Sequence record: LR756511.1
Direction: 5' to 3' (one strand)
DNA: 64,000 bases
Made by a program: the position numbers and the translations under genes. Numbering within the stretch: position 1 is the first letter of the stretch; the number at the start of each line of letters is the position of its first letter. The notes below the pieces were generated by a model, which searched no databases, was not told the origin of the DNA, and saw nothing but the letters and a program-made list of their open reading frames with translations. This document shows, piece after piece, positions 1 through 64,000 of the stretch.

Positions 1-99
1 CATCATTTTCTCTTGGTGCTTCAGCACATACTTCTCGTACGATTGCAGCATATGCAATCGCACTATATCATAAGGATATTCTCGCACTTTGTCAATCAT
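1..99 (-). CDS. Hypothetical protein, truncated by window start
   Basis: ATG at 99 overlaps the PP2C stop; frame MIDKVREYPY... stays open to base 1. Confidence 0.5.
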   Translation of the reverse strand, partial: MIDKVREYPYDIVRLHMLQSYEKYVLKHQEKMM

Positions 100-925
100 C
101 TGCATGGATCACTCCCATCGAAAAGTCATCTGTGTGTCGAATGCCCTTGGCAGCGTAATCTCTCATAACCTTCTGGCACCGACGATGGACAAACTGCCCT
201 GTTGCACTTTTAAACCCAACCAAATCCTTAACAACATCCATGTATTCAATCGACTGGTTCTGGATACTGGTTGTCCCCTTGACTTGCTGGACGAAGGACT
301 TCAATCCATCTGAGACAACCGCAACCATATCATATTCATCCACAGGGAATACATAATGAATAAACTTTGCTTCATCTAGTGGCTTAGAAGTAACAAAAAA
401 CTGATGCCCGCCACCGCCAACGATCCTATTTTCTACCTCAAACTTTCCTGTTCCGAAATTATCAAAATAACTTTTACGAAGTCCTTCGTTCAAACTGTAG
501 TACAAATAATATGGCGCTCCTGTTTCATAATTATGAAACATTACCATAAGGTTATCAGCTTTCTTATGATGAGCGATAATGAAACCGTCGCCAGTAATGA
601 AAGCGTTGATAACGTTCCCTTTGTCAGACTTATAAGCGCAGAGAAGGGTTGCTGCCAAACAATCTTGATTCAAGTCAAGTGTCTTAACATAGCTGTTCGC
701 TAGTGTTAAAACCGCGTCCTTGAGAACGGGGAAGTCCATTGAGAGCGGTTTACTACGCTCTTTGATTACATTATGACACGCTTTGACGAGCAGCCTAGCT
801 CCCCAATCCGATTGTTCGGCGGATGAGCAACCGTCTGCTAAAATGACAAATTCGCCGTTAGCCACGGCGAAATCTTGGCAGACATGGTGGGTTGAGCCAA
901 TCGCATAGAATACATCAGCGGCCAT
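92..925 (-). CDS. PP2C-family (TerY-P-associated type) protein phosphatase
   Basis: H..CQD, LADGCSS, VSDG and DDFS metal-binding motifs. Confidence 0.85.
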   Translation of the reverse strand: MAADVFYAIGSTHHVCQDFAVANGEFVILADGCSSAEQSDWGARLLVKACHNVIKERSKPLSMDFPVLKDAVLTLANSYVKTLDLNQDCLAATLLCAYKSDKGNVINAFITGDGFIIAHHKKADNLMVMFHNYETGAPYYLYYSLNEGLRKSYFDNFGTGKFEVENRIVGGGGHQFFVTSKPLDEAKFIHYVFPVDEYDMVAVVSDGLKSFVQQVKGTTSIQNQSIEYMDVVKDLVGFKSATGQFVHRRCQKVMRDYAAKGIRHTDDFSMGVIHADD

Positions 926-954
926 TTTTGCACCCCAAGTTTGTATATACTTTC

Positions 955-1731
955 ATGAATCTAGCGATCTGTGCAATCATTAGAGACGAACGCGAAGATT
1001 ACTTAAAAGAATGGATAAACTATCACCTTGCAATTGGCGTTGATTTTATCCACTTTTACGATAACAATAGCAAAATCCCTGTTCAACCCTCAAATCGCGT
1101 GTTAGTAACACCATTCCCATGTATTGATAGATGCAGACAAATGATTGCCTACGATGACTTTATATCCAGACTCAAAGGGAAAGTCAAATGGACCGCGTTT
1201 ATTGATCCAGATGAATTCATTGTAATTCGCAACTCGCCGCACCGACTCGACACCTTCTTAGAGAACTATGAAAATTACGGCGGCGTTGGACTAAACTGGC
1301 TCATTTATGGCTCAAGTGGCGTTATTGACAACGCTAGCGGTTCTCAGATTCATGCATTTACTAAACGATCAAACTATACAGCCGCCATCAACAACCATAT
1401 AAAGACAATTACACAGCTTGAGCATGTATTGTGTGCAGTTGAAGGCCATTCTTACAGGTATTTAAATGGTCAATATTGCGTAAATGAAAAGTATCAACGT
1501 GTAGACGGTGCGTTCTCGCCTTTCTCCTGTGAACAAGCTTACATCAACCATTATACTATCCGTAGCAAAGATGACTATGCCGCCAAAATAGAAAAAGGCG
1601 TCGTTTGGGGCGATCCGTTAGTGTATAACTGGAAGAAATTTAATTTTAACGAAGCTTTCTGCAATGAAATAGAAGATAAAACATTAATTGAAATACACAA
1701 TCACCTTAATCCCCCTTCTGTACGCCAATAG
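955..1731 (+). CDS. Glycosyltransferase, GT2/GT92-like
   Basis: LAICAIIRDE..YLKEWINYH..GVDFIHFYDNNS, FIDPDEF and INHY motifs; start reassigned to ATG 955. Confidence 0.85.
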   Translation: MNLAICAIIRDEREDYLKEWINYHLAIGVDFIHFYDNNSKIPVQPSNRVLVTPFPCIDRCRQMIAYDDFISRLKGKVKWTAFIDPDEFIVIRNSPHRLDTFLENYENYGGVGLNWLIYGSSGVIDNASGSQIHAFTKRSNYTAAINNHIKTITQLEHVLCAVEGHSYRYLNGQYCVNEKYQRVDGAFSPFSCEQAYINHYTIRSKDDYAAKIEKGVVWGDPLVYNWKKFNFNEAFCNEIEDKTLIEIHNHLNPPSVRQ

Positions 1732-1936
1732 CAATCTTGTTAAGGTTGACCAGCTTATCTTTGGTAAAATCAATAAGTTTGCAATTGAATCGACGCAGAT
1801 CATCCACATCATCCTGAGTAATAACATCTGGCGTCTCCACCAACTCAGCATAACGAGCGCCAGAACCCAACAAGATTAGCGTATCGTGCAGAAAATGAAA
1901 ATAAGCTCTTGCGTTGTCAGACATTTCACACTTCAT
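1706..1936 (-). CDS. Hypothetical protein
   Basis: Tightly packed in the minus-strand run. Confidence 0.55.
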   Translation of the reverse strand: MKCEMSDNARAYFHFLHDTLILLGSGARYAELVETPDVITQDDVDDLRRFNCKLIDFTKDKLVNLNKIAIGVQKGD

Positions 1937-2486
1937 ATTCGTAGCTCACCTTAAGTTTGAAACCAGGAGGAATTGGCGGGAAGGCCCAGCCCAAACGCCA
2001 CTCGCCAGCCAGATACGACCCCTCCTTAACATAATTTACTACTTCTTCAAGCTTTGTAAAGTACATTTCTCCATTTGAGCCAATAGTAAAACTCTGTATT
2101 GGTTTGTCTTCAACCAGAACAGTGCCAGTTATCGTGCCTGGAACGGGCGTATTCTCTAGAGGGAACAACCGTTCATCAATCTCTTCACTTTGCCGCCAAA
2201 CTCGTTGCTGTGGGAAATTGCTAATATCCTCGCCAGCCTTCCATGCTTTCAATCGTGCCAATACATCAGGATGCTCTTTCCATGCTTCCTCGTCAAGCTC
2301 TAGACAATCTATACAAATTATGCCTAAGCCCATATGGTGAACAGTGCCATTAATACCCATGCTGACAACCATTCTACGCTTACACTTATTGCATTCGCAA
2401 AACTCGAAAAGACTATCAATTTGCCATGCATCTTTCTTTGCGGGAATCCAACAATAAGGATTCATTCTTCTAATACTCCTTCCCAA
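1926..2486 (-). CDS. Hypothetical protein with CxxC pairs
   Basis: 186 aa ORF overlapping both neighbours. Confidence 0.65.
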   Translation of the reverse strand: MGRSIRRMNPYCWIPAKKDAWQIDSLFEFCECNKCKRRMVVSMGINGTVHHMGLGIICIDCLELDEEAWKEHPDVLARLKAWKAGEDISNFPQQRVWRQSEEIDERLFPLENTPVPGTITGTVLVEDKPIQSFTIGSNGEMYFTKLEEVVNYVKEGSYLAGEWRLGWAFPPIPPGFKLKVSYEYEV

Positions 2487-2866
2487 AATCTTCTAAAGTG
2501 GTCGGCTAAATCTGCCGCCAAACCATTTGTATACTCGTCAGCCATTCGTGTCATTACATAAATACACTTATTAGGCTTGCCGCGTAATTGCGGCCAAACT
2601 TCAATCCACCGCTCCTTCGGCATAAATTCCTTCATTCGGTAAGGCCAATCAACAATACGCTCAAACGCATTGCTCGGCTTACCAAATAAAACAACAAACC
2701 AACGGTCCTTGTCCCAATAAATTTTCTTAGCACCTTCCCCGAAGTAATCCTCTAGGAAATGAGTTACTTCCTTCTTTGTAGGATACTTCTTACAGAATCG
2801 CACCACACGATCTAAGGACATAACTGTTTCTTTTCTTCTTCTGTTAGCTGATCCCATCGACGCCAA
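2462..2866 (-). CDS. Hypothetical protein
   Basis: Packed ORF; true start may be the downstream MSLDRVV. Confidence 0.6.
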   Translation of the reverse strand: MASMGSANRRRKETVMSLDRVVRFCKKYPTKKEVTHFLEDYFGEGAKKIYWDKDRWFVVLFGKPSNAFERIVDWPYRMKEFMPKERWIEVWPQLRGKPNKCIYVMTRMADEYTNGLAADLADHFRRFWEGVLEE

Positions 2867-3000
2867 TGTTCTTCATCATTTCTCATTGGCGTATGTTTTC
2901 CCGCGAGATTATTACAAAACCAATACCATCGCCCATCATCAGGCTCTTGCCAGAAGTCCAGTGGCCCACCGCAACGACGGCATTTAGGTCTTTCGCTCAA
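2812..3000 (-). CDS. Small Zn-ribbon-like protein
   Basis: CRRC...WFC pattern. Confidence 0.5.
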   Translation of the reverse strand: MSERPKCRRCGGPLDFWQEPDDGRWYWFCNNLAGKHTPMRNDEEHWRRWDQLTEEEKKQLCP

Positions 3001-3247
3001 ATTTCAACCCCAATACTTGCATCTCTTCCTTAGATAGCTTCTTCGACACCGCCGCAAGTGCCACTTTTCGTTCTGCTTCTTTCTTCTCTCTATTCGCCTT
3101 AGCCGTCACCTTGGCCTTTTCTTTCTTCTCTTTATACAGCTTTAAGCCATCTTTATATTCGTCTTCGAAGTCTTCGAACAGCCATCGCGTAGGAAACTCG
3201 CCCCATTCTAATGACCACTCGCCACCATCTTTGGTAACGATTATCAT
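2984..3247 (-). CDS. Hypothetical protein
   Basis: ATGA overlap with the upstream small ORF. Confidence 0.6.
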   Translation of the reverse strand: MIIVTKDGGEWSLEWGEFPTRWLFEDFEDEYKDGLKLYKEKKEKAKVTAKANREKKEAERKVALAAVSKKLSKEEMQVLGLKFERKT

Positions 3248-3387
3248 TTTTGATCCATTCGTCCACTCGCCAGTAATATCAAATCATTCGCAAACCTTAA
3301 AAGAAGGTCGAGTGCAGCATCTTCTTTGGTGAAGAACTTACGTTTCTCACATGGCTTTTTATGATGTGGAATATTTCTAATAGACAT
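3244..3387 (-). CDS. Small hypothetical protein (47 aa, not in ORF track)
   Basis: ATG directly follows the TGA of 3388-4014 and the ORF ends in an ATGA overlap. Confidence 0.5.
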   Translation of the reverse strand: MSIRNIPHHKKPCEKRKFFTKEDAALDLLLRFANDLILLASGRMDQK

Positions 3388-4014
3388 TCATACTCCTAAC
3401 TCCGCTATCGCAGCCTGTCTTTCAGGCAAAATTAATCTGGCGATTTCATACAACCCTGTATGTTCCTTCGCATTGATTATCTGATGATTCAATCGTGCGG
3501 AATTATGGTCATTTAAGCAGACTTTCTCCCATGTGTCAAGCCTTGCTTGCCATTGGCGAGCAGTTATCTCGTTCGGCTTGTCTGAGGAGTTCCAGTAGGC
3601 ATACTCTTCCGCCTCTTCTGGAATTTTAAACTTCTCGTAAATCCAACCTTCCCCAATTGGAATGATGTAAGCCTTGTTATTATACAACCACAAATTCAAA
3701 GAAATGTCAAAACAGAATAGGAAGTCTCTCTCTGCCTGTTTGCTTGCTTCTGCACAAGTGCGGAAAACATGCCTAAAACGGCACAACTTTCCCAACTTTT
3801 GTTGGTATTGCTCGTAGGACATTTCATCCTGCCAGCCTTTATCGTAAACTTCCTTTATTACTGAATCTTCCACATGCTTCATTAGCTCCTTAGCCCGCTT
3901 CGCGGCGGCTTTAAAGCATGTTTCACGAAATGCAGGAAGAAAGACTTTGGTGAAGTCTTTGATGCCGCAACGGTATGCTGTGTAGATTTTTGTACTCATT
4001 TTCGCTTCCACCAC
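3388..4014 (-). CDS. Hypothetical phage protein
   Basis: 208 aa ORF in the minus-strand run. Confidence 0.7.
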   Translation of the reverse strand: MVEAKMSTKIYTAYRCGIKDFTKVFLPAFRETCFKAAAKRAKELMKHVEDSVIKEVYDKGWQDEMSYEQYQQKLGKLCRFRHVFRTCAEASKQAERDFLFCFDISLNLWLYNNKAYIIPIGEGWIYEKFKIPEEAEEYAYWNSSDKPNEITARQWQARLDTWEKVCLNDHNSARLNHQIINAKEHTGLYEIARLILPERQAAIAELGV

Positions 4015-4080
4015 ACCACAAGTTTTTCTATGAAATAAGAGATAATTGTCGTAACTAAGAAAATAGAACTGTCGCGTAGA

Positions 4081-4347
4081 TCATGCATTTACTCGCTCAC
4101 GTTCGATTTGACCGCACTTACATCCATATGCCATAAGTTGCACAATATCGCAAGTGCATTTTTCGGATGTTTTCTTTACTAGCTTGAAGCGACCACGGTG
4201 ATACCATATGTCCCCAAGCTTTCCTTCTACAAGGATATTTCCAGGTGATTTTTCGCCGTCTTTGACGACATAAATATCGCCGTTTTTAAGAGTGCCTTGC
4301 ACTCCTGTATCGTCAATACAAACAACATTATCGCCAGTTTTAAACAT
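4081..4347 (-). CDS. Hypothetical protein (SH3-like N-terminus)
   Basis: FKTGDNVVCID...LKNGDIYVV pattern common in phage small proteins. Confidence 0.6.
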   Translation of the reverse strand: MFKTGDNVVCIDDTGVQGTLKNGDIYVVKDGEKSPGNILVEGKLGDIWYHRGRFKLVKKTSEKCTCDIVQLMAYGCKCGQIERERVNA

Positions 4348-4356
4348 AAACAGTAA

Positions 4357-4388
4357 CGGGCATAGGCCGATTGCTCAACCTATGCCCG
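4357..4388 (-). terminator. Hairpin downstream of the vWA gene
   Basis: 10-bp stem CGGGCATAGG/CCTATGCCCG. Confidence 0.6.
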
Positions 4389-4407
4389 CGCCCTGAAAAC
4401 GTTTCCT

Positions 4408-5148
4408 TTAGAATGTCAGCGATGCACTTGGACCGCCGCTGCCAAGAGCCTGAGACTGCGAGCTAATTGACTTGCTCACGAATGCGGCAAGCTTAGCAAG
4501 AGTCTTTTCGCTGGCATCCTTCAACTCAACATACTGCGTAAACTCCGCAAGCTTGTTGAAATCGTTCAGGAAGTTAGCGATATAAGGATCATTGACATTA
4601 ACGCCGATCAAGACAGAAACAAGGCTTTCCAAAGCTTCGCTCTGGACGCACTTCGACAGGGCATCCTTAACCTGCTTCGCGCCAAACTTGCTGGCATTAT
4701 CCGCCCCGTCCGTGACAATGAACACGCACGCATTGCACAAATAATCATTATCAGCAAGATTCTTGGCGTAATCCTTCGTGGCTTCGATAGCATCGCAACT
4801 TGCATCAAATAGAGCAGTCGAACCGCCGTTGCCGTAAACGCCATCGTAATCGCCCACGTTACAAGCTTGCAACAGCTTGAATCCGTGAACTTCACGGTAA
4901 TTGGTGCCGAATGCCACCAAGCGAAGCATCAGGTTATCGGCACGCGGGCTATACCGACAAGCCTTAACGATTTCCTTAATAACGTTTTCCATTTCATTCT
5001 TGAACGGTTCAGTAGAACCGCTTTCATCAAGAACGATAGTGCAGAGGGTATATTCCGTAGCCCCCGCAAGGTCCGCAAGCCGCGTTCCCGTATACCCGAA
5101 ATGAGTACCAGGAACTTGCCGACTCTCCATCTGGTCAAACTTAGGCAT
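4408..5148 (-). CDS. vWA-domain protein (TerY-like)
   Basis: MIDAS motif DESGS, GSTALFD, VFIVTDG. Confidence 0.9.
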   Translation of the reverse strand: MPKFDQMESRQVPGTHFGYTGTRLADLAGATEYTLCTIVLDESGSTEPFKNEMENVIKEIVKACRYSPRADNLMLRLVAFGTNYREVHGFKLLQACNVGDYDGVYGNGGSTALFDASCDAIEATKDYAKNLADNDYLCNACVFIVTDGADNASKFGAKQVKDALSKCVQSEALESLVSVLIGVNVNDPYIANFLNDFNKLAEFTQYVELKDASEKTLAKLAAFVSKSISSQSQALGSGGPSASLTF

Positions 5149-5599
5149 GACTGTTCTCCTTCCTACATTTGTTTATGACTTCATCCGCAAATTGTTCTGT
5201 GTTTGGTGTAAGGCAACGATTTGGCTTAAACCTCATGCTATTTTCCGTTGGCTTAAGTATTATATTGCCATAATAATATGGCCTAAGCACTGGTTGCGTG
5301 CATTGCGTTTGACCAAGATGTTGCTCGCAATTTAATTCGCCCCAAAAAAGCGTTAATCCATATTCAATAGCATCACCTTGATTTACCCAAACCTTTCGCG
5401 TTCGCATAGCCTTAGCGTAAAGACCACCATGCTCAATATCACCTTCTGTAAATTCGAAGCTAATTCCTTCGAATACTTCGTCAACATTGGCAATATGACC
5501 TTTTTCGTTAAACTTCACGACAAAAGGTTTTTGTTTGGCAAATAACTTGCCAGCGCCAAGGAAGGCTAGCACCGAGAACATAAATCCACGGCGTTCCAT
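5141..5599 (-). CDS. Hypothetical protein with Tat-like N-terminus
   Basis: MERRGF plus a hydrophobic stretch. Confidence 0.55.
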   Translation of the reverse strand: MERRGFMFSVLAFLGAGKLFAKQKPFVVKFNEKGHIANVDEVFEGISFEFTEGDIEHGGLYAKAMRTRKVWVNQGDAIEYGLTLFWGELNCEQHLGQTQCTQPVLRPYYYGNIILKPTENSMRFKPNRCLTPNTEQFADEVINKCRKENSHA

Positions 5600-5600
5600 G

Positions 5601-5882
5601 TTACTTCCCCAAAATCTTATTCTTTTCTACCTTCCACTTTCCACGCTTGGAAGTGGGACCGCTTTTATGCTTTCGCTGAGGAGCATCAACAACAACTTCA
5701 TTATTACCAGTGAAGTCTTTAAACTTCTTCTTCGGCATTTGAAGGCGAAGCCAGGAATGATCCTTGCAGAAGGCGTGTCCACGCCGACTCTTAATCCGAC
5801 CCTTTGGACATTCCTTAACCTTGCACCTGTCCTTGCTTGGAGAAACAATACCCGCAGATGTTTCATTCACTTCGATGCGCAT
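5601..5882 (-). CDS. Basic hypothetical protein with a Cys/His cluster
   Basis: C..KEC....H.FC..H pattern. Confidence 0.5.
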   Translation of the reverse strand: MRIEVNETSAGIVSPSKDRCKVKECPKGRIKSRRGHAFCKDHSWLRLQMPKKKFKDFTGNNEVVVDAPQRKHKSGPTSKRGKWKVEKNKILGK

Positions 5883-5884
5883 GT

Positions 5885-6532
5885 TTAACTCCTTGCTCCT
5901 GCCTTTTGTTGTAGTTCAACATCCAACACTCTAGCTTCGTTTCGAGCAACTTTAACCACGATTGCCGTCGTCACTAAGAACCCAGCAACAACCGAGAATG
6001 CCACTAAAGCAATGACAAAGATTACCAATCCAGCTTTACTATCCTCTGAATCATCGTCACCGCCAGAGAACTTAGAGAAGAAACTGCCAACATTCTCAAA
6101 TGCTGGTCCCATATGCGTGAAGACATCAATCGTGTTGCTAATCTGAGCGTAGGTATTCCACCCAGCCACCGCAATTGACGTAAAGGTTCGTTCCCGCCAT
6201 GCCTGAATTAAAGAATCAATCCAGATGAATAACCCCGACAAACAGATTGCAGGGGCAAGGACAATATAGCCTAAATTCATTGTGGCAACTAATGCCTGTT
6301 GATCGAACCCAAACCAATGATTAACATAGGATAGAAGGGCAAGCGGGAGTAAGAAACACCAACTAAACCCGCAACCGCTCATGATGAAGCCGCACCACGT
6401 AATGAGACGGGTCCAACCGCCCATTTGCTTAGTATAAGGCCACATCTTGCCTACCGCATAAGCGTTCCAGGCAGAGATGCCAAGATTAAGAATCCAAATA
6501 AAAGCAATTAGCATGTATTCCATGTTACTCAC
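5885..6532 (-). CDS. Multi-pass membrane protein
   Basis: About five hydrophobic segments. Confidence 0.7.
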   Translation of the reverse strand: MSNMEYMLIAFIWILNLGISAWNAYAVGKMWPYTKQMGGWTRLITWCGFIMSGCGFSWCFLLPLALLSYVNHWFGFDQQALVATMNLGYIVLAPAICLSGLFIWIDSLIQAWRERTFTSIAVAGWNTYAQISNTIDVFTHMGPAFENVGSFFSKFSGGDDDSEDSKAGLVIFVIALVAFSVVAGFLVTTAIVVKVARNEARVLDVELQQKAGARS

Positions 6533-6755
6533 CTTTCAGATGCTCGTTTATCATTGCGATAACCTTTGCATCATCGTCGTTATCAGAATCAAGCCATTCC
6601 AAATCACGTTCGGTATAGAGTGAGCAGCCACCAGCCCCATAGAGAGTGGCACCGTCACTTAAACCGTCTGCGTAAGCTTCCATTATCTCTTCGTTGGGTT
6701 TTTCCACAACTTCATGGAATTCACCTTCGCAAACGATAATTCCTTTAACCGACAT
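6525..6755 (-). CDS. Acidic hypothetical protein
   Basis: Start reassigned to ATG 6755 behind a GGGAG ribosome-binding site. Confidence 0.55.
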   Translation of the reverse strand: MSVKGIIVCEGEFHEVVEKPNEEIMEAYADGLSDGATLYGAGGCSLYTERDLEWLDSDNDDDAKVIAMINEHLKGE

Positions 6756-6865
6756 TTCTATCTCCCTTGAATCAACCACAATGTCAAAACAATGATCGGA
6801 GAGAAGAACATAATCCAAAACAATACTAAAACATAATAACAACAGAACTTCTTAAACACTCTTGC

Positions 6866-7048
6866 TCACCCTTCATATTTTAACTTAATGTAATGCTCGC
6901 CATAACCATCCGCCAAGTTGATTTCGCCAGTAACCTTGCTGGGAATCTTCTTGCTAAGGTATTCGTCAATTAATCTTGATTCTTCCTCGTTTTCAGGAAG
7001 AAGAACCAAAGACTTTTCGCCCATTACCTTTCGGCCTAAAAGTTTCAT
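6866..7048 (-). CDS. Hypothetical protein
   Basis: Overlaps neighbour in the run. Confidence 0.5.
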   Translation of the reverse strand: MKLLGRKVMGEKSLVLLPENEEESRLIDEYLSKKIPSKVTGEINLADGYGEHYIKLKYEG

Positions 7049-7242
7049 TTCCGTGCCGCCTCAGTAATATTCCATGCTTCCTGTGCCAGTGCTTTATCAT
7101 GCAGGCAGGCCATTGCGTAATTTGCCATTACCACCCTGATTTCATCTTCTGATAATGTAGACTTAAATTTGAAGCCATCATACTCGTCAAACATTTCAAA
7201 CATGAAATCATCAATGGTCATTTCTTTTTCTTCCTCTTCCAA
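7045..7242 (-). CDS. Hypothetical protein
   Basis: Packed ORF; true start may be MTIDDF. Confidence 0.45.
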   Translation of the reverse strand: MEEEEKEMTIDDFMFEMFDEYDGFKFKSTLSEDEIRVVMANYAMACLHDKALAQEAWNITEAARK

Positions 7243-7375
7243 TGGCCTTTCTTGACCACATGCATCGGACCATCAGGCGTATCGACTTTCTTAATGCGAG
7301 TCACCTTAATTGGCTTTCCGCTTTTAAGATCGGCAAGGAATTGCTCAAGTCGTTCCTTGATGGTCTTTTCAACGT

Positions 7376-7561
7376 TCATCCGATATCAACCTCTGTAACA
7401 ACCCCGCCATCAATCTGTAAGTTGACCCGATTGGTGCGAAAGTCTTTTGTTACCATGTGGCTTTTTTCATCTTCTCTTAAAACTCGGACCTTCCAGCCGT
7501 GCGATTCAAGATACTTAATTGCGTCCGCTTTTGGAACGCCTAATACGTCAGCTATTTCCAT
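7376..7561 (-). CDS. Peptidase inhibitor I78-like small protein
   Basis: MVTKDFRTNRVNLQIDGGVVTEVDIG resembles the I78/I13 reactive loop. Confidence 0.6.
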   Translation of the reverse strand: MEIADVLGVPKADAIKYLESHGWKVRVLREDEKSHMVTKDFRTNRVNLQIDGGVVTEVDIG

Positions 7562-7575
7562 ACTTAAATCCTTGT

Positions 7576-7601
7576 GGGGCTATACCCAATTGTATAGCCC
7601 C
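7576..7601 (-). terminator. Hairpin downstream of nicotinamidase
   Basis: 10-bp stem GGGGCTATAC/GTATAGCCCC. Confidence 0.65.
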
Positions 7602-7611
7602 CATAAAACTC

Positions 7612-8412
7612 TTACACCAAGAAATCCTTCGTTGTCGTAACCTGCATACCGCGCTTCTTCATATCGGTTACGAAATCCTGACCCAACTTCTCGAAACCGC
7701 CAACGTCGCTGGTCGCATCTTCCAGCAGAACCAGCTTCTTAACCAACGAATCATCACTGAAATAGTTGCAAGCATCGCGGCCAGTGTTTGCAAGACAGTG
7801 CGAACGAGCTTCACCCGCGAGAAGAACCAAGTCAGCTTCGTTGATGGTATTGAGGAAACCAACATTCATCTGAGTGCCAGGATCGCTAGCATCAGGAACG
7901 TCAGCAACGATAGCGGAGTAGTGTTCCGTGAAGACGTTAGAACCCTTCGTAACGAAATCGACGGTAGCGAAGTCGCCACACCACTCCATTAAAGCCTCAT
8001 AAAGCGGTGGGAAGACGGTTTGGCCCATAGACCCAATCAGACAGTGGGGTGGCCAAATACACAAGGGATAACGAGCATTCGTCTCAAGCTTTTCGACATA
8101 TTCCTTGGCACGCTTGAACGTGCTAGGCATACGGGTAGTCCAGGTGCCGTCCCGAACGTCCTTGGCAGTAATAATCGTGAAAGGCTTGGGAGGATTGCCA
8201 GCCGAATCTTTCCAGAAAATCGGATGGGCAATATGAACTAAATGGTGGGAGTCGAGAGTAACGTGAATGTCGTCAATCTTGTCTTTAAGTCGCTTGAGCA
8301 TGGTTGCTAAACGCTGCATATCCTTATCGGCGCCGCCCACATATAGGGCACCTTTCGGATCGCAGAAATCGACCTGCGGATCAATCACCACCAGATGAAT
8401 CTTCTTAGCCAT
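7612..8412 (-). CDS. pncA: Nicotinamidase (cysteine hydrolase/isochorismatase family)
   Basis: IDPQVDF, TLDSH..H, WPPHC, VTKG and ARSHC (D-K-C triad plus metal ligands). Confidence 0.85.
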   Translation of the reverse strand: MAKKIHLVVIDPQVDFCDPKGALYVGGADKDMQRLATMLKRLKDKIDDIHVTLDSHHLVHIAHPIFWKDSAGNPPKPFTIITAKDVRDGTWTTRMPSTFKRAKEYVEKLETNARYPLCIWPPHCLIGSMGQTVFPPLYEALMEWCGDFATVDFVTKGSNVFTEHYSAIVADVPDASDPGTQMNVGFLNTINEADLVLLAGEARSHCLANTGRDACNYFSDDSLVKKLVLLEDATSDVGGFEKLGQDFVTDMKKRGMQVTTTKDFLV

Positions 8413-8579
8413 TTTTCTTTCCTTTCTTCTTTCTCTTTATCTTGCTCTTTGGTTTACGATTCTCAAGCCACGCACACAGAGGCTTTAAATCACCATGAGA
8501 AGCCCCGTAGAGAGCCGTGCCTATAAACGCTTGCAAGTCCGTAACTGGCTGTTTCATCTACCTACACCTTACCACAAAT

Positions 8580-8879
8580 TTACCATTTGGAAAGCGGCAT
8601 AATCAAGTTCTGGTATTTCCTTGCATCAAAAGCATCAATAAACTTCGATACTGGTTTTGGCATTTCGATTTGCACTTTCCCTACATTGGAATACAGCCTA
8701 GTCATGGTAATCTTACAGCGGGTTTTCATTTTCTTCCGCACGTAACGCGCCACAGGGCATTGCTTAGCGTGACACCAGATACCCTTAATCTTTTCTTTCT
8801 CCAAGGTCTTTGCAACTTCCGTTCTTGTCGCCCCTAAAGACCCAAGAACCTTCCTTACATTAGCCTCAGTAATTTTCAC
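8580..8879 (-). CDS. Hypothetical phage protein
   Basis: CPVARY motif seen in phage small proteins. Confidence 0.55.
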   Translation of the reverse strand: MKITEANVRKVLGSLGATRTEVAKTLEKEKIKGIWCHAKQCPVARYVRKKMKTRCKITMTRLYSNVGKVQIEMPKPVSKFIDAFDARKYQNLIMPLSKW

Positions 8880-9057
8880 TTTACCGTCCTATAGAAATAA
8901 GGGCACTCATTACCCAATCTTGCCTTCAATTCATCCGCTTCCGCAATCAACTTCTTTGCTTCCTCACCATCATGCGGCTCACGGCGATATCTTACCTCCT
9001 CACGACCATTAGGCCAAACGTATACTATTTCAAGAGTCATTGCAATATCATCTTCGA

Positions 9058-9390
9058 TTATTCTACTACCACCTTCAACTTAACGTCGGCAACCTTACTG
9101 ACTTCGAACGCAAGGAAATTGTCCTTTGTATCATCGTCTTCCATAAGGAACTTGATGAGAGTAATCCACTGTTCCTTATAACTGGTGATATAATGCTTAA
9201 AGGTATCGTAATGCTCTGTATGAGCAGGATAACCATGTCCAGGGGCCGTACGGCTACGCTCATCCCCTTCAATGTAGACACTTTCCTTCTCATAAACAAT
9301 AACCGCGTAATGGGAACTGCGGAGAATGTCTTGGGGGTTCCTTACACGGATAATATCTTTTAAATCCCTAAGCTTATATAAATAACTCAT
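9058..9390 (-). CDS. Hypothetical protein
   Basis: GGAGG ribosome-binding site, packed. Confidence 0.6.
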   Translation of the reverse strand: MSYLYKLRDLKDIIRVRNPQDILRSSHYAVIVYEKESVYIEGDERSRTAPGHGYPAHTEHYDTFKHYITSYKEQWITLIKFLMEDDDTKDNFLAFEVSKVADVKLKVVVE

Positions 9391-9399
9391 ATAGCCTCC

Positions 9400-9633
9400 T
9401 TACAGGTATAACAGCCAGCATTCGCCTTCTTGTTCTCTCACCCAACCTTCTTCAATAAGAATCTTTTCATCATTCTCATGAAGCAATAAAGGTAGTTCAT
9501 CGACTAGGATATAAAGAAGTGACGGATTTTTAGGCGCGCTTGAGAATTCAAAGCACGCGGGAACATAATCTACAGTTACCCTAGCTTCATCAGGAAAATA
9601 TCTAAGTTGCTGCCGTAGCTCCTTCACCGTCAT
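9400..9633 (-). CDS. Hypothetical phage protein
   Basis: MTVKELRQQL..P.EA.V N-terminus typical of phage small proteins. Confidence 0.6.
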   Translation of the reverse strand: MTVKELRQQLRYFPDEARVTVDYVPACFEFSSAPKNPSLLYILVDELPLLLHENDEKILIEEGWVREQEGECWLLYL

Positions 9634-10135
9634 TTGGCACCTCTACCTTTCCTTGAAATGGTCTAATTGGATATAAAGGACAATTTGTAATGTTGCACAG
9701 CTTCACTTCTTTGCTATCCCAATTAGAGCATTCCAGACATTTTAGCTTTATACAAGCCTTAGCACTACCCTTCTGAGCCTTCTGGACAATGGGCAGAAAT
9801 CGCTTTGGCGTTTCCAGCTTTAATCGCTTAAAGGTTTCCGCGAACGCTTTCATCTTTGCGCTACGCGGGGTGCGATTGCGAGGGACACCGCCACCACCAA
9901 GACCGCCAGGATTGCCACGCTTCCCAGGCTGGGTTTTGTAAACAATTCCTAGCTCTTTAGCTCGCTGGTATGCAACCGCCGCCGTTAGGGGACGGGGTTG
10001 CATATTCTTTCCCCAATCGCTTTGCTCTACCGCTTTCCATAAAGCAGATGGATTCTCAAACGTCTGTGCAGCTTCAAGGTCAGTAACGACTTTTTGAAAT
10101 TCACCTTTGTTAATTTCTAGTTTAGTCCTAGCCAT
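9602..10135 (-). CDS. Basic protein with C-terminal Cys4 Zn-binding motif
   Basis: KCLECS...EVKLC...CPLYP. Confidence 0.65.
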   Translation of the reverse strand: MARTKLEINKGEFQKVVTDLEAAQTFENPSALWKAVEQSDWGKNMQPRPLTAAVAYQRAKELGIVYKTQPGKRGNPGGLGGGGVPRNRTPRSAKMKAFAETFKRLKLETPKRFLPIVQKAQKGSAKACIKLKCLECSNWDSKEVKLCNITNCPLYPIRPFQGKVEVPNDGEGATAAT

Positions 10136-10136
10136 T

Positions 10137-10322
10137 TCATTCCTTGGTTAAGTCCTTATGACATTTGCAACACAGCTTAATCTCGCTTAGAACAATTACG
10201 GCACGAAAGATACGGCTGAACTTGATGGTATCGGGCGGCAGCGTATTAAAGCATTCACGACAATATTTATCATCGTTATACTTAAACCCGACAACATCAA
10301 GTCCAGCCGCACCTAGATTCAT
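10137..10322 (-). CDS. Small Cys-rich protein
   Basis: YCREC...CCKCH. Confidence 0.5.
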   Translation of the reverse strand: MNLGAAGLDVVGFKYNDDKYCRECFNTLPPDTIKFSRIFRAVIVLSEIKLCCKCHKDLTKE

Positions 10323-10729
10323 GATCGCAACGTTTTAATGGCGTCCTTCCAAACGTTTGTAAGTGCCTTGTAATGATCCTTCACAAGCTTCTCGGACGAG
10401 TCAATCTTCATAAACTTGTCAAGAACCTTACAAGTGAAGGACAGACCATAGGGCGCACCCGCGTCTAGCGGCCCATTATAAGGATCAGAAGTGGGATGCC
10501 TAATGCCAAGCCCCTCTGTTGCCGTCCAAAAATTCCCATAAAGCTGCCCAAGGATGCACGCCTTATCTCCATTTCCTTCGTGCGCCTTTTCTTCATAAAG
10601 ATCAAGCTTGTTCAACTTGATCTTTTTATACCAGCCAGGGCACTTCTTGTTCAGAAGCTTGACGCCCTTCTGGACACGGCTTTCCATCTGTTCCTGCGTT
10701 ACAATCAGCTTTGTCTTAAGAGCAACCAT
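10319..10729 (-). CDS. Hypothetical phage protein
   Basis: Abuts the rIIA stop; CILGQLYG motif. Confidence 0.6.
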   Translation of the reverse strand: MVALKTKLIVTQEQMESRVQKGVKLLNKKCPGWYKKIKLNKLDLYEEKAHEGNGDKACILGQLYGNFWTATEGLGIRHPTSDPYNGPLDAGAPYGLSFTCKVLDKFMKIDSSEKLVKDHYKALTNVWKDAIKTLRS

Positions 10730-12864
10730 TACACCGCTTCCTTTCGCATGAGTTCCGCGTCAAGGATTCGATTATCCATAGCGCGAATATACTCAGAAAC
10801 ACTTTGAATAAAGTTATCACGACCATACCGATACCATTCCAGACATTCAAACAGAGGATAAACCTCGCTTAATTCCTGTTCTTCCTTCGACAGAGCATAG
10901 AGATCAGTGGTTTCAGGAATTACAAACGAATTCTTCACGCACTGATTAAGGGCAATAACCGCCTGAACTTCCGCATTCGTGATGGACGCTTCCTTAGCGT
11001 TTTTCAGCTTTTCAAGGAACTGCCCAAACTTCGAATACTCTTCGAATTGCTCATTCACGAACTTATCATACCGCTCCGTATGGGAAACCTCTTCATAACG
11101 GCGAGCATTATGAATGTTCTCAATATGCTTCGGCATTTCCATATTCAGAACCGAATTAACATAATCGTCAAACTTAATCCAACGATTCTTATACTTCTCC
11201 ATCTTCGGAAGATCAGCGGGACGAATCGCCAGCAATTTGAAATCGGGACGGAGAGCAAGCAATGCCTTGTAAACACGCTTGATTTCCTGCGGACCCCGCT
11301 TGAAGGTGCCGCCGCTCCCATTGTCCTCTACGATTTGACCGTAGGAGACAACAACATATACGCCGCCGTCTCGCAAGTCAACCTCAAGATTCTGCCACCA
11401 ATCGACCATGTAATTCGAATCGGTTGGGTTATACTGCTGAACGACGGTTCGCTTCGTAACTCCGCGTCCACCACCACTATACCTACGCGCTTCACGTTCG
11501 GGAACAGGCAGGGAAGATGCCAGGATAGCAACTTCACCAATACCAGTTTCTTCAAGGAATGCCGCGTCAACACCGCTAATCATGTATGCTGACCGTCCAA
11601 TCACATTGGCAACATGATTACGGATACGAGGCCAGCCCCCACGCTCCAGATCATTAACAAAGATAGTCGTTCCATCGCAAATGATCGACTCTTCATCCCG
11701 ACGACGATAAGCTTCCTTGCGACGGTAAACCATCTCCAATTTCGGATACTTTTCGCTCGCACGATCAACAGTCGGCATCGTCTTCTGCACAGTCGCATGG
11801 AATTGGATAACTTGAGAAATTTCCTTTCCATGATAATTAATCGAATCGAGGCTGCGCACCTTGCCGAGAATGCTATGCTTGATATCGTGAAGCATACGGC
11901 GAGCCTGCCACACCGTAGGCACTTGCGACACCTGAGCTTCCAACTCTTCCTTAATCGACTGAATCGCTTCCGCCAAATACTTCTTAACGTTAGCGATAGT
12001 CTTTTCAGTCAGAGACAGCTTTTCACGGCTGGGAACGAATTCAACATCCCCAATATCAACAAAGAGATCAACACCCCAATCCAGAACCGCACGCTCAATA
12101 TCGTTGATCTTATTGTAGGTGAAATCGTCCGCATCAACAGGATACGCGACGTTGCTCATAATAACGAGCGAACCATTCTGGCGTTCCTTACGAATACCAT
12201 AACGATCCGTTTTGTGGAGATATTCGTGCGACTCAAATTCGAAATTTGCCTCTCCAATGACTCGCGGGCGCAACTTAAACCAACTCAGAACCTCTGCCGC
12301 CTTGCCAGCAAATTCACGATAATCCGATTCCTTAACAGGAAACTCAATCTTCATCCCATTTGGTTCGTCCGTCTCGCACGATCCAAGCGGAGTAATCGAC
12401 GGTTGCCCTTCCGCGTCCATGAAGACGGCATAACTATACTTCAAGCCGTTGTAATTGCTTTCAACGGTGAAGTTATCGGTATAAGACAGCGGAGACTTTG
12501 AACCGAGGCCCAAGCAACCAGTATAATCGTCTGAATTGCTCTTATTGGAATCGCAGAAAGTGATATAGATTCCATCTTCCCCACAGATTTGATCGGGGGA
12601 AAGACCAGTGCCGAAATCACGCACATAGAAATAAGGCTCAAGATCACTAGGAAGGTGAACTTCGAAAGGAGCATCCGCCTTGCCAGCCGCAATATGACTA
12701 TCATTTGCGTTGGTGGACAATTCGCGGATAATGGCGCGAACCTTGTCAGAATACAAGTCGCCATAAAGAAGCTTGAACGACTGACGGTTAATCTTAACTC
12801 GGAACTTGTGAGAAACCAGATTCTCGGAAAGGAAAACGTTACCGACCTTCTGCTCAAGCTTCAT
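10729..12864 (-). CDS. rIIA: T4 rIIA-like protein (GHKL ATPase N-terminus)
   Basis: LYSDKVRAIIRELSTNANDSH, VRDFGTGLS, GCLGLGSKSP, PSREKLS. Confidence 0.9.
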   Translation of the reverse strand: MKLEQKVGNVFLSENLVSHKFRVKINRQSFKLLYGDLYSDKVRAIIRELSTNANDSHIAAGKADAPFEVHLPSDLEPYFYVRDFGTGLSPDQICGEDGIYITFCDSNKSNSDDYTGCLGLGSKSPLSYTDNFTVESNYNGLKYSYAVFMDAEGQPSITPLGSCETDEPNGMKIEFPVKESDYREFAGKAAEVLSWFKLRPRVIGEANFEFESHEYLHKTDRYGIRKERQNGSLVIMSNVAYPVDADDFTYNKINDIERAVLDWGVDLFVDIGDVEFVPSREKLSLTEKTIANVKKYLAEAIQSIKEELEAQVSQVPTVWQARRMLHDIKHSILGKVRSLDSINYHGKEISQVIQFHATVQKTMPTVDRASEKYPKLEMVYRRKEAYRRRDEESIICDGTTIFVNDLERGGWPRIRNHVANVIGRSAYMISGVDAAFLEETGIGEVAILASSLPVPEREARRYSGGGRGVTKRTVVQQYNPTDSNYMVDWWQNLEVDLRDGGVYVVVSYGQIVEDNGSGGTFKRGPQEIKRVYKALLALRPDFKLLAIRPADLPKMEKYKNRWIKFDDYVNSVLNMEMPKHIENIHNARRYEEVSHTERYDKFVNEQFEEYSKFGQFLEKLKNAKEASITNAEVQAVIALNQCVKNSFVIPETTDLYALSKEEQELSEVYPLFECLEWYRYGRDNFIQSVSEYIRAMDNRILDAELMRKEAV

Positions 12865-12912
12865 AAGACTTTCTCCTAATTTCAGGTTTGACGTTATTGC
12901 CTATCGCTATAA

Positions 12913-12924
12913 GTACAGCTGCAA
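12913..12924 (-). promoter_or_regulatory. Repeated near-palindromic motif upstream of rIIA
   Basis: GTACAGCTGCAA on + strand; recurs upstream of several genes. Confidence 0.55.
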
Positions 12925-13164
12925 CTCAATTCGCCCACGCTCTTATTATAAGCAAAAGAATCTTTAGTGCGACTACTGTTAAAAAGAACACAACAAAACC
13001 ACGCAAATACCAGGGACGGTTAGGCTCCATTCTCAACCTCTGTTATAGCCTTCCATAGAAAGTGGTATGGCGCTTCGTCATAACTTTGAGAATCACGCCA
13101 TTCTTTTTCTTGTTCGCAAGTAAGGCAATGCATCGCCTTCTTAGAAGCTTCAAGTAATTGAAGA

Positions 13165-13204
13165 ATAACGGGACTAGCCGTTATTTCGCGGCTAGTCCCG
13201 TTAT
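13165..13204 (-). terminator. Perfect 16-bp inverted repeat just after rIIB
   Basis: ATAACGGGACTAGCCG-8nt-CGGCTAGTCCCGTTAT. Confidence 0.75.
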
Positions 13205-13209
13205 CTTTC

Positions 13210-14118
13210 TTAGTAGTCTTCATCTTCGTCTTCATCCTCATCGAAGTCTTCATCATCCTCATCAATATCCTCTTCCTCATCTTCGTCTTCATCGTCATCA
13301 ACAGGAAAACGATCATCCACCGAAGACATGGAAGACGGAGTAGGCGCCGCTGGAGGCGGGGAAGCTGGGGTATAGCTGGTTGGCGTAGTCTTATACAACT
13401 GCGCCACAAGCTCACCATCCATCTCGCCCACAACCGTATACTTACAGGTGCGACACTTCGTAAACTTTTCCTCAGAAGGAACGCTAACAACGTCCATCGG
13501 ATTCACTTCGACAATCATAATATGACCTTCCCCACGGTGGAAATCGGTCACATATTCGATAGCTCCGACGTGATAACCAGACGAACATTCCGTGCGCCAA
13601 TCATCGTCCACTTCGTTACGTTCCATCGTAGGAGTGTCACCGATCATATTACGGGTAGTGCCCGAATGCCAATCCATATAATCGGGACGAACCGACTTAT
13701 ACGCCAAAAAGCAACCATTCTCCGTAATAGGCAAGTTACGGTGAACAAGGAAGGAATAAAGTTCCTGCACCGCATGACGAGAGGTATTCTGCATCAGGTT
13801 ATCGAGGAACTTAACCATCGAATCGAAGGGGAACCCTTCACGCATCAAACTAAGGATGCGACGGGTGAGGCTGTTATCAAGCGACCGTCCCTTATAGGCG
13901 AGAACGCCCGCTTCAACCTTAATGTTGCCACCAGCGAAACGCTCGATACTCTTGGGGATATTACCCAGGCGTTCGATTTCCGCTCCATCCTTGCGGGAGA
14001 TAGCTTCCTTCACGCGCTCGTAATTGGGATTACTCTTGGCAAACGAGTAAGGCTTACCGTTGACGAACACGGTAACATTGCCAGAATCGGTAAAGACGCA
14101 GCTGAACGGAATAGACAT
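13210..14118 (-). CDS. rIIB: T4 rIIB-like protein with acidic C-terminal tail
   Basis: FLDNLMQN.S..AV.ELY.FL...LPITENG.FLAYK.V, C..GYHVG, VNPMDVVSVP; start reassigned to ATG 14118 behind AGGAG. Confidence 0.9.
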   Translation of the reverse strand: MSIPFSCVFTDSGNVTVFVNGKPYSFAKSNPNYERVKEAISRKDGAEIERLGNIPKSIERFAGGNIKVEAGVLAYKGRSLDNSLTRRILSLMREGFPFDSMVKFLDNLMQNTSRHAVQELYSFLVHRNLPITENGCFLAYKSVRPDYMDWHSGTTRNMIGDTPTMERNEVDDDWRTECSSGYHVGAIEYVTDFHRGEGHIMIVEVNPMDVVSVPSEEKFTKCRTCKYTVVGEMDGELVAQLYKTTPTSYTPASPPPAAPTPSSMSSVDDRFPVDDDEDEDEEEDIDEDDEDFDEDEDEDEDY

Positions 14119-14162
14119 TAACTCACTCCTTAAAACGTTGTTTTGATTTGACGACGTAGCGG

Positions 14163-14174
14163 GTACAGCTTCAA
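14163..14174 (-). promoter_or_regulatory. Motif copy upstream of rIIB
   Basis: GTACAGCTTCAA. Confidence 0.5.
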
Positions 14175-14226
14175 CTTGCCTTTGATTTGGCCTAGAAGAA
14201 TCGTCCAGCCGCACCTTGTCTACTTC

Positions 14227-14254
14227 ACTTTACTACAGATTCTCGTTTTGTAAA
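14227..14254 (-). promoter_or_regulatory. Sigma70-like promoter for rIIB
   Basis: TTTACA-N16-TAAAGT. Confidence 0.4.
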
Positions 14255-14281
14255 ATCGTTGCGACTGACACAACTGACGTT

Positions 14282-14293
14282 GTACAGCTGTAA
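14282..14293 (-). promoter_or_regulatory. Second motif copy upstream of rIIB
   Basis: GTACAGCTGTAA with perfect palindromic core TACAGCTGTA. Confidence 0.5.
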
Positions 14294-14310
14294 ATTCTAT
14301 CGAGTTGGGT

Positions 14311-15036
14311 CTACACCAGCAATCCACGTATTTCGCTTTCTTTGAGGATTTTGTCAACTTCATGGTCACGAACATGACGCACGAAATCATCAACAAACTT
14401 GAACGTTTGAACAGGTCTATTCTTATACTGGCATGTTTGCATGAATGCCACGAAATCATCTGACAGGAATCTTGTGATATTATACACTGGTACACCTACG
14501 CTCAACGCAACTATACCCATGCCGCTCGGACAACCAACATGAAAGCGAGCATTTGCCATTGTGTGTATGATATAGTCCAATGGCTTCATCCCACCAACAT
14601 CAATGGGGTTAAACCCTAAATCAATTAATTGCTTTCGAAGGTAATGCACCCGATCTAATGGCAAATTCTTTAAATTGCTTAAGTGCCTGCCGTCAAATTG
14701 ATAAGTCACAATGTTACTTCTACGAGCGTTAAGCCATTTTTCTTTAGTTCTGAACCATTTTACTATAAATGGGTCACAATAACGCAGTCGTCGCTGTTGT
14801 AGTCCTGCTGTTGGAAAATTAACAAATTCAACTATGCCTTTAGCGTCCAGGTGGGGAACAATTGAAAGTACGATTGATCGAAATTGTGCAGAATGGTGAT
14901 ACATCTTTGCTGGCAAACCCGTTTCCTGTGAAACTCTAAGCAGGAAATTGGCAATCGCCCACATATCACCGAAATTACAGTCCTGATAGGTCCAAAGACA
15001 ATCTTTCCATGCGTATTTTCTTGTTTTCAGCATCAA
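14311..15036 (-). CDS. Putative glycosyltransferase (GT-B fold, GT9-like)
   Basis: NFGD near N-terminus; ARFHVGCPSGMGIVALSVGVP. Confidence 0.55.
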   Translation of the reverse strand: MMLKTRKYAWKDCLWTYQDCNFGDMWAIANFLLRVSQETGLPAKMYHHSAQFRSIVLSIVPHLDAKGIVEFVNFPTAGLQQRRLRYCDPFIVKWFRTKEKWLNARRSNIVTYQFDGRHLSNLKNLPLDRVHYLRKQLIDLGFNPIDVGGMKPLDYIIHTMANARFHVGCPSGMGIVALSVGVPVYNITRFLSDDFVAFMQTCQYKNRPVQTFKFVDDFVRHVRDHEVDKILKESEIRGLLV

Positions 15037-15536
15037 ACTATTAATGATGCAGCACGATCTTTTTCCGACACAATGTAATTATCAGCGACAGGCCATTTCA
15101 CGCCGACTTTCGGATCGTCAAATCGTATTGCGCGTTCAATATTTGGATTGTACAATGCATCCTGTCCATATAAAATCATCGAATCGTCCTCAAGGGACAT
15201 GAACCCATGCCCACAGCCCGCAGGAATAAAAAATGATTTATTATCGCTTTCACACAATTCAACACCATACCACTGAAGATAAGTCGGGGAGCCTTCCCTT
15301 GTATCAACAACCACGTCAAACACTCGTCCCTTGATGCAATGCACCAGTTTGGCAAATGGAACAACGTGAACGCCCCGAATGACATTCTTGCTAGATTTTG
15401 AGCAATTTAACTGGATACAGGGGAAATGAGGAAAAAGCTGCTGTGAGTACAATACTTCGAAAAAGCCTCGCTGATCTCGGTAACGATCTATTTCGTAAAT
15501 CACAGCCCCTAAAACATTTACAGTTGTTGCCTTCAT
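15033..15536 (-). CDS. rmlC: dTDP-4-dehydrorhamnose 3,5-epimerase
   Basis: DQRGFF, NVIRGVH, KLVHC..G..FDVVVD.R.GSPT, IPAGCGHGF. Confidence 0.92.
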   Translation of the reverse strand: MKATTVNVLGAVIYEIDRYRDQRGFFEVLYSQQLFPHFPCIQLNCSKSSKNVIRGVHVVPFAKLVHCIKGRVFDVVVDTREGSPTYLQWYGVELCESDNKSFFIPAGCGHGFMSLEDDSMILYGQDALYNPNIERAIRFDDPKVGVKWPVADNYIVSEKDRAASLIV

Positions 15537-15835
15537 GGTATCTCCAAAATGCGCACAGTATGGTAGCTATTGGTAGTAAGAGTGTGGGTTATTGTATTCT
15601 TGTACAATCAGAAGTAACTTATCCCCTCTTTCCACTATCTCTGTCTCAAACTCACAAGTTTCCTTCAAGAATTTAGCAAATTTGGTAACAGCTTCACGTT
15701 CAGACCAATTGAACGTAAGTTCCATTTTAGGTGAAGATTCTGGAACATCTACCCATAAAGCGGGATTGGCAATTTCGAGAACGGTAAAACATTGCTGGTA
15801 GCTTTTCCCAGGCAAAATAAACGATTACATCCTGC

Positions 15836-16138
15836 TCAAGCTCCGTTGGAGTCATTTGGTCGATCTTCTGACGTAGCTCGCTCCAATTCATTTGGCTTTT
15901 CCTTTAAGACAGTCCATTTGGTGAAAAAAAGCTGATCGTTTTTAATCTCGCCGTCCAAAAGCACTTCACAACCGATAAGTCGATCTAAATTCTCGCCACT
16001 AAGCTTTAAAGAGCCTGTAGCTGTTACTAAAACGCGGTCACAAGTGACAGTGCCATAATGCTTTGTCACTTGTGAATTTGTTATTAAACCGCTTCTAGTT
16101 CCCGTGTAATGTCTTGTAGATTTTCTTCCGCAGCACAT
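15836..16138 (-). CDS. Hypothetical protein
   Basis: TAAATA immediately upstream; MCCGRK start. Confidence 0.5.
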   Translation of the reverse strand: MCCGRKSTRHYTGTRSGLITNSQVTKHYGTVTCDRVLVTATGSLKLSGENLDRLIGCEVLLDGEIKNDQLFFTKWTVLKEKPNELERATSEDRPNDSNGA

Positions 16139-16154
16139 GCATTATTTAGGTATT

Positions 16155-16412
16155 TCACTCCATTAGTTCCTTTAATTCCTTATCGGATAATTGCCATTTC
16201 TTGCACTCTTCTAACGCCTCTTCGACCGTCATTTGATCGGGACGTTTCACATGCTCCCATTGCTTCGGGTCTTTAATCTCAATCGTTCTAACCGCTATAA
16301 GGCGATTACCGAAGTTCTGAGAGACAATAAATGCCCATTCGATATTATCCTTACGACGGATAATGTCTCCTGGTCCTAATGCCTTAAATTCATCCTTATT
16401 CAAGTTTAGCAC
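16155..16412 (-). CDS. Hypothetical protein
   Basis: Overlaps the Clp-N gene. Confidence 0.55.
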   Translation of the reverse strand: MLNLNKDEFKALGPGDIIRRKDNIEWAFIVSQNFGNRLIAVRTIEIKDPKQWEHVKRPDQMTVEEALEECKKWQLSDKELKELME

Positions 16413-17022
16413 TCCTAAGATCGCTTAAAAGATGGCCAATATCCCTGAGAGTCATATCATGATAGAGGCGAATCATGTCAGCTTCAGCATCATAATGACC
16501 CACAGGTGTACTATCAGTTGTTATAGCATAAACCGACTTCCCAAACAACTGACTAGGCTGAAAAGTAAATTTTGTTTCTGTTTCACCAATCAATAAATGA
16601 ACATTAACCTTAAGTTCACCTATTAACGTCTTGCTAAAACTGTTTAGAATTGTATAAGCGGCAGAATCTATGCCCTCCAGAATTGCTAACAACAGATGTT
16701 CCGTGCCAACATAATTGTGATGTAATCGTCCTGCGATAGCTAAAGCCGTCCTAAATAAGTCTTTAGTTCGCGGAGTGTATATGTCGATAATACCATGCCA
16801 AAGACGACCATTCCCAGGCTGGGTTTGCTTCTTTGTTTCTTCTCTAATCTTCTGTGCGGTAATTTCGTAATTGTTTAAGGCGTGGTGAGCAACGCCAGAA
16901 GACTCTTTGGCTAAACCATATAAAATATGCTCGGTGCCAACTGCATCCGCACCCTGCTCTGTCGCTTCTGTTTTAGCATAAGCAACAACTTTACGGCTGC
17001 GGTCGGTAAACTTTTCAAACAT
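16396..17022 (-). CDS. Stand-alone ClpC-type N-terminal (double Clp_N) domain protein
   Basis: MFEKFTDRSRKVV..A..EA...VGTEHILYGL and HNYVGTEHLLLAIL repeats; no AAA module. Confidence 0.85.
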   Translation of the reverse strand: MFEKFTDRSRKVVAYAKTEATEQGADAVGTEHILYGLAKESSGVAHHALNNYEITAQKIREETKKQTQPGNGRLWHGIIDIYTPRTKDLFRTALAIAGRLHHNYVGTEHLLLAILEGIDSAAYTILNSFSKTLIGELKVNVHLLIGETETKFTFQPSQLFGKSVYAITTDSTPVGHYDAEADMIRLYHDMTLRDIGHLLSDLRSAKLE

Positions 17023-17033
17023 CTTTGTCCCCT

Positions 17034-17231
17034 CTATGAATAAGCATCTATTTTTTCCTCAAACTGTTGCGAAGCAACAGTTTCCAGATGAAAGTATTTG
17101 CCTTCTTGATTTCGCTTGTACACGCGGACCCAACCATCTCCCTGATACCCACAAAAGAGAAATGGTGATTCCTTTCCTTCCACCTCAACTTCCTTTCCGT
17201 CAAAGGGACCGCCGTTTAATATAGTTTTCAT
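17034..17231 (-). CDS. Hypothetical phage protein
   Basis: ILNGGPFDGKEVEV motif. Confidence 0.55.
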   Translation of the reverse strand: MKTILNGGPFDGKEVEVEGKESPFLFCGYQGDGWVRVYKRNQEGKYFHLETVASQQFEEKIDAYS

Positions 17232-17752
17232 TATTTATTAAACCATTCCCAAAATGCGACCCATAACGCATCGCCATTATCCAACATTACGCGCCTTTTT
17301 TCAAGACTTCCATGCCCATCATAGCTGCTACAACCACGCTGGTAGCCGCTCCCAAGAAGAACTTGTTGGACTGGTTGTATGTCTAGGCGCCGATTCTTCC
17401 ATAATTGTGTATGAAACTCCCAATCCAGCAAATAATCAGGAGAATGATAATTGACGTTTTTGTAAACGTCCACATCGCCATTGACTAATAAAGCAATTGG
17501 CAACATGGCAAAATGCTCATATCTTGTATATGGACAGTTGTACATCAATTGAATAGGCTTTGTGTTAATATCAAACATCGCACAAGCAACCCAAGGATTC
17601 GGGTGGGCACAAGCGAGAGGAATGACCTTATCGGTGCCTGTGCCTTCCTCCGCTACCAAATATTCAGACGATCCATTCTGAATCATCTCGCACATAATAT
17701 CGCCGCAATCTGTTTTATAATGATTGCTGGGTGATTTAACAACCTTAATCAT
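17231..17752 (-). CDS. Hypothetical protein
   Basis: GAGG ribosome-binding site, packed. Confidence 0.6.
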   Translation of the reverse strand: MIKVVKSPSNHYKTDCGDIMCEMIQNGSSEYLVAEEGTGTDKVIPLACAHPNPWVACAMFDINTKPIQLMYNCPYTRYEHFAMLPIALLVNGDVDVYKNVNYHSPDYLLDWEFHTQLWKNRRLDIQPVQQVLLGSGYQRGCSSYDGHGSLEKRRVMLDNGDALWVAFWEWFNK

Positions 17753-17768
17753 GATAGCCTCTAAACTG

Positions 17769-17793
17769 AAACAGGCGGCTTAGCCGCCTGTTT
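17769..17793 (-). terminator. Hairpin after the AAA ATPase gene
   Basis: AAACAGGCGGC-3nt-GCCGCCTGTTT. Confidence 0.65.
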
Positions 17794-17799
17794 GTTTTG

Positions 17800-19482
17800 T
17801 TAGTATTGTTGCCCCGCCATATCATCCCCGCTATGTCTGAGTAACCCAAGATCAACTCTTGACATCTTAGGAAGCGGCATGGGCGTCGGTGGCGATAACA
17901 AGGAAGGAAGTAACCTGTTAAGCAATTCCTTCGCCAAGTGAACGTGTTCCGTAGCGATAGAAACTTGCTCTCTACGGCGTTCCAGAAGGCTAGCGTGAAG
18001 CTTCATAGCCTCTGCCGCTTCTAACAAATCCTCTTCCCGAACCTGTCCCTCAATATTGCCGCCATTAAGACGAGCAATAGCCGCAATCTTAGCACGTTCT
18101 GTTACTTCCCGAATAAAGGCGGGAATACGACCTGCAAGCTTTTCACCAATGTTCGTGAAGTTGGTGGACTGAGCGAACAGATTCCTACCGTACAGCTTCA
18201 CTAGCCGAATCGCTGCTTCTGTATCAGGCGGCTTAATTTCAACTAATGTGTCCAGTCTACCCATGCGGAGAAGTGCTGGATTAATGCTCTCGATATTGTT
18301 AGAGGTAAAGACAACCATAACTTCCTTGCCTTTAGTGTCGCAACCATCCATAATATTCAATATTTCATCCATGCTCAGAGAACGTTCACCCTCTAAAGCA
18401 CGGTCAATATCTTCAGCAAAGATAATTGCTGGAGCATATTGAGTTGCAAGCTGTAAACCGCGAGCAAGGTCCAGAACGCTTTCCAGATAAATAAAGGTAA
18501 AGCCGTGACGGATTCCCTTTAAAGCTGTAACCGTTGCTGTTAAAGTCTTACCACAGCCATAAGGACCGTGTAATAGGATACCGCGTTTGAGTGGGACGCC
18601 ATATTTACGGCAGGCCGCAGCGTATTCAATCGGAGTAAACAGACCGATCTTGAGAGCAGTTGCAACGTCATTGCCGAAAACAAGATCGGTTTCAGCAACG
18701 CCTTCAAGGGAGATAAACTTGGGGCAATGATCCATTGGAGCATACTTCTGCCCTTTACGTTCCCAAGCAAATCCAACCTTAATCGCCTGACCGCGATAAA
18801 TGGATCGGTCACGCAACAATTCTTCGGTCTTCTTTGCGATAGCGGCAATCTTATCTTTATATCTGTTCTTAATCTTGCCACTAATAGCAAACTTTGGTGT
18901 AGGAGCGGAGATTAATTCGGTTTCAAGGTGCCCGTCGATGCCAGGGACAATGATACGGCCCCACGGAACCTGAACGGTTTCCGTAACACTAATAGGCACG
19001 CCAACAAGGACGGGTGACCTTGGAGCGGTCATCATACTGCCAGGAACCGTAACCATATCCGACCAACCATGAATCTCTGTCAAAGCACGATGAAAGGCAA
19101 CCGCACCATCCAAAGGGGAGCAAGCAAAATCATAATGAATCGCAACTTCGCGGTCATCTTCTTCACGTTTACGCTTGAGCCATTCAATACCTTCGTCATG
19201 GCTCATGCCGCTCGGAAGAATGATTTGATTGCCATTACGAATCACTTCTACATCTTTACAAGTCATCGTCACTTTAGGTTCCTCTTTCGGTATTTCAATC
19301 TTTGGAAGGTCTTTTTTAGTTAATTCAGCGGTAGGCATCTGAATCATTCTAACATCATAAGAGTTTTTAGTAGAACGACCAAACGACTGAACGGTGAATT
19401 GCTGCTGATATTTTCTTTTTTCTTCGTAATAACCCCATAATGCTAACAGATCAGCCAAAAACTGTTCATCAGCTTTAGCCAT
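17800..19482 (-). CDS. AAA+ ATPase (single classical AAA module)
   Basis: Walker A GPYGCGKT, Walker B IIFAEDID, SRH PALLRMGRLD. Confidence 0.85.
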   Translation of the reverse strand: MAKADEQFLADLLALWGYYEEKRKYQQQFTVQSFGRSTKNSYDVRMIQMPTAELTKKDLPKIEIPKEEPKVTMTCKDVEVIRNGNQIILPSGMSHDEGIEWLKRKREEDDREVAIHYDFACSPLDGAVAFHRALTEIHGWSDMVTVPGSMMTAPRSPVLVGVPISVTETVQVPWGRIIVPGIDGHLETELISAPTPKFAISGKIKNRYKDKIAAIAKKTEELLRDRSIYRGQAIKVGFAWERKGQKYAPMDHCPKFISLEGVAETDLVFGNDVATALKIGLFTPIEYAAACRKYGVPLKRGILLHGPYGCGKTLTATVTALKGIRHGFTFIYLESVLDLARGLQLATQYAPAIIFAEDIDRALEGERSLSMDEILNIMDGCDTKGKEVMVVFTSNNIESINPALLRMGRLDTLVEIKPPDTEAAIRLVKLYGRNLFAQSTNFTNIGEKLAGRIPAFIREVTERAKIAAIARLNGGNIEGQVREEDLLEAAEAMKLHASLLERRREQVSIATEHVHLAKELLNRLLPSLLSPPTPMPLPKMSRVDLGLLRHSGDDMAGQQY

Positions 19483-19764
19483 TTAAATCTCCAAGAAGAT
19501 AGCCTTTAACATTACCTCATCCTCTGGTAATGGTCCAACTCCTAGAGAACTAGACGGTATTGAATGGTGGAATAGATCACCTTTAAACAGTGTAAAGAAC
19601 CCAGCCGAAGTCGGAACTTCAGCATCATCAATTAAATGACGATGCTCTAATGGCCCATCCGCTATTCCATAGCGGAATTCATCATTAAGCCGCACGTATT
19701 TAACGTTTGCGGCTTGTCCCTTGGAGATTATATTCTGAATGTCTTCAACGGTTATGCCTTTCAT
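19483..19764 (-). CDS. Hypothetical protein
   Basis: Abuts the AAA gene. Confidence 0.55.
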   Translation of the reverse strand: MKGITVEDIQNIISKGQAANVKYVRLNDEFRYGIADGPLEHRHLIDDAEVPTSAGFFTLFKGDLFHHSIPSSSLGVGPLPEDEVMLKAIFLEI

Positions 19765-20009
19765 TTTGCCTCCCTTGCCAAACGAAAGTCTTCAAGACAT
19801 TTAGCACAGTGGACAGGCCAGTTGGCATGATCGCTGGTTCGATCTTTAAATTCGCCATGAATATTAACGAAGTCTGTCCATTCCGCAGGCTCGGTCCATT
19901 CTGCCCCGCATTTTTCACATTTCCATTTATAAACACCATCCACGGACGGTGTTCGATTAACCGCTTCTGCTACTTCCTCACGAATGCGCCAGTCTGGTTT
20001 TGTATCCAT
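19761..20009 (-). CDS. Small Zn-finger-like protein
   Basis: CEKC...HCAKC. Confidence 0.55.
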   Translation of the reverse strand: MDTKPDWRIREEVAEAVNRTPSVDGVYKWKCEKCGAEWTEPAEWTDFVNIHGEFKDRTSDHANWPVHCAKCLEDFRLAREAK

Positions 20010-20044
20010 GCAGCACCTTAACCGAAAAAGTTATTTTGTCAACT

Positions 20045-20734
20045 TCATTCCCAATATTTGCCCCAGCTTGTGCCAAAGAATTTTTGAATCCGTTTCAGAT
20101 AATCCCAAGTTTTTATCTTACAGAACCACAAGCCGTGTCCTTCGCCGCCCTTACAAATAACGCCTTCGTCAATTTCAGGAAATTGCTTTTCGCGGACCTT
20201 CTGTATAAACTCTTCGCTGAGTTTTCCAGTATAGATGACTTCCGCACTTCGCACAACCGAAAATTTCGAAATGAAATCTTTCGGGCTTAAGATTCCTTTC
20301 TTGTGAATATTCACATCGAAAAGCACTAATTCTTTTGGATCGTTGTTTTCAACTTCCAATATACCTGGATCATGAAGGCCAGCAAAGGAATGCGGCCCAA
20401 GGAATTCTAAGAAGGCGTACGCTCCCTCAGCCTTCGGGTAATGGTCCCTGATCGCCTTTGTTAGAGGTTCGGCGTGGGATTTTTCGAAGATTTGATATGT
20501 GCTGCCGAAGTTAGGATCGGATTCACCGAATAGACCACCACGGGTAGCAAATTTATGCCAGCCCCGCTTTGGACTCCATTCAATGCGTATTTGCGTTCCA
20601 TCGTATTTCTTGAACGCTATACATTCCTGTCCGATAAATTTCGTCAGAACTTTCGGTATAGATGGATAATCTTTCATATTAAGGAGGGAAAAAGATGGGT
20701 CTGGATTTCTCCAGACCCAAATTAAGTTACGCAA
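20045..20734 (-). CDS. RNA ligase 2-like nucleotidyltransferase
   Basis: KYDG (motif I), FLEF, LFDV, EGVICK, KIKT. Confidence 0.75.
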   Translation of the reverse strand: MRNLIWVWRNPDPSFSLLNMKDYPSIPKVLTKFIGQECIAFKKYDGTQIRIEWSPKRGWHKFATRGGLFGESDPNFGSTYQIFEKSHAEPLTKAIRDHYPKAEGAYAFLEFLGPHSFAGLHDPGILEVENNDPKELVLFDVNIHKKGILSPKDFISKFSVVRSAEVIYTGKLSEEFIQKVREKQFPEIDEGVICKGGEGHGLWFCKIKTWDYLKRIQKFFGTSWGKYWE

Positions 20735-21176
20735 CGTCGAACGGCATCGAGGTAGTAACTTCCGTTGCAGGAATAACCCCTGGTATTGCTACGTAATTGC
20801 CATGAGGATTTTCAGGGTAAATAGAATTTACAGGGAAAATATCACCCGATGGCGGTTCATGATAGAAATACCCGTTCTGGAAACTTTCGTAATTATAAAG
20901 GTAATTCTGAGGTGGCAACTGCGATGGAGCAGTAGCTACCAAAGTATAACCATCACCCGCAAGGCTAATTTGCAAGTTATTAAATACCGCAACGCCTGCG
21001 ACCGCATTTACAGTTAGAGTGCCCGATAGAACACCGCTGCTTGGATTCGTTCCAATCGAAAGTGTTACTGGATCGGTGCTTGTTGGATTGCCAATGTCAA
21101 CAACCACGCCGCCAAATGTGACGGAATTAGTTACTGCCGATGGCGATACCGAAAACTTCATATTCTTTTCCTCCAT
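20727..21176 (-). CDS. Ig-like (Big) domain protein
   Basis: VTLSI......LSGTLTVNAVAGVAVFNNLQI...G.GYTLVAT. Confidence 0.65.
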   Translation of the reverse strand: MEEKNMKFSVSPSAVTNSVTFGGVVVDIGNPTSTDPVTLSIGTNPSSGVLSGTLTVNAVAGVAVFNNLQISLAGDGYTLVATAPSQLPPQNYLYNYESFQNGYFYHEPPSGDIFPVNSIYPENPHGNYVAIPGVIPATEVTTSMPFDVA

Positions 21177-21192
21177 AAAAAGAAGTTAAAAG

Positions 21193-21211
21193 TATGTATT
21201 CTTATTAATTT
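21193..21211 (-). promoter_or_regulatory. AT-rich motif AAATTAATAAGNATA(C/T)ATA
   Basis: 17/19 identical to 41424-41442; both lie just upstream of ATG starts. Confidence 0.4.
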
Positions 21212-21613
21212 GTTTTTACATCCCTGCGTATAGCCTCATGCTCGCCTTTCGTCCCAAACGTTGTGCCAAACCGTTCTTGATAAACCTGATTCCAAATGTC
21301 TAACAGCCCACGTCCGATAATTGATTTGCCGTTATATTTGTTGTTTATATTAACTAGGTCAATACCTAAATCCATTGCAGTTTCGCAAAGCAGTTTTCTG
21401 GTAAGTAATCGTTCTCTATATGGTTTAAAGTATGGTCGGCGTTTGACAGCAACAGCTGCGCATAGACGAACGCGGCGTGATTAATCCTATGTAATAACCA
21501 TCATGGTGCGATGGTCCCCAAAACAAAATCATACAGTCGTAGGGCACATCAGCTACTTTTGGAACTTCGCCATATTGCCACTCCAACTTAGTAGGGTCAT
21601 CAACGTCGGGCAT
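21205..21613 (-). pseudogene. Possible frameshifted hypothetical gene
   Basis: ORF from 21613 appears to continue in the +1 frame near 21480 to a stop at 21205. Confidence 0.3.
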
Positions 21614-21803
21614 AATATCCTTTGCTCCACATATAAATAATGAAAGGTATAAAGCCAGCCATTTCCATGATGGCGCCTTGCGTCGTTAGATCATTTCTAT
21701 TCATAACAATGCCGACGCACATTGCTATCCAACCTGAAAGGCTTAAAAGGCCACAAAGAGTCAAACCAATAAGAAAGAGCAAAGTTTTAGTCGGTTTATT
21801 CAT
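21600..21803 (-). CDS. Small membrane protein
   Basis: Two hydrophobic segments. Confidence 0.55.
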   Translation of the reverse strand: MNKPTKTLLFLIGLTLCGLLSLSGWIAMCVGIVMNRNDLTTQGAIMEMAGFIPFIIYMWSKGYYARR

Positions 21804-22035
21804 GTTTCCGCTCCATATGTATCCATACCCAATGCTCGTTCCAACATTTCATTTCAATAATCCGCCAGCCCAGGCGATTCGCGGCGAGGGTCACTTGCTC
21901 CTGGTTTGCCGTAGTGATATAATCTTCAATTATATCTTCCTTCTGCATTCTAGCCCATAGCATTCCAAACTCAACACCATGAGCATAAGATGGACCTTCA
22001 TCCAAAAATGGACAAAGTAAGCCGTATTCAGACAT
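21796..22035 (-). CDS. Hypothetical protein
   Basis: Packed ORF. Confidence 0.55.
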   Translation of the reverse strand: MSEYGLLCPFLDEGPSYAHGVEFGMLWARMQKEDIIEDYITTANQEQVTLAANRLGWRIIEMKCWNEHWVWIHMERKHE

Positions 22036-22412
22036 CAGGGGTAAATCCTCAAGAGAAGTTTGGCTTGTTCCTGTGGCTCAAGCTTTGCAAGCTGACTAGA
22101 CAATTCATTAAATGCTGGCCGCTTCATATACTCACAAACAGTCGGCAGCATTCTAGCTCCGTGCGGAGAAACTTCGGTAGCTCTCCGCTGTGTTACCTCT
22201 ATGAATTTCTCTAGTGGTTCCTTCTTCATGTCACTACTACGTTCGATAGTAATGACAATCATGTTTAAATCATGAGGGCGGGGAATGCTTGTATCAGCAA
22301 GCCAATCGTCAATTTTAATTTGCTTGACGCCACACAAATAAGCCCAATCTTTACGATCAAAGACACCACTATCATCAAGAAGGCTTTTCAAAGCTTCGGC
22401 AAAGGGACTCAT
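22035..22412 (-). CDS. XRE-type helix-turn-helix protein
   Basis: FAEALKSLL...DWAYLCGV....IDDWLADTSIP. Confidence 0.55.
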   Translation of the reverse strand: MSPFAEALKSLLDDSGVFDRKDWAYLCGVKQIKIDDWLADTSIPRPHDLNMIVITIERSSDMKKEPLEKFIEVTQRRATEVSPHGARMLPTVCEYMKRPAFNELSSQLAKLEPQEQAKLLLRIYP

Positions 22413-22837
22413 CGCTGAATCTCCTCAACTAGACCCTTCTTAGGTCCAGTGGCATAAATTCTTTCGATAGCACGTTGGCCAGTAGGCGGCGCGGCTACGA
22501 TAGCGACCTTAACTTGCTTCCCGTCAATGATGCCTTCGAAGATAATGTTAATAAGAACATTTCTACGGAGGCAGTCGAAGTGAACGCGCGGCGGTTCATC
22601 AAAGCCAATCTTAGCGAATTTGCCAATGTTGAAATTGAAACCTGAATATACTTGTTCGCCGTCGTTCTTGCCGCCATGCACTTCTCGCACGGCAGGGAAA
22701 AACATAACTTCGTATTTGTTTTCCCCTACTTCGTTGATCTTACACGCGACACTACCTAAGCTTTGCCATGACTGAACCACGGCATTACTAAGCTTATGCA
22801 TAAATGGCAGTTCACTTGGGAAGAAGTAGCGTTTCAT
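22409..22837 (-). CDS. Hypothetical protein
   Basis: Packed ORF with ATGA overlap. Confidence 0.6.
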   Translation of the reverse strand: MKRYFFPSELPFMHKLSNAVVQSWQSLGSVACKINEVGENKYEVMFFPAVREVHGGKNDGEQVYSGFNFNIGKFAKIGFDEPPRVHFDCLRRNVLINIIFEGIIDGKQVKVAIVAAPPTGQRAIERIYATGPKKGLVEEIQR

Positions 22838-23075
22838 GATTTTGCTCCGTGTCTTTTAGAAAGTTTTCAACCATAGACCGTAAAGCAGCATCCGCATTTT
22901 CATGCGGAGTCAATTCATTTCGACCCAAGAACATTGCCAAGTGAATAGCGGTTTCTAAATGCCCACAACTTTGATGCCTGGATCGTCCTAAATTGTCCAC
23001 AATACAAATCTCATCTCCCTTTTTAAGTACTTTCCATATGCCGTTAGGGAGTGCGATTTCATGCTGTTCTAACAT
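22812..23075 (-). CDS. Hypothetical protein
   Basis: Packed ORF. Confidence 0.5.
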   Translation of the reverse strand: MLEQHEIALPNGIWKVLKKGDEICIVDNLGRSRHQSCGHLETAIHLAMFLGRNELTPHENADAALRSMVENFLKDTEQNHETLLLPK

Positions 23076-23108
23076 ACTTTACTACCTTTTTAAGAGTTGT
23101 GCAGGAAA

Positions 23109-23315
23109 TTATGCCGCGAGAATTGCCCTAACCACTGTTTCCTTAACACCTTTAGAAATTACCGCTGGAGAAACCATGTAAGAAATGAGTTTTCCTTTTG
23201 CCCATAATTCAGCAACGTCATATTCGTCCAGGGTGGCTTTGATTAGTTCAAGGAACATTTCGTAGTCTTTATCCAGACCACGGAAATCATCGCAGTTAAT
23301 CTTTGGGAGTCTCAT
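23109..23315 (-). CDS. Hypothetical protein
   Basis: GGAG ribosome-binding site. Confidence 0.5.
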   Translation of the reverse strand: MRLPKINCDDFRGLDKDYEMFLELIKATLDEYDVAELWAKGKLISYMVSPAVISKGVKETVVRAILAA

Positions 23316-23417
23316 TTTTCCACGTCTCCTTCAACGAAGGTATGACAACCTTGTGCATGAGAACAAAAATCACCACCAAGATGATAACCCCAATATACCA
23401 ACCTTTGTAGAATTCGC

Positions 23418-23864
23418 TCATAATGGTTCGTAGGCAACAACATGAACGTCTGGTAAATCCGCTGCGAATTTCTCGATTTCTTGCTTTACGTCCTTCCAAG
23501 CAAGACCGCCAAGACCGCACCCTAACGCACAAAGAGCAATAGATTTGATATCATTGTCTTTAATACTGTTCTTTAAAGACTCAAGCCCATGAGTGATATA
23601 CTCCATTTTGGATGGAGATAGATCGTCTTTGGTGGGAAAGTTAATAATGTATTTTGGATTGTCTGCGGGGTTCTTCCAAACATGCATATAACCAGGACGT
23701 AGTATTCCTTTATTGCATGTCAGAATGTAGTCCAGATTCATTTCAGGATAGCGACGTTTGAATGCTAAAGCTAATCCAGCACCCATAATACCAATACAAT
23801 TCACGGCATTGGTAATCGCTTCGCATCCTGAATCGAAAATATCACCTTTACGATATTCCAACAT
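23418..23864 (-). CDS. Macrodomain ADP-ribose hydrolase (DarG/TARG1-like)
   Basis: GDIF, NAVNCIGIMGAGLA, IINFPTK, ALGCGLGGLAW. Confidence 0.88.
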   Translation of the reverse strand: MLEYRKGDIFDSGCEAITNAVNCIGIMGAGLALAFKRRYPEMNLDYILTCNKGILRPGYMHVWKNPADNPKYIINFPTKDDLSPSKMEYITHGLESLKNSIKDNDIKSIALCALGCGLGGLAWKDVKQEIEKFAADLPDVHVVAYEPL

Positions 23865-23875
23865 GGGCGTCCCTT

Positions 23876-24163
23876 CTAGTTTGCTGCTTCACGAAGCCTA
23901 TCATAATCCTTGTAAAACTTAGCAAGGATTTTCAACAAAATAGTACCATTCTCTTCCGTTGTTACCCAGCCGACGAGCTTCCATTCTTTCTTGCTCTTGT
24001 TTCTAATCTCTTTGTCGCTTGGACTGTGGAGGATTTGCACCTTATTCTCTTTAGACATAACAACATATTTGGCATCTTGTCCAAATACATCGCAAAGATT
24101 TGTTCTCTTTGTCCGTACAATCTTACACACGCCATTACCATTAGCCTCTTGCTTCTTTGACAT
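23876..24163 (-). CDS. Hypothetical protein
   Basis: Packed ORF ending in TAG. Confidence 0.5.
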   Translation of the reverse strand: MSKKQEANGNGVCKIVRTKRTNLCDVFGQDAKYVVMSKENKVQILHSPSDKEIRNKSKKEWKLVGWVTTEENGTILLKILAKFYKDYDRLREAAN

Positions 24164-24166
24164 GGT

Positions 24167-24349
24167 TCACCTGTTAAGGATGTCGGTGCGTTCTTCGTAT
24201 TCCCAAATTAACTCAGTCAGCTTCTCAACTTCTGGTCCGTTAAGATCGTCCTTTGGATTGAACAAATGTTCATCCAAATAAGCAATTGCTTCATCAAGCT
24301 GTTCGTCAGTCTCCAGTCTTGGTAGTGCAAGTATTTCTTTCTTTGTCAT
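24167..24349 (-). CDS. Small acidic protein (HigA N-terminus-like)
   Basis: LETDEQLDEAIAYLDE...ELIWEYE. Confidence 0.45.
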   Translation of the reverse strand: MTKKEILALPRLETDEQLDEAIAYLDEHLFNPKDDLNGPEVEKLTELIWEYEERTDILNR

Positions 24350-24584
24350 CTTTTTTCACAATCCTATAACCGCCTTGCGTATCGAAGACAATATCTTCAG
24401 GCATCGCATACCGTTTCATTAATTCGATTGACTCATTCTCAAGAATCTCTACCTGTTTTCGAAGGTCTTTAATGAGCCTGCGTTGGTCATTAAAGACCAA
24501 CGTGCCGAAATACAAAAGAATGACAAATAAGATTGTCATGCCAATGAAGTAAGCATCAGGATCAATGCCTAAAGACTGAATCAT
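24306..24584 (-). CDS. Single-TM membrane protein
   Basis: Hydrophobic segment followed by a coiled coil. Confidence 0.5.
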   Translation of the reverse strand: MIQSLGIDPDAYFIGMTILFVILLYFGTLVFNDQRRLIKDLRKQVEILENESIELMKRYAMPEDIVFDTQGGYRIVKKDDKERNTCTTKTGD

Positions 24585-24598
24585 TAATCATTCCTTAA

Positions 24599-24796
24599 TT
24601 AAGATTCCTTTGTTTGCTGTCCTTTTAACCATTCTAGATAGTCTTTTTGACTTATCCCACGTCTCCAAAGTTCAGCCTGGATATTCTCCATCATTTTCAT
24701 GGAGCCAGTTTTTGCATAATGTCTTAATGTGGCAAATAATTGCTCATTTGGTGTATTGGTCTGTGGTCCGAACATAGCCCTCCTAATAAAAAACAA
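24599..24796 (-). CDS. Hypothetical protein
   Basis: Packed ORF. Confidence 0.45.
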   Translation of the reverse strand: MFFIRRAMFGPQTNTPNEQLFATLRHYAKTGSMKMMENIQAELWRRGISQKDYLEWLKGQQTKES

Positions 24797-25061
24797 TGCC
24801 TAAAACACCTTTCAGAGTATTTAACGTCCATCCCCAAAAGATTTTAGCACGATACCTAAAAGTAGTAAATGGCCCAAAAAATATCTGCTGCTCGACCGTC
24901 AGCTTACAGTGCCTACAACGCTTCTCCGACTCAAGATATGATTCTTGGCAATACTCACAAATAGTAAGTGCCACGTCTTCCCTCGCTTTCCTCTCAAAAT
25001 ATTCAACAATGTCTAAATAGGCTTCTCGATATCTTTCTTCTGTGTTATTGTATTTCTCCAC
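24783..25061 (-). CDS. Hypothetical protein with Cys motifs
   Basis: CEYC...CRHC. Confidence 0.5.
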   Translation of the reverse strand: MEKYNNTEERYREAYLDIVEYFERKAREDVALTICEYCQESYLESEKRCRHCKLTVEQQIFFGPFTTFRYRAKIFWGWTLNTLKGVLGIVFY

Positions 25062-25275
25062 AATCTTCCCTGTTATAAAACTTTGCCAATTTCACTTTTC
25101 GCTTTGTTAGAACGGCAATTTGATGCGCAAAAGGTCTTAAAGTTTCAAGACGAGTTTTATCCGATGCTATCATCGGCACCCATTGCTTTGTATATGGGTC
25201 TTGAAAGCCGCAAATTCCTTCTTCACCCTTCTCATCTTCACTGATATATGCCCAAACTTCTGTAATCAATCCCAT
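25045..25275 (-). CDS. Hypothetical phage protein
   Basis: ITEVWAYIS.DE.G.EGI motif. Confidence 0.55.
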   Translation of the reverse strand: MGLITEVWAYISEDEKGEEGICGFQDPYTKQWVPMIASDKTRLETLRPFAHQIAVLTKRKVKLAKFYNREDCGEIQ

Positions 25276-25443
25276 ACTCCCAAAACATAGCTAAGAAACA
25301 ACAATCCTACCACACTTCCTGCCGTTTGATAGAATATTTGCCAATTATGGTCTTGAATCGCCATCGCCATACTTGCGAAAGTCGCCATTACCGCCATAAA
25401 GACTGCCAAACATTGTAATAGTTTACGACCACTCATATGTTTC

Positions 25444-25477
25444 CTCCTAGAAAAATGTTATTCTATCTTTCTAGGAG
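25444..25477 (-). terminator. Hairpin after ArdC overlapping the next ribosome-binding site
   Basis: CTCCTAGAAA/TTTCTAGGAG 10-bp stem. Confidence 0.4.
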
Positions 25478-25484
25478 AAACATA

Positions 25485-26402
25485 TCAAGCCGCATTTTCA
25501 TCAAGTTGGTTGAACCTTTCTTCGGACAGTGAACTATATGCAAGAAGATGATCTACCGCCTTGCACGCCGACGCTGCAATTCGAAAAATCAAAGTTGGAT
25601 CATCTTGCATATAATCAACCCAATCGAGTCGGTATTGATTAAAATTGCGGAAGGCAACACTGTGCGGACATCCCAATTCTTCAACCATAAATGCCGCGCC
25701 AATTTCAGCCCTTAATTCCTTAATAGGATCGACCGTATCAGTGTCAAATCCCAATCGCGGCTCAGTCCAATGGATTAATTCATGGGCCAAACTTTCATAG
25801 TACCCAGGCAATCCGCCCAATCCAGCCTCAAATTCCTTTTTTGTTGGGAGGGTAATTGTGTCTGATCCATAGAAATAAGCGCATCTTCCGACGTTATTCT
25901 CCTGAATACAAGCGTGACTGGCGTGTAATACTTTTTCAGCCTTATTATAATCTGGCTTCATGATAGGATTAGGTAATAGTGATTCATCCGCCACCTTCAC
26001 CTGTTCAAGATTATAAACAACAGCAGGAATCAAATGCACGCTATTGGTTAAAACGTCAAGCTTATAAAATACGGTTTCCGTTCCCCACTCGCCCGCTGGA
26101 ACATTATCAGGACGGTCCTTTACAACCATTCCTAACGCTGTAAATTGTTCGACTGTTCCCCAAAGGTTACTTGAGTAACCACATCGTCTTGCGGCCATTT
26201 GAAGCAGAATGGCATTAACGCCAAAGAACTTCTTCTTGGTGAATACGTGGCGAGGAAACCCAACGCCATTGCCGCGACCAACCCAAGGCTTTTGCCAAGG
26301 CACTTCCTTAGACTGCAAAGCCTTAATGACTTGGTTGTTTATGTTACGACGTAAAAGATTACTCATCTCCTGCTTGCTTGGGGAATGTGTCGTTAAACTC
26401 AT
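25485..26402 (-). CDS. ardC: ArdC-like antirestriction protein (ssDNA-binding domain plus zincin domain)
   Basis: PWQKPW, F.GVNAILL, WGT..Q, VYNLEQ, YYESLAHELIHWT, ELRAEIGA. Confidence 0.85.
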   Translation of the reverse strand: MSLTTHSPSKQEMSNLLRRNINNQVIKALQSKEVPWQKPWVGRGNGVGFPRHVFTKKKFFGVNAILLQMAARRCGYSSNLWGTVEQFTALGMVVKDRPDNVPAGEWGTETVFYKLDVLTNSVHLIPAVVYNLEQVKVADESLLPNPIMKPDYNKAEKVLHASHACIQENNVGRCAYFYGSDTITLPTKKEFEAGLGGLPGYYESLAHELIHWTEPRLGFDTDTVDPIKELRAEIGAAFMVEELGCPHSVAFRNFNQYRLDWVDYMQDDPTLIFRIAASACKAVDHLLAYSSLSEERFNQLDENAA

Positions 26403-26754
26403 CTTCCACCTCTACATCCTTTTTTCCATATTTGGTGTAAATTCGTTCTCCTGTTTCAAGATCAAAGCCGATTGTTCCGTCTTCGGCATACAGATTCCAG
26501 TCACAAAGTAACACAAATTGCTCTGGATGATGCTCATTGTCCACACAGCTACGAGTAGTATCTACTTGCTCACCATCTGGTGTTGACGTAAATCGTTGTA
26601 CTGTGTCAAAGTCAACCACCTGATGAAGCGGATATGGTTTATCACCATCCGCTTGTGAAATCATAATTTGTGCGACCTGATCTAGCTGTTCATCCGTCAT
26701 GGAATCCAGCTTAGCCTTCAGATCACGATAGGTGAATTCACGATCTTCGTTCAT
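26359..26754 (-). CDS. Acidic hypothetical protein
   Basis: GGAG ribosome-binding site, packed. Confidence 0.6.
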   Translation of the reverse strand: MNEDREFTYRDLKAKLDSMTDEQLDQVAQIMISQADGDKPYPLHQVVDFDTVQRFTSTPDGEQVDTTRSCVDNEHHPEQFVLLCDWNLYAEDGTIGFDLETGERIYTKYGKKDVEVEDEFNDTFPKQAGDE

Positions 26755-26765
26755 TGCCTATCTCC

Positions 26766-27875
26766 TTATGCTGCCAAATCCAATTCGTCCATACTAAGAT
26801 GCTTGATGCTACGCTTGTCTAGCTCAGCAACCCCAGCCTTAGTGATACAATACCCACGATTATCAACGGAAACCATTGGTTCCTGATCGTCCGTAGCCGC
26901 CAGCAGCCACGGCATGATAAACTTATCCAATTCTTCGTGCTTAACGCCAGCGACAACTGGCAAATTCTTTGCACTAATCGGACCCTGCCCAAGTGCCTTG
27001 AGAATTGCGAGCCGCTTGTAGGACATTCCAAACGGATCAATTTCATTATCGCTCGCAACCTTGTGGGCGACATCCTTCCAGCTTTGGCAAGGATTCATGT
27101 TATATTCCAGTCGCATTTCACGCGCAAAAGCCAACGCTTCACGCGGAACGCGATTGCAGAAATGAGCGACGAGACGGCATGTAGCCAAATCCCAATCATC
27201 ATTCTGAACCTGGATAATCTTTGCTACTTCTTCCTTTGTATAAAGATTAAGAACACACTTGGTAAAACGAGTATCAAATGCATCAAACAGCTTGCCCCGT
27301 TCGGTAGTGGCAATCATCCAATGCACATTCTTACAATTGATACGAACGTTTCTTTCCGTAACAAGCATAGCATCATTGTGTTCTGTCGCCTTAAGCAAAC
27401 CTTGCACGATTGGCCCAGGCAAAGCATGGACTTCATCAATGAAAATATTGATTGGCGGGAAAAGGAAGTCATAACTGCCCTCCAATTCCACCAACGGAAC
27501 CGATGGATTCCACCGCGAGCAAACCCTAGCAACTTCTAAGAAAATATCATGAACTGTCTTCACCGATTTTGGTGAAATTTCGATTAAGGGCAATTGATTT
27601 GCTGCGGCATGACGGCGCGCAAGATCGGTCTTACCGCAGCCCGCTTGTCCGATGAAGGCGATAGAAAGGTCATTACAAACATGGTTGTAACGACCTTGTG
27701 CCTCAAAATCAATGCGGATAAGCTTGTCTACGGCACGGCGATTGCCGATGAAGCCGAAGTAAGGCGAGATCGGATTGGATGGGTCTAGAAAACGACGACG
27801 CTCATCCGCGTCGGGCGCTTCCTTTATGCGGGAATGGCTTGAGCCAAAGAAAATAATCTCACGTTGACCGCCCAT
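26766..27875 (-). CDS. ruvB: RuvB-like Holliday-junction branch migration ATPase
   Basis: FIG near N-terminus, GQAGCGKT, FIDEVH, IATT..GKL..AF..RF, C-terminal winged helix with RG...T..G. Confidence 0.75.
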   Translation of the reverse strand: MGGQREIIFFGSSHSRIKEAPDADERRRFLDPSNPISPYFGFIGNRRAVDKLIRIDFEAQGRYNHVCNDLSIAFIGQAGCGKTDLARRHAAANQLPLIEISPKSVKTVHDIFLEVARVCSRWNPSVPLVELEGSYDFLFPPINIFIDEVHALPGPIVQGLLKATEHNDAMLVTERNVRINCKNVHWMIATTERGKLFDAFDTRFTKCVLNLYTKEEVAKIIQVQNDDWDLATCRLVAHFCNRVPREALAFAREMRLEYNMNPCQSWKDVAHKVASDNEIDPFGMSYKRLAILKALGQGPISAKNLPVVAGVKHEELDKFIMPWLLAATDDQEPMVSVDNRGYCITKAGVAELDKRSIKHLSMDELDLAA

Positions 27876-27901
27876 AGGTTTACCCCTTTCTACAACCGTG
27901 T

Positions 27902-27913
27902 GTACAGCTGCAA
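27902..27913 (-). promoter_or_regulatory. Motif copy upstream of ruvB
   Basis: GTACAGCTGCAA. Confidence 0.55.
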
Positions 27914-27921
27914 CTTAGGGT

Positions 27922-28516
27922 TTATCCAATCTGGAACAAATCGTCAGCCTCATAATCAATAAAACCACGCGGTTCTTTTAAAACTTGATCCATTGGCTGA
28001 ATTGGGTCCAACCCATCATTAATTCTCTTTACCATTCGGTCATAAAGAATAATGTAAACCGCCGCCGCCAAATTAACACAATGAGCAGTTGGAATTACCA
28101 CAAAACGGTGACAATGCCGTAGTAATACTTGGTCAATGGAACCGTCTTCTGGACCAAAGACATAGAGAGCCTTTTCAGGGTGAACGAAATGCGGTAACAT
28201 TTCCGCATTCTTTCTCAATTCCACCGCAACTGGCATCATCATCAAACTGCTCAAAAAAGTAATCAAAATTCCTTAGCTCAACGTCCTTGTAGCCCTTCAT
28301 TCGTTCTTCTCGCGGCAAACGATATCCTTTTTCTCCACTAGGAGTTAAGGACACACGATTACCAGAGAACCACAATTGTTTAACGCCAAAACAAGAGCAA
28401 GAACGAAGTACCGCGCCTACATTGCGAGGGTATTTTGGATTAACCAAAGCAACGGCTGGTGTTGCACCCTCTTTTTTCTTATTCTTGCCCCAAACGGCTG
28501 ATTCTACTTGATTCAT
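27922..28516 (-). pseudogene. SpoU/TrmH-family RNA methyltransferase split by a +1 frameshift
   Basis: N-half (LVNPKYPRNVGAVLR.C..FG) and C-half (VAVE...F.HPE..LYVFGPEDGS, CVNLAAAV) lie in different frames, crossing near 28230-28260. Confidence 0.8.
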
Positions 28517-28531
28517 AATTTATCCTATAAA

Positions 28532-28566
28532 AATACCAGGGTGTGTTTTAGTCACACCCTGGTATT
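28532..28566 (-). terminator. Hairpin after the sigma gene
   Basis: 14-bp stem AATACCAGGGTGTG/CACACCCTGGTATT. Confidence 0.7.
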
Positions 28567-28573
28567 ATACAAC

Positions 28574-29575
28574 TTACTTCTCGCCTTGTCCCTCCCATTC
28601 GTCAAAAAATTTATCAACGGAGGGATTTTCTTTGTGAACCTTTGGCGGATTGACGTAGGCTTCCTTCACCTTTTTCTTTGCTCGCTCAAGAACATACTGG
28701 ATGTTCTGGCGGGTATAGCGATCACCTGTTCGTTCATTAACGTGAGTCTTCGCAACGTCTTCCTTCCATCCATGATAAGGGAAGAGTTCCGTCAACAGAC
28801 ACGCCAATTCCAATTCATCCAAATCCGCGTCCTTCACGGCTTGCCGTGCATCCTTGCGGATATAAAAGACTTCCTTGAAATCGCGGTCTACACCAGAACG
28901 GCTACCAGTGTAGTCATCTTCATGAGTCTCTTCGTCCGTGTCGCTGGCAAGAGCCTCATTAATAACCTTCGTGGTAGAGCGGAAGAAGATCGTGCGCTCT
29001 TCCTCCGTAAGCCCAATCGCTTCAACCACTTCGTCATCTGAAATGTTTCCGTCATGCTTTTCGCGTTCCTCTTCCACGCGACGAATGATATCAAGAGCTT
29101 CATTCGTTAGTGGACAAAGAGGATTAAGGCGATTGATGCACGCGACGATCTTGCGGCGCACACAACGCCAAACGTAGGTGAGAAGAGTGGTTCCCTTTTC
29201 CGTTTCGTATGAATACGTAGCGTCAAGGATACCCATTTCACCTTCCTGCATGAATTCCTCATACGCTTCATGCGGATCGAAATTATTCGCAGCCGCAGCC
29301 CGCGCCTGTCGCACGATCATCCGATAGAATGCCGCGCGCATCTTGGTTTCGCACTTGTCACGGACTTCCATAATGAGCGGAATTGCCGCGTCAAGGGTTT
29401 GCTTTTGCTCAGGAGTGAGCTTGGAGGTGTCCAGGGTTCCCTTGAAGAGTTGTCCCCGAAACATGGTGTGTTTAAGACCCATCATTTCCGCGCACCGCTT
29501 AAGAGCGGAATTGCCAGCGGTCATGATTTGGCACAACTCTTCTGCTTCTCCCTTCGTCAAACGAATTGGTCGCAT
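28574..29575 (-). CDS. Sigma70-family RNA polymerase sigma factor
   Basis: Region 2-like EEFMQEGEMGILDATYSYETEKGTTLLTYVWRCVRRKI; region 4-like TRQNIQYVLERAKKKVK. Confidence 0.75.
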   Translation of the reverse strand: MRPIRLTKGEAEELCQIMTAGNSALKRCAEMMGLKHTMFRGQLFKGTLDTSKLTPEQKQTLDAAIPLIMEVRDKCETKMRAAFYRMIVRQARAAAANNFDPHEAYEEFMQEGEMGILDATYSYETEKGTTLLTYVWRCVRRKIVACINRLNPLCPLTNEALDIIRRVEEEREKHDGNISDDEVVEAIGLTEEERTIFFRSTTKVINEALASDTDEETHEDDYTGSRSGVDRDFKEVFYIRKDARQAVKDADLDELELACLLTELFPYHGWKEDVAKTHVNERTGDRYTRQNIQYVLERAKKKVKEAYVNPPKVHKENPSVDKFFDEWEGQGEK

Positions 29576-29622
29576 GAAATCCTACCTTCTGTGTTTGGGT
29601 TTGGGTTTTGACGGTTCTACCA

Positions 29623-29634
29623 GTACAGCTGCAA
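29623..29634 (-). promoter_or_regulatory. Motif copy upstream of the sigma gene
   Basis: GTACAGCTGCAA. Confidence 0.55.
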
Positions 29635-29648
29635 GTAAGAGACGTGAC

Positions 29649-29981
29649 CTACTCGCGCGGTTCGAACTTTTTCCGATTTTCCTCAAGCCAAGTCATGACC
29701 TGTTCGGATGTTAGCTCCCAGGTAGAACCTTCTTCTTTAGGCAACATACCAATCACTGAACCTTTGTAATCCTGATACGCAAGTTCAGCCGTTGCCGCGT
29801 CTGTGACTTCCAGTAGAATACCAAGGGCAAGCTGCGCGGGACCGCTGCCATGATAGCCCCACGCAAAGCCGTCAGGAGAGTGGTTACGAATTTTCAAAGA
29901 ACGCTTGTGGGAGAAAGGCTTTCCGTCTTTCCAGACTTCAAACCACTTCTCTTGGGTGAACTTGCCGCTGAAGACGGACAC
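29649..29981 (-). CDS. DUF6166-like protein
   Basis: HSPDGFAWGYHGSGPAQLALGIL. Confidence 0.75.
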   Translation of the reverse strand: MSVFSGKFTQEKWFEVWKDGKPFSHKRSLKIRNHSPDGFAWGYHGSGPAQLALGILLEVTDAATAELAYQDYKGSVIGMLPKEEGSTWELTSEQVMTWLEENRKKFEPRE

Positions 29982-29994
29982 ATCCCACCTACCT

Positions 29995-30022
29995 TTCTTA
30001 CTAGAAATTTCTCGGATGTCAA
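29995..30022 (-). promoter_or_regulatory. Sigma70-like promoter
   Basis: TTGACA-N16-TAAGAA. Confidence 0.45.
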
Positions 30023-30041
30023 ATGGATTTGCCGTTTTCGT

Positions 30042-30053
30042 GTACAGCTACAA
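30042..30053 (-). promoter_or_regulatory. Motif copy upstream of the DUF6166 promoter
   Basis: GTACAGCTACAA. Confidence 0.5.
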
Positions 30054-30656
30054 GTTCGTAGGCCAGTTAGGACTAATCAAAGTTGCTGGCACGCCCGCGT
30101 AGACTCCTGGCTCGCTTATGTCTTTAACGACACAAGCACCCATTCCTACGCAAACATTGTCACAAATTTCAATTTTTTGCTTAATCGTTGAATTAGCCCC
30201 AAGATAAACTTGATTTCCAATGGTGCAATTTCCGCAAACTCTTGCCCCAGGACCAGTTGTGAAAAAATTGCCTATCTTACAATCGTGTGATATAGATGAG
30301 CCTATATTAAGTTGTGCATGGTCGCCAATACTAATGTCCGTAGTAAGAATGCAGCCAGCCGAAATAAAACAGCCAGCCCCTAACCCTATGTTGTCCAATA
30401 TAATAGAAGATGGATGAACATAGTGAACAAAGTTCATGTCTATAAATCTGTTCACTATGTCGCACCGCTTCTTACTGTCGCCAATCGCTATGTGTAATAC
30501 GTCCTTCGGCGTGATCTCTTTCACAAAAATGACAGGACGCCCCAAAAATTCGCTTTGTGAGCTTTCATCCGCGCAAAAGACTATGTTGTTATACTTCAAA
30601 TGAGCATAAGAGTCTTTTGCCGCGCCGCCCATACCAAATATAACTATTCTTTTCAT
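30048..30656 (-). CDS. NeuD/PglB-type sugar O/N-acetyltransferase (hexapeptide repeat)
   Basis: IFGMGG.AK, IAIGD...R, left-handed beta-helix repeats, GVYAGVPA. Confidence 0.88.
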   Translation of the reverse strand: MKRIVIFGMGGAAKDSYAHLKYNNIVFCADESSQSEFLGRPVIFVKEITPKDVLHIAIGDSKKRCDIVNRFIDMNFVHYVHPSSIILDNIGLGAGCFISAGCILTTDISIGDHAQLNIGSSISHDCKIGNFFTTGPGARVCGNCTIGNQVYLGANSTIKQKIEICDNVCVGMGACVVKDISEPGVYAGVPATLISPNWPTNL

Positions 30657-31264
30657 TGTGTGTAAATGCTGAATTTAGACAAGTCTGGATATCTCAACTC
30701 CAAGTCTTCATTATCATTAGGCATCCCATTCATTAATAGTAAACCTCTAGCGGCAATTTCTGGCATCATATAGAAGTTCCAGCCAAGCATATCAAAATGA
30801 TCTTTGTGATAGTCCATTTCATTTCTTCCGCTAAACCTAGATCGTCTAAACCATTTGGCGGCATCTTCACAGTCTGTAAGTATCATGCCCCCTTTGCTTA
30901 ATTTTAGATGTTTGTATGGTCCTGTGAATGAAAGACACATAAATGTATTAGGAATATACATTTTTGACGTAAATCTCAAAGCAGAGTCCCATACTGGCGT
31001 AGGCTTTAACTGATAGGCTCCTCTTATGTATTCTCCATTAACGGGGTCAAATTTAACTTTCCCGCCTGCATGGATAATCTCACAGGGAACCGACATATAA
31101 GTTCTACTTGGAATTGTTATTTCTTGCCCTTCAATACCAATATACTTTAGGGCAAGAAATAAGGCATTGCTACAATTATCCAAAGCTACAGCGTGAGGAG
31201 CGCCAGTGTAATTTGCAACAACCTTCTCAAACTGTTCAACGATTTTATAAACACCTATTGCCAT
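30653..31264 (-). CDS. Short DegT/DnrJ/EryC1/StrS-type aminotransferase
   Basis: FE...A.YTGAPHAVALDNCSNALFLAL, SF...K.L...GGMILTD, GWNFYM.PEIAARG; only 203 aa. Confidence 0.8.
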   Translation of the reverse strand: MAIGVYKIVEQFEKVVANYTGAPHAVALDNCSNALFLALKYIGIEGQEITIPSRTYMSVPCEIIHAGGKVKFDPVNGEYIRGAYQLKPTPVWDSALRFTSKMYIPNTFMCLSFTGPYKHLKLSKGGMILTDCEDAAKWFRRSRFSGRNEMDYHKDHFDMLGWNFYMMPEIAARGLLLMNGMPNDNEDLELRYPDLSKFSIYTQ

Positions 31265-31293
31265 TTTGCCTTCTTTTTTGAATACTATAATAT

Positions 31294-32079
31294 ATGAATT
31301 ACTTCTCGGTTTGTGTCGTTTGTGATGATAAAGAAATTAAATGGATCACAGAATTTATTGATTATCACTTAGTTGTAGGGGCCACACACGTCTTTGTTGT
31401 TTATGCCGAACGTAATCCGCTTCAAGGAAACACATTACTTAAACCCTATGTGGATAAGGGTTTGGTAACTATAATTCACGTTCCTTCGAATCACGCATGG
31501 GATAGATGGGCAGAGGGATTAACGATAGCCAAAGACAAGGCTATTGAGTTGGGATATCGCTGGCTTGCCATCATTGACATAGATGAGTTTATTTTACCCA
31601 TGCAAACAGACAGCGTGCCAGAATTTCTAAAGGATTATGAGGATTATAGCGGGGTTTGTATCAATTGGTTTATTTATGGAACGTCTGGTTACATAGAATC
31701 ACCACCATCTGTGTTAAAACACTTAGTTCACCGCGCCGAAGATAATTGGCGTGTAAATGGGCATGTTAAATCTATACTTAATCCAAAAATGATTAAGGTT
31801 CTTCATGCACACACTTCCAGTTTGACTAGTGGCTTCATTGTGAATGAAGACAAAGAACAGATTAGCTCGTTTCTCACAACGATAAAAGCCTCTAAAATAC
31901 GGTTAAATCATTACGTTATTAGGTCGAGAAAGGAATTTGAAGAGATTGATAGCAAAATGACAAATTACAAAGATGAGATATTTTATGATGATAATAACAG
32001 AAATGAAGTTTTTGACGACGAGATTTATAGGAGATTTGGACAGAGGGTAGAAGAGTTTCACAAATCAATTCACAGCTAA
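31294..32079 (+). CDS. Glycosyltransferase, GT2/GT92-like (paralog of 955-1731)
   Basis: WITEFIDYH, IDIDEF, HVKSI, LNHYVIRS. Confidence 0.8.
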   Translation: MNYFSVCVVCDDKEIKWITEFIDYHLVVGATHVFVVYAERNPLQGNTLLKPYVDKGLVTIIHVPSNHAWDRWAEGLTIAKDKAIELGYRWLAIIDIDEFILPMQTDSVPEFLKDYEDYSGVCINWFIYGTSGYIESPPSVLKHLVHRAEDNWRVNGHVKSILNPKMIKVLHAHTSSLTSGFIVNEDKEQISSFLTTIKASKIRLNHYVIRSRKEFEEIDSKMTNYKDEIFYDDNNRNEVFDDEIYRRFGQRVEEFHKSIHS

Positions 32080-32790
32080 ACGGTTCTTAGTCAATTGGCG
32101 TTCATCCCACCGCGACCCCTGAATGAAATCAGACCGAACCCACTTAAAACGATGGGCAATCTTCTCATCATCACAAACCTTAATGTAAATCCCCTCACGC
32201 CTGTCTAAAGTGGAATAAGGACTTTTTTCGCCCATAAACTTTTCAAGAAATTCGAAATTTGGCACTTCGCCCTTGTGAAGCAAAGGCACCAATTCAAAAC
32301 CCGCCTGTCCTAATAACTCCCTAGCTTTACCAGTAGGTATAAAGATGCCCCTTTCCCAATCATAAATGTCATAGGGAATAAAGTAAGTGGGGAGATGATT
32401 GTACTCAATGCCGTGGAGAGCATAAAGCCACTCGCCATATACCGCAGCATCAAATCCACAAAGATCATTAAGCATCACAAACTTTGGACGAATTTCATAG
32501 ATGTGATTCCAGATCGGCGCAAACTGAAGTTTCGCTGGCGTTCGCAAATGACCTGACTTCCCCTTCTGGAGAATGTTATTACGATTACGAACAATGGGAT
32601 TGTCATTATAAAAACAAATGCCTACCGAAGCTCCGTCAATCTTCTCTTCACAAAACGTGTTCTCATTGCTGAAAATGACATCACATTCTTTTTCAGAGGC
32701 AATAAGATCAAGGCGTTGCGCATTTGGCTTATAACACAAATGCTTTGTGCGAGGATATTCAGGAAGTATTTGTTGCGGGTTCACAAGCAC
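32065..32790 (-). CDS. RNA ligase family (Rnl2-like) protein
   Basis: YPRTKHL, EEKIDG, YGEW, YDIYD, REGIYIK, FKWVRSDF. Confidence 0.88.
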   Translation of the reverse strand: MLVNPQQILPEYPRTKHLCYKPNAQRLDLIASEKECDVIFSNENTFCEEKIDGASVGICFYNDNPIVRNRNNILQKGKSGHLRTPAKLQFAPIWNHIYEIRPKFVMLNDLCGFDAAVYGEWLYALHGIEYNHLPTYFIPYDIYDWERGIFIPTGKARELLGQAGFELVPLLHKGEVPNFEFLEKFMGEKSPYSTLDRREGIYIKVCDDEKIAHRFKWVRSDFIQGSRWDERQLTKNRLAVN

Positions 32791-33179
32791 GCTCCCAACA
32801 ATCCAGTAATCATGAACAAAGTAAAAAGGATGGTTAGAAAACCATAACCAAACCGAAGAAAATCACTCGTTATAAACCGTTCCACATCCAATACCAGTTG
32901 TAGGCACAGACGCACGCCCCAAAAAACGGCTAAATAGCCGCACACAAAGCGAGAAAGCATACTGCCGTCAGCTAATGCCGTCGAATTACATATACATACC
33001 AACCCGTTAAAGATAATAGCCAGAACGACATAGCCGCCATAAACCCAATAAAGCTGCTTGTGCAGCCGTGGCAAATGCTTAAATACAGTTTTCCATTCAA
33101 GTTTGAAAGGCAATGAGAAGGACACCAACAACACACTTAATTGTAACCACCCAACGATAAAGATTAAATTAGCAAGCAT
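32781..33179 (-). CDS. Membrane protein coupled to the MBOAT gene
   Basis: About four TM segments; starts 1 nt after the MBOAT stop. Confidence 0.7.
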   Translation of the reverse strand: MLANLIFIVGWLQLSVLLVSFSLPFKLEWKTVFKHLPRLHKQLYWVYGGYVVLAIIFNGLVCICNSTALADGSMLSRFVCGYLAVFWGVRLCLQLVLDVERFITSDFLRFGYGFLTILFTLFMITGLLGACL

Positions 33180-33180
33180 A

Positions 33181-33879
33181 CTACCTCACAAATAAATTTC
33201 TAAAACCTTCATGTAGAAGAAGCGGCAGCGGAAGAATAACTACTAACATCGTGAATATTCTTCCGCGTACTATTGGTAATTTCCACTCCGTTAAAAGCCC
33301 AACAAATTGAATCATAAAGTATAAGAACGGTTGTCCATAACCTGAACCCACAGGCAAAGTCATAACAATTTCATGCAGAATACCACTTAGGGCGAAGACG
33401 GCAAACGTTGCCAAAGTGATTGATTTTCTTACCAGCCGTTTAAAAACAAGTATTTGAGCTAGATCGCGGAAAGCGGTATTCCAACGATTGCCCCAAAAAT
33501 CTCCTAAACTGACCGCAAGAATCGGGAAGTTCATTAAAGGTTTAGCATGGAACCCCGCCATTCTCCATGCCAAACTAAGCAAATGAAACACCCCAAAATG
33601 CAATATGAGAACAATTCCAACAATGGTCGCAATAGGGATGTTTAATAGTATCAAATACGTGCCAATGGCGATATTGAGGAAGCTATAGCCCCACTCTGAA
33701 ATATGAATTGGTTTAGCTTTAGAGTTTAAGAACCCTCTAGGGTCCATGCCTACCCAAAGGAAGAAGTAGGCAAGCTCCATTTTGGTTGACTTAACTGGAA
33801 TGAGTGAAGCAAACTTACAACAGAGATAAACAGCTACCGCTACTGTCCACATTAGTTCCATTATTTCAACACTTCCCAA
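33181..33879 (-). CDS. Membrane-bound O-acyltransferase (MBOAT_2-like)
   Basis: P.LA.SLGDFWG.RWN.AF, F.LSG.LHE. Confidence 0.85.
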   Translation of the reverse strand: MGSVEIMELMWTVAVAVYLCCKFASLIPVKSTKMELAYFFLWVGMDPRGFLNSKAKPIHISEWGYSFLNIAIGTYLILLNIPIATIVGIVLILHFGVFHLLSLAWRMAGFHAKPLMNFPILAVSLGDFWGNRWNTAFRDLAQILVFKRLVRKSITLATFAVFALSGILHEIVMTLPVGSGYGQPFLYFMIQFVGLLTEWKLPIVRGRIFTMLVVILPLPLLLHEGFRNLFVR

Positions 33880-34208
33880 CCATTTCCTAAGTCGTATGAC
33901 CCTTCAATATCCGCAGACTCAATAGCCGTAGATAATGGTGGCGCACAACCGAGACAGTTATCCCCAAGCGGAACGCTCAAATTTTTCACGCCTAGCTTTT
34001 GAAACTCAGCAACTTCCTCGTCAATGATCTTACGATACTTCGGGGCTAATTTTAAGCAGACAGGCACATTTTCTTTATCTTCAGCAAAATAACGGCACCA
34101 TTCATTCGGTTTGCCCTTCTTGCAAACCCCTTCAATCATTGTGCTTCCGATCACATGAAGCGGAATCAGACCCACGGTTGCAACACCGAGGAAGCTACGA
34201 CGATCCAT
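33861..34208 (-). CDS. Hypothetical protein with Tat-like N-terminus and Cys motif
   Basis: MDRRSFL; C..G.....CRY.....C. Confidence 0.55.
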   Translation of the reverse strand: MDRRSFLGVATVGLIPLHVIGSTMIEGVCKKGKPNEWCRYFAEDKENVPVCLKLAPKYRKIIDEEVAEFQKLGVKNLSVPLGDNCLGCAPPLSTAIESADIEGSYDLGNGWEVLK

Positions 34209-34218
34209 TGTACAACTC

Positions 34219-34641
34219 CTAGCCAGCGAAAAGCTTGGTAATGGTTGCCATCAGATTGTTTTCTGATACTCTCTTCGACGCCCCAGGATGGTACAGGATA
34301 TAGTAGCCGCTTTGTCCTCTCTTGTGTAACTCAGCAGGAACGATCCAACCAGAGTGGTGTGGTCCCCTCACAATTACACAATCTTCACCTAATGGTGCAT
34401 CTCCTAACGTAAACTTGAGAGGCTCGCCATTAGAGCAGAGCATATCACAAAAACAATCTTGCAGTTTAATAAGCAAATCGGGCGCGAGCCTTTTCCTTCT
34501 TTCTCTCTCAGCCTCTTCTCTCTCAGCCTTTCGCCTATTAATCTCAACCTGTTCTTCCCAAGTTGGCGTTCTAAACCAACTGAATATATTCCAATACCAC
34601 TTACGCTTCGGTTGCTTATGTGTCCAAATTACGTCGTCCAT
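34219..34641 (-). CDS. Hypothetical protein
   Basis: Start reassigned to ATG 34641, 1 nt after the upstream stop. Confidence 0.6.
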   Translation of the reverse strand: MDDVIWTHKQPKRKWYWNIFSWFRTPTWEEQVEINRRKAEREEAERERRKRLAPDLLIKLQDCFCDMLCSNGEPLKFTLGDAPLGEDCVIVRGPHHSGWIVPAELHKRGQSGYYILYHPGASKRVSENNLMATITKLFAG

Positions 34642-34642
34642 C

Positions 34643-35248
34643 TTAATCTCCCCCGCCACCACAACCGCCACCGCCGCAAGAACTTCCACAACTACTACCA
34701 CCGCAACTGTGACCGCCACAAGAATGCCCACCACCGTCAGAGTGACCACCGCAACTGTGGCCATCTGAGTGTGAGCAATCGTGTGAGTGCGAATGTGAAT
34801 CACAACCGCCAGCACAAAACACTGGAACAAATGCAGTTCCGCCACTACACCCAGGTTCTACCGAAGATGTTGATTTCGCTTTTGCCTTTTCCCCAAAGGC
34901 TTCTTTATACATTTCCTTCGTTTTATTGAACGCTTTTACTTGTGACAGACTGCCGATAGGTAAATGTGGGTTGTGATGGAACATCTTTCCGAAAAGCGTT
35001 TGGCAATCTTTCTCATATTTTGCTGTATCCAAAATATGCTCATGCCAGAAGTCGTCTAATACTTGCGTCCACGGCACAACCACTTCCTCTGGATTCATCA
35101 CAGCCAAATAGAGGAATTGACGATACTCTTTTTCTATATTGTCAACATTGTGCCAAAGTCTCCACCACCAACCTTTTTTATCGCTAAGCTTTACCTTCAC
35201 AGAATTTAGGTCGATACTTTGGACTAATGCCCATTTATCTTGATCCAT
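34643..35248 (-). CDS. Glycine-rich-domain (GRDP-like) protein with Cys/Gly/His/Ser tail
   Basis: EY..FL.L.......VVP...LDDFWH.HILDT..Y...C...FG....H.P followed by a low-complexity tail. Confidence 0.8.
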   Translation of the reverse strand: MDQDKWALVQSIDLNSVKVKLSDKKGWWWRLWHNVDNIEKEYRQFLYLAVMNPEEVVVPWTQVLDDFWHEHILDTAKYEKDCQTLFGKMFHHNPHLPIGSLSQVKAFNKTKEMYKEAFGEKAKAKSTSSVEPGCSGGTAFVPVFCAGGCDSHSHSHDCSHSDGHSCGGHSDGGGHSCGGHSCGGSSCGSSCGGGGCGGGGD

Positions 35249-35257
35249 AATTACTCC

Positions 35258-35611
35258 TTATGTTTCAGGAGTTGTTATTCTATCAAGCCAACGCAAATAT
35301 TTGAAGTGCTTTTTCGCTTCCTCTGGATCGCCTCTAAGGTCAAACCTACAAAGGGATTGTGATGGTTTGATGGTGCGACAAACTTCTGGTTGTTTGTTTT
35401 GCTGTCCCCAAACCTTACACATATTGTCGGGGCCGAGATGAATACAGCGTTCCCCAGCAGGTTTTTTGAAACGTTCCCCTGTTGGAAGCATGGAATTGAT
35501 GCTTACGCCAGTGCAGCAGCGTCCACACATATCACAATCGTATTTCTTCCCATTATCGTCAATGATTTCCAACGATTGTCGCATTTCCAGCCATTGATTG
35601 AACGTCTTCAT
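35258..35611 (-). CDS. YkgJ-family cysteine-cluster protein
   Basis: CDMCGRCC...KPAGERCIHL....C.V....PEVC; start MKTFNQWLE at 35611. Confidence 0.8.
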   Translation of the reverse strand: MKTFNQWLEMRQSLEIIDDNGKKYDCDMCGRCCTGVSINSMLPTGERFKKPAGERCIHLGPDNMCKVWGQQNKQPEVCRTIKPSQSLCRFDLRGDPEEAKKHFKYLRWLDRITTPET

Positions 35612-35773
35612 GCCGATATGTAGGGACTCTAGGATCGAAAAATTCAACTTCTCTCACAGTCCCATTCGGGTAATACCTAATCTTTTTCACTTTAGGGCAT
35701 GGCCCACCATGAAAAATTGATTGATAATCGTTCGAACACCACCGACAACGATTTGGGTCGAAATTTAGTAACA

Positions 35774-35986
35774 TTACTTTTTCCTTTTCACAGGATAAAC
35801 TTGCCTTCCGTTGATTTCGATAATGTATTTAGAGGATAATATCTCTACACCGAGAATCGTTCCATTTTCAGCGAAATCAATAATTACTTCACCCTTTTCA
35901 TCCACATCTATTGAACGCGCATAGATTGTATTTTCATCTAGTTTAGCAAACCGAATATAAGCAGGTTTCATACTTTTGCTGGGCAT
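35774..35986 (-). CDS. DUF2283-like protein
   Basis: AYIRF...IIDFAENGTILGVEIL. Confidence 0.65.
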   Translation of the reverse strand: MPSKSMKPAYIRFAKLDENTIYARSIDVDEKGEVIIDFAENGTILGVEILSSKYIIEINGRQVYPVKRKK

Positions 35987-37131
35987 AGGCCAAGTTCCTC
36001 TTTAATCTGCTTAACCTTCACAGGATCACCAGTATGCTTGCCTTCATCATCGGAAAGCTTCACAACTGGTCTAAGACCATCACCGAATCCAAAGTCTGCT
36101 CCCGTAAGCTTAATAACCATATTAAGCGGTTTGTGTCCGCAATCGTTTGTGAGGAAGGTTCCAATCCCCATCACACAAGGAATTTCTTCTCCAAACTCCT
36201 TCTGTAAAGCAATCGCCTTATCGTCATTAAGACTATCACTGAAAACAATTTTCTTTGTCTTGGGATCAATACCCAAATCCCTATAATGCTGGAGCATCTT
36301 GCGTCCAAACTCAGCGGGATCGCCGCTATCCTGTCTCACACCGCTAAAAGCATCCGCCATTTCTTTGTCAAAATCTCGCAAGAATATATCGGTAGTAAGT
36401 GTGTCTGTAAGAGCAATACGCGCAGACGGCTTATATTCCTCCATCCAATACCCCATCCATGCCCGATTCGAAAGTGTCGCGCCGTGCAAAGCCTGCATAG
36501 CCATCACAGATTCATGAGCATATGTGCCAGAGACAGGAACCTTATACTTCATTGCAAAGTAAGGGTTACTAGTCCCTTTAAATCCGTCATACAGTCTCAT
36601 GTAAGCAACAACCGCATCTTGTGCCGCTTTAGAAAAGCGGCGGCGCGTGCCGAAGTCAATCCAATTAACGCCCTTACAATTCATATTAGCGGCTTTATCA
36701 ACAATACGCCTCTGCCAATCATTAGCTGGCTCCGCATTAGTCATTCGGAAATATAATTCGCTGATAATTGCCATCAGCGGCACTTCCCACAAAATTGTGT
36801 TTTTCCATTTGCCACGCACAGAGACATTTAGTTTACTTTCATGTTGAGTTATTATAACATCAGCAGGTTTAAATTTAAACTCATTAAGCCAATTCACATA
36901 ATCCGATTTGAAAACCGATTGATCTCTTAGCCACTGGTTCTCCTCATTGCTCAAGCTAAGATGAGACATACTATCAACTTCAACCCTTAAGCGGTCAGCA
37001 AATCCAACAGGGAAATTATCAATCCCCCTGTTAATAAATTGATATGTGGCAATAGCTTCTGGAAATTTATGAAATACCACTTGTTGTTGGGTAAGTTTAT
37101 AGAAATCTGTATCTAATATGGACATAATCAT
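35968..37131 (-). CDS. pncB: Nicotinate phosphoribosyltransferase
   Basis: SILDTDFYKLT, LWEVPLMAIISE, DFGTRRRFS, GTSN, GT.AHE, LTDT, G.RQDSGDP, FSDSL, GIGT.LTND, KLSD..GK. Confidence 0.92.
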   Translation of the reverse strand: MIMSILDTDFYKLTQQQVVFHKFPEAIATYQFINRGIDNFPVGFADRLRVEVDSMSHLSLSNEENQWLRDQSVFKSDYVNWLNEFKFKPADVIITQHESKLNVSVRGKWKNTILWEVPLMAIISELYFRMTNAEPANDWQRRIVDKAANMNCKGVNWIDFGTRRRFSKAAQDAVVAYMRLYDGFKGTSNPYFAMKYKVPVSGTYAHESVMAMQALHGATLSNRAWMGYWMEEYKPSARIALTDTLTTDIFLRDFDKEMADAFSGVRQDSGDPAEFGRKMLQHYRDLGIDPKTKKIVFSDSLNDDKAIALQKEFGEEIPCVMGIGTFLTNDCGHKPLNMVIKLTGADFGFGDGLRPVVKLSDDEGKHTGDPVKVKQIKEELGLCPAKV

Positions 37132-37560
37132 TTGATTACCCTTTTGATGTGGGCAAATTCCATATGCAAATTTGGCCCAATTACAGTTGTGACAAAGAAT
37201 TTGATACCCTTCTGGATAATTATTTTTTGCAAGCCATCTGTAGAATCCGCTTTTGCCTTTTTCGTCGCGGTCTTGCCTGCCATTACCATTAACATGATCT
37301 ATGGCTAAAAACTCGATATGGTCTTCTCCACAACAAATACACTTTCCACCATATGATAATATAACATTTTCTCTGGTTTTACGATATCGTTTTGCAACTT
37401 CACAATTTATTTTATCGGCACAGTCATCGCAATTACGTTTCTCATTATTCGTTGGTTTGCCACAACGAGGGCATAATCCATTTTTAACACGATCATCCCT
37501 TTGTTTTTTCTGCCAAATTCTATTAGCTTCATTTCTTCTGTCTTTGTCTTTATAGGGCAT
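37132..37560 (-). mobile_element. HNH homing-endonuclease-like domain fused in frame to the NAPRTase
   Basis: YGGKCICCGE...FL.IDHVNG.G...YQILCHNCN.AK..YG.CPH; no stop before the pncB ATG. Confidence 0.8.
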
Positions 37561-37918
37561 TACTGTTTCCGAACCCGCCAAGCGTCTTGCCTTCGTTCGT
37601 ACAGCTGCCACTTTGCGGGGGCAGTTCGGCTGGTGGCTTCCATCCAGGCGGTTTCCAATCGTCAAATTCCCGTGGCGATAACTTCTCTACCAAATCTCTG
37701 ACTCGTTCCCAAAGCTTATCCGCCGCCATGTTCACAATATCATTCTGCATTTTCACCAAGTTGAATTTGTCTGTGATGCTTAATGCGCGGTCTTCAAAAA
37801 GCACAAGCTCAAGAGCGTCATTAAACTCTTGAGTCTTATGCTTAATTCCCGCCGCCATATTATTCAGAAAACGCAACTTCACAAATCTTTCTGATTTGTG
37901 CCATTCATCCCTGGTCAT
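37550..37918 (-). CDS. Hypothetical protein
   Basis: ATGA overlap upstream. Confidence 0.55.
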   Translation of the reverse strand: MTRDEWHKSERFVKLRFLNNMAAGIKHKTQEFNDALELVLFEDRALSITDKFNLVKMQNDIVNMAADKLWERVRDLVEKLSPREFDDWKPPGWKPPAELPPQSGSCTNEGKTLGGFGNSNAL

Positions 37919-38523
37919 CTCTTTTCCTTTAATGCGTATTTGATATCTTCTGTGATTTCCTTAACTAACTCTTCACAAGCCTTTTTGTCCCACCAATCCT
38001 TTGCCTTCTCGTAGCTTTTATCTTCTGGATGGGATACATAAACAACAAGGCAGTTATTGAACATTAAACCACAGCGGTCACTTTGTTTCACAAATTCTTC
38101 TGGCACCACCGAGGCAAGCGGCGCCATATGAATGTTTTTGTGAGGACGAGTAGCTTGTTCAATTGATAGATCGACAATATATTTGTCGTTCACAGCCGTC
38201 ACAAGATGCCCAGGCCACATCTTTTTGTCTTCTAACTCTTGCTTCTTATCACCAATCACAACATGCCAAGCACCTTCTGCAAGCCAAGCCTGAGCCTCTT
38301 CATCGCTTTCAGGCGTGCGGCCTTTTTTCACATAGGTTTCATTAAAAACATTTGCCTCTACGACGAGAGGCTTTAAGTCTTTAAAGTGAAACTTTTTAAG
38401 AACCTCAATCACAATCCTAGTTGCGGCTACACAACAGTAATAATTGTAAGTTCTTGCAATAGCTTTTGGTGCGATTTGTGTTAATGCTTCTAATACTTTT
38501 AACTGATATGCCGATAAATCCAT
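37915..38523 (-). CDS. Hypothetical protein
   Basis: 202 aa, GAGG ribosome-binding site; C....R, GHLV and DLSI motifs. Confidence 0.7.
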   Translation of the reverse strand: MDLSAYQLKVLEALTQIAPKAIARTYNYYCCVAATRIVIEVLKKFHFKDLKPLVVEANVFNETYVKKGRTPESDEEAQAWLAEGAWHVVIGDKKQELEDKKMWPGHLVTAVNDKYIVDLSIEQATRPHKNIHMAPLASVVPEEFVKQSDRCGLMFNNCLVVYVSHPEDKSYEKAKDWWDKKACEELVKEITEDIKYALKEKR

Positions 38524-39070
38524 TATAATCCTCTATTGTTTTGATGCCCATTCATTCAGCTTCGCTGCGTAATCATTTAATGCGTCTATTGCTTCTTTTT
38601 CAGTTGCATAAGCCTCATCACAAAACTGTTCAGCTTCATCTACCCAATACCATCCGCCAACCCACGTCTTCTTATGCATCCATGTCCCAGGCGGAATATA
38701 ATAAACAAATTGACTATGCTGGGATTGTATCATCTTTCTTCAATTCCTCAATGATATATTTTGCAATTTTAGGTTTGCTTGCTTCTGTATCGACTGCATG
38801 GGAATGACAATCAATCCTACAGTCATTACACTTGCACCATTCCCAATCATCGAAATTTTCAAGTATCTCTTTCAGTTGTTGTTCTGTAACATTCATAATG
38901 ATAACTTAAAATCTAGTTTTGCACCAGAGCAGTTCCACTTCATAGCGGATATCAGCACCATCCCGCCACCTTTAAAGTGGACAAGAATAAACTCGTCATC
39001 CTTAGAGCAGTCGATCCGCTCTATGGTTTTATCTTTCAAAAGGTCGGTTAGTAGCTTTTGATCTACCATG

Positions 39071-39823
39071 TTACACCACATGATAGGCAAGGTCAAGACT
39101 AGGTTGATTTAACCACTCTTCGGGCCACTGTTCCCACAATTGCCCATCAAGCAAGTTATCCTGCCCAGGCTTAAATGCCGCGCCCTGCTTATAGAAGAAA
39201 GCAACTTTTTCTTTTACGCACAAGTCTCTAATTTCTCTGGCCCACTCAGGGTCCATTGCACGGAAATTAGGACCAGATTCGCCGCCAACAATTACCCAGC
39301 AAATCTTCTTTAAATTCAAATCCTTCAAAGAACCCAATAGAGGTTCTGCGGAAATGAATCTCCACCTAGTAGGGATTTTCCTTAAGGTGTCAACTCTCCA
39401 TAGATAATCACTATTCTCGACAGAAACACCTAGCGCAACATTAGGATAACCATGCACCCCCCAATCTTTAGGCAGTCTGGTTCCTATGTTGTTAGGTCTT
39501 TTTGTTAGAATCTGATATATAAGATTCGGCGTTTCCTTGATAACTTTCCAAGCATCATTGCGCCATTCATCTGCTTCTTCAATAAAGAAGTCAGACCATG
39601 AGCAAGTAAACACCATTTCCTTCTTATCACTGTTAGCCAATGGAAGCTGCCAGCGACGAGGATTATTCCACGTTTTAGTTTTAGTAACGACGGTGGAATC
39701 GTTGCCATAACGTTCCATATCACGGAACATATAGCAATTCTTACACCCAGGAGATATTTTCTGGCACCCTTTCCAAAAATTTTGGGTACGAAGGGTCCAA
39801 GAAATGTTTGTCGAGTCACCCAT
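39071..39823 (-). CDS. DUF5131 / Gp37Gp68-family protein
   Basis: T.ISWT..T.N.W.GC.KISPGC.NCY, F.CSWSDFF, LTKRP, F.SAEPLL, W.IVGGESG. Confidence 0.9.
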   Translation of the reverse strand: MGDSTNISWTLRTQNFWKGCQKISPGCKNCYMFRDMERYGNDSTVVTKTKTWNNPRRWQLPLANSDKKEMVFTCSWSDFFIEEADEWRNDAWKVIKETPNLIYQILTKRPNNIGTRLPKDWGVHGYPNVALGVSVENSDYLWRVDTLRKIPTRWRFISAEPLLGSLKDLNLKKICWVIVGGESGPNFRAMDPEWAREIRDLCVKEKVAFFYKQGAAFKPGQDNLLDGQLWEQWPEEWLNQPSLDLAYHVV

Positions 39824-40272
39824 TTGCCACCTTCACTGTGCAGAACTCTTCCATAAGGATTTTAATGAACCTTATGGTGTCTTCGGTTAAAGCCTCACCA
39901 GTTTTTTCAGCACGCCGAGTTGCAACTTCGTATAAGTAGCCTTTTACAACAATTGGATGCCGTAAAGCTAAAGGCCGCATTTGAACTAGCTTTTCAATTG
40001 CCCTTCTTAGCAGCGGTTTCATTTTTTGCTTTCTCCTCGCATCCTGAAGCATGATTCAACAATGTTAGCAGATTTCCCGCGCTTCGACCAGTTTTTTTCA
40101 AACTATACGCGGATTTGCAAAATTTACATTGTAGAATCCAACTATCCCCTTTGTCTACGGAGGAATAGTATTCGGGGTACGGAGGTTCACTGTCCATTTC
40201 ATTTTGCCTATAATAGAGTTGTCCAGAGAACACCTACTCCACTATACTACAAAATTGACGCTTGGAAAGCGA

Positions 40273-41235
40273 TCAAAGTTCCATTTCGCTGAGCGGCTGC
40301 AACAATTTTCTTATGAAATTCGTCGTTCTTTCTAGTTCTGTTTTGAACAGGCTTTTTTGCCTTAGAAAACTGTGGAGCAGTGATTTTGCCTTGACGTAAT
40401 CGAAATGCCAGTAATCAAGACTCCAATCCTTTCTACCAATAAACTCCATAAACATTTCATTTTTGGTGTGGTGAGTTATATCGAAGAAAGGCGTGTTGCC
40501 TAGACAGCTAAAAATCGCCGCATGTAATCTAGATGTAATTGCTGCATCTGCCGCTGCAAATATATCTAAAGTGTCTTGGACGGACAATTTATCATAAACA
40601 ACAATATGCTTCTTGTAAAACTTTGAAGTCGCATAAACAAAGGAATTGGCGATTCTATCATTTTGAGGGAATCCATTTCCAAATGGAATTAAAATGAAAC
40701 TTGCTGGCGTTTCGTCCATTAAGTGCCCTAAATCATAACACACTTTCTCGAAATTAACGTAATCTCTAGCTAACTGTGCCTCTCGACTACATAGAAAGCT
40801 ATTGAATGTCAAAACCACTACATCGTCATAAAGATCAGCGCGTTCTGCATTAAATCTATCTCTAATCAATTTTTTACCATTCTTCGCGTCACCTGAGAGA
40901 CAGAACGTGAAATCGGGCATCACAGTAACATTTGGAATGTTTGTCTTGTTTCTGGCAATAACCTTGAGAAATGGTGAAAGTTGATGTTCGTTTTCTGGTC
41001 GAAGATTAATCGACATAGCATATTTGCGTGCGTTTGGCGACTTATTTATGTTCTTTAAGAATTCTGGTGAAATAACGTCACCGCCACCTAGAATAATAAC
41101 TTCAGGATCGCGTTCCAGCACTTCCTGACTAAACTGGAAGTTATATTGTGGAAACAACTTAGGAAATGCTAGTTTGTAGGCTTCGTCGCCAATGTTAGAA
41201 TGGTTGTACCAACCAAGGATGCATATAGGTTTCAT
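40273..41235 (-). CDS. Polysaccharide pyruvyltransferase family protein
   Basis: GWY.H.NIGDE, ILGGGD, MPD..F, SRLHAAIFS. Confidence 0.8.
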   Translation of the reverse strand: MKPICILGWYNHSNIGDEAYKLAFPKLFPQYNFQFSQEVLERDPEVIILGGGDVISPEFLKNINKSPNARKYAMSINLRPENEHQLSPFLKVIARNKTNIPNVTVMPDFTFCLSGDAKNGKKLIRDRFNAERADLYDDVVVLTFNSFLCSREAQLARDYVNFEKVCYDLGHLMDETPASFILIPFGNGFPQNDRIANSFVYATSKFYKKHIVVYDKLSVQDTLDIFAAADAAITSRLHAAIFSCLGNTPFFDITHHTKNEMFMEFIGRKDWSLDYWHFDYVKAKSLLHSFLRQKSLFKTELERTTNFIRKLLQPLSEMEL

Positions 41236-41423
41236 TGTGAATATATACTATCGTCTATTCTACAAAACTTGCAAGTTGAAGAGGTTTTGTGATCTTCATA
41301 TTTGTCAATTTTAGCACAGCGAATCGAACACCAAGACCTTTCGCAATCACATTCTAGGTAATCATCACAACTAAAAATTATTTCGCGGCAAACATCACAG
41401 AGAAAATAGGAAGGCATATAACT

Positions 41424-41442
41424 TATATATGCTTATTAATTT
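41424..41442 (-). promoter_or_regulatory. AT-rich motif copy
   Basis: AAATTAATAAGCATATATA, 6 nt before ATG 41417. Confidence 0.4.
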
Positions 41443-41640
41443 GAGCTATCGGATTTGATTATACGGATTGTGAGCGGAGTTGAACTGGCTAATACTTCAC
41501 AGGCTTCGGAAATGAGATAAAGCAACGCTTCTGTTTCCCATTCTTCCAAGTGCCTGAAATCTAAAATCGGTAATACTTCATCGCAATTTTGCAAATTTAA
41601 AACCTCCAGACTTTATGTAGTATTTAGTATTATATATTAT

Positions 41641-42351
41641 ATGCAATATCTAGAACGAGTATCACTGATTGAAGGCAAAAAGCCAATAATCTTCGTCGCT
41701 CCGCACGGTGCGCCATGTGACGACACAAATACCGCCCTGATGACTGAAATTCTTGCAGAACTAACCGAAGGTTACGCCGTTATTAATCGCGGTTGGGAAC
41801 GTGGCAAAGACATCGACTACAAGCGAGAGAAAGCCAACTGTAATAACGTCGAACACTGTCACAAAGATGTTGTCAAAGAAGAATTTCTAGACCCGCTCAT
41901 TCGATTCAAATGTCGCATTCTCAAAAAATGGTCCCGTGCCATGATCGTTTATGTCCACGGCATGAGTAATTCCATCCGAGAACAATCACAAATTCCAAAC
42001 TTAAATTATGTCGTTGGTTTCGGAAGAGGCAATCCTAATTCTTTCACATGCCAAAAATGGATTAAAGACTTTATTGTTTACCACTTAGCCACAGGAGATA
42101 ACTGTAAAGTAGGCGAAGGTAAAGCAGGAGGCAATTATGCTGCCTGGAGAAAGAATAATATGACTCAGTTATTTAGAAAGTGGTATCCTGACAGCGAAGT
42201 GGATTCCATTCAGCTAGAAATCATTAATGAACTGCGACAACAACGCCAAACCGCTAAAATCACAGCCCAAATTATAGCAATCACAATGTCGGAGTTGTTG
42301 GAATGTAATAAGTGGGAAATGCCCAACGATTTCAGGATTCCAAGGGTTTAA
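41641..42351 (+). CDS. N-formylglutamate amidohydrolase-like Zn hydrolase
   Basis: IIFVAPHG, VYVHGM, SIQLEI. Confidence 0.55.
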   Translation: MQYLERVSLIEGKKPIIFVAPHGAPCDDTNTALMTEILAELTEGYAVINRGWERGKDIDYKREKANCNNVEHCHKDVVKEEFLDPLIRFKCRILKKWSRAMIVYVHGMSNSIREQSQIPNLNYVVGFGRGNPNSFTCQKWIKDFIVYHLATGDNCKVGEGKAGGNYAAWRKNNMTQLFRKWYPDSEVDSIQLEIINELRQQRQTAKITAQIIAITMSELLECNKWEMPNDFRIPRV

Positions 42352-42682
42352 AAGACGGATATCCGTCCGTTGTTACCCTTGTTTTAACCCTCTTGGACCC
42401 GTTACAAATACGGCAAGTGCCATTTTGTTTATAGCCACCATCAAAACCAGTAGGTTCGCCTTTAGGTCCACCCATACAACCCATACAGGGAAATCCTTTT
42501 TTGTGAATCTGGTTCCTCTTGAACCATTCAGCCATACAGGTTAAGTTACAAAAACAATATTGCCAATCATCTGTTGCGATATGATGACACTTGCCACAAT
42601 TGCGAACGCGATGAATGAATGTTAAACTAATATCAAACAAACTGCATTCTTTGCAATTAACACAACAGATAGATTGGATCAT
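42332..42682 (-). CDS. Cys-rich Zn-finger-like protein
   Basis: Several CxxC pairs. Confidence 0.55.
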   Translation of the reverse strand: MIQSICCVNCKECSLFDISLTFIHRVRNCGKCHHIATDDWQYCFCNLTCMAEWFKRNQIHKKGFPCMGCMGGPKGEPTGFDGGYKQNGTCRICNGSKRVKTRVTTDGYPSFKPLES

Positions 42683-42978
42683 TCTTCCTTCTCCATAGTA
42701 AGTTTTGGAAGTCGTCTAAGTCTTTCTTCAATTTCCATCCTACGAGCTTCTGGATTACATTCATGCATACCAATCCAGCTTTCATAATACTCATGTTCTA
42801 GGACTATCCGACGTAATATCCCTTCTGCCTGTTCCTCATCATTTGGATAGAATCCGAGCCGCATAGCAAAATGCATTACCGTGCCTTTATCAGCATACTT
42901 ATCAGCAGTTCCAGCATCAAACGCAATTGCTTCTGTATTCCTGCAATCTTTTAATTCTTGGGGCGGTTTAATATCCAT
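42679..42978 (-). CDS. Hypothetical protein
   Basis: Packed ORF. Confidence 0.55.
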   Translation of the reverse strand: MDIKPPQELKDCRNTEAIAFDAGTADKYADKGTVMHFAMRLGFYPNDEEQAEGILRRIVLEHEYYESWIGMHECNPEARRMEIEERLRRLPKLTMEKEE

Positions 42979-43256
42979 TATTGCTCCTTAAACGACCAAA
43001 TGATCGCTTCACAACTTTTACATTGTCCAAGATAGACAAAGCCTTTGCCATCCGAACATTCGTATTTATGTAATTTAACCGATTTCTGACACCGACATGG
43101 TGGCTGATAATGTTCTATTAAGAAAATCGGTGGTTCTTCATAAAACCACGGACGATCCCACGCATCATGCACATAATTCATTGCCCATTCAACCAATTCG
43201 TCTGCTGGCACTTGTTCTGTCATTCTAGAAATCCTTGATGAATATAAATATCCCAT
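42978..43256 (-). CDS. Hypothetical protein with Cys motifs
   Basis: CRC...GQCKSC. Confidence 0.5.
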   Translation of the reverse strand: MGYLYSSRISRMTEQVPADELVEWAMNYVHDAWDRPWFYEEPPIFLIEHYQPPCRCQKSVKLHKYECSDGKGFVYLGQCKSCEAIIWSFKEQ

Positions 43257-44146
43257 CCGTCTATAGTTACGACAACTTCATCGCCTTCTCTCCAGTGAGG
43301 TTTCAGTACCGCTCCCATTCTAATAGAGGCAAATTCTTCCTTATCTTCAAGTGGTTTGTCGTAGACGGATTTAGCAATCGTATGACCATCTATACCTGTC
43401 CATACTCGCAAATCTGTATTGGTCACAACCGATTCTTCCGATTTTAAACTATCTAGAAACGCTTTTCTATCTTTTCGAGGGACAGGCGGCTTTGGTAGGG
43501 GAACACTAAACTGACCGCGCACCTGTTCCAGAAGCGTATGCAGCTTCTTCCTGGGAAGGTTCTTGTTGTCATTGTAAATTTGTCTTAGTTCGCCAATCTT
43601 TGCCAAGGTCAAGTTAGATGACCCTTTTAGACCGTTACAAACGGCGCATAGAGTCTGAAAGTTGCTATGAACTTCACTTCCATCACAAGATTTGGGATGA
43701 ATATGATCTTTGGTCATTAAGACTAGAACACCATTCTCTTCTGCATACAAATTAAAATGTGGATTCTTGTCTGATGGACTTTGTTCCAAAAGGAACTTAG
43801 TGCCTTCAAGACCACATGCGGAACAACGGGGATTACTTCTAAAGACAAAATATCGCTTGCTATCCATTCGAACTTCGTAAATCTTATCTCCAATCTTGTA
43901 TTCTTTCTTTCTTTCATCTCTTGAAACGAATGGAAGGACTTCATTCAGATTAAATTCGGCTAAACTGATGCGGTGCCGTTCTCTTTGACGGAGACGTTCA
44001 AGCCGAATATTGCTTTTCAAAAGAACGACATCGGATGTTTTCTTATTTAATTCTTCTTGTAGTTCTGCGAGAAGTTCCTCAGTAGATTTATCGGTTTCTC
44101 TATCGAAGACGTACTTGACGTGAACCCGATAGCTATTTTTCGTCAT
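43220..44146 (-). CDS. HNH endonuclease domain protein
   Basis: CSACG...MTKDHIHPKS..G....SNFQTLCAVCNGLKG. Confidence 0.8.
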   Translation of the reverse strand: MTKNSYRVHVKYVFDRETDKSTEELLAELQEELNKKTSDVVLLKSNIRLERLRQRERHRISLAEFNLNEVLPFVSRDERKKEYKIGDKIYEVRMDSKRYFVFRSNPRCSACGLEGTKFLLEQSPSDKNPHFNLYAEENGVLVLMTKDHIHPKSCDGSEVHSNFQTLCAVCNGLKGSSNLTLAKIGELRQIYNDNKNLPRKKLHTLLEQVRGQFSVPLPKPPVPRKDRKAFLDSLKSEESVVTNTDLRVWTGIDGHTIAKSVYDKPLEDKEEFASIRMGAVLKPHWREGDEVVVTIDGWDIYIHQGFLE

Positions 44147-44164
44147 TAGTCACTCTTTTATTCC

Positions 44165-44515
44165 ATGCGGCCTAAAACTATTTTCCTAGATATTGACGGC
44201 ACAATCCTGAAACATCACGGCTCAATGAGCAAGTGTGTATCAATGCCGCCTGCATTACTCGACAACGTTCATCAAAAACTCGATGAATGGGATCGAAAAA
44301 GCTACCGTGTTATTTTAGTGACTGGCAGAAAGGAATCAATGCGAAAAATGACAGAAAAGCAGCTTCGCAGATTAGGAATTAATTACGATATGCTTGTGAT
44401 GCAAGTTGGCAATGGGCCTAGAGTTCTGATTAATGACACAGGATACGAAGGCGAAGAAACCGCTTTTGGTATTACTGTGGAACGAAATAAAGGCTTAGGC
44501 GACGTGGACGTTTAG
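44165..44515 (+). CDS. Small HAD-superfamily phosphatase
   Basis: FLDIDGT, VTGRKE, INDT. Confidence 0.8.
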
Positions 44516-44973
44516 CGAAGCTCAGGCGAGCCACCGCTGTATTTACCTTCCATTGAATCCTTCCAGCCTTGATTGACTTGCCCGTTGATATTCTTTATAT
44601 CCGTAGCATTGTTTCTAGCCCATTCTGCACGTTCAAATGCCGATAGAGGATTTCCCCAAAGGTCTGTAACTGGTGGTGGAGCATCGGAAATACCGAAACC
44701 ATCTCTTCGAACCTTGAATTCAGTTGAACCCTTCGGTTTACGAGGTGGCGGTTGTGGACGCTTAGGTTGTGCGTGGCCGCTGTTATAGCGTGCGCGTGCA
44801 TTTACGTCGATTAGCGTTTCATAAGCTAATTGGATTTGTTTAAAACGAGCTTCTGCTGCTTTGTCACCAGGGTTACGATCAGGATGATATGCAAAAGCTA
44901 GTTTTCTATATGCTGACTTAATTTCAGCTTCGGTGGCGACCCTTGACACGCCAAGCAGTTGATAGTAGTCCAT
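44512..44973 (-). CDS. J-domain (DnaJ-type) protein
   Basis: DYYQLLGV...A...[28 protein letters not shown]. Confidence 0.9.
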
Positions 44974-44994
44974 TATTCCTCATTAAATAATTAA

Positions 44995-45243
44995 TTACTC
45001 TTCCATTCGGTCTACTTCTGCTTGACTTCTTAGCAATTTATAAACTAAAATCCCACAAAATGCCGACATAAGTTTTTCTTCGCCTAACATCGACCAACTA
45101 GCTATAAAGTTGGCGATTGCAGGATTTTCCGCCGCAATTGCTGCTAACTCATTCTTAACAAACGTTCTATCATTCGCTTCGCCAATATGTCTCGCTATCG
45201 AAAAACCAACATCCGAATTCACAACTGGCAACAATGGTTTCAT
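44995..45243 (-). CDS. Hypothetical protein
   Basis: Standalone short ORF. Confidence 0.55.
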   Translation of the reverse strand: MKPLLPVVNSDVGFSIARHIGEANDRTFVKNELAAIAAENPAIANFIASWSMLGEEKLMSAFCGILVYKLLRSQAEVDRMEE

Positions 45244-45274
45244 ATAATAATATATTGTCTTTCTATAATATTAT

Positions 45275-45493
45275 ATGGCCTACTTTAATGAAAATCTTAA
45301 AAATTGGCTTCTTGGCAAAAGCGAAATAGACTATGATTGTTTCTCCGCGCCGCCCAAAGAAGAAAACCCGCAAGACCTTCTAGAGAAATTCAAAGGGTCC
45401 AGCGACAAGAAAGAGATAACCAAAATAACCAAGAAATTAAACAACTTGGGATATGAAATAAAAACTGTTTATATTCTCAGTAAAAAAAATTAG
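45275..45493 (+). CDS. Hypothetical protein
   Basis: AT-rich leader; convergent hairpin at about 45492-45512. Confidence 0.5.
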   Translation: MAYFNENLKNWLLGKSEIDYDCFSAPPKEENPQDLLEKFKGSSDKKEITKITKKLNNLGYEIKTVYILSKKN

Positions 45494-45518
45494 GGGCAGG
45501 TTTCCCCGCCCCATAGCT

Positions 45519-45953
45519 TTACTTTGCCTGCAAACACATTTGATATATTTCCTCAATCATTCGCAATGTAGATTGAGAGAATACACTACAAGCCTCTTCA
45601 TGAACTGGATACCGAGCTTCACGGTAGTAGTTCTCCATTTCAGCATACACCAGACTGACAGTAGTAACTTCTTCCTTGGTCCACTGGTGACGTGGGCCAG
45701 TTTGCTTATGACAGAACACAGAATCAAGTTCTGGCTCTGGCATTGGCTCTGGTGCCGCATAACCCACCGCACGACCCTGTGAATCCCTTAACTTTCGTCG
45801 GATCACACGATTATGTGGCATTTTGCGATCCCATCGCTCCCATGCCGCCTTCTGATGTCTCGCCTTCGTAAGAAACTTGTTAATTTCTTTGAGCTTCTTA
45901 CAGGTTTCCCGATCACAAGGATGGAAACCCCACTTACTTTGAAACGCTGCCAT
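45519..45953 (-). CDS. Hypothetical protein
   Basis: Packed ORF. Confidence 0.6.
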   Translation of the reverse strand: MAAFQSKWGFHPCDRETCKKLKEINKFLTKARHQKAAWERWDRKMPHNRVIRRKLRDSQGRAVGYAAPEPMPEPELDSVFCHKQTGPRHQWTKEEVTTVSLVYAEMENYYREARYPVHEEACSVFSQSTLRMIEEIYQMCLQAK

Positions 45954-45954
45954 T

Positions 45955-46530
45955 TTAGTTCTCCTTTCGCTTGATTGTAAAACCCATGTCCAAAGACACT
46001 TCTAACTGTTGATCCCACTGCTTGTGTCGCCGTGAATTCCAACTCTCTCCGATAATAGGAATATCGGGAGGCATGTCATCATAAGGCGTTAAATTGCCGT
46101 CAAAGAAATTCTTTGCTACAACCTTCACAAGTTCAGTATTTTGAGTCGTCTTACTTAATGCCCACTTTGTAAAGTTCTCTAATTCCAACTCGTAATCACA
46201 GTCTTTAGCTTTCTGCCTTACCTTAGCATGGTTTTCGGCATAGCTTTTCTGACGTGCTTCATCAAGCTCTGAATAATCCATTGGAATATCAGGACGATCC
46301 CAAATAAGGGTGTTAAAATCCAGAGTGCTAATCTGAATCTTATTGCCCTCACGACAATACTTTCCGCCAATAGGCGTTCCCTTTTCATCCCTGATAATCA
46401 TTTGAGCAGAACCATCCCAATAAGCAGGCTCTTTACAGACGCCGCTTATATCAACATTGCCCACCACAACATGCTCCTCGCCTGTTGGGTCTTCTTCCTG
46501 CAACAATCTTATTAGCTCTTTAGTTTTCAT
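45955..46530 (-). CDS. Hypothetical phage protein
   Basis: MKTKELIRLLQEEDP start at 46530. Confidence 0.65.
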   Translation of the reverse strand: MKTKELIRLLQEEDPTGEEHVVVGNVDISGVCKEPAYWDGSAQMIIRDEKGTPIGGKYCREGNKIQISTLDFNTLIWDRPDIPMDYSELDEARQKSYAENHAKVRQKAKDCDYELELENFTKWALSKTTQNTELVKVVAKNFFDGNLTPYDDMPPDIPIIGESWNSRRHKQWDQQLEVSLDMGFTIKRKEN

Positions 46531-46801
46531 TGTTTCCCTCCACTTTAAACCTGTCGTTAAGCCAGCCTTCACAAGCTCCTACGATCTCATGCAAAGTAGG
46601 TGATTCTCCCGCCCACCCACAGTTGAAGATGTCACAGACCAGTTCACAGATTTCATCATCTACCTTTGCAAGAACCTCTGTGTATTCTGGCGTTCCCATC
46701 TTGCCCGCATACGCATAACCTTGCAGAAATCCCAAGAGCATTGCGTACTTCATTTTCATGTCCAAAAACACTTTTGGATCACTTTTCCAATCTGTTGTCA
46801 T
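46520..46801 (-). CDS. Hypothetical protein
   Basis: ATGA overlap at 46801. Confidence 0.55.
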   Translation of the reverse strand: MTTDWKSDPKVFLDMKMKYAMLLGFLQGYAYAGKMGTPEYTEVLAKVDDEICELVCDIFNCGWAGESPTLHEIVGACEGWLNDRFKVEGNNEN

Positions 46802-47115
46802 TTTTCTCCATTCTTCCATTTGTTAAAAAGTATTCTAAATTCTTCGTCTGTAACAAGCCCCATTGCTTGCTTATAGTAAAACGTTTCTTCAATGGGGATG
46901 TTTTCTACGGCACATTTAAGCCCCGTAAGATCAAGATTCTGTTCCTTGGCTTCATCAAGGATTTGCTTAAGTGTGAAACTATGACACAAATCCCACGCAT
47001 CAGACTTTGATCCGCCAAGAGCATTAGCGAATGCCATTGCACCATAACACGGTGCGCATTTTAGGCAAATAGCGTTCTTCACAGCGGCAGCAGTCGGCTT
47101 GAGATTAATCCCCAT
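46798..47115 (-). CDS. Hypothetical protein
   Basis: TAATG overlap with the Pth stop. Confidence 0.6.
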   Translation of the reverse strand: MGINLKPTAAAVKNAICLKCAPCYGAMAFANALGGSKSDAWDLCHSFTLKQILDEAKEQNLDLTGLKCAVENIPIEETFYYKQAMGLVTDEEFRILFNKWKNGEK

Positions 47116-47450
47116 TACGCAACTCCTTTCAAAAGTTGGTAGTTACGAAAAAACCGCCTTTGCTCACCGAAAATAACTTCGGTAGCTAAAGCAGTAGCTT
47201 CCCCGTTGCGGTCTGGTTCCGTGAAAACACGAAATTGAATACCAGCCGAAGCGAGTTTATCAGCAGACTTAAATAGCGCAGCTTCGTCCTTAACAGCAAG
47301 GACGATAAGATGTGGATGCTCTAAATCGTGGTCAAGAAAGGCTTTAGTGGCTTCGATACAGGCATGGGATGCCTGAACCACTTGAACGGAATGAGGAAGG
47401 TCTTTCCGAACAAAACAATACAGATACGGGGTTTCAACCTAGTGAGTCAT
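47115..47450 (-). CDS. Pth2-like peptidyl-tRNA hydrolase with an in-frame amber at codon 4
   Basis: YCFVRKDL...QVVQASHA, LIVLAVKDE, F.EPD, TALAT; ATG 47450 has AGGAG and an ATGA overlap; TAG at 47439-47441. Confidence 0.85.
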
Positions 47451-47746
47451 TTTTCTTCTCCTTGTTCTATAGTAGTGTTCTGAGCTTCTTTTCTCTTTTT
47501 GTATTCGTCAAATTCTTTGTTCATTTCCGCCGCTACACGACAATTTTCAGCGTGTAACCAACGATCCTGCCAACCAGGAGTCTTTTTCCTGTTATTATAT
47601 CGCTTCGCCATCGGCTTTAACTGAGCAAGCACTTGTTCAGGATCACCGAATGGGAAACAAGTGCAATCCATAAGCACTGCACCCAACTTCTTTTCTTCCA
47701 AACCAGGGAACAATTCTCTTACTTTATCTACGCAAATTTGGCACAC
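47447..47746 (-). CDS. Hypothetical protein
   Basis: MCQIC start; stop overlaps the Pth ATG. Confidence 0.6.
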   Translation of the reverse strand: MCQICVDKVRELFPGLEEKKLGAVLMDCTCFPFGDPEQVLAQLKPMAKRYNNRKKTPGWQDRWLHAENCRVAAEMNKEFDEYKKRKEAQNTTIEQGEEK

Positions 47747-47953
47747 TAGGAAAATCCTTTGGATTACTTCTTATGCCTACATTCTCTGCCCCAAGCTGCT
47801 CCGCTAACCACTTGGGGTCAATCTTCCGCATTGCCTTACCAGTTATTTTGATCTTTGGTAACGCTTTGCCAGTCACGTTGATTCGCATAACCCACTTTAC
47901 GCCGAAAAACCAGTTTGTCAAGCAGAATTTTTCCTTTTGTCCTAAATAGAAGT

Positions 47954-48415
47954 ATGCATACTTTCAATGAATTCATGCTTAGCAGACAGATTGATGTTCT
48001 AGCGGAAAGGTGCGTCGAGAAGAACATTCCTGTTGTTGAGTTTGTTCAATATTTAGAAGCGGGTCTTTTGGGCAGTATGGCGGGTGGCGCTGTTCGCGGT
48101 GGCGGATATGGTAGTTGGTTTGGTATGCCTGGAGCCGCTGTCGGCGCTGGCTTAGGTGCATTAGGCGGCGCAGCCAAGCATTTCTATAATCAATGGCAAG
48201 GGAATAAACAAGGACAGAATTTAGAGTTTAATAAGACTCAAGCCATCCAAGCTATTGAGAAACTTAGTAAACTACTACCAAATGACGCTCAAGGACAATT
48301 AAGCCAAATTATTTCTACCTTACAAGGTATTGGCGCACAACCACAAGTGCCGCAACCAAAACAAGTCTATAATCCAGCAATGGGTATGGCTCAAGGCTTG
48401 GCACAGGGTCAATAA
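47954..48415 (+). CDS. Gly-rich protein with a hydrophobic glycine-zipper segment, possible virion internal protein
   Basis: MHTFNEF start after TAAATA; GAAVGAGLGALGGAA; Q-rich tail. Confidence 0.65.
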   Translation: MHTFNEFMLSRQIDVLAERCVEKNIPVVEFVQYLEAGLLGSMAGGAVRGGGYGSWFGMPGAAVGAGLGALGGAAKHFYNQWQGNKQGQNLEFNKTQAIQAIEKLSKLLPNDAQGQLSQIISTLQGIGAQPQVPQPKQVYNPAMGMAQGLAQGQ

Positions 48416-48416
48416 A

Positions 48417-48716
48417 TTAGTCTTTCGGTGGAATATAGAACTCTTCGGCAAATGGCTTTGGCTTTACTTTAGGTTCTGGTCCACGGCCCATTAATTTGTC
48501 AAAATTAATGATTTTTTTGATATCAACCACTTCATCTGGTTCTACTGGATCAATAGGAAGTGGTTCTTGATCCCAAATGTGGAAATGTTTATAAGGTAGA
48601 ACCTTCTTTAGCTTTTCAACGAATGCTTCGGCCTTTTCAGCAGTAGAAAAAGCTGCCAGAGGAAAGTAGTGTGTATCCCCTGAGCAGCTTATCTCTTCTA
48701 CATGTACTTCCTTCAT
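48417..48716 (-). CDS. Hypothetical phage protein
   Basis: LAAFSTAEKAEAF motif. Confidence 0.55.
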   Translation of the reverse strand: MKEVHVEEISCSGDTHYFPLAAFSTAEKAEAFVEKLKKVLPYKHFHIWDQEPLPIDPVEPDEVVDIKKIINFDKLMGRGPEPKVKPKPFAEEFYIPPKD

Positions 48717-48727
48717 TGCAAACTCCG

Positions 48728-49561
48728 TTATGGAGGTGGAATGACAAGATCACCAGAAGTCAATGTGTATGGGACCGTTGTTATCTGGTCAGGTGTAGTG
48801 TTGGCTCCAGTATACGTGTATTGGATTTTTCTTGCCATATCACCTACCACAGAACCAGCAAAATATTCGATGATTTCTGTAATTCTCAAGTTTACATCAA
48901 GCGTAATCTTGGAGAAAGTATGTGTATTTGATCTGCCGTGTAGAAGCTCATAATCAGACTGAGGGGCAAGTGGATTCAATCCTGCTGCCGTTATTACAGC
49001 CGCATCTACTGGATTGAGTGGATTAAGCTCAATTAAAACGGAAGGCCCATCTGGAAAGACGAAACGATTATCAACAGTATAACGCTCGAAATACGTTGGG
49101 AATTCTACAACCTTAGCCTGATAATTGAATCTTAGTTTTTCTTCAGCCCCAGCATTGGTTACATAGATACGAACCGCTTGCTTCTGTCGCTTGCAACGGA
49201 TACAAACCCTGAAAGGACCGCCTGCACCCGTGCCGCCATGTGTCTTGTTGCTTATGTAAGCGGTAAAATTATCCGCAAAAAGTGCATTTGCGTTTAATAG
49301 TGCGGCAACTTCAACAGCGGTTGTTGCGGCTGGAATTGCACCAGCAACGTTCACGGCGATAGCAGTATAACCCTTACGCTCAGGATCATATGCTATGTTA
49401 ATGGTAAACGTATTGACTACGCTAAAATCGTAAGGCTCAGCATTGCCAGAAACCATGTCTGCGCCAGTGTTATTAAGATTGGCACCAACACTAAAAATGG
49501 CTTGCTGATCTATTGGCCAACTCTGTCTGAACTCTTCTCCAAATGGATTCTGGAAAAACAT
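48728..49561 (-). CDS. Putative virion structural protein
   Basis: Ala/Thr/Asn-rich, beta-strand-like composition; no family recognised. Confidence 0.5.
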   Translation of the reverse strand: MFFQNPFGEEFRQSWPIDQQAIFSVGANLNNTGADMVSGNAEPYDFSVVNTFTINIAYDPERKGYTAIAVNVAGAIPAATTAVEVAALLNANALFADNFTAYISNKTHGGTGAGGPFRVCIRCKRQKQAVRIYVTNAGAEEKLRFNYQAKVVEFPTYFERYTVDNRFVFPDGPSVLIELNPLNPVDAAVITAAGLNPLAPQSDYELLHGRSNTHTFSKITLDVNLRITEIIEYFAGSVVGDMARKIQYTYTGANTTPDQITTVPYTLTSGDLVIPPP

Positions 49562-49585
49562 TTACACCCCTTATATGCTTATTAT

Positions 49586-50131
49586 TTATATAGAGGGGAT
49601 AGGTTTTAATTTTCCAAGAGCCATTTTGGAAACCAACTCAAAACTAGGCCACGTTCCCCCTTGCGACGGATCAACCTGATTGAAATGATGCCGAATCCAC
49701 TTTACGTAATTCCTCCAAACCTCTCTATCGTCTAATATACAGGCTCCCAGGTAGACAATAAGACGGTTTGGCCGATGCTTTTCAGGGTCCAAAAAACCCA
49801 AAGCGGCATCTGAACCTACGGCTTGACAAGCTGCAATATAAGCAGTTGCAGAACTTCGGCAAACGCCCGCACGACAGCAAACGAGAAGCTTTTTCCGACC
49901 TTTGGCAAAATCCAAAGCGGATTGGATGTGGTATGCTCGCGGTGCTACGAAATCATCAAACTTGTAATGGTCGATATCATCCACTGGAAGATGAAGTGAT
50001 TCCAAGGCATGTTGCTGAACAAACTTTAATTCAGGCCACTCAGAAGGAGTATAGTAAATTATGTCATATTGCTTAGAGTGCCCTTCAACAAATCTCTCTA
50101 ACTCCTTATGGCCAAATATCTTAAGTTCCAT
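49586..50131 (-). CDS. PTP/DSP-like phosphatase
   Basis: LLVCCRAGVCRSSATA CX5R P-loop, PN..IV. Confidence 0.8.
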   Translation of the reverse strand: MELKIFGHKELERFVEGHSKQYDIIYYTPSEWPELKFVQQHALESLHLPVDDIDHYKFDDFVAPRAYHIQSALDFAKGRKKLLVCCRAGVCRSSATAYIAACQAVGSDAALGFLDPEKHRPNRLIVYLGACILDDREVWRNYVKWIRHHFNQVDPSQGGTWPSFELVSKMALGKLKPIPSI

Positions 50132-50843
50132 TTTTCTTTACCTTGTGCTTATATTTCTCTTCGGTTTTGATGTAATAAACATCCAATCCTAAACGATTAT
50201 TGAGTTTGTCGTCAATTTCGTTATATTGCTTTATTGTAGTCTGCCCATTGTAAATATCATGGCAACGAATCGCCTCTCCATTAAACCAACGAGTTATAGC
50301 TAATCCCTTATGATAAGAATGTTTGTGGCTATAAGCTGTTTGCTCATAAGGACTTGCTGAATCCTTTATAATATCATTGATGACAGGATTGGTGTCTCTG
50401 CCATTAATGTTGTAGATCATAATTTTTTCGATAGCGGTGGGAGGTATCTTTAGTAGATAGACGCAAACACCGCTTTGGGCAAGTGAAAGTTTCCACTTGT
50501 TTTTATAGTTGGCGAGATTTTCTAATATTTCTTTGCGTTGCTTTTCAAGAGCGGCGGGATTTCTGGTTCTTAGCTTGTTTATTCTCTGTATAAAAGCGGG
50601 AGATGGGGCTATCATATCCTGGTAAAGCGTATTAAGCTTTACGGATATAATGCCCCATCTCTCAGCTTCAGGTGGGCAAACGGATTTACAGAAGAAGCCT
50701 GCGTAAATATCAGTCAAGAAAACTGGCGGTTCCAAACCCTTTGACGGCGCTAACTTTGCAACATCTTCGGTTGTGCCGATGTAAAGGATTTTGTCATCCT
50801 GTTGCTTGGTGCAATCCTTGGATTTGGAAGCCGTTGCTTTCAT
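50121..50843 (-). CDS. Hypothetical protein
   Basis: 240 aa ORF. Confidence 0.65.
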   Translation of the reverse strand: MKATASKSKDCTKQQDDKILYIGTTEDVAKLAPSKGLEPPVFLTDIYAGFFCKSVCPPEAERWGIISVKLNTLYQDMIAPSPAFIQRINKLRTRNPAALEKQRKEILENLANYKNKWKLSLAQSGVCVYLLKIPPTAIEKIMIYNINGRDTNPVINDIIKDSASPYEQTAYSHKHSYHKGLAITRWFNGEAIRCHDIYNGQTTIKQYNEIDDKLNNRLGLDVYYIKTEEKYKHKVKKNGT

Positions 50844-51045
50844 TGGACGGATGTTCCTTCATTGATTGTATTTTACTCGGAACACCCCATGATTTAAAAC
50901 CATTGGGGTCCAGAGGCAACGCAGCCTCTGCAAGCATTCTTACTTCTTTGCAAATCAAATCTGTTGGCGCGGCCATTTCAAGTAGATCGCTTAGCCGCTT
51001 TGCCCTACCTTCCAACAGACCCATATGATACGCGCGTGCAGACAT
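50794..51045 (-). CDS. Hypothetical protein
   Basis: GAGGTGG ribosome-binding site. Confidence 0.45.
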   Translation of the reverse strand: MSARAYHMGLLEGRAKRLSDLLEMAAPTDLICKEVRMLAEAALPLDPNGFKSWGVPSKIQSMKEHPSNESNGFQIQGLHQATG

Positions 51046-51081
51046 CTTACCACCTCTTTTGGAGTTGTAAAGTCAAAAGTT

Positions 51082-52212
51082 TCAAACAGAGGAAGTTGCG
51101 GGACTATCATTCGGCCTTACTCCTTGCAGCGGAAGCGGGTTTATAAATTGCCCCAGCTTAACCAGAACCTCTTGAGCTTCTTTGTTCTGATTAAACACCT
51201 TCGACAATTCTTCGTTTTCCTTATCCAACAACTCGATCTTTTGCTCTAAGGAAGCTCTTTCCGCGTTGTTAGCCGCGATTCGTCTCGCAACGTCCGCTAA
51301 TTCCTGTAGCTTATCCTTCAAGCCGATAAGCATATCAGGAATGTTAATCTTTGGTTTTGGCGGGGTGGGCGGGGCGGATGGCGGGGGCGGTGCGTCCTTA
51401 TATTTCTCTAAGAAGCCACGCCCTTTATCTGTTAGTAAGTAACCGATCACCTTATCGCGTTCATTGACCCTCTCCATTAAATATTCACTTTTGACCAATT
51501 CCGTTAAGACCCGCGAAACCGCTGCCAGATGCGATCCGCGCCAATGACATTCGTGCTTTAGCGTTTGAGCGAATTGAACCCTGTTCTTGCAGAAATTAGT
51601 ATCAATTACCGACTTAACCTTCTTCAAAACATATAAGAGCTTGTCATGACTCTTAACCACGCCTTGAAGGTTAGCAAATTCAGGCCGCTCATCCTTAACG
51701 AATGTTTCTGGTTCAACAACTTCTTTCTTCTCTTCTTCTTTGATTTCAAGCCTTGTCACACTCACGCCATTAATATGTGGACGTTCGATTACAGTAGTCA
51801 TGGTCGTAGTAGGGACTTCCTTTTTTTCTTTCTGTTCCTGGCGGATCGTGCGACTGATGGACTTTTCGTTTGCTTTTAGCTGAGTAAATAAGCTTTTTGC
51901 GGAATACCCCGAACCTTGCGGGATAAGCAGTGTCATTTCGTAATCGCGGGTAGCATGAACGTCTGGTTTTACCCTAACTGAAACTCCATATGGCTTAAAT
52001 CCAACCATGCGAACAGGACGACTTTCGGCACTACAATGGCGTAACTTGTCAACCCGACATTCCCATTCGTAACCTTTAGTATATCCTGAACGTTTGAGCA
52101 GTAATTCCAGTAATTCACTGGTTTGTGCTGGCTCTTGCGCACCGCCAAAATGGTCCCCAGCGGTAAAAACCCTAACTCTAGGCTCAGCAAGAAGCTCCAT
52201 CGCCAACCCCAT
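51082..52212 (-). CDS. Hypothetical protein with winged-helix-like segment and C-terminal coiled coil
   Basis: VSRVLTELVKSEYL...GYLLTDKG; Pro linker; heptad tail. Confidence 0.7.
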   Translation of the reverse strand: MGLAMELLAEPRVRVFTAGDHFGGAQEPAQTSELLELLLKRSGYTKGYEWECRVDKLRHCSAESRPVRMVGFKPYGVSVRVKPDVHATRDYEMTLLIPQGSGYSAKSLFTQLKANEKSISRTIRQEQKEKKEVPTTTMTTVIERPHINGVSVTRLEIKEEEKKEVVEPETFVKDERPEFANLQGVVKSHDKLLYVLKKVKSVIDTNFCKNRVQFAQTLKHECHWRGSHLAAVSRVLTELVKSEYLMERVNERDKVIGYLLTDKGRGFLEKYKDAPPPPSAPPTPPKPKINIPDMLIGLKDKLQELADVARRIAANNAERASLEQKIELLDKENEELSKVFNQNKEAQEVLVKLGQFINPLPLQGVRPNDSPATSSV

Positions 52213-52242
52213 CTATCATTTTATTGTTGTTCCGCCTTACTT

Positions 52243-52270
52243 ATCTTACTGCAAATCCCTTCATTGTCAA
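52243..52270 (-). promoter_or_regulatory. Sigma70-like promoter
   Basis: TTGACA-N16-TAAGAT. Confidence 0.5.
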
Positions 52271-52304
52271 GAAGTTGGGGAAAACCGTCCAATCAAAATA
52301 AAAA

Positions 52305-52334
52305 AAAGGCTAGGAAAAAAATTCCCTAGCCTTT
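52305..52334 (-). terminator. Rho-independent terminator
   Basis: AAAGGCTAGG/CCTAGCCTTT stem followed by a T-run on the minus strand. Confidence 0.75.
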
Positions 52335-52352
52335 CGTGGTGTGAGAGTCGCT

Positions 52353-52571
52353 TTACTTTCGCTTTTTTTTCCGTTCTTCAGCCCTGTCTGCTGCTGGAGT
52401 TGAACGCTTTGCCGCAACCTTCATCGTCTTCGGCTTGGGTGGCTGTTCACGTTCAAGCTCATTCTCGGCATCAAGCCAGAATTGAACGCCATCCCCAGGC
52501 GGATAGCCAGCTTTTTCCCATTTTAAATAAGCTCTCTTTGCAATCTTCTCACGCCATTCGCACTCAGTCAT
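52353..52571 (-). CDS. DUF2934-like small protein
   Basis: EKIAKRAYLKWEKAG.P.G....FWLDAE.EL. Confidence 0.75.
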   Translation of the reverse strand: MTECEWREKIAKRAYLKWEKAGYPPGDGVQFWLDAENELEREQPPKPKTMKVAAKRSTPAADRAEERKKKRK

Positions 52572-52607
52572 TGCTTCTCCTATTTTGGTGGAACCCTTGA
52601 ATCATAA

Positions 52608-52678
52608 TGACCCCTGAGGGAATCGAACCCTCGTCAAAGGATTAAAAGTCCATTGCTTTACCACTAAGCTAAGGGGTC
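52608..52678 (-). tRNA. tRNA-Lys (UUU)
   Basis: Cloverleaf GACCCCT..AGCTTAGTGGTAAAGC..GGA-CTTTTAA-TCC..GAGGG-TTCGATT-CCCTC-AGGGGTC-A; CCA not encoded. Confidence 0.9.
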
Positions 52679-52690
52679 AATCGCCTTTAC

Positions 52691-52879
52691 CTAAGCATAC
52701 CACAATTCATTAATTGGCACGACTAAGACACGTTCAGCGGATGATTGGATGCCGCTACCTTGCACCTTGATAGTATCAATTTGGCAAGGGCCAGAATGAA
52801 CTTCTACTTTCATAGGAAGATTACCGAAACCTTCCTTTTCCAGTCCTTCCAATCGCTTACGCATTTCTGAAACGGTCAT
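52691..52879 (-). CDS. Hypothetical protein
   Basis: MTVSEMRKRLE start; ends in TAG before the tRNA. Confidence 0.55.
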   Translation of the reverse strand: MTVSEMRKRLEGLEKEGFGNLPMKVEVHSGPCQIDTIKVQGSGIQSSAERVLVVPINELWYA

Positions 52880-53271
52880 ACAACAACTTTCTGAGGCATC
52901 ACGCCCAACTCATTAGGTATAAACTCTTTGCCCTTAGAAATTCTAACAATCTCGGCATGAGTGGCACGATAGCCATATTCATGTATGATTACCGTGCCCC
53001 AAACCTTAATAGTACCTAAGATTAAACTGGAGCCATTATAATACCGCCTACGCAGTCTATGATCTTTAAAGGCATGTAAGCCAACACGATTCGTCTCTTT
53101 GGGCCTAGCCTGTGCCCTAACAACCTTGCCCAGCGCCCATTTGGTTCTGGCCCTGGTTCTGAACAGTGATTGAAGACCAACTTTCCAAGCTCGATAAGCC
53201 AATAAAGCTTTCTCTCTTGGAATTTCCACAATCCTTTTAACCTTGCCAAGATTACACATTTTATACTCCAA
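52876..53271 (-). CDS. Phage hypothetical protein, tandem paralog 2
   Basis: AYR.W...GL..F...GTI..WGTV..HE.GYRA.HAEI. Confidence 0.7.
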   Translation of the reverse strand: MEYKMCNLGKVKRIVEIPREKALLAYRAWKVGLQSLFRTRARTKWALGKVVRAQARPKETNRVGLHAFKDHRLRRRYYNGSSLILGTIKVWGTVIIHEYGYRATHAEIVRISKGKEFIPNELGVMPQKVVV

Positions 53272-53626
53272 CTGCTTCTAAATTAGGAAGATATTCTTTA
53301 CCTTTTGTAATTTTAACAATCTCGGCATGGGAAGCACGGTAGCCAGATTCATGAAAAACTACCGTGCCCCAAATCTTAATTGTGCCCATCATTGCCGTCT
53401 TCCACAACCCATTCTTTCTAGCGGCAGGCGATGTGAAACAATACAATCCATACTGATTAATGGCTGTGGGTTTGGCGTGTGTCCTAACCACTTTGCCAAG
53501 TCGCCATTTGGTTTTAGCTCTAACGCTACTTGTGGATTGCAACCCAATGTTCCAAGAACGATAAGCTAGAATAGCTTTATCTTGCGGAACTTCCACAACC
53601 TTTTTTACTTTGCCAAGAATACACAT
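53261..53626 (-). CDS. Phage hypothetical protein, tandem paralog 1
   Basis: Same motifs as 52876-53271. Confidence 0.7.
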   Translation of the reverse strand: MCILGKVKKVVEVPQDKAILAYRSWNIGLQSTSSVRAKTKWRLGKVVRTHAKPTAINQYGLYCFTSPAARKNGLWKTAMMGTIKIWGTVVFHESGYRASHAEIVKITKGKEYLPNLEAVGV

Positions 53627-54084
53627 TACTTTACGACGTATTTCACGCCGCCCACAATTAAAAAGTGAATGGTCCTATGATCCACTTGTTTGATCCTGTG
53701 CTTATCCGTTTCATCAAGGTCTTCAACCATGCTACGTCCAAGCAAAGGCTCAGGCTTAATCAAACGTCCACGGAGAGTACGCTCATTGCCATCAGCTTTA
53801 TCAAAAGAAACGGTAAATGGACGATTGTGAGAGCTAATGAGGATTTCAGCAGCTTCCGTCTTCGTTACCTTTTCTGTCTCCTCAAACTGATCGGCAGACA
53901 AAGCATTTACTACTAAATCACGACCAGTGATTCTAATGTCTTTGCTGTTCTTGTCAAGCGGAGTTACGATTAACTCTTCCCCGCTGTGATTGACGGTCTT
54001 GACCTTTACGTAATTGACAAAGGCCATCAAATCGTTGTTTTTTACTTTCGTCGGTTCAACATTGTTTACTTTAGTGTCTTTCAT
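53626..54084 (-). CDS. Protein with C-terminal WYL/Sm-like beta-barrel
   Basis: FTVSFDKADGNERTLRG. Confidence 0.6.
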   Translation of the reverse strand: MKDTKVNNVEPTKVKNNDLMAFVNYVKVKTVNHSGEELIVTPLDKNSKDIRITGRDLVVNALSADQFEETEKVTKTEAAEILISSHNRPFTVSFDKADGNERTLRGRLIKPEPLLGRSMVEDLDETDKHRIKQVDHRTIHFLIVGGVKYVVK

Positions 54085-54114
54085 AATTCCTCCTATTAGG
54101 TATATCGAGGAATT

Positions 54115-54143
54115 ATCTTAGACAGTAAAGTAAAATTTGTCAA
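54115..54143 (-). promoter_or_regulatory. Sigma70-like promoter
   Basis: TTGACA-N17-TAAGAT upstream of an AGGAGG ribosome-binding site. Confidence 0.65.
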
Positions 54144-54637
54144 GAAATATGCCACCAATACGGCAATTTTCCTGCCCTGTAATTATCCGCGTATTGTTTA
54201 TCGGTGCCTGAAAGCTTCCACCATTTATCCTTTGGCCGATTTGCACCGCCAAACGAGAATTTGCAAATGTAAACACGTTCTTCTAGATACGCTGTCCTTC
54301 CCCAAGCTTCATTATAAATTGCATCAATCTCTTTCCAGGTGAAATCAATCAATTTATCAAGTTGATCCTTGTCGATATGCTTGAAGATAGGATCAAAATT
54401 CTTTTCGGTAAAAAGAGCAGTTAATTGTTCCGTAGTAGGCTTTGGAGTTCGGTTTTCAAACCATTCACGTAATATAGCCGCAGGCACATACATAGCATCC
54501 GCAGCAGCATCACCATTGTAATAGTCTTCAATTGTATCGCGGTTTGGGATGGCGTTTATAAGACTACCGCCCTCATGTCCACTTGGCTTGTTCTCATAGT
54601 CAATGCCGCCACTACAATTACATTTCCACCAACCCAT
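54140..54637 (-). CDS. Hypothetical protein
   Basis: Abuts the OGFr-domain gene. Confidence 0.6.
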   Translation of the reverse strand: MGWWKCNCSGGIDYENKPSGHEGGSLINAIPNRDTIEDYYNGDAAADAMYVPAAILREWFENRTPKPTTEQLTALFTEKNFDPIFKHIDKDQLDKLIDFTWKEIDAIYNEAWGRTAYLEERVYICKFSFGGANRPKDKWWKLSGTDKQYADNYRAGKLPYWWHIS

Positions 54638-55141
54638 TTAATTCTCCTTAATCGCCTTCGTCCAATAGGCGAATGAGTTTTCAGAAACTAAATTTTCCGT
54701 TTCGTGCAGTTCCAGCAAGAAATTATAAAGCCGTTGAGCAAGGTCTTCTCTTCCCAATAGCTTTAATGAAGTCAAGCAACGTGTAATGCGGAGCCAATTA
54801 TGATTAATCTGGTTCCAGCAATAACGCGCTCGATCTTCGAAATTTTCCGCTTTATAGACTTTCTGGCCATCTGTGTTAAGGCCAAGAAAGCGTAGGAAGC
54901 GGTGGAATGAGTACGAAAGGTTAGCCTGCAACGTTTCACTCTGTTTAAACAGACTGATTTCTTCGTCTGTTAGGAGTGGAGCGTCAGGATTAAAGTTGGA
55001 GGGTTCTTTAAGCGGGAACAGCCACTGCACCCACGAATGATCGAATTCCAGCCAGTCGTCATCTTCATCCTGAATCTGGAATAGATATCGTCCGTCGATA
55101 TCAGGGTGATACCCGCTATAGAAGTTACAGATTTCGCTCAT
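54638..55141 (-). CDS. OGFr_N (opioid growth factor receptor) domain protein
   Basis: LE..H.WVQWLFP...S.FNP.AP.L, F.RFL.FLG, NHN.LRITRCL.SL..LG. Confidence 0.88.
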   Translation of the reverse strand: MSEICNFYSGYHPDIDGRYLFQIQDEDDDWLEFDHSWVQWLFPLKEPSNFNPDAPLLTDEEISLFKQSETLQANLSYSFHRFLRFLGLNTDGQKVYKAENFEDRARYCWNQINHNWLRITRCLTSLKLLGREDLAQRLYNFLLELHETENLVSENSFAYWTKAIKEN

Positions 55142-55463
55142 ATTGCTCTAAAAAGTGATTATAAGCGTTTTCAAACGCTTTTGTACTATCGGTCTTGACT
55201 AGTACAGCATCGACTGGCACTTGAAAGTCATCGTTGCCGATGGAGATTTCAATGCAGCTTTTGCTGTTAACTCTAACGATGTGGTTCGTCGCTAGAGAGT
55301 TTTTGAAATACGTTTCTACTTGCGTGTTAATTACATCAAGCATGGACTGTTGCCACATCACGGCAACGCTGCGGTGATGGAGGAGAAGTTTGAAGTATTT
55401 GTTTCTATAGTAATTTGCCGCCCGCGCCGCCAGGATAAATAGAAACGACAATGCGAGGATCAT
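55125..55463 (-). CDS. Hypothetical protein with N-terminal membrane anchor
   Basis: GGGGAG ribosome-binding site; hydrophobic N-terminus. Confidence 0.55.
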   Translation of the reverse strand: MILALSFLFILAARAANYYRNKYFKLLLHHRSVAVMWQQSMLDVINTQVETYFKNSLATNHIVRVNSKSCIEISIGNDDFQVPVDAVLVKTDSTKAFENAYNHFLEQYERNL

Positions 55464-55479
55464 GAAGCTCCCCTTTGTA

Positions 55480-55564
55480 ACTTTGTAGCAACTTCAAACT
55501 AGGCGACTTTGCCACAACTTCACAACTGCGTAGGTAACGCAGCTACTGCGTAAATAACGCAGCT
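55480..55564. repeat. Two pairs of short direct repeats downstream of the suppressor tRNA
   Basis: ACTTTG..CAACTTCA.ACT x2 (55480-55500, 55506-55527); ACTGCGTA..TAACGCAGCT x2 (55525-55544, 55545-55564), each of the latter a hairpin. Confidence 0.7.
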
Positions 55565-55588
55565 TTTCTGGCGTCATTGCCCTGTCAG

Positions 55589-55661
55589 CGCTTGCGGCGG
55601 GAGTCGAACCCGCAACCAATCAGTTTTAGAGACTGTCGCTCTGCCATTGAGCTACGCAAGC
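55589..55661 (-). tRNA. Amber-suppressor tRNA (anticodon CUA), tRNA-Trp-like body
   Basis: GCTTGCG-TA-GCTC-AATGGCA-GAGC-G-ACAGT-CT[CTA]AA-ACTGA-TTGGTT-GCGGG-TTCGACT-CCCGC-CGCAAGC-G. Confidence 0.88.
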
Positions 55662-55669
55662 AAGCGCCT

Positions 55670-55987
55670 TTAAAGCGAATCAATCAACTCTTTGGATGCT
55701 TCCTTGCCGAGAAGGTCCACCAACTTCTTAGCCGTGCGAACCAATTCCGCAACACCACTGAGAGGATTTGCGGGCTTGGGAGCAGGAGCGACAAGCGACG
55801 GGGCGGTAGATGCGGTTCGCTTGGCGGCTTCCTTCCTCATCTCGTTTCGCCTGTTGTGGAAACTCGACTGAGGGAGCGGAATCCTGTAGGTGCGGAAGAA
55901 CTCATTCTTGGCTTGCGCGTAAGTGGTATCCAAACCCTTCTTTTCCAGAAACTCACGAATCTTCGGCGTCAACACCGACTCTGCCAT
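55670..55987 (-). CDS. Small basic protein
   Basis: AGGAG ribosome-binding site; C-terminal AKKLVDLLG.....LID.L helix. Confidence 0.65.
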   Translation of the reverse strand: MAESVLTPKIREFLEKKGLDTTYAQAKNEFFRTYRIPLPQSSFHNRRNEMRKEAAKRTASTAPSLVAPAPKPANPLSGVAELVRTAKKLVDLLGKEASKELIDSL

Positions 55988-55999
55988 GACACACTCTCC

Positions 56000-56218
56000 T
56001 TACTTTAGGCGGTGAACAATCCGCCCCTTTGTTAAGTCATAAGGTGAAATTTCAACTTCAACCTTATCACCAGGAATCACCCGAATAAAATTCTGACGCA
56101 TCTTACCGCAAATGTGCGCCAGAACAGTATGTCCGTTGTCCAATTTTACTCGAAAACTTGTATTCGGCAAGGATTCCAATACTTGCCCTTGAACCGAAAT
56201 TCCATCCGTCTTAGCCAT
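56000..56218 (-). CDS. infA: Translation initiation factor IF-1
   Basis: [46 protein letters not shown]. Confidence 0.95.
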
Positions 56219-56511
56219 TAGTCCTCTACCTTAGTTACTTTCCCAAAGATACCATTCTTGCCAACCCAGCCATTTATATGACCGTGATTATTAGAAATTT
56301 GGTATCTCTCGCCTTGGATCGCCGTCAATAAATGAACGTAATAGCGACCCTTAACCTTACAAAAAACCACATCGCCCTTATTCAATTCCGAAACATCTGG
56401 ACTAATGGTTATCAATTGTCCAGAATTAATCCGTGGCTTCATGGACGATCCGCGTGGACGGCACTGAACCGTCTCACCTTTAATCAATTTATCCGCAAAA
56501 TGCCTATTCAC
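56218..56511 (-). CDS. S24/S26-like peptidase domain protein
   Basis: GSSMKP, GDVVF, YYVHL, G.I.GKV. Confidence 0.65.
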
Positions 56512-56737
56512 TCACTGGCTCTAAAATATAAGTATGAAACCCTTGCTCCGCTAACTGTCTAAGCAAAACATCGGCAAAGGTCACGTCTTCGAAGGTTCCG
56601 TCATCATTCTGCACCGTCACCTTGTACTCTTTCGAGAAGCGACAGGCGATACAATCACATAGCCACGGCTCTTGTCTTTTCGCGTGGCTCATGGCATGAT
56701 TCGTGGCGACAAGATGCAGGAATGTCGCATTTTCCAT
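56504..56737 (-). CDS. Hypothetical protein
   Basis: Packed ORF. Confidence 0.5.
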   Translation of the reverse strand: MENATFLHLVATNHAMSHAKRQEPWLCDCIACRFSKEYKVTVQNDDGTFEDVTFADVLLRQLAEQGFHTYILEPVSE

Positions 56738-57189
56738 TAAGATACCCTTTTTTGATACTTGGGACGATTTAGGAAGTCTGCAATCACATAAGACCCGTTG
56801 AACTTCTCACGGGCATCAACGCAAGTTACAACAACCTTTTCGCCATCTCTTTCAATAACCACAAAGAGCGCGTCTTCGTAAACAAGGAAAGAATAGCGAT
56901 GATATCCATACCGTTCATACATATAGGTCATGAATCGGTCATTGTTCTGGAAGATACGAATATCATCGGCCTTTTCCAATTTTGCACAAATGATGTCGTT
57001 CCATTTGCGACGATCACTTAGCATGTTCCGCATCTTATACATCAGGCTGGTGCAATTATTGCAACCCTTGCAATTGCCTAGATGCTGGAATTCGTTAGCA
57101 CACTCTGAAAATCGTTCCACATACCGTTGACGAGCATGGTAAGTTATCGCGTATTTACCTCGCAGCGTTGCGACGGGTTCCATGTGCAA
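56737..57189 (-). CDS. Hypothetical protein (RelE/DUF4258-like ITYHA..RY..R start)
   Basis: ITYHARQRYVER, VVVTCV. Confidence 0.5.
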   Translation of the reverse strand: MHMEPVATLRGKYAITYHARQRYVERFSECANEFQHLGNCKGCNNCTSLMYKMRNMLSDRRKWNDIICAKLEKADDIRIFQNNDRFMTYMYERYGYHRYSFLVYEDALFVVIERDGEKVVVTCVDAREKFNGSYVIADFLNRPKYQKRVS

Positions 57190-57221
57190 CTCCTATAACT
57201 GTGCCCATGTGATACTTTCAT

Positions 57222-57249
57222 ATCTTACTACGAATTCTCACTTTGTAAA
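57222..57249 (-). promoter_or_regulatory. Sigma70-like promoter
   Basis: TTTACA-N16-TAAGAT. Confidence 0.4.
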
Positions 57250-58220
57250 AACTTGTCACAGAAATTGTCAGCCAAGGCAAGAATCTCGTCGCCCTGATCC
57301 AACTTTTCTCTAAGGTAAGAAGGAAACACTTCTTCGCCACGGAGAGCGCCCAAGAGAGCGCCTACCATAGAACCGTTCGTGTCAGTATCACCGCCAGAGT
57401 AGATAACGTCAATCAGCGAATGATACTGGAATGGACTTCGCATAAAGAACGCATACGTGAATGGCAACGAATTATAGACATAACAAGTGCCACGCCCGTA
57501 TTCATTAATTATGTGTTTGTCGTCGTACAGTAGCTTCGGATTTTCGTAAAGAGGAATCAGCGTCTTAAGACGCTCCGTTAAATCGTCCCCAAGAGTATTG
57601 GAATAGTAAGACCGCCCAATCTCGCTAGCACGGACAATCTTTTTGACGAATGCCTTGGTATCGAATTTATGATATTCGTTTTCCAGGCATTCCGAGAGGG
57701 CCATCACATGAGCGAGACAGGAAGAAACGGCAACGCTAGTCTGATGAGTCATTGCCGTAAAATCAACACAAATCTTCACGAAATCATCGAATTTCTTCGT
57801 TAAAGCAAAATAAGCAGCGAGCGGCGCCGCCTTCATTACAGGGCCATTTCCAAGACCACGATTAATTGCCCCGTCAAAATCGCCAGCCTTAGACCAATGC
57901 GTTCCATCTTTAATCTTTTTGACAGCTTCCCTCGTTGTCGATCCCCACCCAGCAGTCGTATCATCATAAGCTTCGACGTGGTACTTGCCCACCTTTTCCA
58001 TATCAACGGCGCCAGCTTCTAAAATCGCTTTTGCAACCGCAATGGATAATTGGGTATCGTCCGTCCATGTGCCTAGCTTTTGGCGTCGTCCTCTTGTAAA
58101 ACTGCTTTTTCGTTTTAGCTTTTCTAATGATTCATAAGGCTTGGATTCAAAGGGCATACCGAGGGCATCCCCGATAGCCAATCCAAGGAACATGCCTCTA
58201 ATTTTCTCTTTGAGGTTCAT
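57228..58220 (-). CDS. ADP-ribosylglycohydrolase (ARH/DraG family)
   Basis: G.AIGDALG, WTDDTQL, GNGPVM..AP, GGDTDT..SM.GALLGA. Confidence 0.92.
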   Translation of the reverse strand: MNLKEKIRGMFLGLAIGDALGMPFESKPYESLEKLKRKSSFTRGRRQKLGTWTDDTQLSIAVAKAILEAGAVDMEKVGKYHVEAYDDTTAGWGSTTREAVKKIKDGTHWSKAGDFDGAINRGLGNGPVMKAAPLAAYFALTKKFDDFVKICVDFTAMTHQTSVAVSSCLAHVMALSECLENEYHKFDTKAFVKKIVRASEIGRSYYSNTLGDDLTERLKTLIPLYENPKLLYDDKHIINEYGRGTCYVYNSLPFTYAFFMRSPFQYHSLIDVIYSGGDTDTNGSMVGALLGALRGEEVFPSYLREKLDQGDEILALADNFCDKFLQSENS

Positions 58221-58411
58221 ATAGCTTCTAGAAGGGCGGTTGTTGAAAGGTAAATTTCCTTGTTATCTGGCTTGACAACCATCAATATCTTAGCTAAATT
58301 TGGCTTTTTCGTCTTGAGTTGCCATAGGTTTAAAGCCTCCTCTGCTGCTTGTCTAGGGGTCGCGGTTTCTACTGTTGCTCTAAAGTCTCCCGAAATAACC
58401 ACATACTTCAT
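58217..58411 (-). CDS. Hypothetical protein
   Basis: ATGA overlap with the ARH gene. Confidence 0.55.
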   Translation of the reverse strand: MKYVVISGDFRATVETATPRQAAEEALNLWQLKTKKPNLAKILMVVKPDNKEIYLSTTALLEAI

Positions 58412-58421
58412 GCAAAACTCC

Positions 58422-58464
58422 TGAAAAAGTCAGATTATTCTATCACAATAATCTGATCTTTTCA
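58422..58464 (-). terminator. Long imperfect hairpin
   Basis: TGAAAA..TCAGATTATT / AATAATCTGA..TTTTCA. Confidence 0.5.
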
Positions 58465-58492
58465 AGATAATTATGCTTAAACTCCTTCCAAT

Positions 58493-59005
58493 TTAGGAGA
58501 TAAGTATGTCCGCGTCTTTGAGTGCCTGTGTCAGTTTTATCAAGTGCTTACACATTCCAGGGAGTTCTTTTGGGTTTATTCGGTAAGCACCCTCGTATTT
58601 TGTGCGTTTCTTCCCTTGTAAAGAATGATCCAAGTGATCGTAATAATTAAACCGCCAGTAGAAATCGCCACACTCACAGCGAACCAACACATCATTCTTT
58701 GGCGATAACCGCTCCACGTAGAATGGAATGCCATCATCCGCCATCACTTCGACGGCATTTGCGGCTGGGCCATTGTGGTAGCGTACAGCTTTGAAAACGA
58801 TGATTGGGTTATATTCCCTATCTTCGTTCTGAGCTAAGCCTTTAAAGAACAGCGTCTTTACACCCTTAAAGGGGATTATAGACAACTGTGTTATACGTAT
58901 AGGATCAACCGCGTGCTGTCTCTTTGCAGTATTAGGAAATGCATCTACGGCTGAGTCATAAAGATCATTTAATGAAGATTCATTAAGCCATCCGCTAAAG
59001 TTCAT
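58493..59005 (-). CDS. SWIM-type Zn-finger-like phage protein
   Basis: V.CECGDF.....P....GMCKHL. Confidence 0.65.
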   Translation of the reverse strand: MNFSGWLNESSLNDLYDSAVDAFPNTAKRQHAVDPIRITQLSIIPFKGVKTLFFKGLAQNEDREYNPIIVFKAVRYHNGPAANAVEVMADDGIPFYVERLSPKNDVLVRCECGDFYWRFNYYDHLDHSLQGKKRTKYEGAYRINPKELPGMCKHLIKLTQALKDADILIS

Positions 59006-59012
59006 GCATTAT

Positions 59013-59297
59013 TTAATCTGCTGGTGTGTAATAATACAAATTCATTTCTTGCAATATGCCGAAAATATCCCCTCTATTAATTTTAGTCCTGTTGGCTTTA
59101 TAGCACTTCTCTTTAGCCTTTTCCCTTACCTCATCACGTATTCTATTGAGAACAATAGTGAGCAATTGATCTGCGTCTTGTTCCCACTTCACACAATCAG
59201 ACAGTTTTTCAGGCGTAGTCTCTTGTTTAGTCTCTTGCCCTAGCAAGTAATCCAGGCCAAATAGTTCTCTTATAGGTTTCATATAAGTTAGCTCCAA
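59013..59297 (-). CDS. Hypothetical protein, paralog of 59426-59650
   Basis: Shared LL.I.L.R.RD.V.E..K..CY. Confidence 0.55.
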   Translation of the reverse strand: MELTYMKPIRELFGLDYLLGQETKQETTPEKLSDCVKWEQDADQLLTIVLNRIRDEVREKAKEKCYKANRTKINRGDIFGILQEMNLYYYTPAD

Positions 59298-59425
59298 AGC
59301 CAGCTACAGCCCAATCCATGCCAGCGGGACAATTAACACCCAAATTAACCCAAGTGGGTCTATTACATTTTGGGCAATGAATAATAAGACCTTCAAGGAC
59401 GGTTTCGCCCCAATCCTTGCAATGC

Positions 59426-59650
59426 TCACACTTCGGCATATTTGTAGTCATCTGGCTCTATGTAGGATGATACTGGCTTCATCATACCATTTAAAACGTT
59501 GAGAACATCAGTTGTAGAAACTTCTGATTGGTTGCTGCGGTAGCAAGTCATTTTCACTTCTTCTGCAACTTGATCCCGCACACGCTTCAAAATAATGTCT
59601 AATAAATCGGAAGCTTCTGGTTGCCAAGTTATTTTATCGGTTAGCTTCAT
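59426..59650 (-). CDS. Hypothetical protein, paralog of 59013-59297
   Basis: Shared motif as above. Confidence 0.55.
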   Translation of the reverse strand: MKLTDKITWQPEASDLLDIILKRVRDQVAEEVKMTCYRSNQSEVSTTDVLNVLNGMMKPVSSYIEPDDYKYAEV

Positions 59651-60224
59651 TGGCTATTTCCGCCTTAACTCTCTTGAGCCATTTGATCCCAAATTCCTTC
59701 TTTGTCACTCCCTCAATCGAATACCCGTCACGGTCTAACTTGCCTAGAGGGAAATAACGAACGAACATCTTACCCCAATGCACAGCCTTCTGCAACTGAT
59801 CTAGACGATAATAATTAATTGCAAGACGGATTCGACAATCACTCCGTAAAGCCGTCATTTGGGGACGACTCTCATTGCAAACGATAAACCTCTTCATTTC
59901 TAGAATGTCATGATAAAGCTTAATAGCTTTCTTTACGTCTTTCCTTGTGCCATAACAAAGGGCACCAGCTAAATGCCACAGCACCAAAGGACACAAAGAT
60001 TTAGTAATGGCGTGAGCTTTACGAGCGTAGCGTAAAGCAATTTTGTATTTTTTTTGTTCGTAATAAGCGGAAGACAATTGAGCGTAAAGCCAATGTGCAT
60101 CCCAATCGCCAGGAGGCAATAGCTTTAGTTCTTTTTTTGCTAAAGCTATTGCCTCCTTGAAGCGATTACGGAGAATTAGGCTGTTGATTCGTTTGCCAGC
60201 AGCCTTTTGTTCTTTGCTAAGCAT
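59634..60224 (-). CDS. TPR-repeat protein
   Basis: LSSAYYEQKKYKIALRYARKA repeats; start reassigned to ATG 60224. Confidence 0.65.
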   Translation of the reverse strand: MLSKEQKAAGKRINSLILRNRFKEAIALAKKELKLLPPGDWDAHWLYAQLSSAYYEQKKYKIALRYARKAHAITKSLCPLVLWHLAGALCYGTRKDVKKAIKLYHDILEMKRFIVCNESRPQMTALRSDCRIRLAINYYRLDQLQKAVHWGKMFVRYFPLGKLDRDGYSIEGVTKKEFGIKWLKRVKAEIANEANR

Positions 60225-60885
60225 ACTTCTTAACTTTAATTTGATTGCTGTCGCCTTCGATTTCGAAAGCAACTCCCTGAATACCAACCTTCGTAAAGGT
60301 CGCACGACCAATGCGGACGTTATCATAACGATCCACATGATAATCTGCAACAGGAGTTGCCCCAGCAGGCAACGACGGAGCAAGAACCAATTCCGAAGGA
60401 TCGCTTTGGAAAACGACAACTGGATCGCTGTCCTTCAAGCCAAGCTGACGAACCAGCTTATTCGGAATGCAAAGACGGTCGGTAGTATCGAACTTATAAA
60501 TTACCGAACCGTCTGCGGCAACGTCCACACCATCATCAATGGTTGAGATGGATGCGGCGGGAAGTGCCGCAACAGGCGGAACGGTAGCAATCGCCGCCAC
60601 GGGCGCACTGACAGGCTGACCACTATATGTGGACGGGTCCGCAGAAAGAGGATGATAAATCCACGGTTGAGGATTCACATTTGGCAAATTGGCAAGCGTT
60701 CGGTTATAGCTGAACATATTGCCGTTATCGAACATTCGGTGAACTTCCTTCTTCACTTCGAAATGCTGAACTCGCTGCTTGGATCGCTTACGCACAGCCA
60801 TCGTCACATCCCAAGCGGTAAACATGGTGTCAGCGTTGACAAATTCATTCACCGCGTCTTCAATCTCGTTCAGATACATGCACAT
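60217..60885 (-). CDS. Hypothetical protein with C-terminal AbrB-like domain
   Basis: D...RLCIPNKLVRQLGLK..D.V; start reassigned to ATG 60885 behind GGGAG. Confidence 0.6.
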   Translation of the reverse strand: MCMYLNEIEDAVNEFVNADTMFTAWDVTMAVRKRSKQRVQHFEVKKEVHRMFDNGNMFSYNRTLANLPNVNPQPWIYHPLSADPSTYSGQPVSAPVAAIATVPPVAALPAASISTIDDGVDVAADGSVIYKFDTTDRLCIPNKLVRQLGLKDSDPVVVFQSDPSELVLAPSLPAGATPVADYHVDRYDNVRIGRATFTKVGIQGVAFEIEGDSNQIKVKKYA

Positions 60886-60910
60886 AGTTTTCTCCCTTGT
60901 TAAAAAGTTG

Positions 60911-62059
60911 TTACTCGTCTCGTAAGCCCATAAAGTACGGGAATCGTGGCTTGCCATCAGGCGTCAAATTGAAATATTTGACCGTGCCAGTCTTCCCGAT
61001 ATAGTCATCTTTTTTCTGTAGCATTTGCTTGCAGAAGTCACGGGTGCCCTTAATATTACAATCGAAGCTAGTGGAACCATCTGCAAATGCACTACCATCA
61101 AGTTTCTTGCATGTAATATTGCCAGCACCACCACTACGATTACCAACACCTTCTGTAACTCCTACGATCAAATACTCGCCATCCTTGAATTCTTTGTATT
61201 TCAGAAGGCTTTTCGTTCGTTTCTGCTCATACTTGGCGTCGAAACGAACCATTGCCCCCTCGTAGCCTTCTTCAACAAATTGCTCATAAGCTCCAACGAT
61301 ATCGTTTTCACACATTGCTTCGTGTGTTTCAACCAGTTGGAGACAGCCACGCTTTTTAGCAAAACCAAGAACCTTCTTTAGTTCTGCATGGCGGGCGCTA
61401 AACACATCCTCCCAAAACGGGAAGTCATAAATGTGATATTCAATATGCGCAGCCGCTTCCTGTAGGTCTTCCTTCGTCGGCTTTGTCTTCTTTGCTAACG
61501 AGCAAATTTTATTGAAATCGTTAGCAAACTTGTCTGCATACACTTCGCCGTCGAAGATATACTTTGGGTTATACCTAAAGAGCGGTTTTAGAGCTTCGTA
61601 AATGTGAGGAATAGATTTATATTCCTTGCCGTTACGAGTCCACAAACCATCTTTATTGGCAATAAGCCGCAAGCCATCAAGCTTCGGTTGCACCCAAAGA
61701 GAACCATCGCCCAAAGCTTTTAATGCTTCATCCTTGTAATCTTGCCATGATTTCGCAAGCATTGGCTCAAAGAAAGAAGCATTATCAATATCATTAATAT
61801 CGGCCTTATAGCCTTTGTCGAGCTTCTTTTGATACTCGGATTTCGCTTCAGACATAGCTTGTTGTTCGGCAGTCGTTGCATTTGCACGACCAATATTCTT
61901 ACTGCCGCAGACTGTCCATTCGGATGTTACGATTTCACCATCCATAATTCCTGAATGGGAGCGATGCTTGCCGCCATCGACTTCCTTTTCCCAAATCTGA
62001 ATTTTGCCATCAGAGCGGCGGCTATAAAGCGGTGGTAATTTCATATCTGATAACTCCAT
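60911..62059 (-). CDS. ATP-dependent DNA ligase with WGR-like N-terminal domain
   Basis: PMLAK, QPKLDG, FDGEVY, YHIYD, EGAMVR, LLKYKEF. Confidence 0.92.
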   Translation of the reverse strand: MELSDMKLPPLYSRRSDGKIQIWEKEVDGGKHRSHSGIMDGEIVTSEWTVCGSKNIGRANATTAEQQAMSEAKSEYQKKLDKGYKADINDIDNASFFEPMLAKSWQDYKDEALKALGDGSLWVQPKLDGLRLIANKDGLWTRNGKEYKSIPHIYEALKPLFRYNPKYIFDGEVYADKFANDFNKICSLAKKTKPTKEDLQEAAAHIEYHIYDFPFWEDVFSARHAELKKVLGFAKKRGCLQLVETHEAMCENDIVGAYEQFVEEGYEGAMVRFDAKYEQKRTKSLLKYKEFKDGEYLIVGVTEGVGNRSGGAGNITCKKLDGSAFADGSTSFDCNIKGTRDFCKQMLQKKDDYIGKTGTVKYFNLTPDGKPRFPYFMGLRDE

Positions 62060-62247
62060 TCTTGTTCAGCGGCCATTTCGAACACCTTTTCTCCATATTT
62101 CTCGTAAGCTATGGAGTGCTTTGCGCAAAATCGACAAGCGTTATAACGCTGGATAACTCCCGTAGGCTTTCCTAAGAAATTGTCACGCACGCGAAACCAG
62201 CAGTCATATAACTCGTCAAAGTCCAAAAAGCATATCTCACACTTCAT
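62041..62247 (-). CDS. Small Cys-containing protein
   Basis: CEIC...CRFC. Confidence 0.45.
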   Translation of the reverse strand: MKCEICFLDFDELYDCWFRVRDNFLGKPTGVIQRYNACRFCAKHSIAYEKYGEKVFEMAAEQEWSYQI

Positions 62248-62446
62248 TTAGGACTTCCTCTCGCATTTCGTACAGCTCATCCTCACAGCGGATTCTGTTT
62301 AGCCTATTACAGACCCTTTGAACCTTGGCCGAATCTCTAGAGATTACATTATCTCGATAGAGATTCGGCCAAGACTCTATGTAATCCACCAACGGATACC
62401 ATTGTCCGCGAGCGGATCGCCACCATAGCTTATACAACTTTATCAT
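62237..62446 (-). CDS. Hypothetical protein
   Basis: ATGA overlap with the PARP stop. Confidence 0.5.
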   Translation of the reverse strand: MIKLYKLWWRSARGQWYPLVDYIESWPNLYRDNVISRDSAKVQRVCNRLNRIRCEDELYEMREEVLNEV

Positions 62447-64000
62447 GTGTCAAATTCGCAAAGGTAGCGAAGCTGATTTTGCCTACCATCGTAAATAATC
62501 CATTCATTATTCACGACGCCAGATCGTCCAGCCTTACCGAACACGCAATGGTGTCCCTTTGGAGGCGAAGCATAACCGCCAGAAGAAGGAGCTACATAAG
62601 GGCTTCCAAGGACCACATCGCAAGCAAACATGAAGGCGGCACGACCACGCACGTTGCCATCACCAGACGACCAATAAGAGCCGCGAAGTGACGTATAACC
62701 AGCAGATTTCCGCCAATCGTCAGCGAAGTAGCAGCCTGGACCGAACATCGCACCAGTAATTACAACGCCGACTAGTTGCTTGGGTAGTCGCAAACCTTCT
62801 CTTAAAATACCACGGACATTAACAGAACGGGTGCCGTGGAATAGGAGAGCGGTATTTGTGCTGTGATAACGCTTTAAGAGAGTGTTGTCATCCAAGTCAT
62901 TTCTTTCTGTCGGCTGGTAGGGCGGTCGTTCCGTAATGCGGGGCTTCTCATCAATAATACCGCCCTGAGTCTTTTCAACCTTTTCCTGATCGCCGTTACG
63001 GGCAACCTTCCACATATTCTTGATCTTCATGTTGCCAACGCCCGCATGACGATTGGCACTGGCCTTCGGCCACCAATTATAGAGGAATTTTCCAAGAGCC
63101 GTGCTAGGATCAATCCATTCCATCTTAAGTGGCATTCCATCAAACGGATCGCTTGCATCTGTATCCGAATCCGTCGTAACATATAGAGCAGATTCGAATG
63201 CGTCAAGGTCCGCAAGCCAAGCGAGAATGTTATCCTTATTTAAAAGCCAATCCTTCGGCGGGCAATGTAGAGCCTTCTTTTTGGGAATGCGGCTATACAT
63301 GACGCGAGTAAGCTGATTAAGCTCATTGTCAGCAACTTGATCGTCAACATTATCGCCAACCTTAATGAGCCGCTTCTGCGCTTCCACAAGAATATCGCGG
63401 GCTTCATTAATTGACTTTTGAGTTGGAAGGCAAGCGTCGGCCATTGACCCGCGAGTATAAGAAACCGTAGCCACGTTTAAATCTTTCATTAAACGCAGCG
63501 TATTGGTGTCAATGGTAATGGAAGGCTTTTTAGCGCCATTGCCATTCATGACTGCTGGCTTTGCCGTAGTCTTTGCGCCTTCGTTAAGCTTAATCGTCTT
63601 CGCGTCAGGAAGACCCGTTGAGCGAGTTGCCATAGGACGCACTAAATAGCAGTCCTTATTTGGCTTGGCTTGAAGCGTGCGAATGCCCGCTACAGTCGTC
63701 CATTGCCCACGCTTATCATTCTTTTCGTGAAGTTGCTTGGCGAATTCATACTGAGCATCGGATTCGCTGCTGCATTCAACAAATTGGAATTGAGGTGAAG
63801 AGGCACCTGTGCGACCCCACTCAAAATAAGCATACCACTTCTTAGTCTTGCGGTTTTGGACTACCGCACCGTGATAATACTTGTTACTATCCTTGCCTGA
63901 CTGATCGAAGCAGCCAAGGTCGGCAATCTTACAGTTTTCGAATTGACCATCTTCTGTTGCTGGCGGTCCAAAACACTGAAAATCTTCGGGAGTAGAACTG
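62443..64000 (-). CDS. Poly(ADP-ribose) polymerase (WGR - helical - catalytic), 5' truncated by window end
   Basis: Frame open to base 63999; WGR motif SNKYY...EWGRTG; catalytic LFHGT (H), FGPGCYFAD (Y), NNEWIIYD (E). Confidence 0.9.
   Translation of the reverse strand, partial: SSTPEDFQCFGPPATEDGQFENCKIADLGCFDQSGKDSNKYYHGAVVQNRKTKKWYAYFEWGRTGASSPQFQFVECSSESDAQYEFAKQLHEKNDKRGQWTTVAGIRTLQAKPNKDCYLVRPMATRSTGLPDAKTIKLNEGAKTTAKPAVMNGNGAKKPSITIDTNTLRLMKDLNVATVSYTRGSMADACLPTQKSINEARDILVEAQKRLIKVGDNVDDQVADNELNQLTRVMYSRIPKKKALHCPPKDWLLNKDNILAWLADLDAFESALYVTTDSDTDASDPFDGMPLKMEWIDPSTALGKFLYNWWPKASANRHAGVGNMKIKNMWKVARNGDQEKVEKTQGGIIDEKPRITERPPYQPTERNDLDDNTLLKRYHSTNTALLFHGTRSVNVRGILREGLRLPKQLVGVVITGAMFGPGCYFADDWRKSAGYTSLRGSYWSSGDGNVRGRAAFMFACDVVLGSPYVAPSSGGYASPPKGHHCVFGKAGRSGVVNNEWIIYDGRQNQLRYLCEFDT

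Follow-up and report, generated by a model that had tools for sequence, protein, structure and literature searches.

A 73-nt tRNA gene with the anticodon CUA, located downstream of the IF-1 gene infA in the genome of a huge phage, is probably a working phage-encoded amber-suppressor tRNA that has tRNA-Trp ancestry and is maintained by a small clade of ~0.6-Mb phages using the standard genetic code. The gene was analysed within a stretch of 64,000 nucleotides, here called the window, which is identical (100%) to LR756511.1:124001-188000. This unannotated record, labelled "uncultured phage," holds a curated, circular huge-phage genome of 595,163 bp obtained from vernal-pool mud in California (Al-Shayeb 2020), and the taxonomic profile given for the phage by Al-Shayeb et al. 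2020 is 82% unknown. The genome has a GC content of 42% and a complement of 63 tRNAs and a tmRNA, the other isotypes including one tRNA-Trp(CCA), two tRNA-Gln(CUG), and one tRNA-Gln(UUG). Most of the tRNA genes are held in arrays at ~220 to 291 kb and ~427 to 437 kb of LR756511.1; the gene for the tRNA with the CUA anticodon, tRNA(CUA), and one gene for tRNA-Lys(UUU) stand outside these arrays, at ~177 to 180 kb. The features of the locus are listed in Table 1.

Table 1. Features at the infA-tRNA(CUA) locus, with positions in the window
Feature	Position	Strand	Basis
infA, IF-1; heads the same-strand gene run that contains tRNA(CUA)	56000..56218	-	Pfam eIF-1a/IF-1, E value 1.4e-27
105-aa ORF, no Pfam match; its TAA precedes the tRNA 5' end by 8 nt	55670..55987	-	ORF list
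tRNA, anticodon CUA, G73, 73 nt, no encoded CCA	55589..55661	-	ARAGORN, Rfam, sequence, four-genome covariation
Anticodon arm with A·A at the top pair 27:43 (55636, 55620); 4-bp "unpinned" stem	55620..55636	-	Sequence, four orthologues
Anticodon CUA (plus strand TAG), between C32 U33 and A37 A38	55627..55629	-	Sequence; same in L038, L052, and L087
Tandem hairpins, CTGCGTTAnnTACGCAG twice, 27 to 63 nt downstream of the tRNA 3' end; candidate signal	55526..55562	-	Fold
tRNA-Lys(UUU), syntenic, ~3 kb downstream of tRNA(CUA)	52607..52679	-	ARAGORN, Rfam

The tRNA(CUA) gene and its relatives

ARAGORN called a tRNA with the anticodon cta at 55588-55661 on the minus strand, one of the two tRNAs in the window. 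The Rfam model RF00005 aligned to 55589-55661 on the same strand over its full length (model positions 1 to 71 of 71), with 65 bits (gathering threshold, 29) and an E value of 7.5e-12 per 64-kb window. In the minus-strand sequence, the acceptor strands are GCUUGCG and CGCAAGC, the latter followed by the discriminator G; UA leads to the D arm (GCUC, AAUGGCA, and GAGC), a single G leads to the anticodon arm GUCUCUAAAAC (ACAGU, CUCUAAA, and ACUGA), and UUGGUU leads to the T arm (GCGGG, UUCGACU, and CCCGC). The loop CT-CTA-AA, the arm, and G73 had all been described in the first-pass annotation, which left out the strand of the gene, and each of them was confirmed in this sequence. The 7-nt anticodon loop is canonical (C32 U33 C34 U35 A36 A37 A38), and the nucleotides involved in tertiary interactions are all present (U8, A14, G18G19, and TTCGA). 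No CCA end is encoded, either here or in the other phage tRNAs for which the sequence was inspected. The cloverleaf had also been called intact; ARAGORN and Rfam do agree on a class-I tRNA, but positions 27 and 43 at the top of the anticodon stem are A·A and do not pair.

ARAGORN gives the label tRNA-Pyl to any CUA tRNA. Genuine tRNA-Pyl has a 6-bp anticodon stem, a 3-nt variable loop, and a tiny D loop, it lacks G18G19 and T-psi-C, and a single base separates its acceptor and D stems. We rejected this identity for tRNA(CUA), which is contradicted by U8 A9, a 7-nt D loop with GG, TTCGA, an anticodon stem of 4/5 bp, and a variable loop of 5 to 6 nt.

Pattern scans of IMG/VR and of a metagenome collection yielded three orthologues, all of which have CUA: L038/L088 on a 373-kb IMG/VR contig, L087/L117 on a 390-kb IMG/VR contig, and L052 on a 2.1-kb metagenome contig. 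The exact core pattern including the T arm had no match in IMG/VR, and L038 was recovered there with the T arm relaxed. Neither collection contained an orthologue with a CCA anticodon. An assembly error is an unlikely source of CUA, which is found again in three assemblies made independently from different samples. Double-sided changes were seen in 11 of the 21 stem pairs (five in the acceptor stem, three in the anticodon stem, and three in the T stem) of an alignment that comprises only four sequences and has an invariant D stem; 94% of its cells were paired, none of 500 shuffles matched this result, and slid controls gave 1 to 2. The D arm, the anticodon loop, the UUGGUU variable region, and G73 are invariant across the four sequences. 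Covariation together with an invariant CUA points to purifying selection on the stems, the anticodon, G73, and the unpaired 27:43 position, and does not agree with a recent chance C35-to-U change or with an error in sequencing. The designation of the gene as an amber-suppressor tRNA thus gains support from a CUA set in a canonical loop with U33 and A37 and kept, along with 11 compensatory stem pairs, in four diverged genomes.

A pattern scan of genome contigs for a cellular counterpart gave eight matches, none of which was a Trp or suppressor tRNA according to ARAGORN; three were located within tRNA-Leu(CAA)/tRNA-Ser genes, and the others had no tRNA call. The cellular scan therefore offers no clue to the host.

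The 105-aa ORF that separates infA from the tRNA in the window is missing from L038, L052, and L087, in which the tRNA starts 5 to 8 nt after the infA stop. In L038, the ATG of the next ORF is located only 3 nt beyond the tRNA. A gene order of ~10 kb is common to the window and L038 and comprises the genes for an ADP-ribosylglycohydrolase, an S24-like peptidase, infA, tRNA(CUA), an OGFr_N-like protein, and tRNA-Lys(UUU), the last of which is 4.3 kb downstream of tRNA(CUA) in L038. Related loci were retrieved by IF-1 alignment, and none was found by the ADP-ribosylglycohydrolase alone. At 17 other phage loci with a related infA and >1 kb of downstream sequence read, there was no tRNA downstream of the gene, which suggests that the tRNA-bearing clade is small. 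Since related giant phages keep the same tRNA beside infA, tRNA(CUA) is probably used.

The two tandem hairpins beyond the tRNA have 7 to 8 bp each (z = -2.9), no T-run follows them, and their CTGCGTTAnnTACGCAG motif was found nowhere else in the 595-kb genome. To judge from the predicted fold, they are possibly a processing or termination signal. An Rfam search of positions 55100-56100 for a theta/HDV-like ribozyme or another RNA family returned, at E values of ≤10, the tRNA and noise only.

Genetic code and release factor of the phage

The phage is not recoded, and TAG is an ordinary stop in its genome. ORFs were called with a simple codon-score gene caller, which may include false short ORFs; with code 11, this gave ~1,001 ORFs at a coding density of 89%, and they end in TAA (533 ORFs), TGA (281 ORFs), or TAG (187 ORFs; 18.7%). 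The TAG-ended ORFs are evenly distributed along LR756511.1, without regional bias (chi-square p = 0.30). TAG is scarcer in ORFs of ≥300 aa (9% versus ~20%), which may in part reflect false short ORFs produced by the caller. In the related L038 stretch, TAG ends 5 of 25 ORFs.

A coding-like in-frame extension follows the stop in 11.8% of the genes ending in TAG and in 11.3% of those ending in TAA. At least 30 codons of such sequence are present downstream of 22 TAG-ended ORFs; in nearly all of the TAG cases, an ATG, with or without a Shine-Dalgarno (SD) sequence, occurs 0 to 10 codons beyond the TAG, and a start codon at this distance identifies them as ordinary same-frame neighbours. When the three least ordinary TAG junctions were compared piecewise with Pfam and PHROGs, no domain was split at the TAG; at one junction, the TAG lies between a PglD-like acetyltransferase and a DUF6166 protein, both of them complete. 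No long positive-scoring ORF with TAG as a sense codon was found in the uncalled gaps of the genome. There is also no excess of back-up stops, a second stop being present within 5 codons in 31% of the TAG genes and in 29 to 30% of the TAA and TGA genes. The description of the phage as non-recoded in the first-pass annotation was thus borne out by coding density, by the share and spread of TAG stops, and by the lack of split domains and TAG-sense blocks at the sites searched.

The only release-factor gene found in the phage is of the RF1 type and lacks domain 1. Its product scored 223 bits with the RF1 model and 153 bits with the RF2 model of NCBIfam, the corresponding E values against PDB sequences were 5e-44 and 1e-25, and its tripeptide is PPT, aligned to PVT. 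A factor of this type should oppose UAG read-through.

The RF1-type gene, located outside the window (LR756511.1, 413855-414633, minus strand), has an SD sequence and an ATG from which it cannot be translated unless recoding occurs. Its leader ORF stops at CTT TAA C, with an SD-like AGGTG located 3 nt upstream; the +1 frame from this site ends 14 codons on at CTT TGA C, and the +1 frame from there is that of the release factor. Two relatives with 84% identity to the gene (L053 and L054) have CTT TAG C and then CTT TGA C. Among the three with 61% identity (L055, L056, and L057), the upstream region was read in L055, which has a single CTT TGA C. Of those with 48% identity, L059 has CTT TGA C as its only site, preceded by AGGAG at a distance of 3 nt, L060 has CTT TGA G, and L058 has no such site and starts at a plain ATG. 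Programmed frameshifting is known in prfB and not in prfA, and TAG never occurs at the prfB site (PMC12421855, a 2025 mBio survey). Farther release-factor homologues in phages of 634 to 735 kb have in-frame TGA and look TGA-recoded. We considered whether the TAG upstream in the RF1-type frame could be a target of the suppressor and rejected it, as the relatives enter the frame by a prfB-like +1 frameshift past the TAG. With a +1 frameshift site downstream of the in-frame TAG, suppression is unnecessary for this gene.

Ancestry, anticodon stem, and charging

Sequence comparisons make Trp ancestry of tRNA(CUA) likely. The best annotated blastn matches among 50,697 phage records were tRNA-Trp(CCA) genes from phages of Caulobacter, Corynebacterium, Mycobacterium, and Gordonia (78% to 86% identity). 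With the anticodon masked and the acceptor stem excluded, Trp was the nearest sense isotype (maximum, 49 of 55; mean, 42.8) and Gln scored lower (maximum, 44 of 55; mean, 36.6) in a set of 197 tRNAs that is partly biased, some of its Trp genes having been chosen by similarity. The UGGUU variable loop and the T arm also agree with phage Trp tRNAs, and G73, present in all four orthologues, is compatible with Trp. This discriminator is not exclusive to Trp, being common to Gln, Glu, and Asp tRNAs. Derivation from tRNA-Trp had originally been proposed on account of a one-base difference between anticodon arms; the database matches, the masked comparison, and G73 uphold the derivation, but the arm argument is not specific to Trp. 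The arm of the phage's tRNA-Gln(CUG), GTCTCTGAAAC, is one base from that of tRNA(CUA), and the arm of its own tRNA-Trp, GCCTCCAAAAC, is two bases from it. As the one-base argument would serve just as well for tRNA-Gln(CUG), and as the phage's own tRNA-Trp is only 67% identical to tRNA(CUA), we regard the support for Trp as moderate. By its sequence, tRNA(CUA) is no recent copy of the phage's own tRNA-Trp, and with CUA rather than CCA as its anticodon it is best described as a descendant of the Trp lineage and not as a Trp-decoding tRNA.

The Gln identity set defined in E. coli work consists of U1-A72, G2-C71, G3-C70, G10, and G73. Only G10 and G73 match in tRNA(CUA), whose acceptor stem has G1-C72, C2-G71, and U3-A70 (C3-G70 in L052). 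Descent from tRNA-Gln(CUG) by a G36-to-A change, which would make the molecule a Gln-type (supE-like) suppressor, is in our judgement unlikely. Such an origin would account for the one-base distance of the arms, for the 77% identity to the tRNA-Gln(CUG) at genome position 259540, the highest among the phage's own tRNAs, and for the agreement of G10 and G73 with Gln identity, and known recoded phages read TAG as Gln (bioRxiv 10.1101/2021.08.26.457843). However, it does not agree with an acceptor stem lacking all three Gln pairs, nor with the database neighbours, the masked scores, the variable loop, and the T arm, all of which favour Trp.

Reading positions 27 and 43 of the anticodon stem as A·A gives a variable loop of 6 nt. 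In an alternative fold, an A is bulged, A27 pairs with a U, and the variable loop is the 5-nt UGGUU typical of Trp tRNAs; under both predicted folds, the top of the stem is disturbed. The A27·A43 non-pair occurs in 4 of 4 orthologues, even though the stem has three further pairs that covary. Among 62 scored tRNAs of LR756511.1, tRNA(CUA) is the only one with a 27:43 mismatch, and 6 of 30 Trp-like CUA tRNAs (29 from IMG/VR and the one in the window) have such a mismatch. The lack of a standard 27:43 pair together with a 7-nt anticodon loop places the stem in the "unpinned" class. According to a 2026 NAR paper (PMC13092985), a CUA tRNA becomes a more efficient UAG suppressor with a G27-A43 mismatch, E. 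coli tRNATrp(CUA) reads UAA too when its 27-43 pair is open, and a 4-bp anticodon stem is present in 8.9% of bacterial tRNATrp(CCA) genes. Given this last figure, the mismatch may have been inherited from the Trp ancestor and, by analogy with the E. coli tRNA, retained since it is helpful to suppression. On the same analogy, the phage tRNA(CUA) might also be predicted to read UAA.

Searches of the phage with E. coli TrpRS and GlnRS queries (tblastn) found neither enzyme (E > 0.3), and a search for the HIGH/KMSKS motifs found no class-I aminoacyl-tRNA synthetase. Lacking TrpRS and GlnRS, the phage must rely on a host enzyme for charging. The Trp identity elements of E. coli are G73 and CCA, and GlnRS is the enzyme that charges tRNATrp(CUA) in this species (PMC2965240). 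Recognition by TrpRS is expected to be weakened in tRNA(CUA), where U replaces C35. LysRS favours A73 with U35 (PMC2965240), and G73 makes charging by this enzyme less likely. The inserted residue had been left open in the first-pass annotation, a caution that these results justify. If a host GlnRS reads U35 and G73, Gln would be the likeliest residue, and otherwise Trp would be; both are best guesses by analogy with E. coli, since the acceptor stem lacks Gln-like pairs.

Possible roles and relation to known suppressors

In a working scheme, tRNA(CUA) would be transcribed within the infA polycistron, host RNase P and 3' trimming would excise it, and a CCA-adding enzyme would complete its end before charging by a host synthetase. 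At UAG, it would compete with the RF1 of the host and with the RF1-type factor of the phage, and the outcome would be partial UAG read-through in host and phage genes during infection, with the code unchanged. The A27·A43 non-pair should raise decoding efficiency and, like the E. coli 27-43 mutations, may allow UAA to be read through wobble of C34. Long-lasting strong read-through of phage genes is expected to leave back-up stops and TAG depletion. As back-up stops are not in excess and TAG is not depleted (19% of stops), suppression is perhaps weak, brief, or directed at the host. Our best guess is that it serves to manipulate how translation terminates in infected cells, as one part of a translation toolkit that includes IF-1, 63 tRNAs, the tmRNA, and the RF1-type factor. 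A more elaborate arrangement can be imagined, in which tRNA(CUA) is a dual UAG/UAA reader that is induced together with IF-1 and opposes an RF1-type factor made via stop-sensing +1 frameshifts (CUU-UAA/UAG-C and then CUU-UGA-C), the whole forming a phage circuit that sets termination without changing the code; we consider this circuit rather unlikely.

An amber-suppressor tRNA in a phage could instead be put to targeted use, serving one or a few phage genes with an in-frame TAG or a programmed read-through that yields a C-terminal isoform, or it could mark partial recoding or an early step along the route put forward by Borges et al. One published proposal is that suppressor tRNAs carried by standard-code phages related to recoded ones are precursors of recoding (bioRxiv 10.1101/2021.08.26.457843), and the conserved linkage to infA suggests timed expression. 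The 22 TAG-ended ORFs with at least 30 codons of coding-like sequence downstream might then be the targets, but the extension fractions after TAG and TAA are alike, the TAG cases are mostly ordinary neighbours, and neither a split domain at the three least ordinary junctions nor a TAG-sense ORF in the gaps was found. With TAG undepleted and evenly spread in a genome whose GC content is not low, such targeted use has, in our view, only a small chance of being the explanation.

The absence of visible read-through signatures in the phage's own genes would also fit an element that does not decode at all and acts as RNase P/Z punctuation between infA and the downstream cistrons, as a defence decoy, or as a regulator. 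The tRNA is squeezed between cistrons in L038 (5 to 8 nt after the infA stop in the three orthologues and 3 nt before the next ATG), and its excision from this position would therefore cut the mRNA. None of these functions requires that CUA, the loop, G73, and 27:43 stay invariant in four genomes while the stems drift freely, and every tertiary-interaction nucleotide of a decoding tRNA is present; we hold a non-decoding role to be quite improbable. Least probable of all, and very much so, is a decaying or accidental tRNA-Trp paralogue with a recent C35-to-U change that is neutral or mildly harmful. Huge phages do have many tRNAs, some of them odd (one in this phage has a 4-base anticodon), and a gap of ~40 kb separates tRNA(CUA) from the closest other cluster of tRNAs, the arrays beginning at ~220 kb. 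This explanation is nevertheless largely refuted by the presence of CUA and compensatory stem changes in four diverged genomes; the lack of a CCA orthologue in IMG/VR and the metagenomes and the 67% identity of the phage's own tRNA-Trp are also against it.

A suppressor of Trp lineage maintained in a standard-code phage has its closest laboratory parallel in E. coli su7/supU, a tRNATrp changed from CCA to CUA. Like su7, the phage tRNA has a Trp-type body, G73, CUA, and the loop CUCUAAA, and PMC13092985 describes 27-43 laboratory mutants of su7 (Schultz and Yarus 1994) in which the top anticodon-stem pair is open, as it is in the phage tRNA. In contrast to su7, the phage tRNA is natural, phage-encoded, conserved across genomes, and a putative suppressor, with A·A as its mismatch. 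The acceptor stems also differ, su7 having A1-U72, G2-C71, and G3-C70 at the three positions where the phage tRNA has G1-C72, C2-G71, and U3-A70, so that mischarging by GlnRS of the su7 type cannot simply be assumed for the phage tRNA. The Blastocrithidia-like tRNATrp(CCA) (Kachale et al.), as presented in PMC13092985, shares the unpaired 27:43 position and is linked to relaxed reading of stops. However, it reads UGA by wobble with CCA, whereas the phage tRNA has CUA and UAG as its cognate codon, and any extra codon would be UAA.

The recoded phages of code 15 (Lak, crAss-like, Garnet, Amethyst, and Topaz) resemble the phage analysed here in encoding a CUA tRNA, with presumed host charging and a presumed standard-code host. 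Their suppressor tRNA(CUA) genes, in TAG-recoded genomes, have reportedly been described by Borges et al. and Peters et al. In code 15 phages, TAG is a sense codon in many, mostly late genes and rare as a stop, the GC content is low, and some have RF2. LR756511.1, in contrast, has TAG as 19% of its stops, no in-frame TAG that was found, a GC content of 42%, and a release factor of the RF1 rather than the RF2 type. Recoded phages commonly have suppressor tRNAs, and one has been noted in at least one of their standard-code relatives (bioRxiv 10.1101/2021.08.26.457843).

The tRNA of the window is not unique, as dozens of similar Trp-like CUA tRNAs occur in seemingly standard-code phage contigs. 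Genes of the same kind are listed as "Sup" tRNAs in the GenBank files of Al-Shayeb 2020 (at least 27 of the first 200 files), and a pattern combining a Trp-like D arm with CUCUAAA was found at 28 IMG/VR loci, in 27 of which ARAGORN called tRNA(cta). In a crude local test, most of these 28 loci have high code-11 ORF coverage and show no particular benefit when TAG is treated as a sense codon. Discussion of the catalogued "Sup" or Trp-like CUA tRNAs has been confined to their value as evidence of TAG recoding in genomes of low coding density. New for this lineage are the covariation-based indication of selection, the fixed linkage to infA, the conserved 27:43 non-pair, and a clear standard code with 19% TAG.

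The conserved 27:43 non-pair is a natural counterpart of the laboratory mutants that boost suppression and relax wobble, and tRNA(CUA) may serve as a naturally tuned scaffold for genetic-code expansion. Phage suppressor tRNAs are usually explained as a means of reading TAG as sense in recoded phages. That account does not apply to this phage, in which TAG is plainly a stop and yet tRNA(CUA) appears to be selected and is linked to infA. The use of a suppressor tRNA in a standard-code phage thereby becomes a question that can be tested on a short, defined piece of DNA.

Release-factor genes of the phage and of larger phages

An RF1-type release-factor gene without domain 1 was identified outside the window. 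As read from the sequence, initiation at its own SD and ATG would reach the RF frame only via two successive prfB-like +1 frameshifts. The predicted first site, CTT TAA C, has an SD-like AGGTG 3 nt upstream, and the second, CTT TGA C, lies 14 codons past the first. Relatives of the gene vary in this respect: some combine CTT TAG C with CTT TGA C, whereas others have CTT TGA C as their only site or no site at all. Programmed frameshifting has been reported for prfB and not for prfA (PMC12421855).

Homologues of this RF1-type gene are also present in phages of 634 to 735 kb (LR756504, LR756501, LR745206, and LR756502). These genes have a plain ATG start, yet contain one or two in-frame TGA codons within the conserved domain 2, and the local GC content around them is 27% to 32%. 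By appearance, these giant phages are TGA recoded.

In LR756511.1, TAG terminates 9% of the ORFs of at least 300 amino acids versus ~20% of the shorter ORFs across the whole genome, as predicted by a simple gene caller that may include false short ORFs. The lower TAG share among long ORFs could mean that selection disfavors TAG in genes that are long or important, or it could stem from such false short ORFs.

The infA-suppressor tRNA region

The phage-encoded translation initiation factor IF-1 (infA) has relatives encoded at 21 IMG/VR phage loci. The segment comprising infA and the suppressor tRNA is flanked by genes for an OGFr_N-domain protein and an ADP-ribosylglycohydrolase, and the synteny of both is kept in the 373-kb IMG/VR contig L038. 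In the short metagenomic contig L052, simple repeats coding for GL or SW (GLGLGL..., SWSWSW...; positions 41 to 1100 and 1500 to 2060) lie on either side of the infA-suppressor pair and fill the rest of the contig.

The tandem hairpins just downstream of the suppressor tRNA are not followed by a T-run, and no other copy of their motif was found across the 595-kb genome. Two adjacent ORFs in the window encode clearly similar paralogous proteins sharing the motif LGKVK..VE.P..KA.LAYR.W..GLQS ... IKVWGTV.

Features of the LR756511.1 genome (L007, L008, and L010 are pieces of it)
Feature	Location	Strand	Details
Paralogous ORF	window 52876-53271	-	131 aa
Paralogous ORF	window 53261-53626	-	121 aa
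OGFr_N-domain protein	window 54638-55141	-	E 5.5e-26
Two tandem 17-nt hairpins	window 55526-55562		CTGCGTTAnnTACGCAG
infA (IF-1)	window 56000-56218	-	Pfam E 1.4e-27
ADP-ribosylglycohydrolase	window 57228-58220	-	E 1.3e-52
tRNA, four-base anticodon (gaaa)	L007:42614-42689 (~LR756511.1 290614)	-	ARAGORN; isotype unassigned
tmRNA	L008:43680-44032	-	tag peptide ANPEFAMAA
RF1-type gene	L010:17055-17833 (LR756511.1 413855-414633)	-	without domain 1

Translation toolkit

The tRNA with the gaaa anticodon could be a tRNA with an 8-nt loop, a frameshift-suppressor-like tRNA, or a miscall. Elsewhere, IMG/VR phage contigs L025 and L042 carry two different CUA suppressor tRNAs a few hundred bases apart. 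The tmRNA, IF-1, the RF1-type factor, and 63 tRNAs show that the phage has a large translation toolkit.

What the first reader, a model, noticed from the sequence alone, without database searches (positions are those of the whole stretch)
62443..64000. Phage-encoded PARP1-like enzyme with WGR domain and intact H-Y-E triad
Translating beyond the called start shows the frame continues to the window edge and encodes a WGR domain, then a helical region and a catalytic domain with H, Y and E. In PARP1/2 and bacterial PARPs this architecture means DNA-break-activated polymer synthesis. Most characterised phage ADP-ribosyltransferases (T4 Alt/Mod) are mono-transferases of the R-S-E clade.
Basis: partly seen in the sequence, partly recalled or inferred. 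Interest (0 to 1): 0.75.

Follow-up and report, generated by a model that had tools for sequence, protein, structure and literature searches.

The report
Huge-phage PARP with WGR domain
A 595-kb uncultured phage encodes a full PARP2-like enzyme (break-sensing WGR domain, helical brake, catalytic domain with H-Y-E), clustered with a DNA ligase, a DNA-binding partner and enzymes that remove ADP-ribose; phage PARPs were already catalogued, but none has been tested.

Summary
The minus-strand frame 62443-63999 is open to the window edge. In the source record (LR756511.1, 595-kb uncultured phage) it starts 32 nt further on and gives a 529-aa protein. Pfam finds WGR (E 4e-9) and the PARP catalytic domain (E 3e-19). 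The structure model (pLDDT 90, pTM 0.85) matches DNA-bound human PARP1/PARP2 WGR-HD-ART. H399, Y435 and E510 align with PARP1 H862/Y896/E988 and are invariant in 61 relatives.

It has no zinc fingers or BRCT, so it is PARP2/3-like or bacterial-PARP-like, not PARP1-like.

Context supports a break-gated, reversible ADP-ribosylation module:
- An ATP-dependent DNA ligase and an ADP-ribosylglycohydrolase lie downstream on the same strand.
- A microbial-type PARG lies elsewhere in the same genome.
- Across 102 related loci, ligases, ADP-ribose erasers and above all a winged-helix/AbrB protein ("X") recur next to the gene.

Activation by DNA breaks and polymer synthesis remain inferred.

Phage PARPs are already catalogued computationally, so this is a new member of a known kind.

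An unexpected side result: the sister clade lies in Planctomycetes. There the PARP gene sits directly after a type XIII retron whose reverse transcriptase carries domain X at its N-terminus.

The parts
62443..64000 (-). WGR-HD-ART PARP gene. The stop codon is at 62443-62445. Codons 12-529 lie in the window; the ATG lies 32 nt beyond the window end in LR756511.1.
63667..63927 (-). WGR domain (aa 36-122). The W72-G73-R74 motif is at 63811-63819. N50, K51 and Y53 are invariant or nearly invariant.
   Evidence: Pfam PF05406 E 4.5e-9; beta-strands 36-122 in the model; conservation; codons
63508..63666 (-). Conserved post-WGR segment (DCYLVRPMATRSTGLPDAKTIK, aa 127-148), followed by a Lys/Ala/Thr-rich linker (about aa 150-175) that the model leaves disordered.
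   Evidence: invariant columns; pLDDT about 50 for aa 151-170
63163..63507 (-). Helical domain (aa 176-290), the structural counterpart of the PARP regulatory/autoinhibitory HD. Pfam PARP_reg does not recognise it.
   Evidence: helices 176-196, 205-225, 229-248, 266-290; PARP1 HD+ART crystal structures align over about 400 columns at TMt 0.70-0.74; no PF02877 hit
62446..63135 (-). ART (PARP catalytic) domain, aa 300-529. H399 is at 62836-62838, Y435 at 62728-62730 and E510 at 62503-62505.
   Evidence: PF00644 E 2.8e-19; alignment to PARP1; invariance; codons
62237..62446 (-). 69-aa ORF whose ATG overlaps the PARP stop codon. Function unknown.
   Evidence: no Pfam or PHROG hit
62041..62247 (-). 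68-aa Cys-rich ORF (CxxC ... CxxC) that overlaps both of its neighbours. Function unknown.
   Evidence: no Pfam or PHROG hit
60911..62059 (-). ATP-dependent DNA ligase (adenylation and OB domains), 382 aa.
   Evidence: PF01068 E 2.3e-19, PF14743 E 1.9e-8; the orthologue sits in the same position in L013 (71% id), L040 and L079
60217..60957 (-). 'X' protein: an N-terminal winged-helix domain, a low-complexity linker and a C-terminal AbrB/MazE-like domain. The true start is probably M25 at 60885. It is the most constant neighbour of this PARP family.
   Evidence: model with pLDDT above 90 in both domains; winged-helix folds top the fold search, all non-significant; AbrB profile hits; linkage in 37 of 53 loci
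59634..60419 (-). TPR-repeat protein. The listed TTG start overlaps the X gene, so the real start is probably further downstream.
   Evidence: TPR Pfam hits; conserved in L009, L013, L017, L018
57228..58220 (-). ADP-ribosylglycohydrolase (ARH/DraG family), 330 aa.
   Evidence: PF03747 E 1.3e-52; PDB relatives are DraG and ARH3; orthologues lie downstream of PARP in L009, L013, L015, L017, L018, L032

Best explanation
The gene encodes an active PARP-family ADP-ribosyltransferase of the WGR-HD-ART type, comparable to PARP2/3, Herpetosiphon HaPARP and C. difficile CdPARP, and it is native to a lineage of huge phages. The most likely mechanism is as follows. The helical domain keeps the NAD+ pocket closed. 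When the WGR domain binds a nucleic-acid break, most plausibly a 5'-phosphorylated nick or end in phage DNA, that block is released. The enzyme then ADP-ribosylates itself and nearby targets, probably with chains. The prime candidate target or adaptor is the conserved winged-helix/AbrB DNA-binding protein X, encoded 1.5 kb downstream. The mark is read out or cleared around nick sealing by the co-encoded ATP-dependent DNA ligase, and it is erased by the cluster's ADP-ribosylglycohydrolase and by the microbial-type PARG encoded elsewhere in the genome. What is shown: the domain architecture, the catalytic and WGR residues, the fold, the gene neighbourhood and its conservation. What is inferred: catalytic activity, gating by breaks, polymer rather than mono transfer, the targets, and a role in repair.
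For: Architecture and residues:
- Pfam WGR and PARP domains.
- H399/Y435/E510 align with the PARP1 triad and are invariant in 61 relatives.
- W72-G73-R74 is invariant among close relatives.
- AF2 model with pLDDT 89.8 and pTM 0.85.
- Best PDB fold matches are DNA-break-bound PARP1 WGR-HD-CAT (7s6h_D E 6.5e-24; 4opx_C TMt 0.73) and PARP2/HPF1 (6x0l_P).

Operon-like packing on one strand, with overlapping stop and start codons from PARP through two small ORFs to the ligase.

Synteny (PARP, ligase, X, TPR, ARH) is conserved in a 543-kb relative at 77% identity, and partly in L009, L015, L017, L018.

Linkage across 102 non-redundant loci:
- X lies downstream in 37 of 53 loci.
- A DNA or RNA ligase is present in 19 of 41.
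- An ADPr eraser is present in 14 of 36.
- Relatives at 30-47% identity sit next to an NAD-dependent DNA ligase, X, NADAR, ARH or NAMPT.

PARG in the same genome: tblastn E 8e-47 to the PARG linked to PARP in L010, PF10021 E 1.8e-12, GGG...QEE motif present.

Literature:
- HaPARP and CdPARP show DNA-dependent automodification that is reversed by their PARGs (PMC5966428, PMC8120803).
- PARP2/3 are activated by 5'-phosphorylated breaks through WGR-HD allostery (PMC4081085, PMC8190142).
Against: - No activity data exist for any phage PARP.
- Pfam does not recognise the helical domain as PARP_reg.
- H-Y-E is necessary but not sufficient for chain synthesis: PARP3 is a mono-transferase (established knowledge).
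- The acceptor loop is short, and tankyrase aligns contiguously over aa 378-516.
- Ligase linkage is found in under half of the loci, and one viral clade (L023-L031) shows no accessory gene within 6 kb other than a NADAR gene in L023/L024.
- In this genome the PARG lies 189-405 kb from the PARP gene.
- The ligase has no recognisable PAR-binding module.
- The coordinates of the model could not be exported, so H-Y-E pocket geometry is inferred from superposition, not measured.
Confidence: 0.55

Rival explanations
1. A host-takeover or counter-defence transferase. The enzyme would (poly)ADP-ribosylate host proteins such as RNA polymerase or defence factors, as T4 Alt/ModA/ModB do, and the WGR/HD unit would merely restrict its activity to DNA-bound contexts.
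For: Iyer et al. proposed that phage PARPs act like other phage ARTs but add chains (PMC7824862). ARTs and ARH domains are common in jumbo phages (PMC9503650). The cluster lies among sigma-factor, ClpX and regulatory genes.
Against: The full nucleic-acid-sensing regulatory apparatus is retained under strong conservation. The recurrent neighbours are ligases and a DNA-binding protein, not head or packaging genes as for injected ARTs. Self-encoded erasers fit a regulated cycle better than an irreversible attack on the host.
Confidence: 0.18
2. A conflict module tied to type XIII retrons. The PARP+X pair would be the phage counterpart of a Planctomycete retron effector pair. It could act as a decoy or antagonist of the host system, for example by sequestering msDNA or the retron partner proteins. 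Alternatively it could act as an NAD+-consuming superinfection-exclusion or abortive switch triggered by foreign DNA ends.
For: Planctomycete homologues at 56-65% identity sit 20-50 nt downstream of a complete type XIII retron (HEAT/ARM, SWIM, RT; PADLOC E about 1e-155) in 7 loci from three families. The RT carries domain X at its N-terminus, 33-51% identical to the phage X. Those loci are flanked by ARH and Macro genes.
Against: The window contains no RT, SWIM or HEAT/ARM gene. In the tree the Planctomycete clade is nested among viral lineages, so the phage function probably came first. PARP+X linkage extends to distant relatives that have ligase neighbours and no retron. The phage ARH and the retron-linked ARH are only 23% identical. 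The host of this phage is unknown.
Confidence: 0.15
3. A nucleic-acid end modifier. The enzyme would ADP-ribosylate terminal phosphates of DNA or RNA breaks, as PARP2/3 can in vitro. This would cap or mark ends until the ligase and the erasers act.
For: PARP2/3 ADP-ribosylate 5'-phosphates at breaks (PMC5861426). The neighbours are DNA or RNA ligases, which act on the same 5'-P ends, together with NADAR, Macro or ARH erasers.
Against: No data distinguish protein acceptors from nucleic-acid acceptors. The conserved disordered Lys/Ser/Thr-rich linker and the X protein are plausible protein acceptors.
Confidence: 0.1
4. A cellular contaminant, a mis-binned gene or a decaying gene with no function in the phage.
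For: The closest named cellular homologues are in Planctomycete MAGs.
Against: The gene lies inside a 595-kb phage record with conserved synteny in other contigs of 370-590 kb, next to Portal_T4 and typical phage genes. Its GC content of 48% is close to the window's 43%, against 53-67% for the Planctomycete copies. The ORF is intact and all catalytic residues are invariant.
Confidence: 0.02

Closest known systems
Bacterial PARPs: Herpetosiphon aurantiacus HaPARP and Clostridioides difficile CD160 CdPARP
   Same: WGR, helical domain and ART, about 450-530 aa, with no zinc fingers or BRCT. H-Y-E triad. Pfam often misses the helical domain although models show it (PMC5966428). A cognate PARG and further hydrolases are encoded in the same genome (PMC8120803).
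   Different: They share only family-level similarity. This protein belongs to a separate subfamily (82 clusters at E<=1e-30) with a conserved N-terminal extension and a DCYLVRPMATRSTGLPD segment after WGR. It is phage-encoded and has a conserved winged-helix/AbrB partner gene.
Human PARP2/PARP3 (and the WGR-HD-CAT core of PARP1)
   Same: The three-domain core superposes (TMt 0.65-0.73 for the full core). The WGR motif and the residues matching H862/Y896/E988 are conserved. The expected allosteric activation is by 5'-P breaks (PMC4081085, PMC8190142).
   Different: About 17-20% sequence identity. No PARP1 zinc fingers or BRCT. A short acceptor loop. No HPF1 or histones in the system. Activity is untested.
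Previously catalogued phage and viral PARPs/PARTs (e.g. Xanthomonas phage XacN1 BBA65562.1, Klebsiella phage FBKp34, Bacteriophage sp. A0A8D9PE85, Bodo saltans virus A0A2H4UTL3)
   Same: Virus-encoded PARP catalytic domains, noted in surveys as possible poly-transferases or DNA-damage sensors (PMC7824862, PMC9503650, PMC11662467). Some are three-domain proteins.
   Different: XacN1, Xoo-sp13, FBKp34 and the Stenotrophomonas phages match only the last 135 aa, at 37-41% identity. None is described with the X partner, the ligase/ARH/PARG context or the retron-linked sister clade.
T4 Alt/ModA/ModB
   Same: Phage-encoded NAD+-dependent ADP-ribosyltransferases.
   Different: They belong to the R-S-E clade, are mono-transferases, have no WGR or HD, and target host proteins. 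This protein belongs to the H-Y-E clade.
Type XIII retrons (Mx162/Mx65/Ne144 class: RT + SWIM protein + WGR-like/HEAT-ARM protein; PMC7736814)
   Same: The sister clade of this PARP is encoded directly downstream of such retrons in Planctomycetes. The phage X protein shares its winged-helix domain with those RTs.
   Different: The phage locus has no RT, SWIM or HEAT/ARM gene, so it is not a retron. PARP is not part of the published type XIII definition.

Membership tests
PARP/ARTD family (H-Y-E clade of ADP-ribosyltransferases) | PARP catalytic (ART) domain | tested here: met
   PF00644 E 2.8e-19, 69.9 bits against a cut-off of 26.7. PARP1 catalytic-domain crystal structures match at TMt 0.70-0.74.
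PARP/ARTD family (H-Y-E clade of ADP-ribosyltransferases) | His-Tyr-Glu triad in register with PARP1 H862/Y896/E988 | tested here: met
   H399, Y435 and E510 align, are invariant in 61 sequences, and their codons were checked. Three-dimensional pocket distances were not measured because no coordinates were available.
DNA-dependent PARPs (PARP1-3, bacterial PARPs) | WGR domain with the W-G-R motif | tested here: met
   PF05406 E 4.5e-9. W72, G73 and R74 are invariant in 27 close relatives.
DNA-dependent PARPs (PARP1-3, bacterial PARPs) | Helical regulatory domain (PARP_reg/HD) between WGR and ART, by sequence profile | tested here: not met
   No PF02877 hit at E<=1. The same is reported for many bacterial PARPs (PMC5966428). 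More distant relatives (P0182, P0275) do carry PF02877.
DNA-dependent PARPs (PARP1-3, bacterial PARPs) | Helical regulatory domain, by fold | tested here: met
   Helices at aa 176-290. HD+ART structures align over about 400 columns, and WGR-HD-CAT chains over about 540.
DNA-dependent PARPs (PARP1-3, bacterial PARPs) | Activity stimulated by DNA breaks | not testable with these tools
   Requires an in vitro assay with and without nicked or 5'-P DNA.
DNA-dependent PARPs (PARP1-3, bacterial PARPs) | Synthesis of poly(ADP-ribose) chains | not testable with these tools
   Indirect support only: a microbial-type PARG in the same genome and one linked to PARP in L010.
PARP1 specifically | N-terminal zinc fingers Zn1-Zn3 and BRCT | tested here: not met
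   Full-length 529 aa with only 35 aa before WGR. No such Pfam domains.
Type XIII retron | Retron RT with associated SWIM and HEAT/ARM genes at the locus | tested here: not met
   No PADLOC RT, SWIM or HEAT hit for the phage PARP, for the gene upstream of it or for the ARH. tblastn finds only the X-domain similarity in the window.
T4 Alt/Mod-type phage ARTs (R-S-E clade) | Arg-Ser-Glu catalytic motif and Alt/VIP2 or Mod fold | tested here: not met
   The catalytic residues are H-Y-E and the best matches are all PARPs or tankyrases.

The most novel reading that the evidence does not exclude
WGR-PARP plus the winged-helix protein X would form a mobile two-part module that originated in huge phages. 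It would have been captured once by Planctomycetes and wired into type XIII retrons, with X fused to the reverse transcriptase and PARP encoded immediately downstream, flanked by ARH and Macro genes. PARP would then be a previously unrecognised, nucleic-acid-gated retron effector. Its WGR domain would read the msDNA or foreign DNA ends, and X would be the adaptor that tethers PARP to its DNA or RT platform. In the phage, the same pair would run a break-signalling cycle on phage DNA.
Probability: 0.35. Interest if true: 0.8.

Novelty: new member of a known kind. Interest (0 to 1): 0.55.

Why it matters
No virus-encoded PARP has been characterised biochemically, and evidence for PAR metabolism in prokaryotic systems is thin. 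This family offers a compact PARP (529 aa, confidently modelled) together with its own ligase, erasers and a candidate partner. That makes it a simple system for studying WGR/HD allostery outside chromatin. It would also show what poly- or mono-ADP-ribosylation does during infection by a 595-kb phage. The side finding that the sister clade is attached to type XIII retrons, whose effector mechanism is unknown, turns an open question in retron biology into a testable one.

Tried and rejected
- PADLOC has no model that matches the PARP, the upstream 522-aa protein or the ARH. PHROGs gives only 'polymerase' phrog_23333.
- The upstream 522-aa gene is conserved with the PARP gene in L013 (51% identity) but has no Pfam, PHROG or PADLOC hit.
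- I tested whether the phage ARH and the retron-linked Planctomycete ARH were transferred together with PARP. They are only 23% identical, so this was rejected.
- I compared the small 170-aa ORF (58493-59005), which has a CxC...CxH motif, with the retron SWIM protein. There is no significant similarity and no Pfam SWIM hit.
A reciprocal scan for X in viral contigs only re-found two known loci.
- The accession is not cited in the searchable literature, and the huge-phage paper does not mention PARP, NAD or Planctomycetes.
- Model coordinates are not exposed to scripts, so H-Y-E distances could not be measured.
- The fold search for X gave only non-significant winged-helix matches (best E 0.065).
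- Promoter and terminator scans around the gene were at background level.
- The host of the phage could not be established. The Planctomycete link rests on this one gene family.
Full report
**1. What is in the sequence**

The minus-strand frame from 63999 down to the stop codon at 62443-62445 is open for 518 codons. The ORF list gives a GTG start at 63642 only because ORFs that run off the window are not listed.

The window is 100% identical to LR756511.1, an unannotated 595,163-bp 'uncultured phage' record, at positions 124001-188000. Reading on in that record shows an ATG 32 nt past the window edge and a 529-aa protein. The window therefore lacks only 11 residues. It contains no N stretches, has 43% GC, and 74 of its 86 larger ORFs lie on the minus strand.

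**2. Domain identity**

- Pfam finds WGR at aa 44-107 (E 4.5e-9) and the PARP catalytic domain at aa 380-500 (E 2.8e-19), both above the curated cut-offs. PARP_reg is not found.
- Against PDB sequences the best matches are human PARP1 WGR-HD-CAT constructs (E 2e-14), followed by tankyrases and PARP2. The printed alignment puts H399, Y435 and E510 opposite the PARP1 motifs WHGSR, GIYFAD and YNEYIVYD.
- In a 61-sequence alignment that reaches 26% identity, H399, G400, Y435, K442, Y446 and E510 are invariant.
- Among 27 closer relatives the W72-G73-R74 motif and N50/K51/Y53 are invariant.
- An AlphaFold2 model built on that alignment is confident: pLDDT 89.8 and pTM 0.85. Only a linker at about aa 151-170 and a loop at 421-426 are poorly defined.
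- Its best PDB fold matches are the WGR-HD-CAT chains of PARP1 bound to a double-strand break (7s6h_D E 6.5e-24; 4opx_C TMt 0.73) and PARP2/HPF1 on a broken nucleosome. HD+ART crystal structures align over about 400 columns.

So the helical domain exists at the level of fold although the sequence profile misses it. The same has been reported for many bacterial PARPs (PMC5966428). There are only 35 residues before WGR and no zinc fingers or BRCT. The protein is therefore PARP2/3-like or bacterial-PARP-like, not PARP1-like. I could not export model coordinates, so placement of H, Y and E in one pocket is inferred from the superposition and was not measured.

**3. The neighbourhood in the window**

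All of the following lie on the same strand, downstream of the PARP gene:

- a 69-aa ORF whose ATG overlaps the PARP stop codon;
- a 68-aa Cys-rich ORF;
- an ATP-dependent DNA ligase (60911-62059; PF01068 and PF14743);
- a 246-aa (probably 222-aa) protein that I call X (60217-60957);
- a TPR protein;
- several small ORFs;
- an ADP-ribosylglycohydrolase (57228-58220; PF03747 E 1.3e-52), whose solved relatives are DraG and ARH3.

Upstream lies a conserved 522-aa protein with no recognisable domain.

Elsewhere in the same genome (592381-592989) there is a microbial-type PARG. It is 49% identical (E 8e-47) to a PARG that lies 7 kb from the PARP gene in a related 669-kb contig. It matches PF10021 at E 1.8e-12 and has the GGG...QEE motif. 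The phage thus encodes a writer and two kinds of eraser.

**4. Relatives**

The word-indexed protein search found 898 homologues; the 120 listed are 60-100% identical over the matched region, nearly all of it full-length. The exhaustive representative search found 82 clusters at E<=1e-30, with full-length relatives down to about 27% identity.

- Contigs of 370-670 kb with phage gene content carry the gene.
- IMG/VR holds 17 full-length copies.
- BFVD holds three-domain viral PARPs, including one from 'Bacteriophage sp.'.
- A 543-kb relative keeps the order PARP, small ORF, DNA ligase, X, TPR, ARH, with a T4-type portal gene nearby.
- In the annotated phage collection, only the catalytic domain matches known phages (XacN1, Xoo-sp13, FBKp34 and others, 37-41% over 135 aa).

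**5. Linkage statistics**

I collected 102 non-redundant loci from genome, viral, assembly and metagenome collections. I searched them by tblastn at E<=1e-4, so the counts below are lower bounds.

| Neighbour of the PARP gene | Loci with it | Loci eligible (by flank length) |
|---|---|---|
| X gene downstream (median offset 1.6 kb) | 37 | 53 non-bacterial loci with >=4 kb downstream |
| A ligase (ATP-DNA, NAD-DNA or RNA ligase) | 19 | 41 with >=4 kb on both sides |
| An eraser (ARH, PARG, Macro or NADAR) | 14 | 36 with >=6 kb on both sides |
| At least one of the above | 26 | 36 with >=6 kb on both sides |

The pattern holds in distant relatives:

- P0125 (47% identity) lies between NAMPT and X, ARH, RNA ligase.
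- P0182 (33% identity; WGR-PARP_reg-PARP by Pfam) is divergently adjacent to an NAD-dependent DNA ligase, with X just downstream.
- P0275, on a 397-kb contig, has an NAD-dependent ligase, X and NADAR nearby.

One viral clade (L023-L031) shows none of these within 6 kb except a NADAR gene in L023/L024.

**6. The X protein**

Its N-terminal roughly 85 residues are conserved (MFTA.DVT..VR...H.EVK..VH..F..G.M..Y.R....P.WVYH....D...Y) and have no Pfam, PHROG or PDB sequence match. The model gives a helix-strand-helix-helix-strand-strand winged-helix topology with pLDDT above 90. A second confident beta-rich domain follows. Profile searches place that second domain in the AbrB/SpoVT/MazE family. Fold search returns winged-helix proteins only, none of them significant.

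**7. The Planctomycete connection**

All seven relatives in the species-representative genome set are from Planctomycetota: Gemmatales, Pirellulaceae and Planctomycetaceae, at 56-65% identity. In seven loci the PARP gene follows a reverse-transcriptase gene by about 20-50 nt.

PADLOC identifies the three upstream genes as a complete type XIII retron: HEAT-ARM_XIII at E 1e-136, SWIM_XIII at E 4e-154 and RT_XIII at E 9e-155. ARH and Macro genes flank these loci. The published definition of type XIII (RT, SWIM protein, WGR-like/HEAT-ARM protein) does not include a PARP (PMC7736814).

The first roughly 110 residues of these RTs lie outside the RT profile, and they are domain X, 33-51% identical to the phage X proteins. 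PARP and X are therefore linked in two independent ways: as neighbours in phages, and as an X-RT fusion next to PARP in bacteria.

A quick maximum-likelihood tree of 83 sequences puts the eight labelled Planctomycete sequences in one clade (SH-aLRT 98). That clade is nested among lineages whose labelled members are all viral. This favours one phage-to-bacterium transfer. However, many rows have no label and the tree is a short search. Each copy matches the GC content of its own genome (48% against 43% here; 53-67% in Planctomycetes), so no transfer is recent. The phage ARH and the retron-linked ARH are only 23% identical and were not co-transferred.

**8. Interpretation**

*Shown:*
- a full-length, conserved WGR-HD-ART protein with intact catalytic and WGR residues;
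- its residence in huge-phage genomes;
- its conserved association with a DNA-binding partner, with nick-sealing enzymes and with ADP-ribose erasers.

*Inferred from the biochemistry of PARP1-3, HaPARP and CdPARP* (PMC4081085, PMC8190142, PMC5966428, PMC8120803):
- the helical domain blocks NAD+ access until WGR binds a break, most plausibly a ligatable 5'-P nick;
- the enzyme then modifies itself and nearby proteins, or DNA ends (PMC5861426);
- ARH and PARG reset the system.

The presence of a PARG argues for chains, but PARP3 shows that H-Y-E alone is no proof of chain synthesis. I put 0.55 on this break-gated, reversible signalling or repair reading. Host-protein modification, a retron-related conflict role and end-capping of nucleic acids are the live alternatives. 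The retron-linked sister clade keeps the conflict reading open.

**9. Novelty**

Phage PARPs have been noted in comparative surveys. They have been suggested to add polymers or to sense DNA damage (PMC7824862, PMC9503650, PMC11662467), and three-domain versions are already in UniProt. None has been assayed. The finding as stated is therefore a new member of a known kind.

I did not find the following in the searchable literature: the conserved X partner, the breadth of the ligase and eraser linkage, and the type XIII retron + PARP arrangement in Planctomycetes.

Noticed in passing
L003:1924-9611; L005:386-9641; L014:1-9213; also L006, L007, L008, L071: In Planctomycete genomes the PARP homologue is the last gene of a complete type XIII retron locus (HEAT/ARM, SWIM, RT, PARP), with ARH and Macro genes flanking it. 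PARP is not part of the published type XIII retron definition (PMC7736814).
   Followed up: partly
window 60562-60852 (-); L005:6030-6389; L014:5037-5396: An uncharacterised winged-helix domain of about 85 aa ('X') is shared between the phage protein downstream of PARP and the N-terminus of the Planctomycete type XIII retron RT (33-51% identity). It has no Pfam, PHROG or PDB sequence match.
   Followed up: partly
LR756511.1 592381-592989 (L012:1995-2798), outside the window: The same phage genome encodes a microbial-type PARG (PF10021 E 1.8e-12; GGG...QEE motif), far from the PARP cluster.
   Followed up: yes
L011:8001-10013 (P0117), P0120: Some chromosomal Planctomycete PARPs carry an N-terminal Lys/Ala-rich, histone-H1-like tail of about 130 aa and are not next to a retron. 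The tail is reminiscent of the basic N-terminal region of PARP2.
   Followed up: no
L007:6571-7848: In one Pirellulaceae locus an HTH/rve integrase (IS-like) gene sits between the retron RT and a PARP that lacks its first 126 residues. The system appears to be disrupted.
   Followed up: no
window 54638-55141 (-): A 167-aa phage protein matches the conserved region of the opioid growth factor receptor (PF04664, E 5.5e-26). The same domain occurs at the corresponding position in the related contig L009.
   Followed up: no
window 58493-59005 (-): A 170-aa ORF between the TPR and ARH genes has a CxC...CxH motif resembling a SWIM zinc finger and matches phrog_18980 (unknown function). It has no significant similarity to the retron SWIM protein and no Pfam SWIM hit.
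   Followed up: yes
L001:4093-5661 (-), i.e. just beyond the window end: A 522-aa protein with no recognisable domain lies immediately upstream of the PARP gene and is conserved in that position in L013 (51% identity).
   Followed up: partly
P0014 / L018:6001-7623: One phage homologue contains an exact internal duplication of about 18 residues (GGLGKMTIKNLWRVQRRGD) in the ART domain. This is either a real tandem duplication or an assembly artefact.
   Followed up: no
L035:68-1552; L037:11542-11973 and 13298-14101: Distant PARP loci on phage-like contigs also carry NAMPT (NAD+ salvage), NADAR, R2K ATP-grasp and YpsA-like genes. This points to a wider NAD+/ADP-ribose gene neighbourhood.
   Followed up: no
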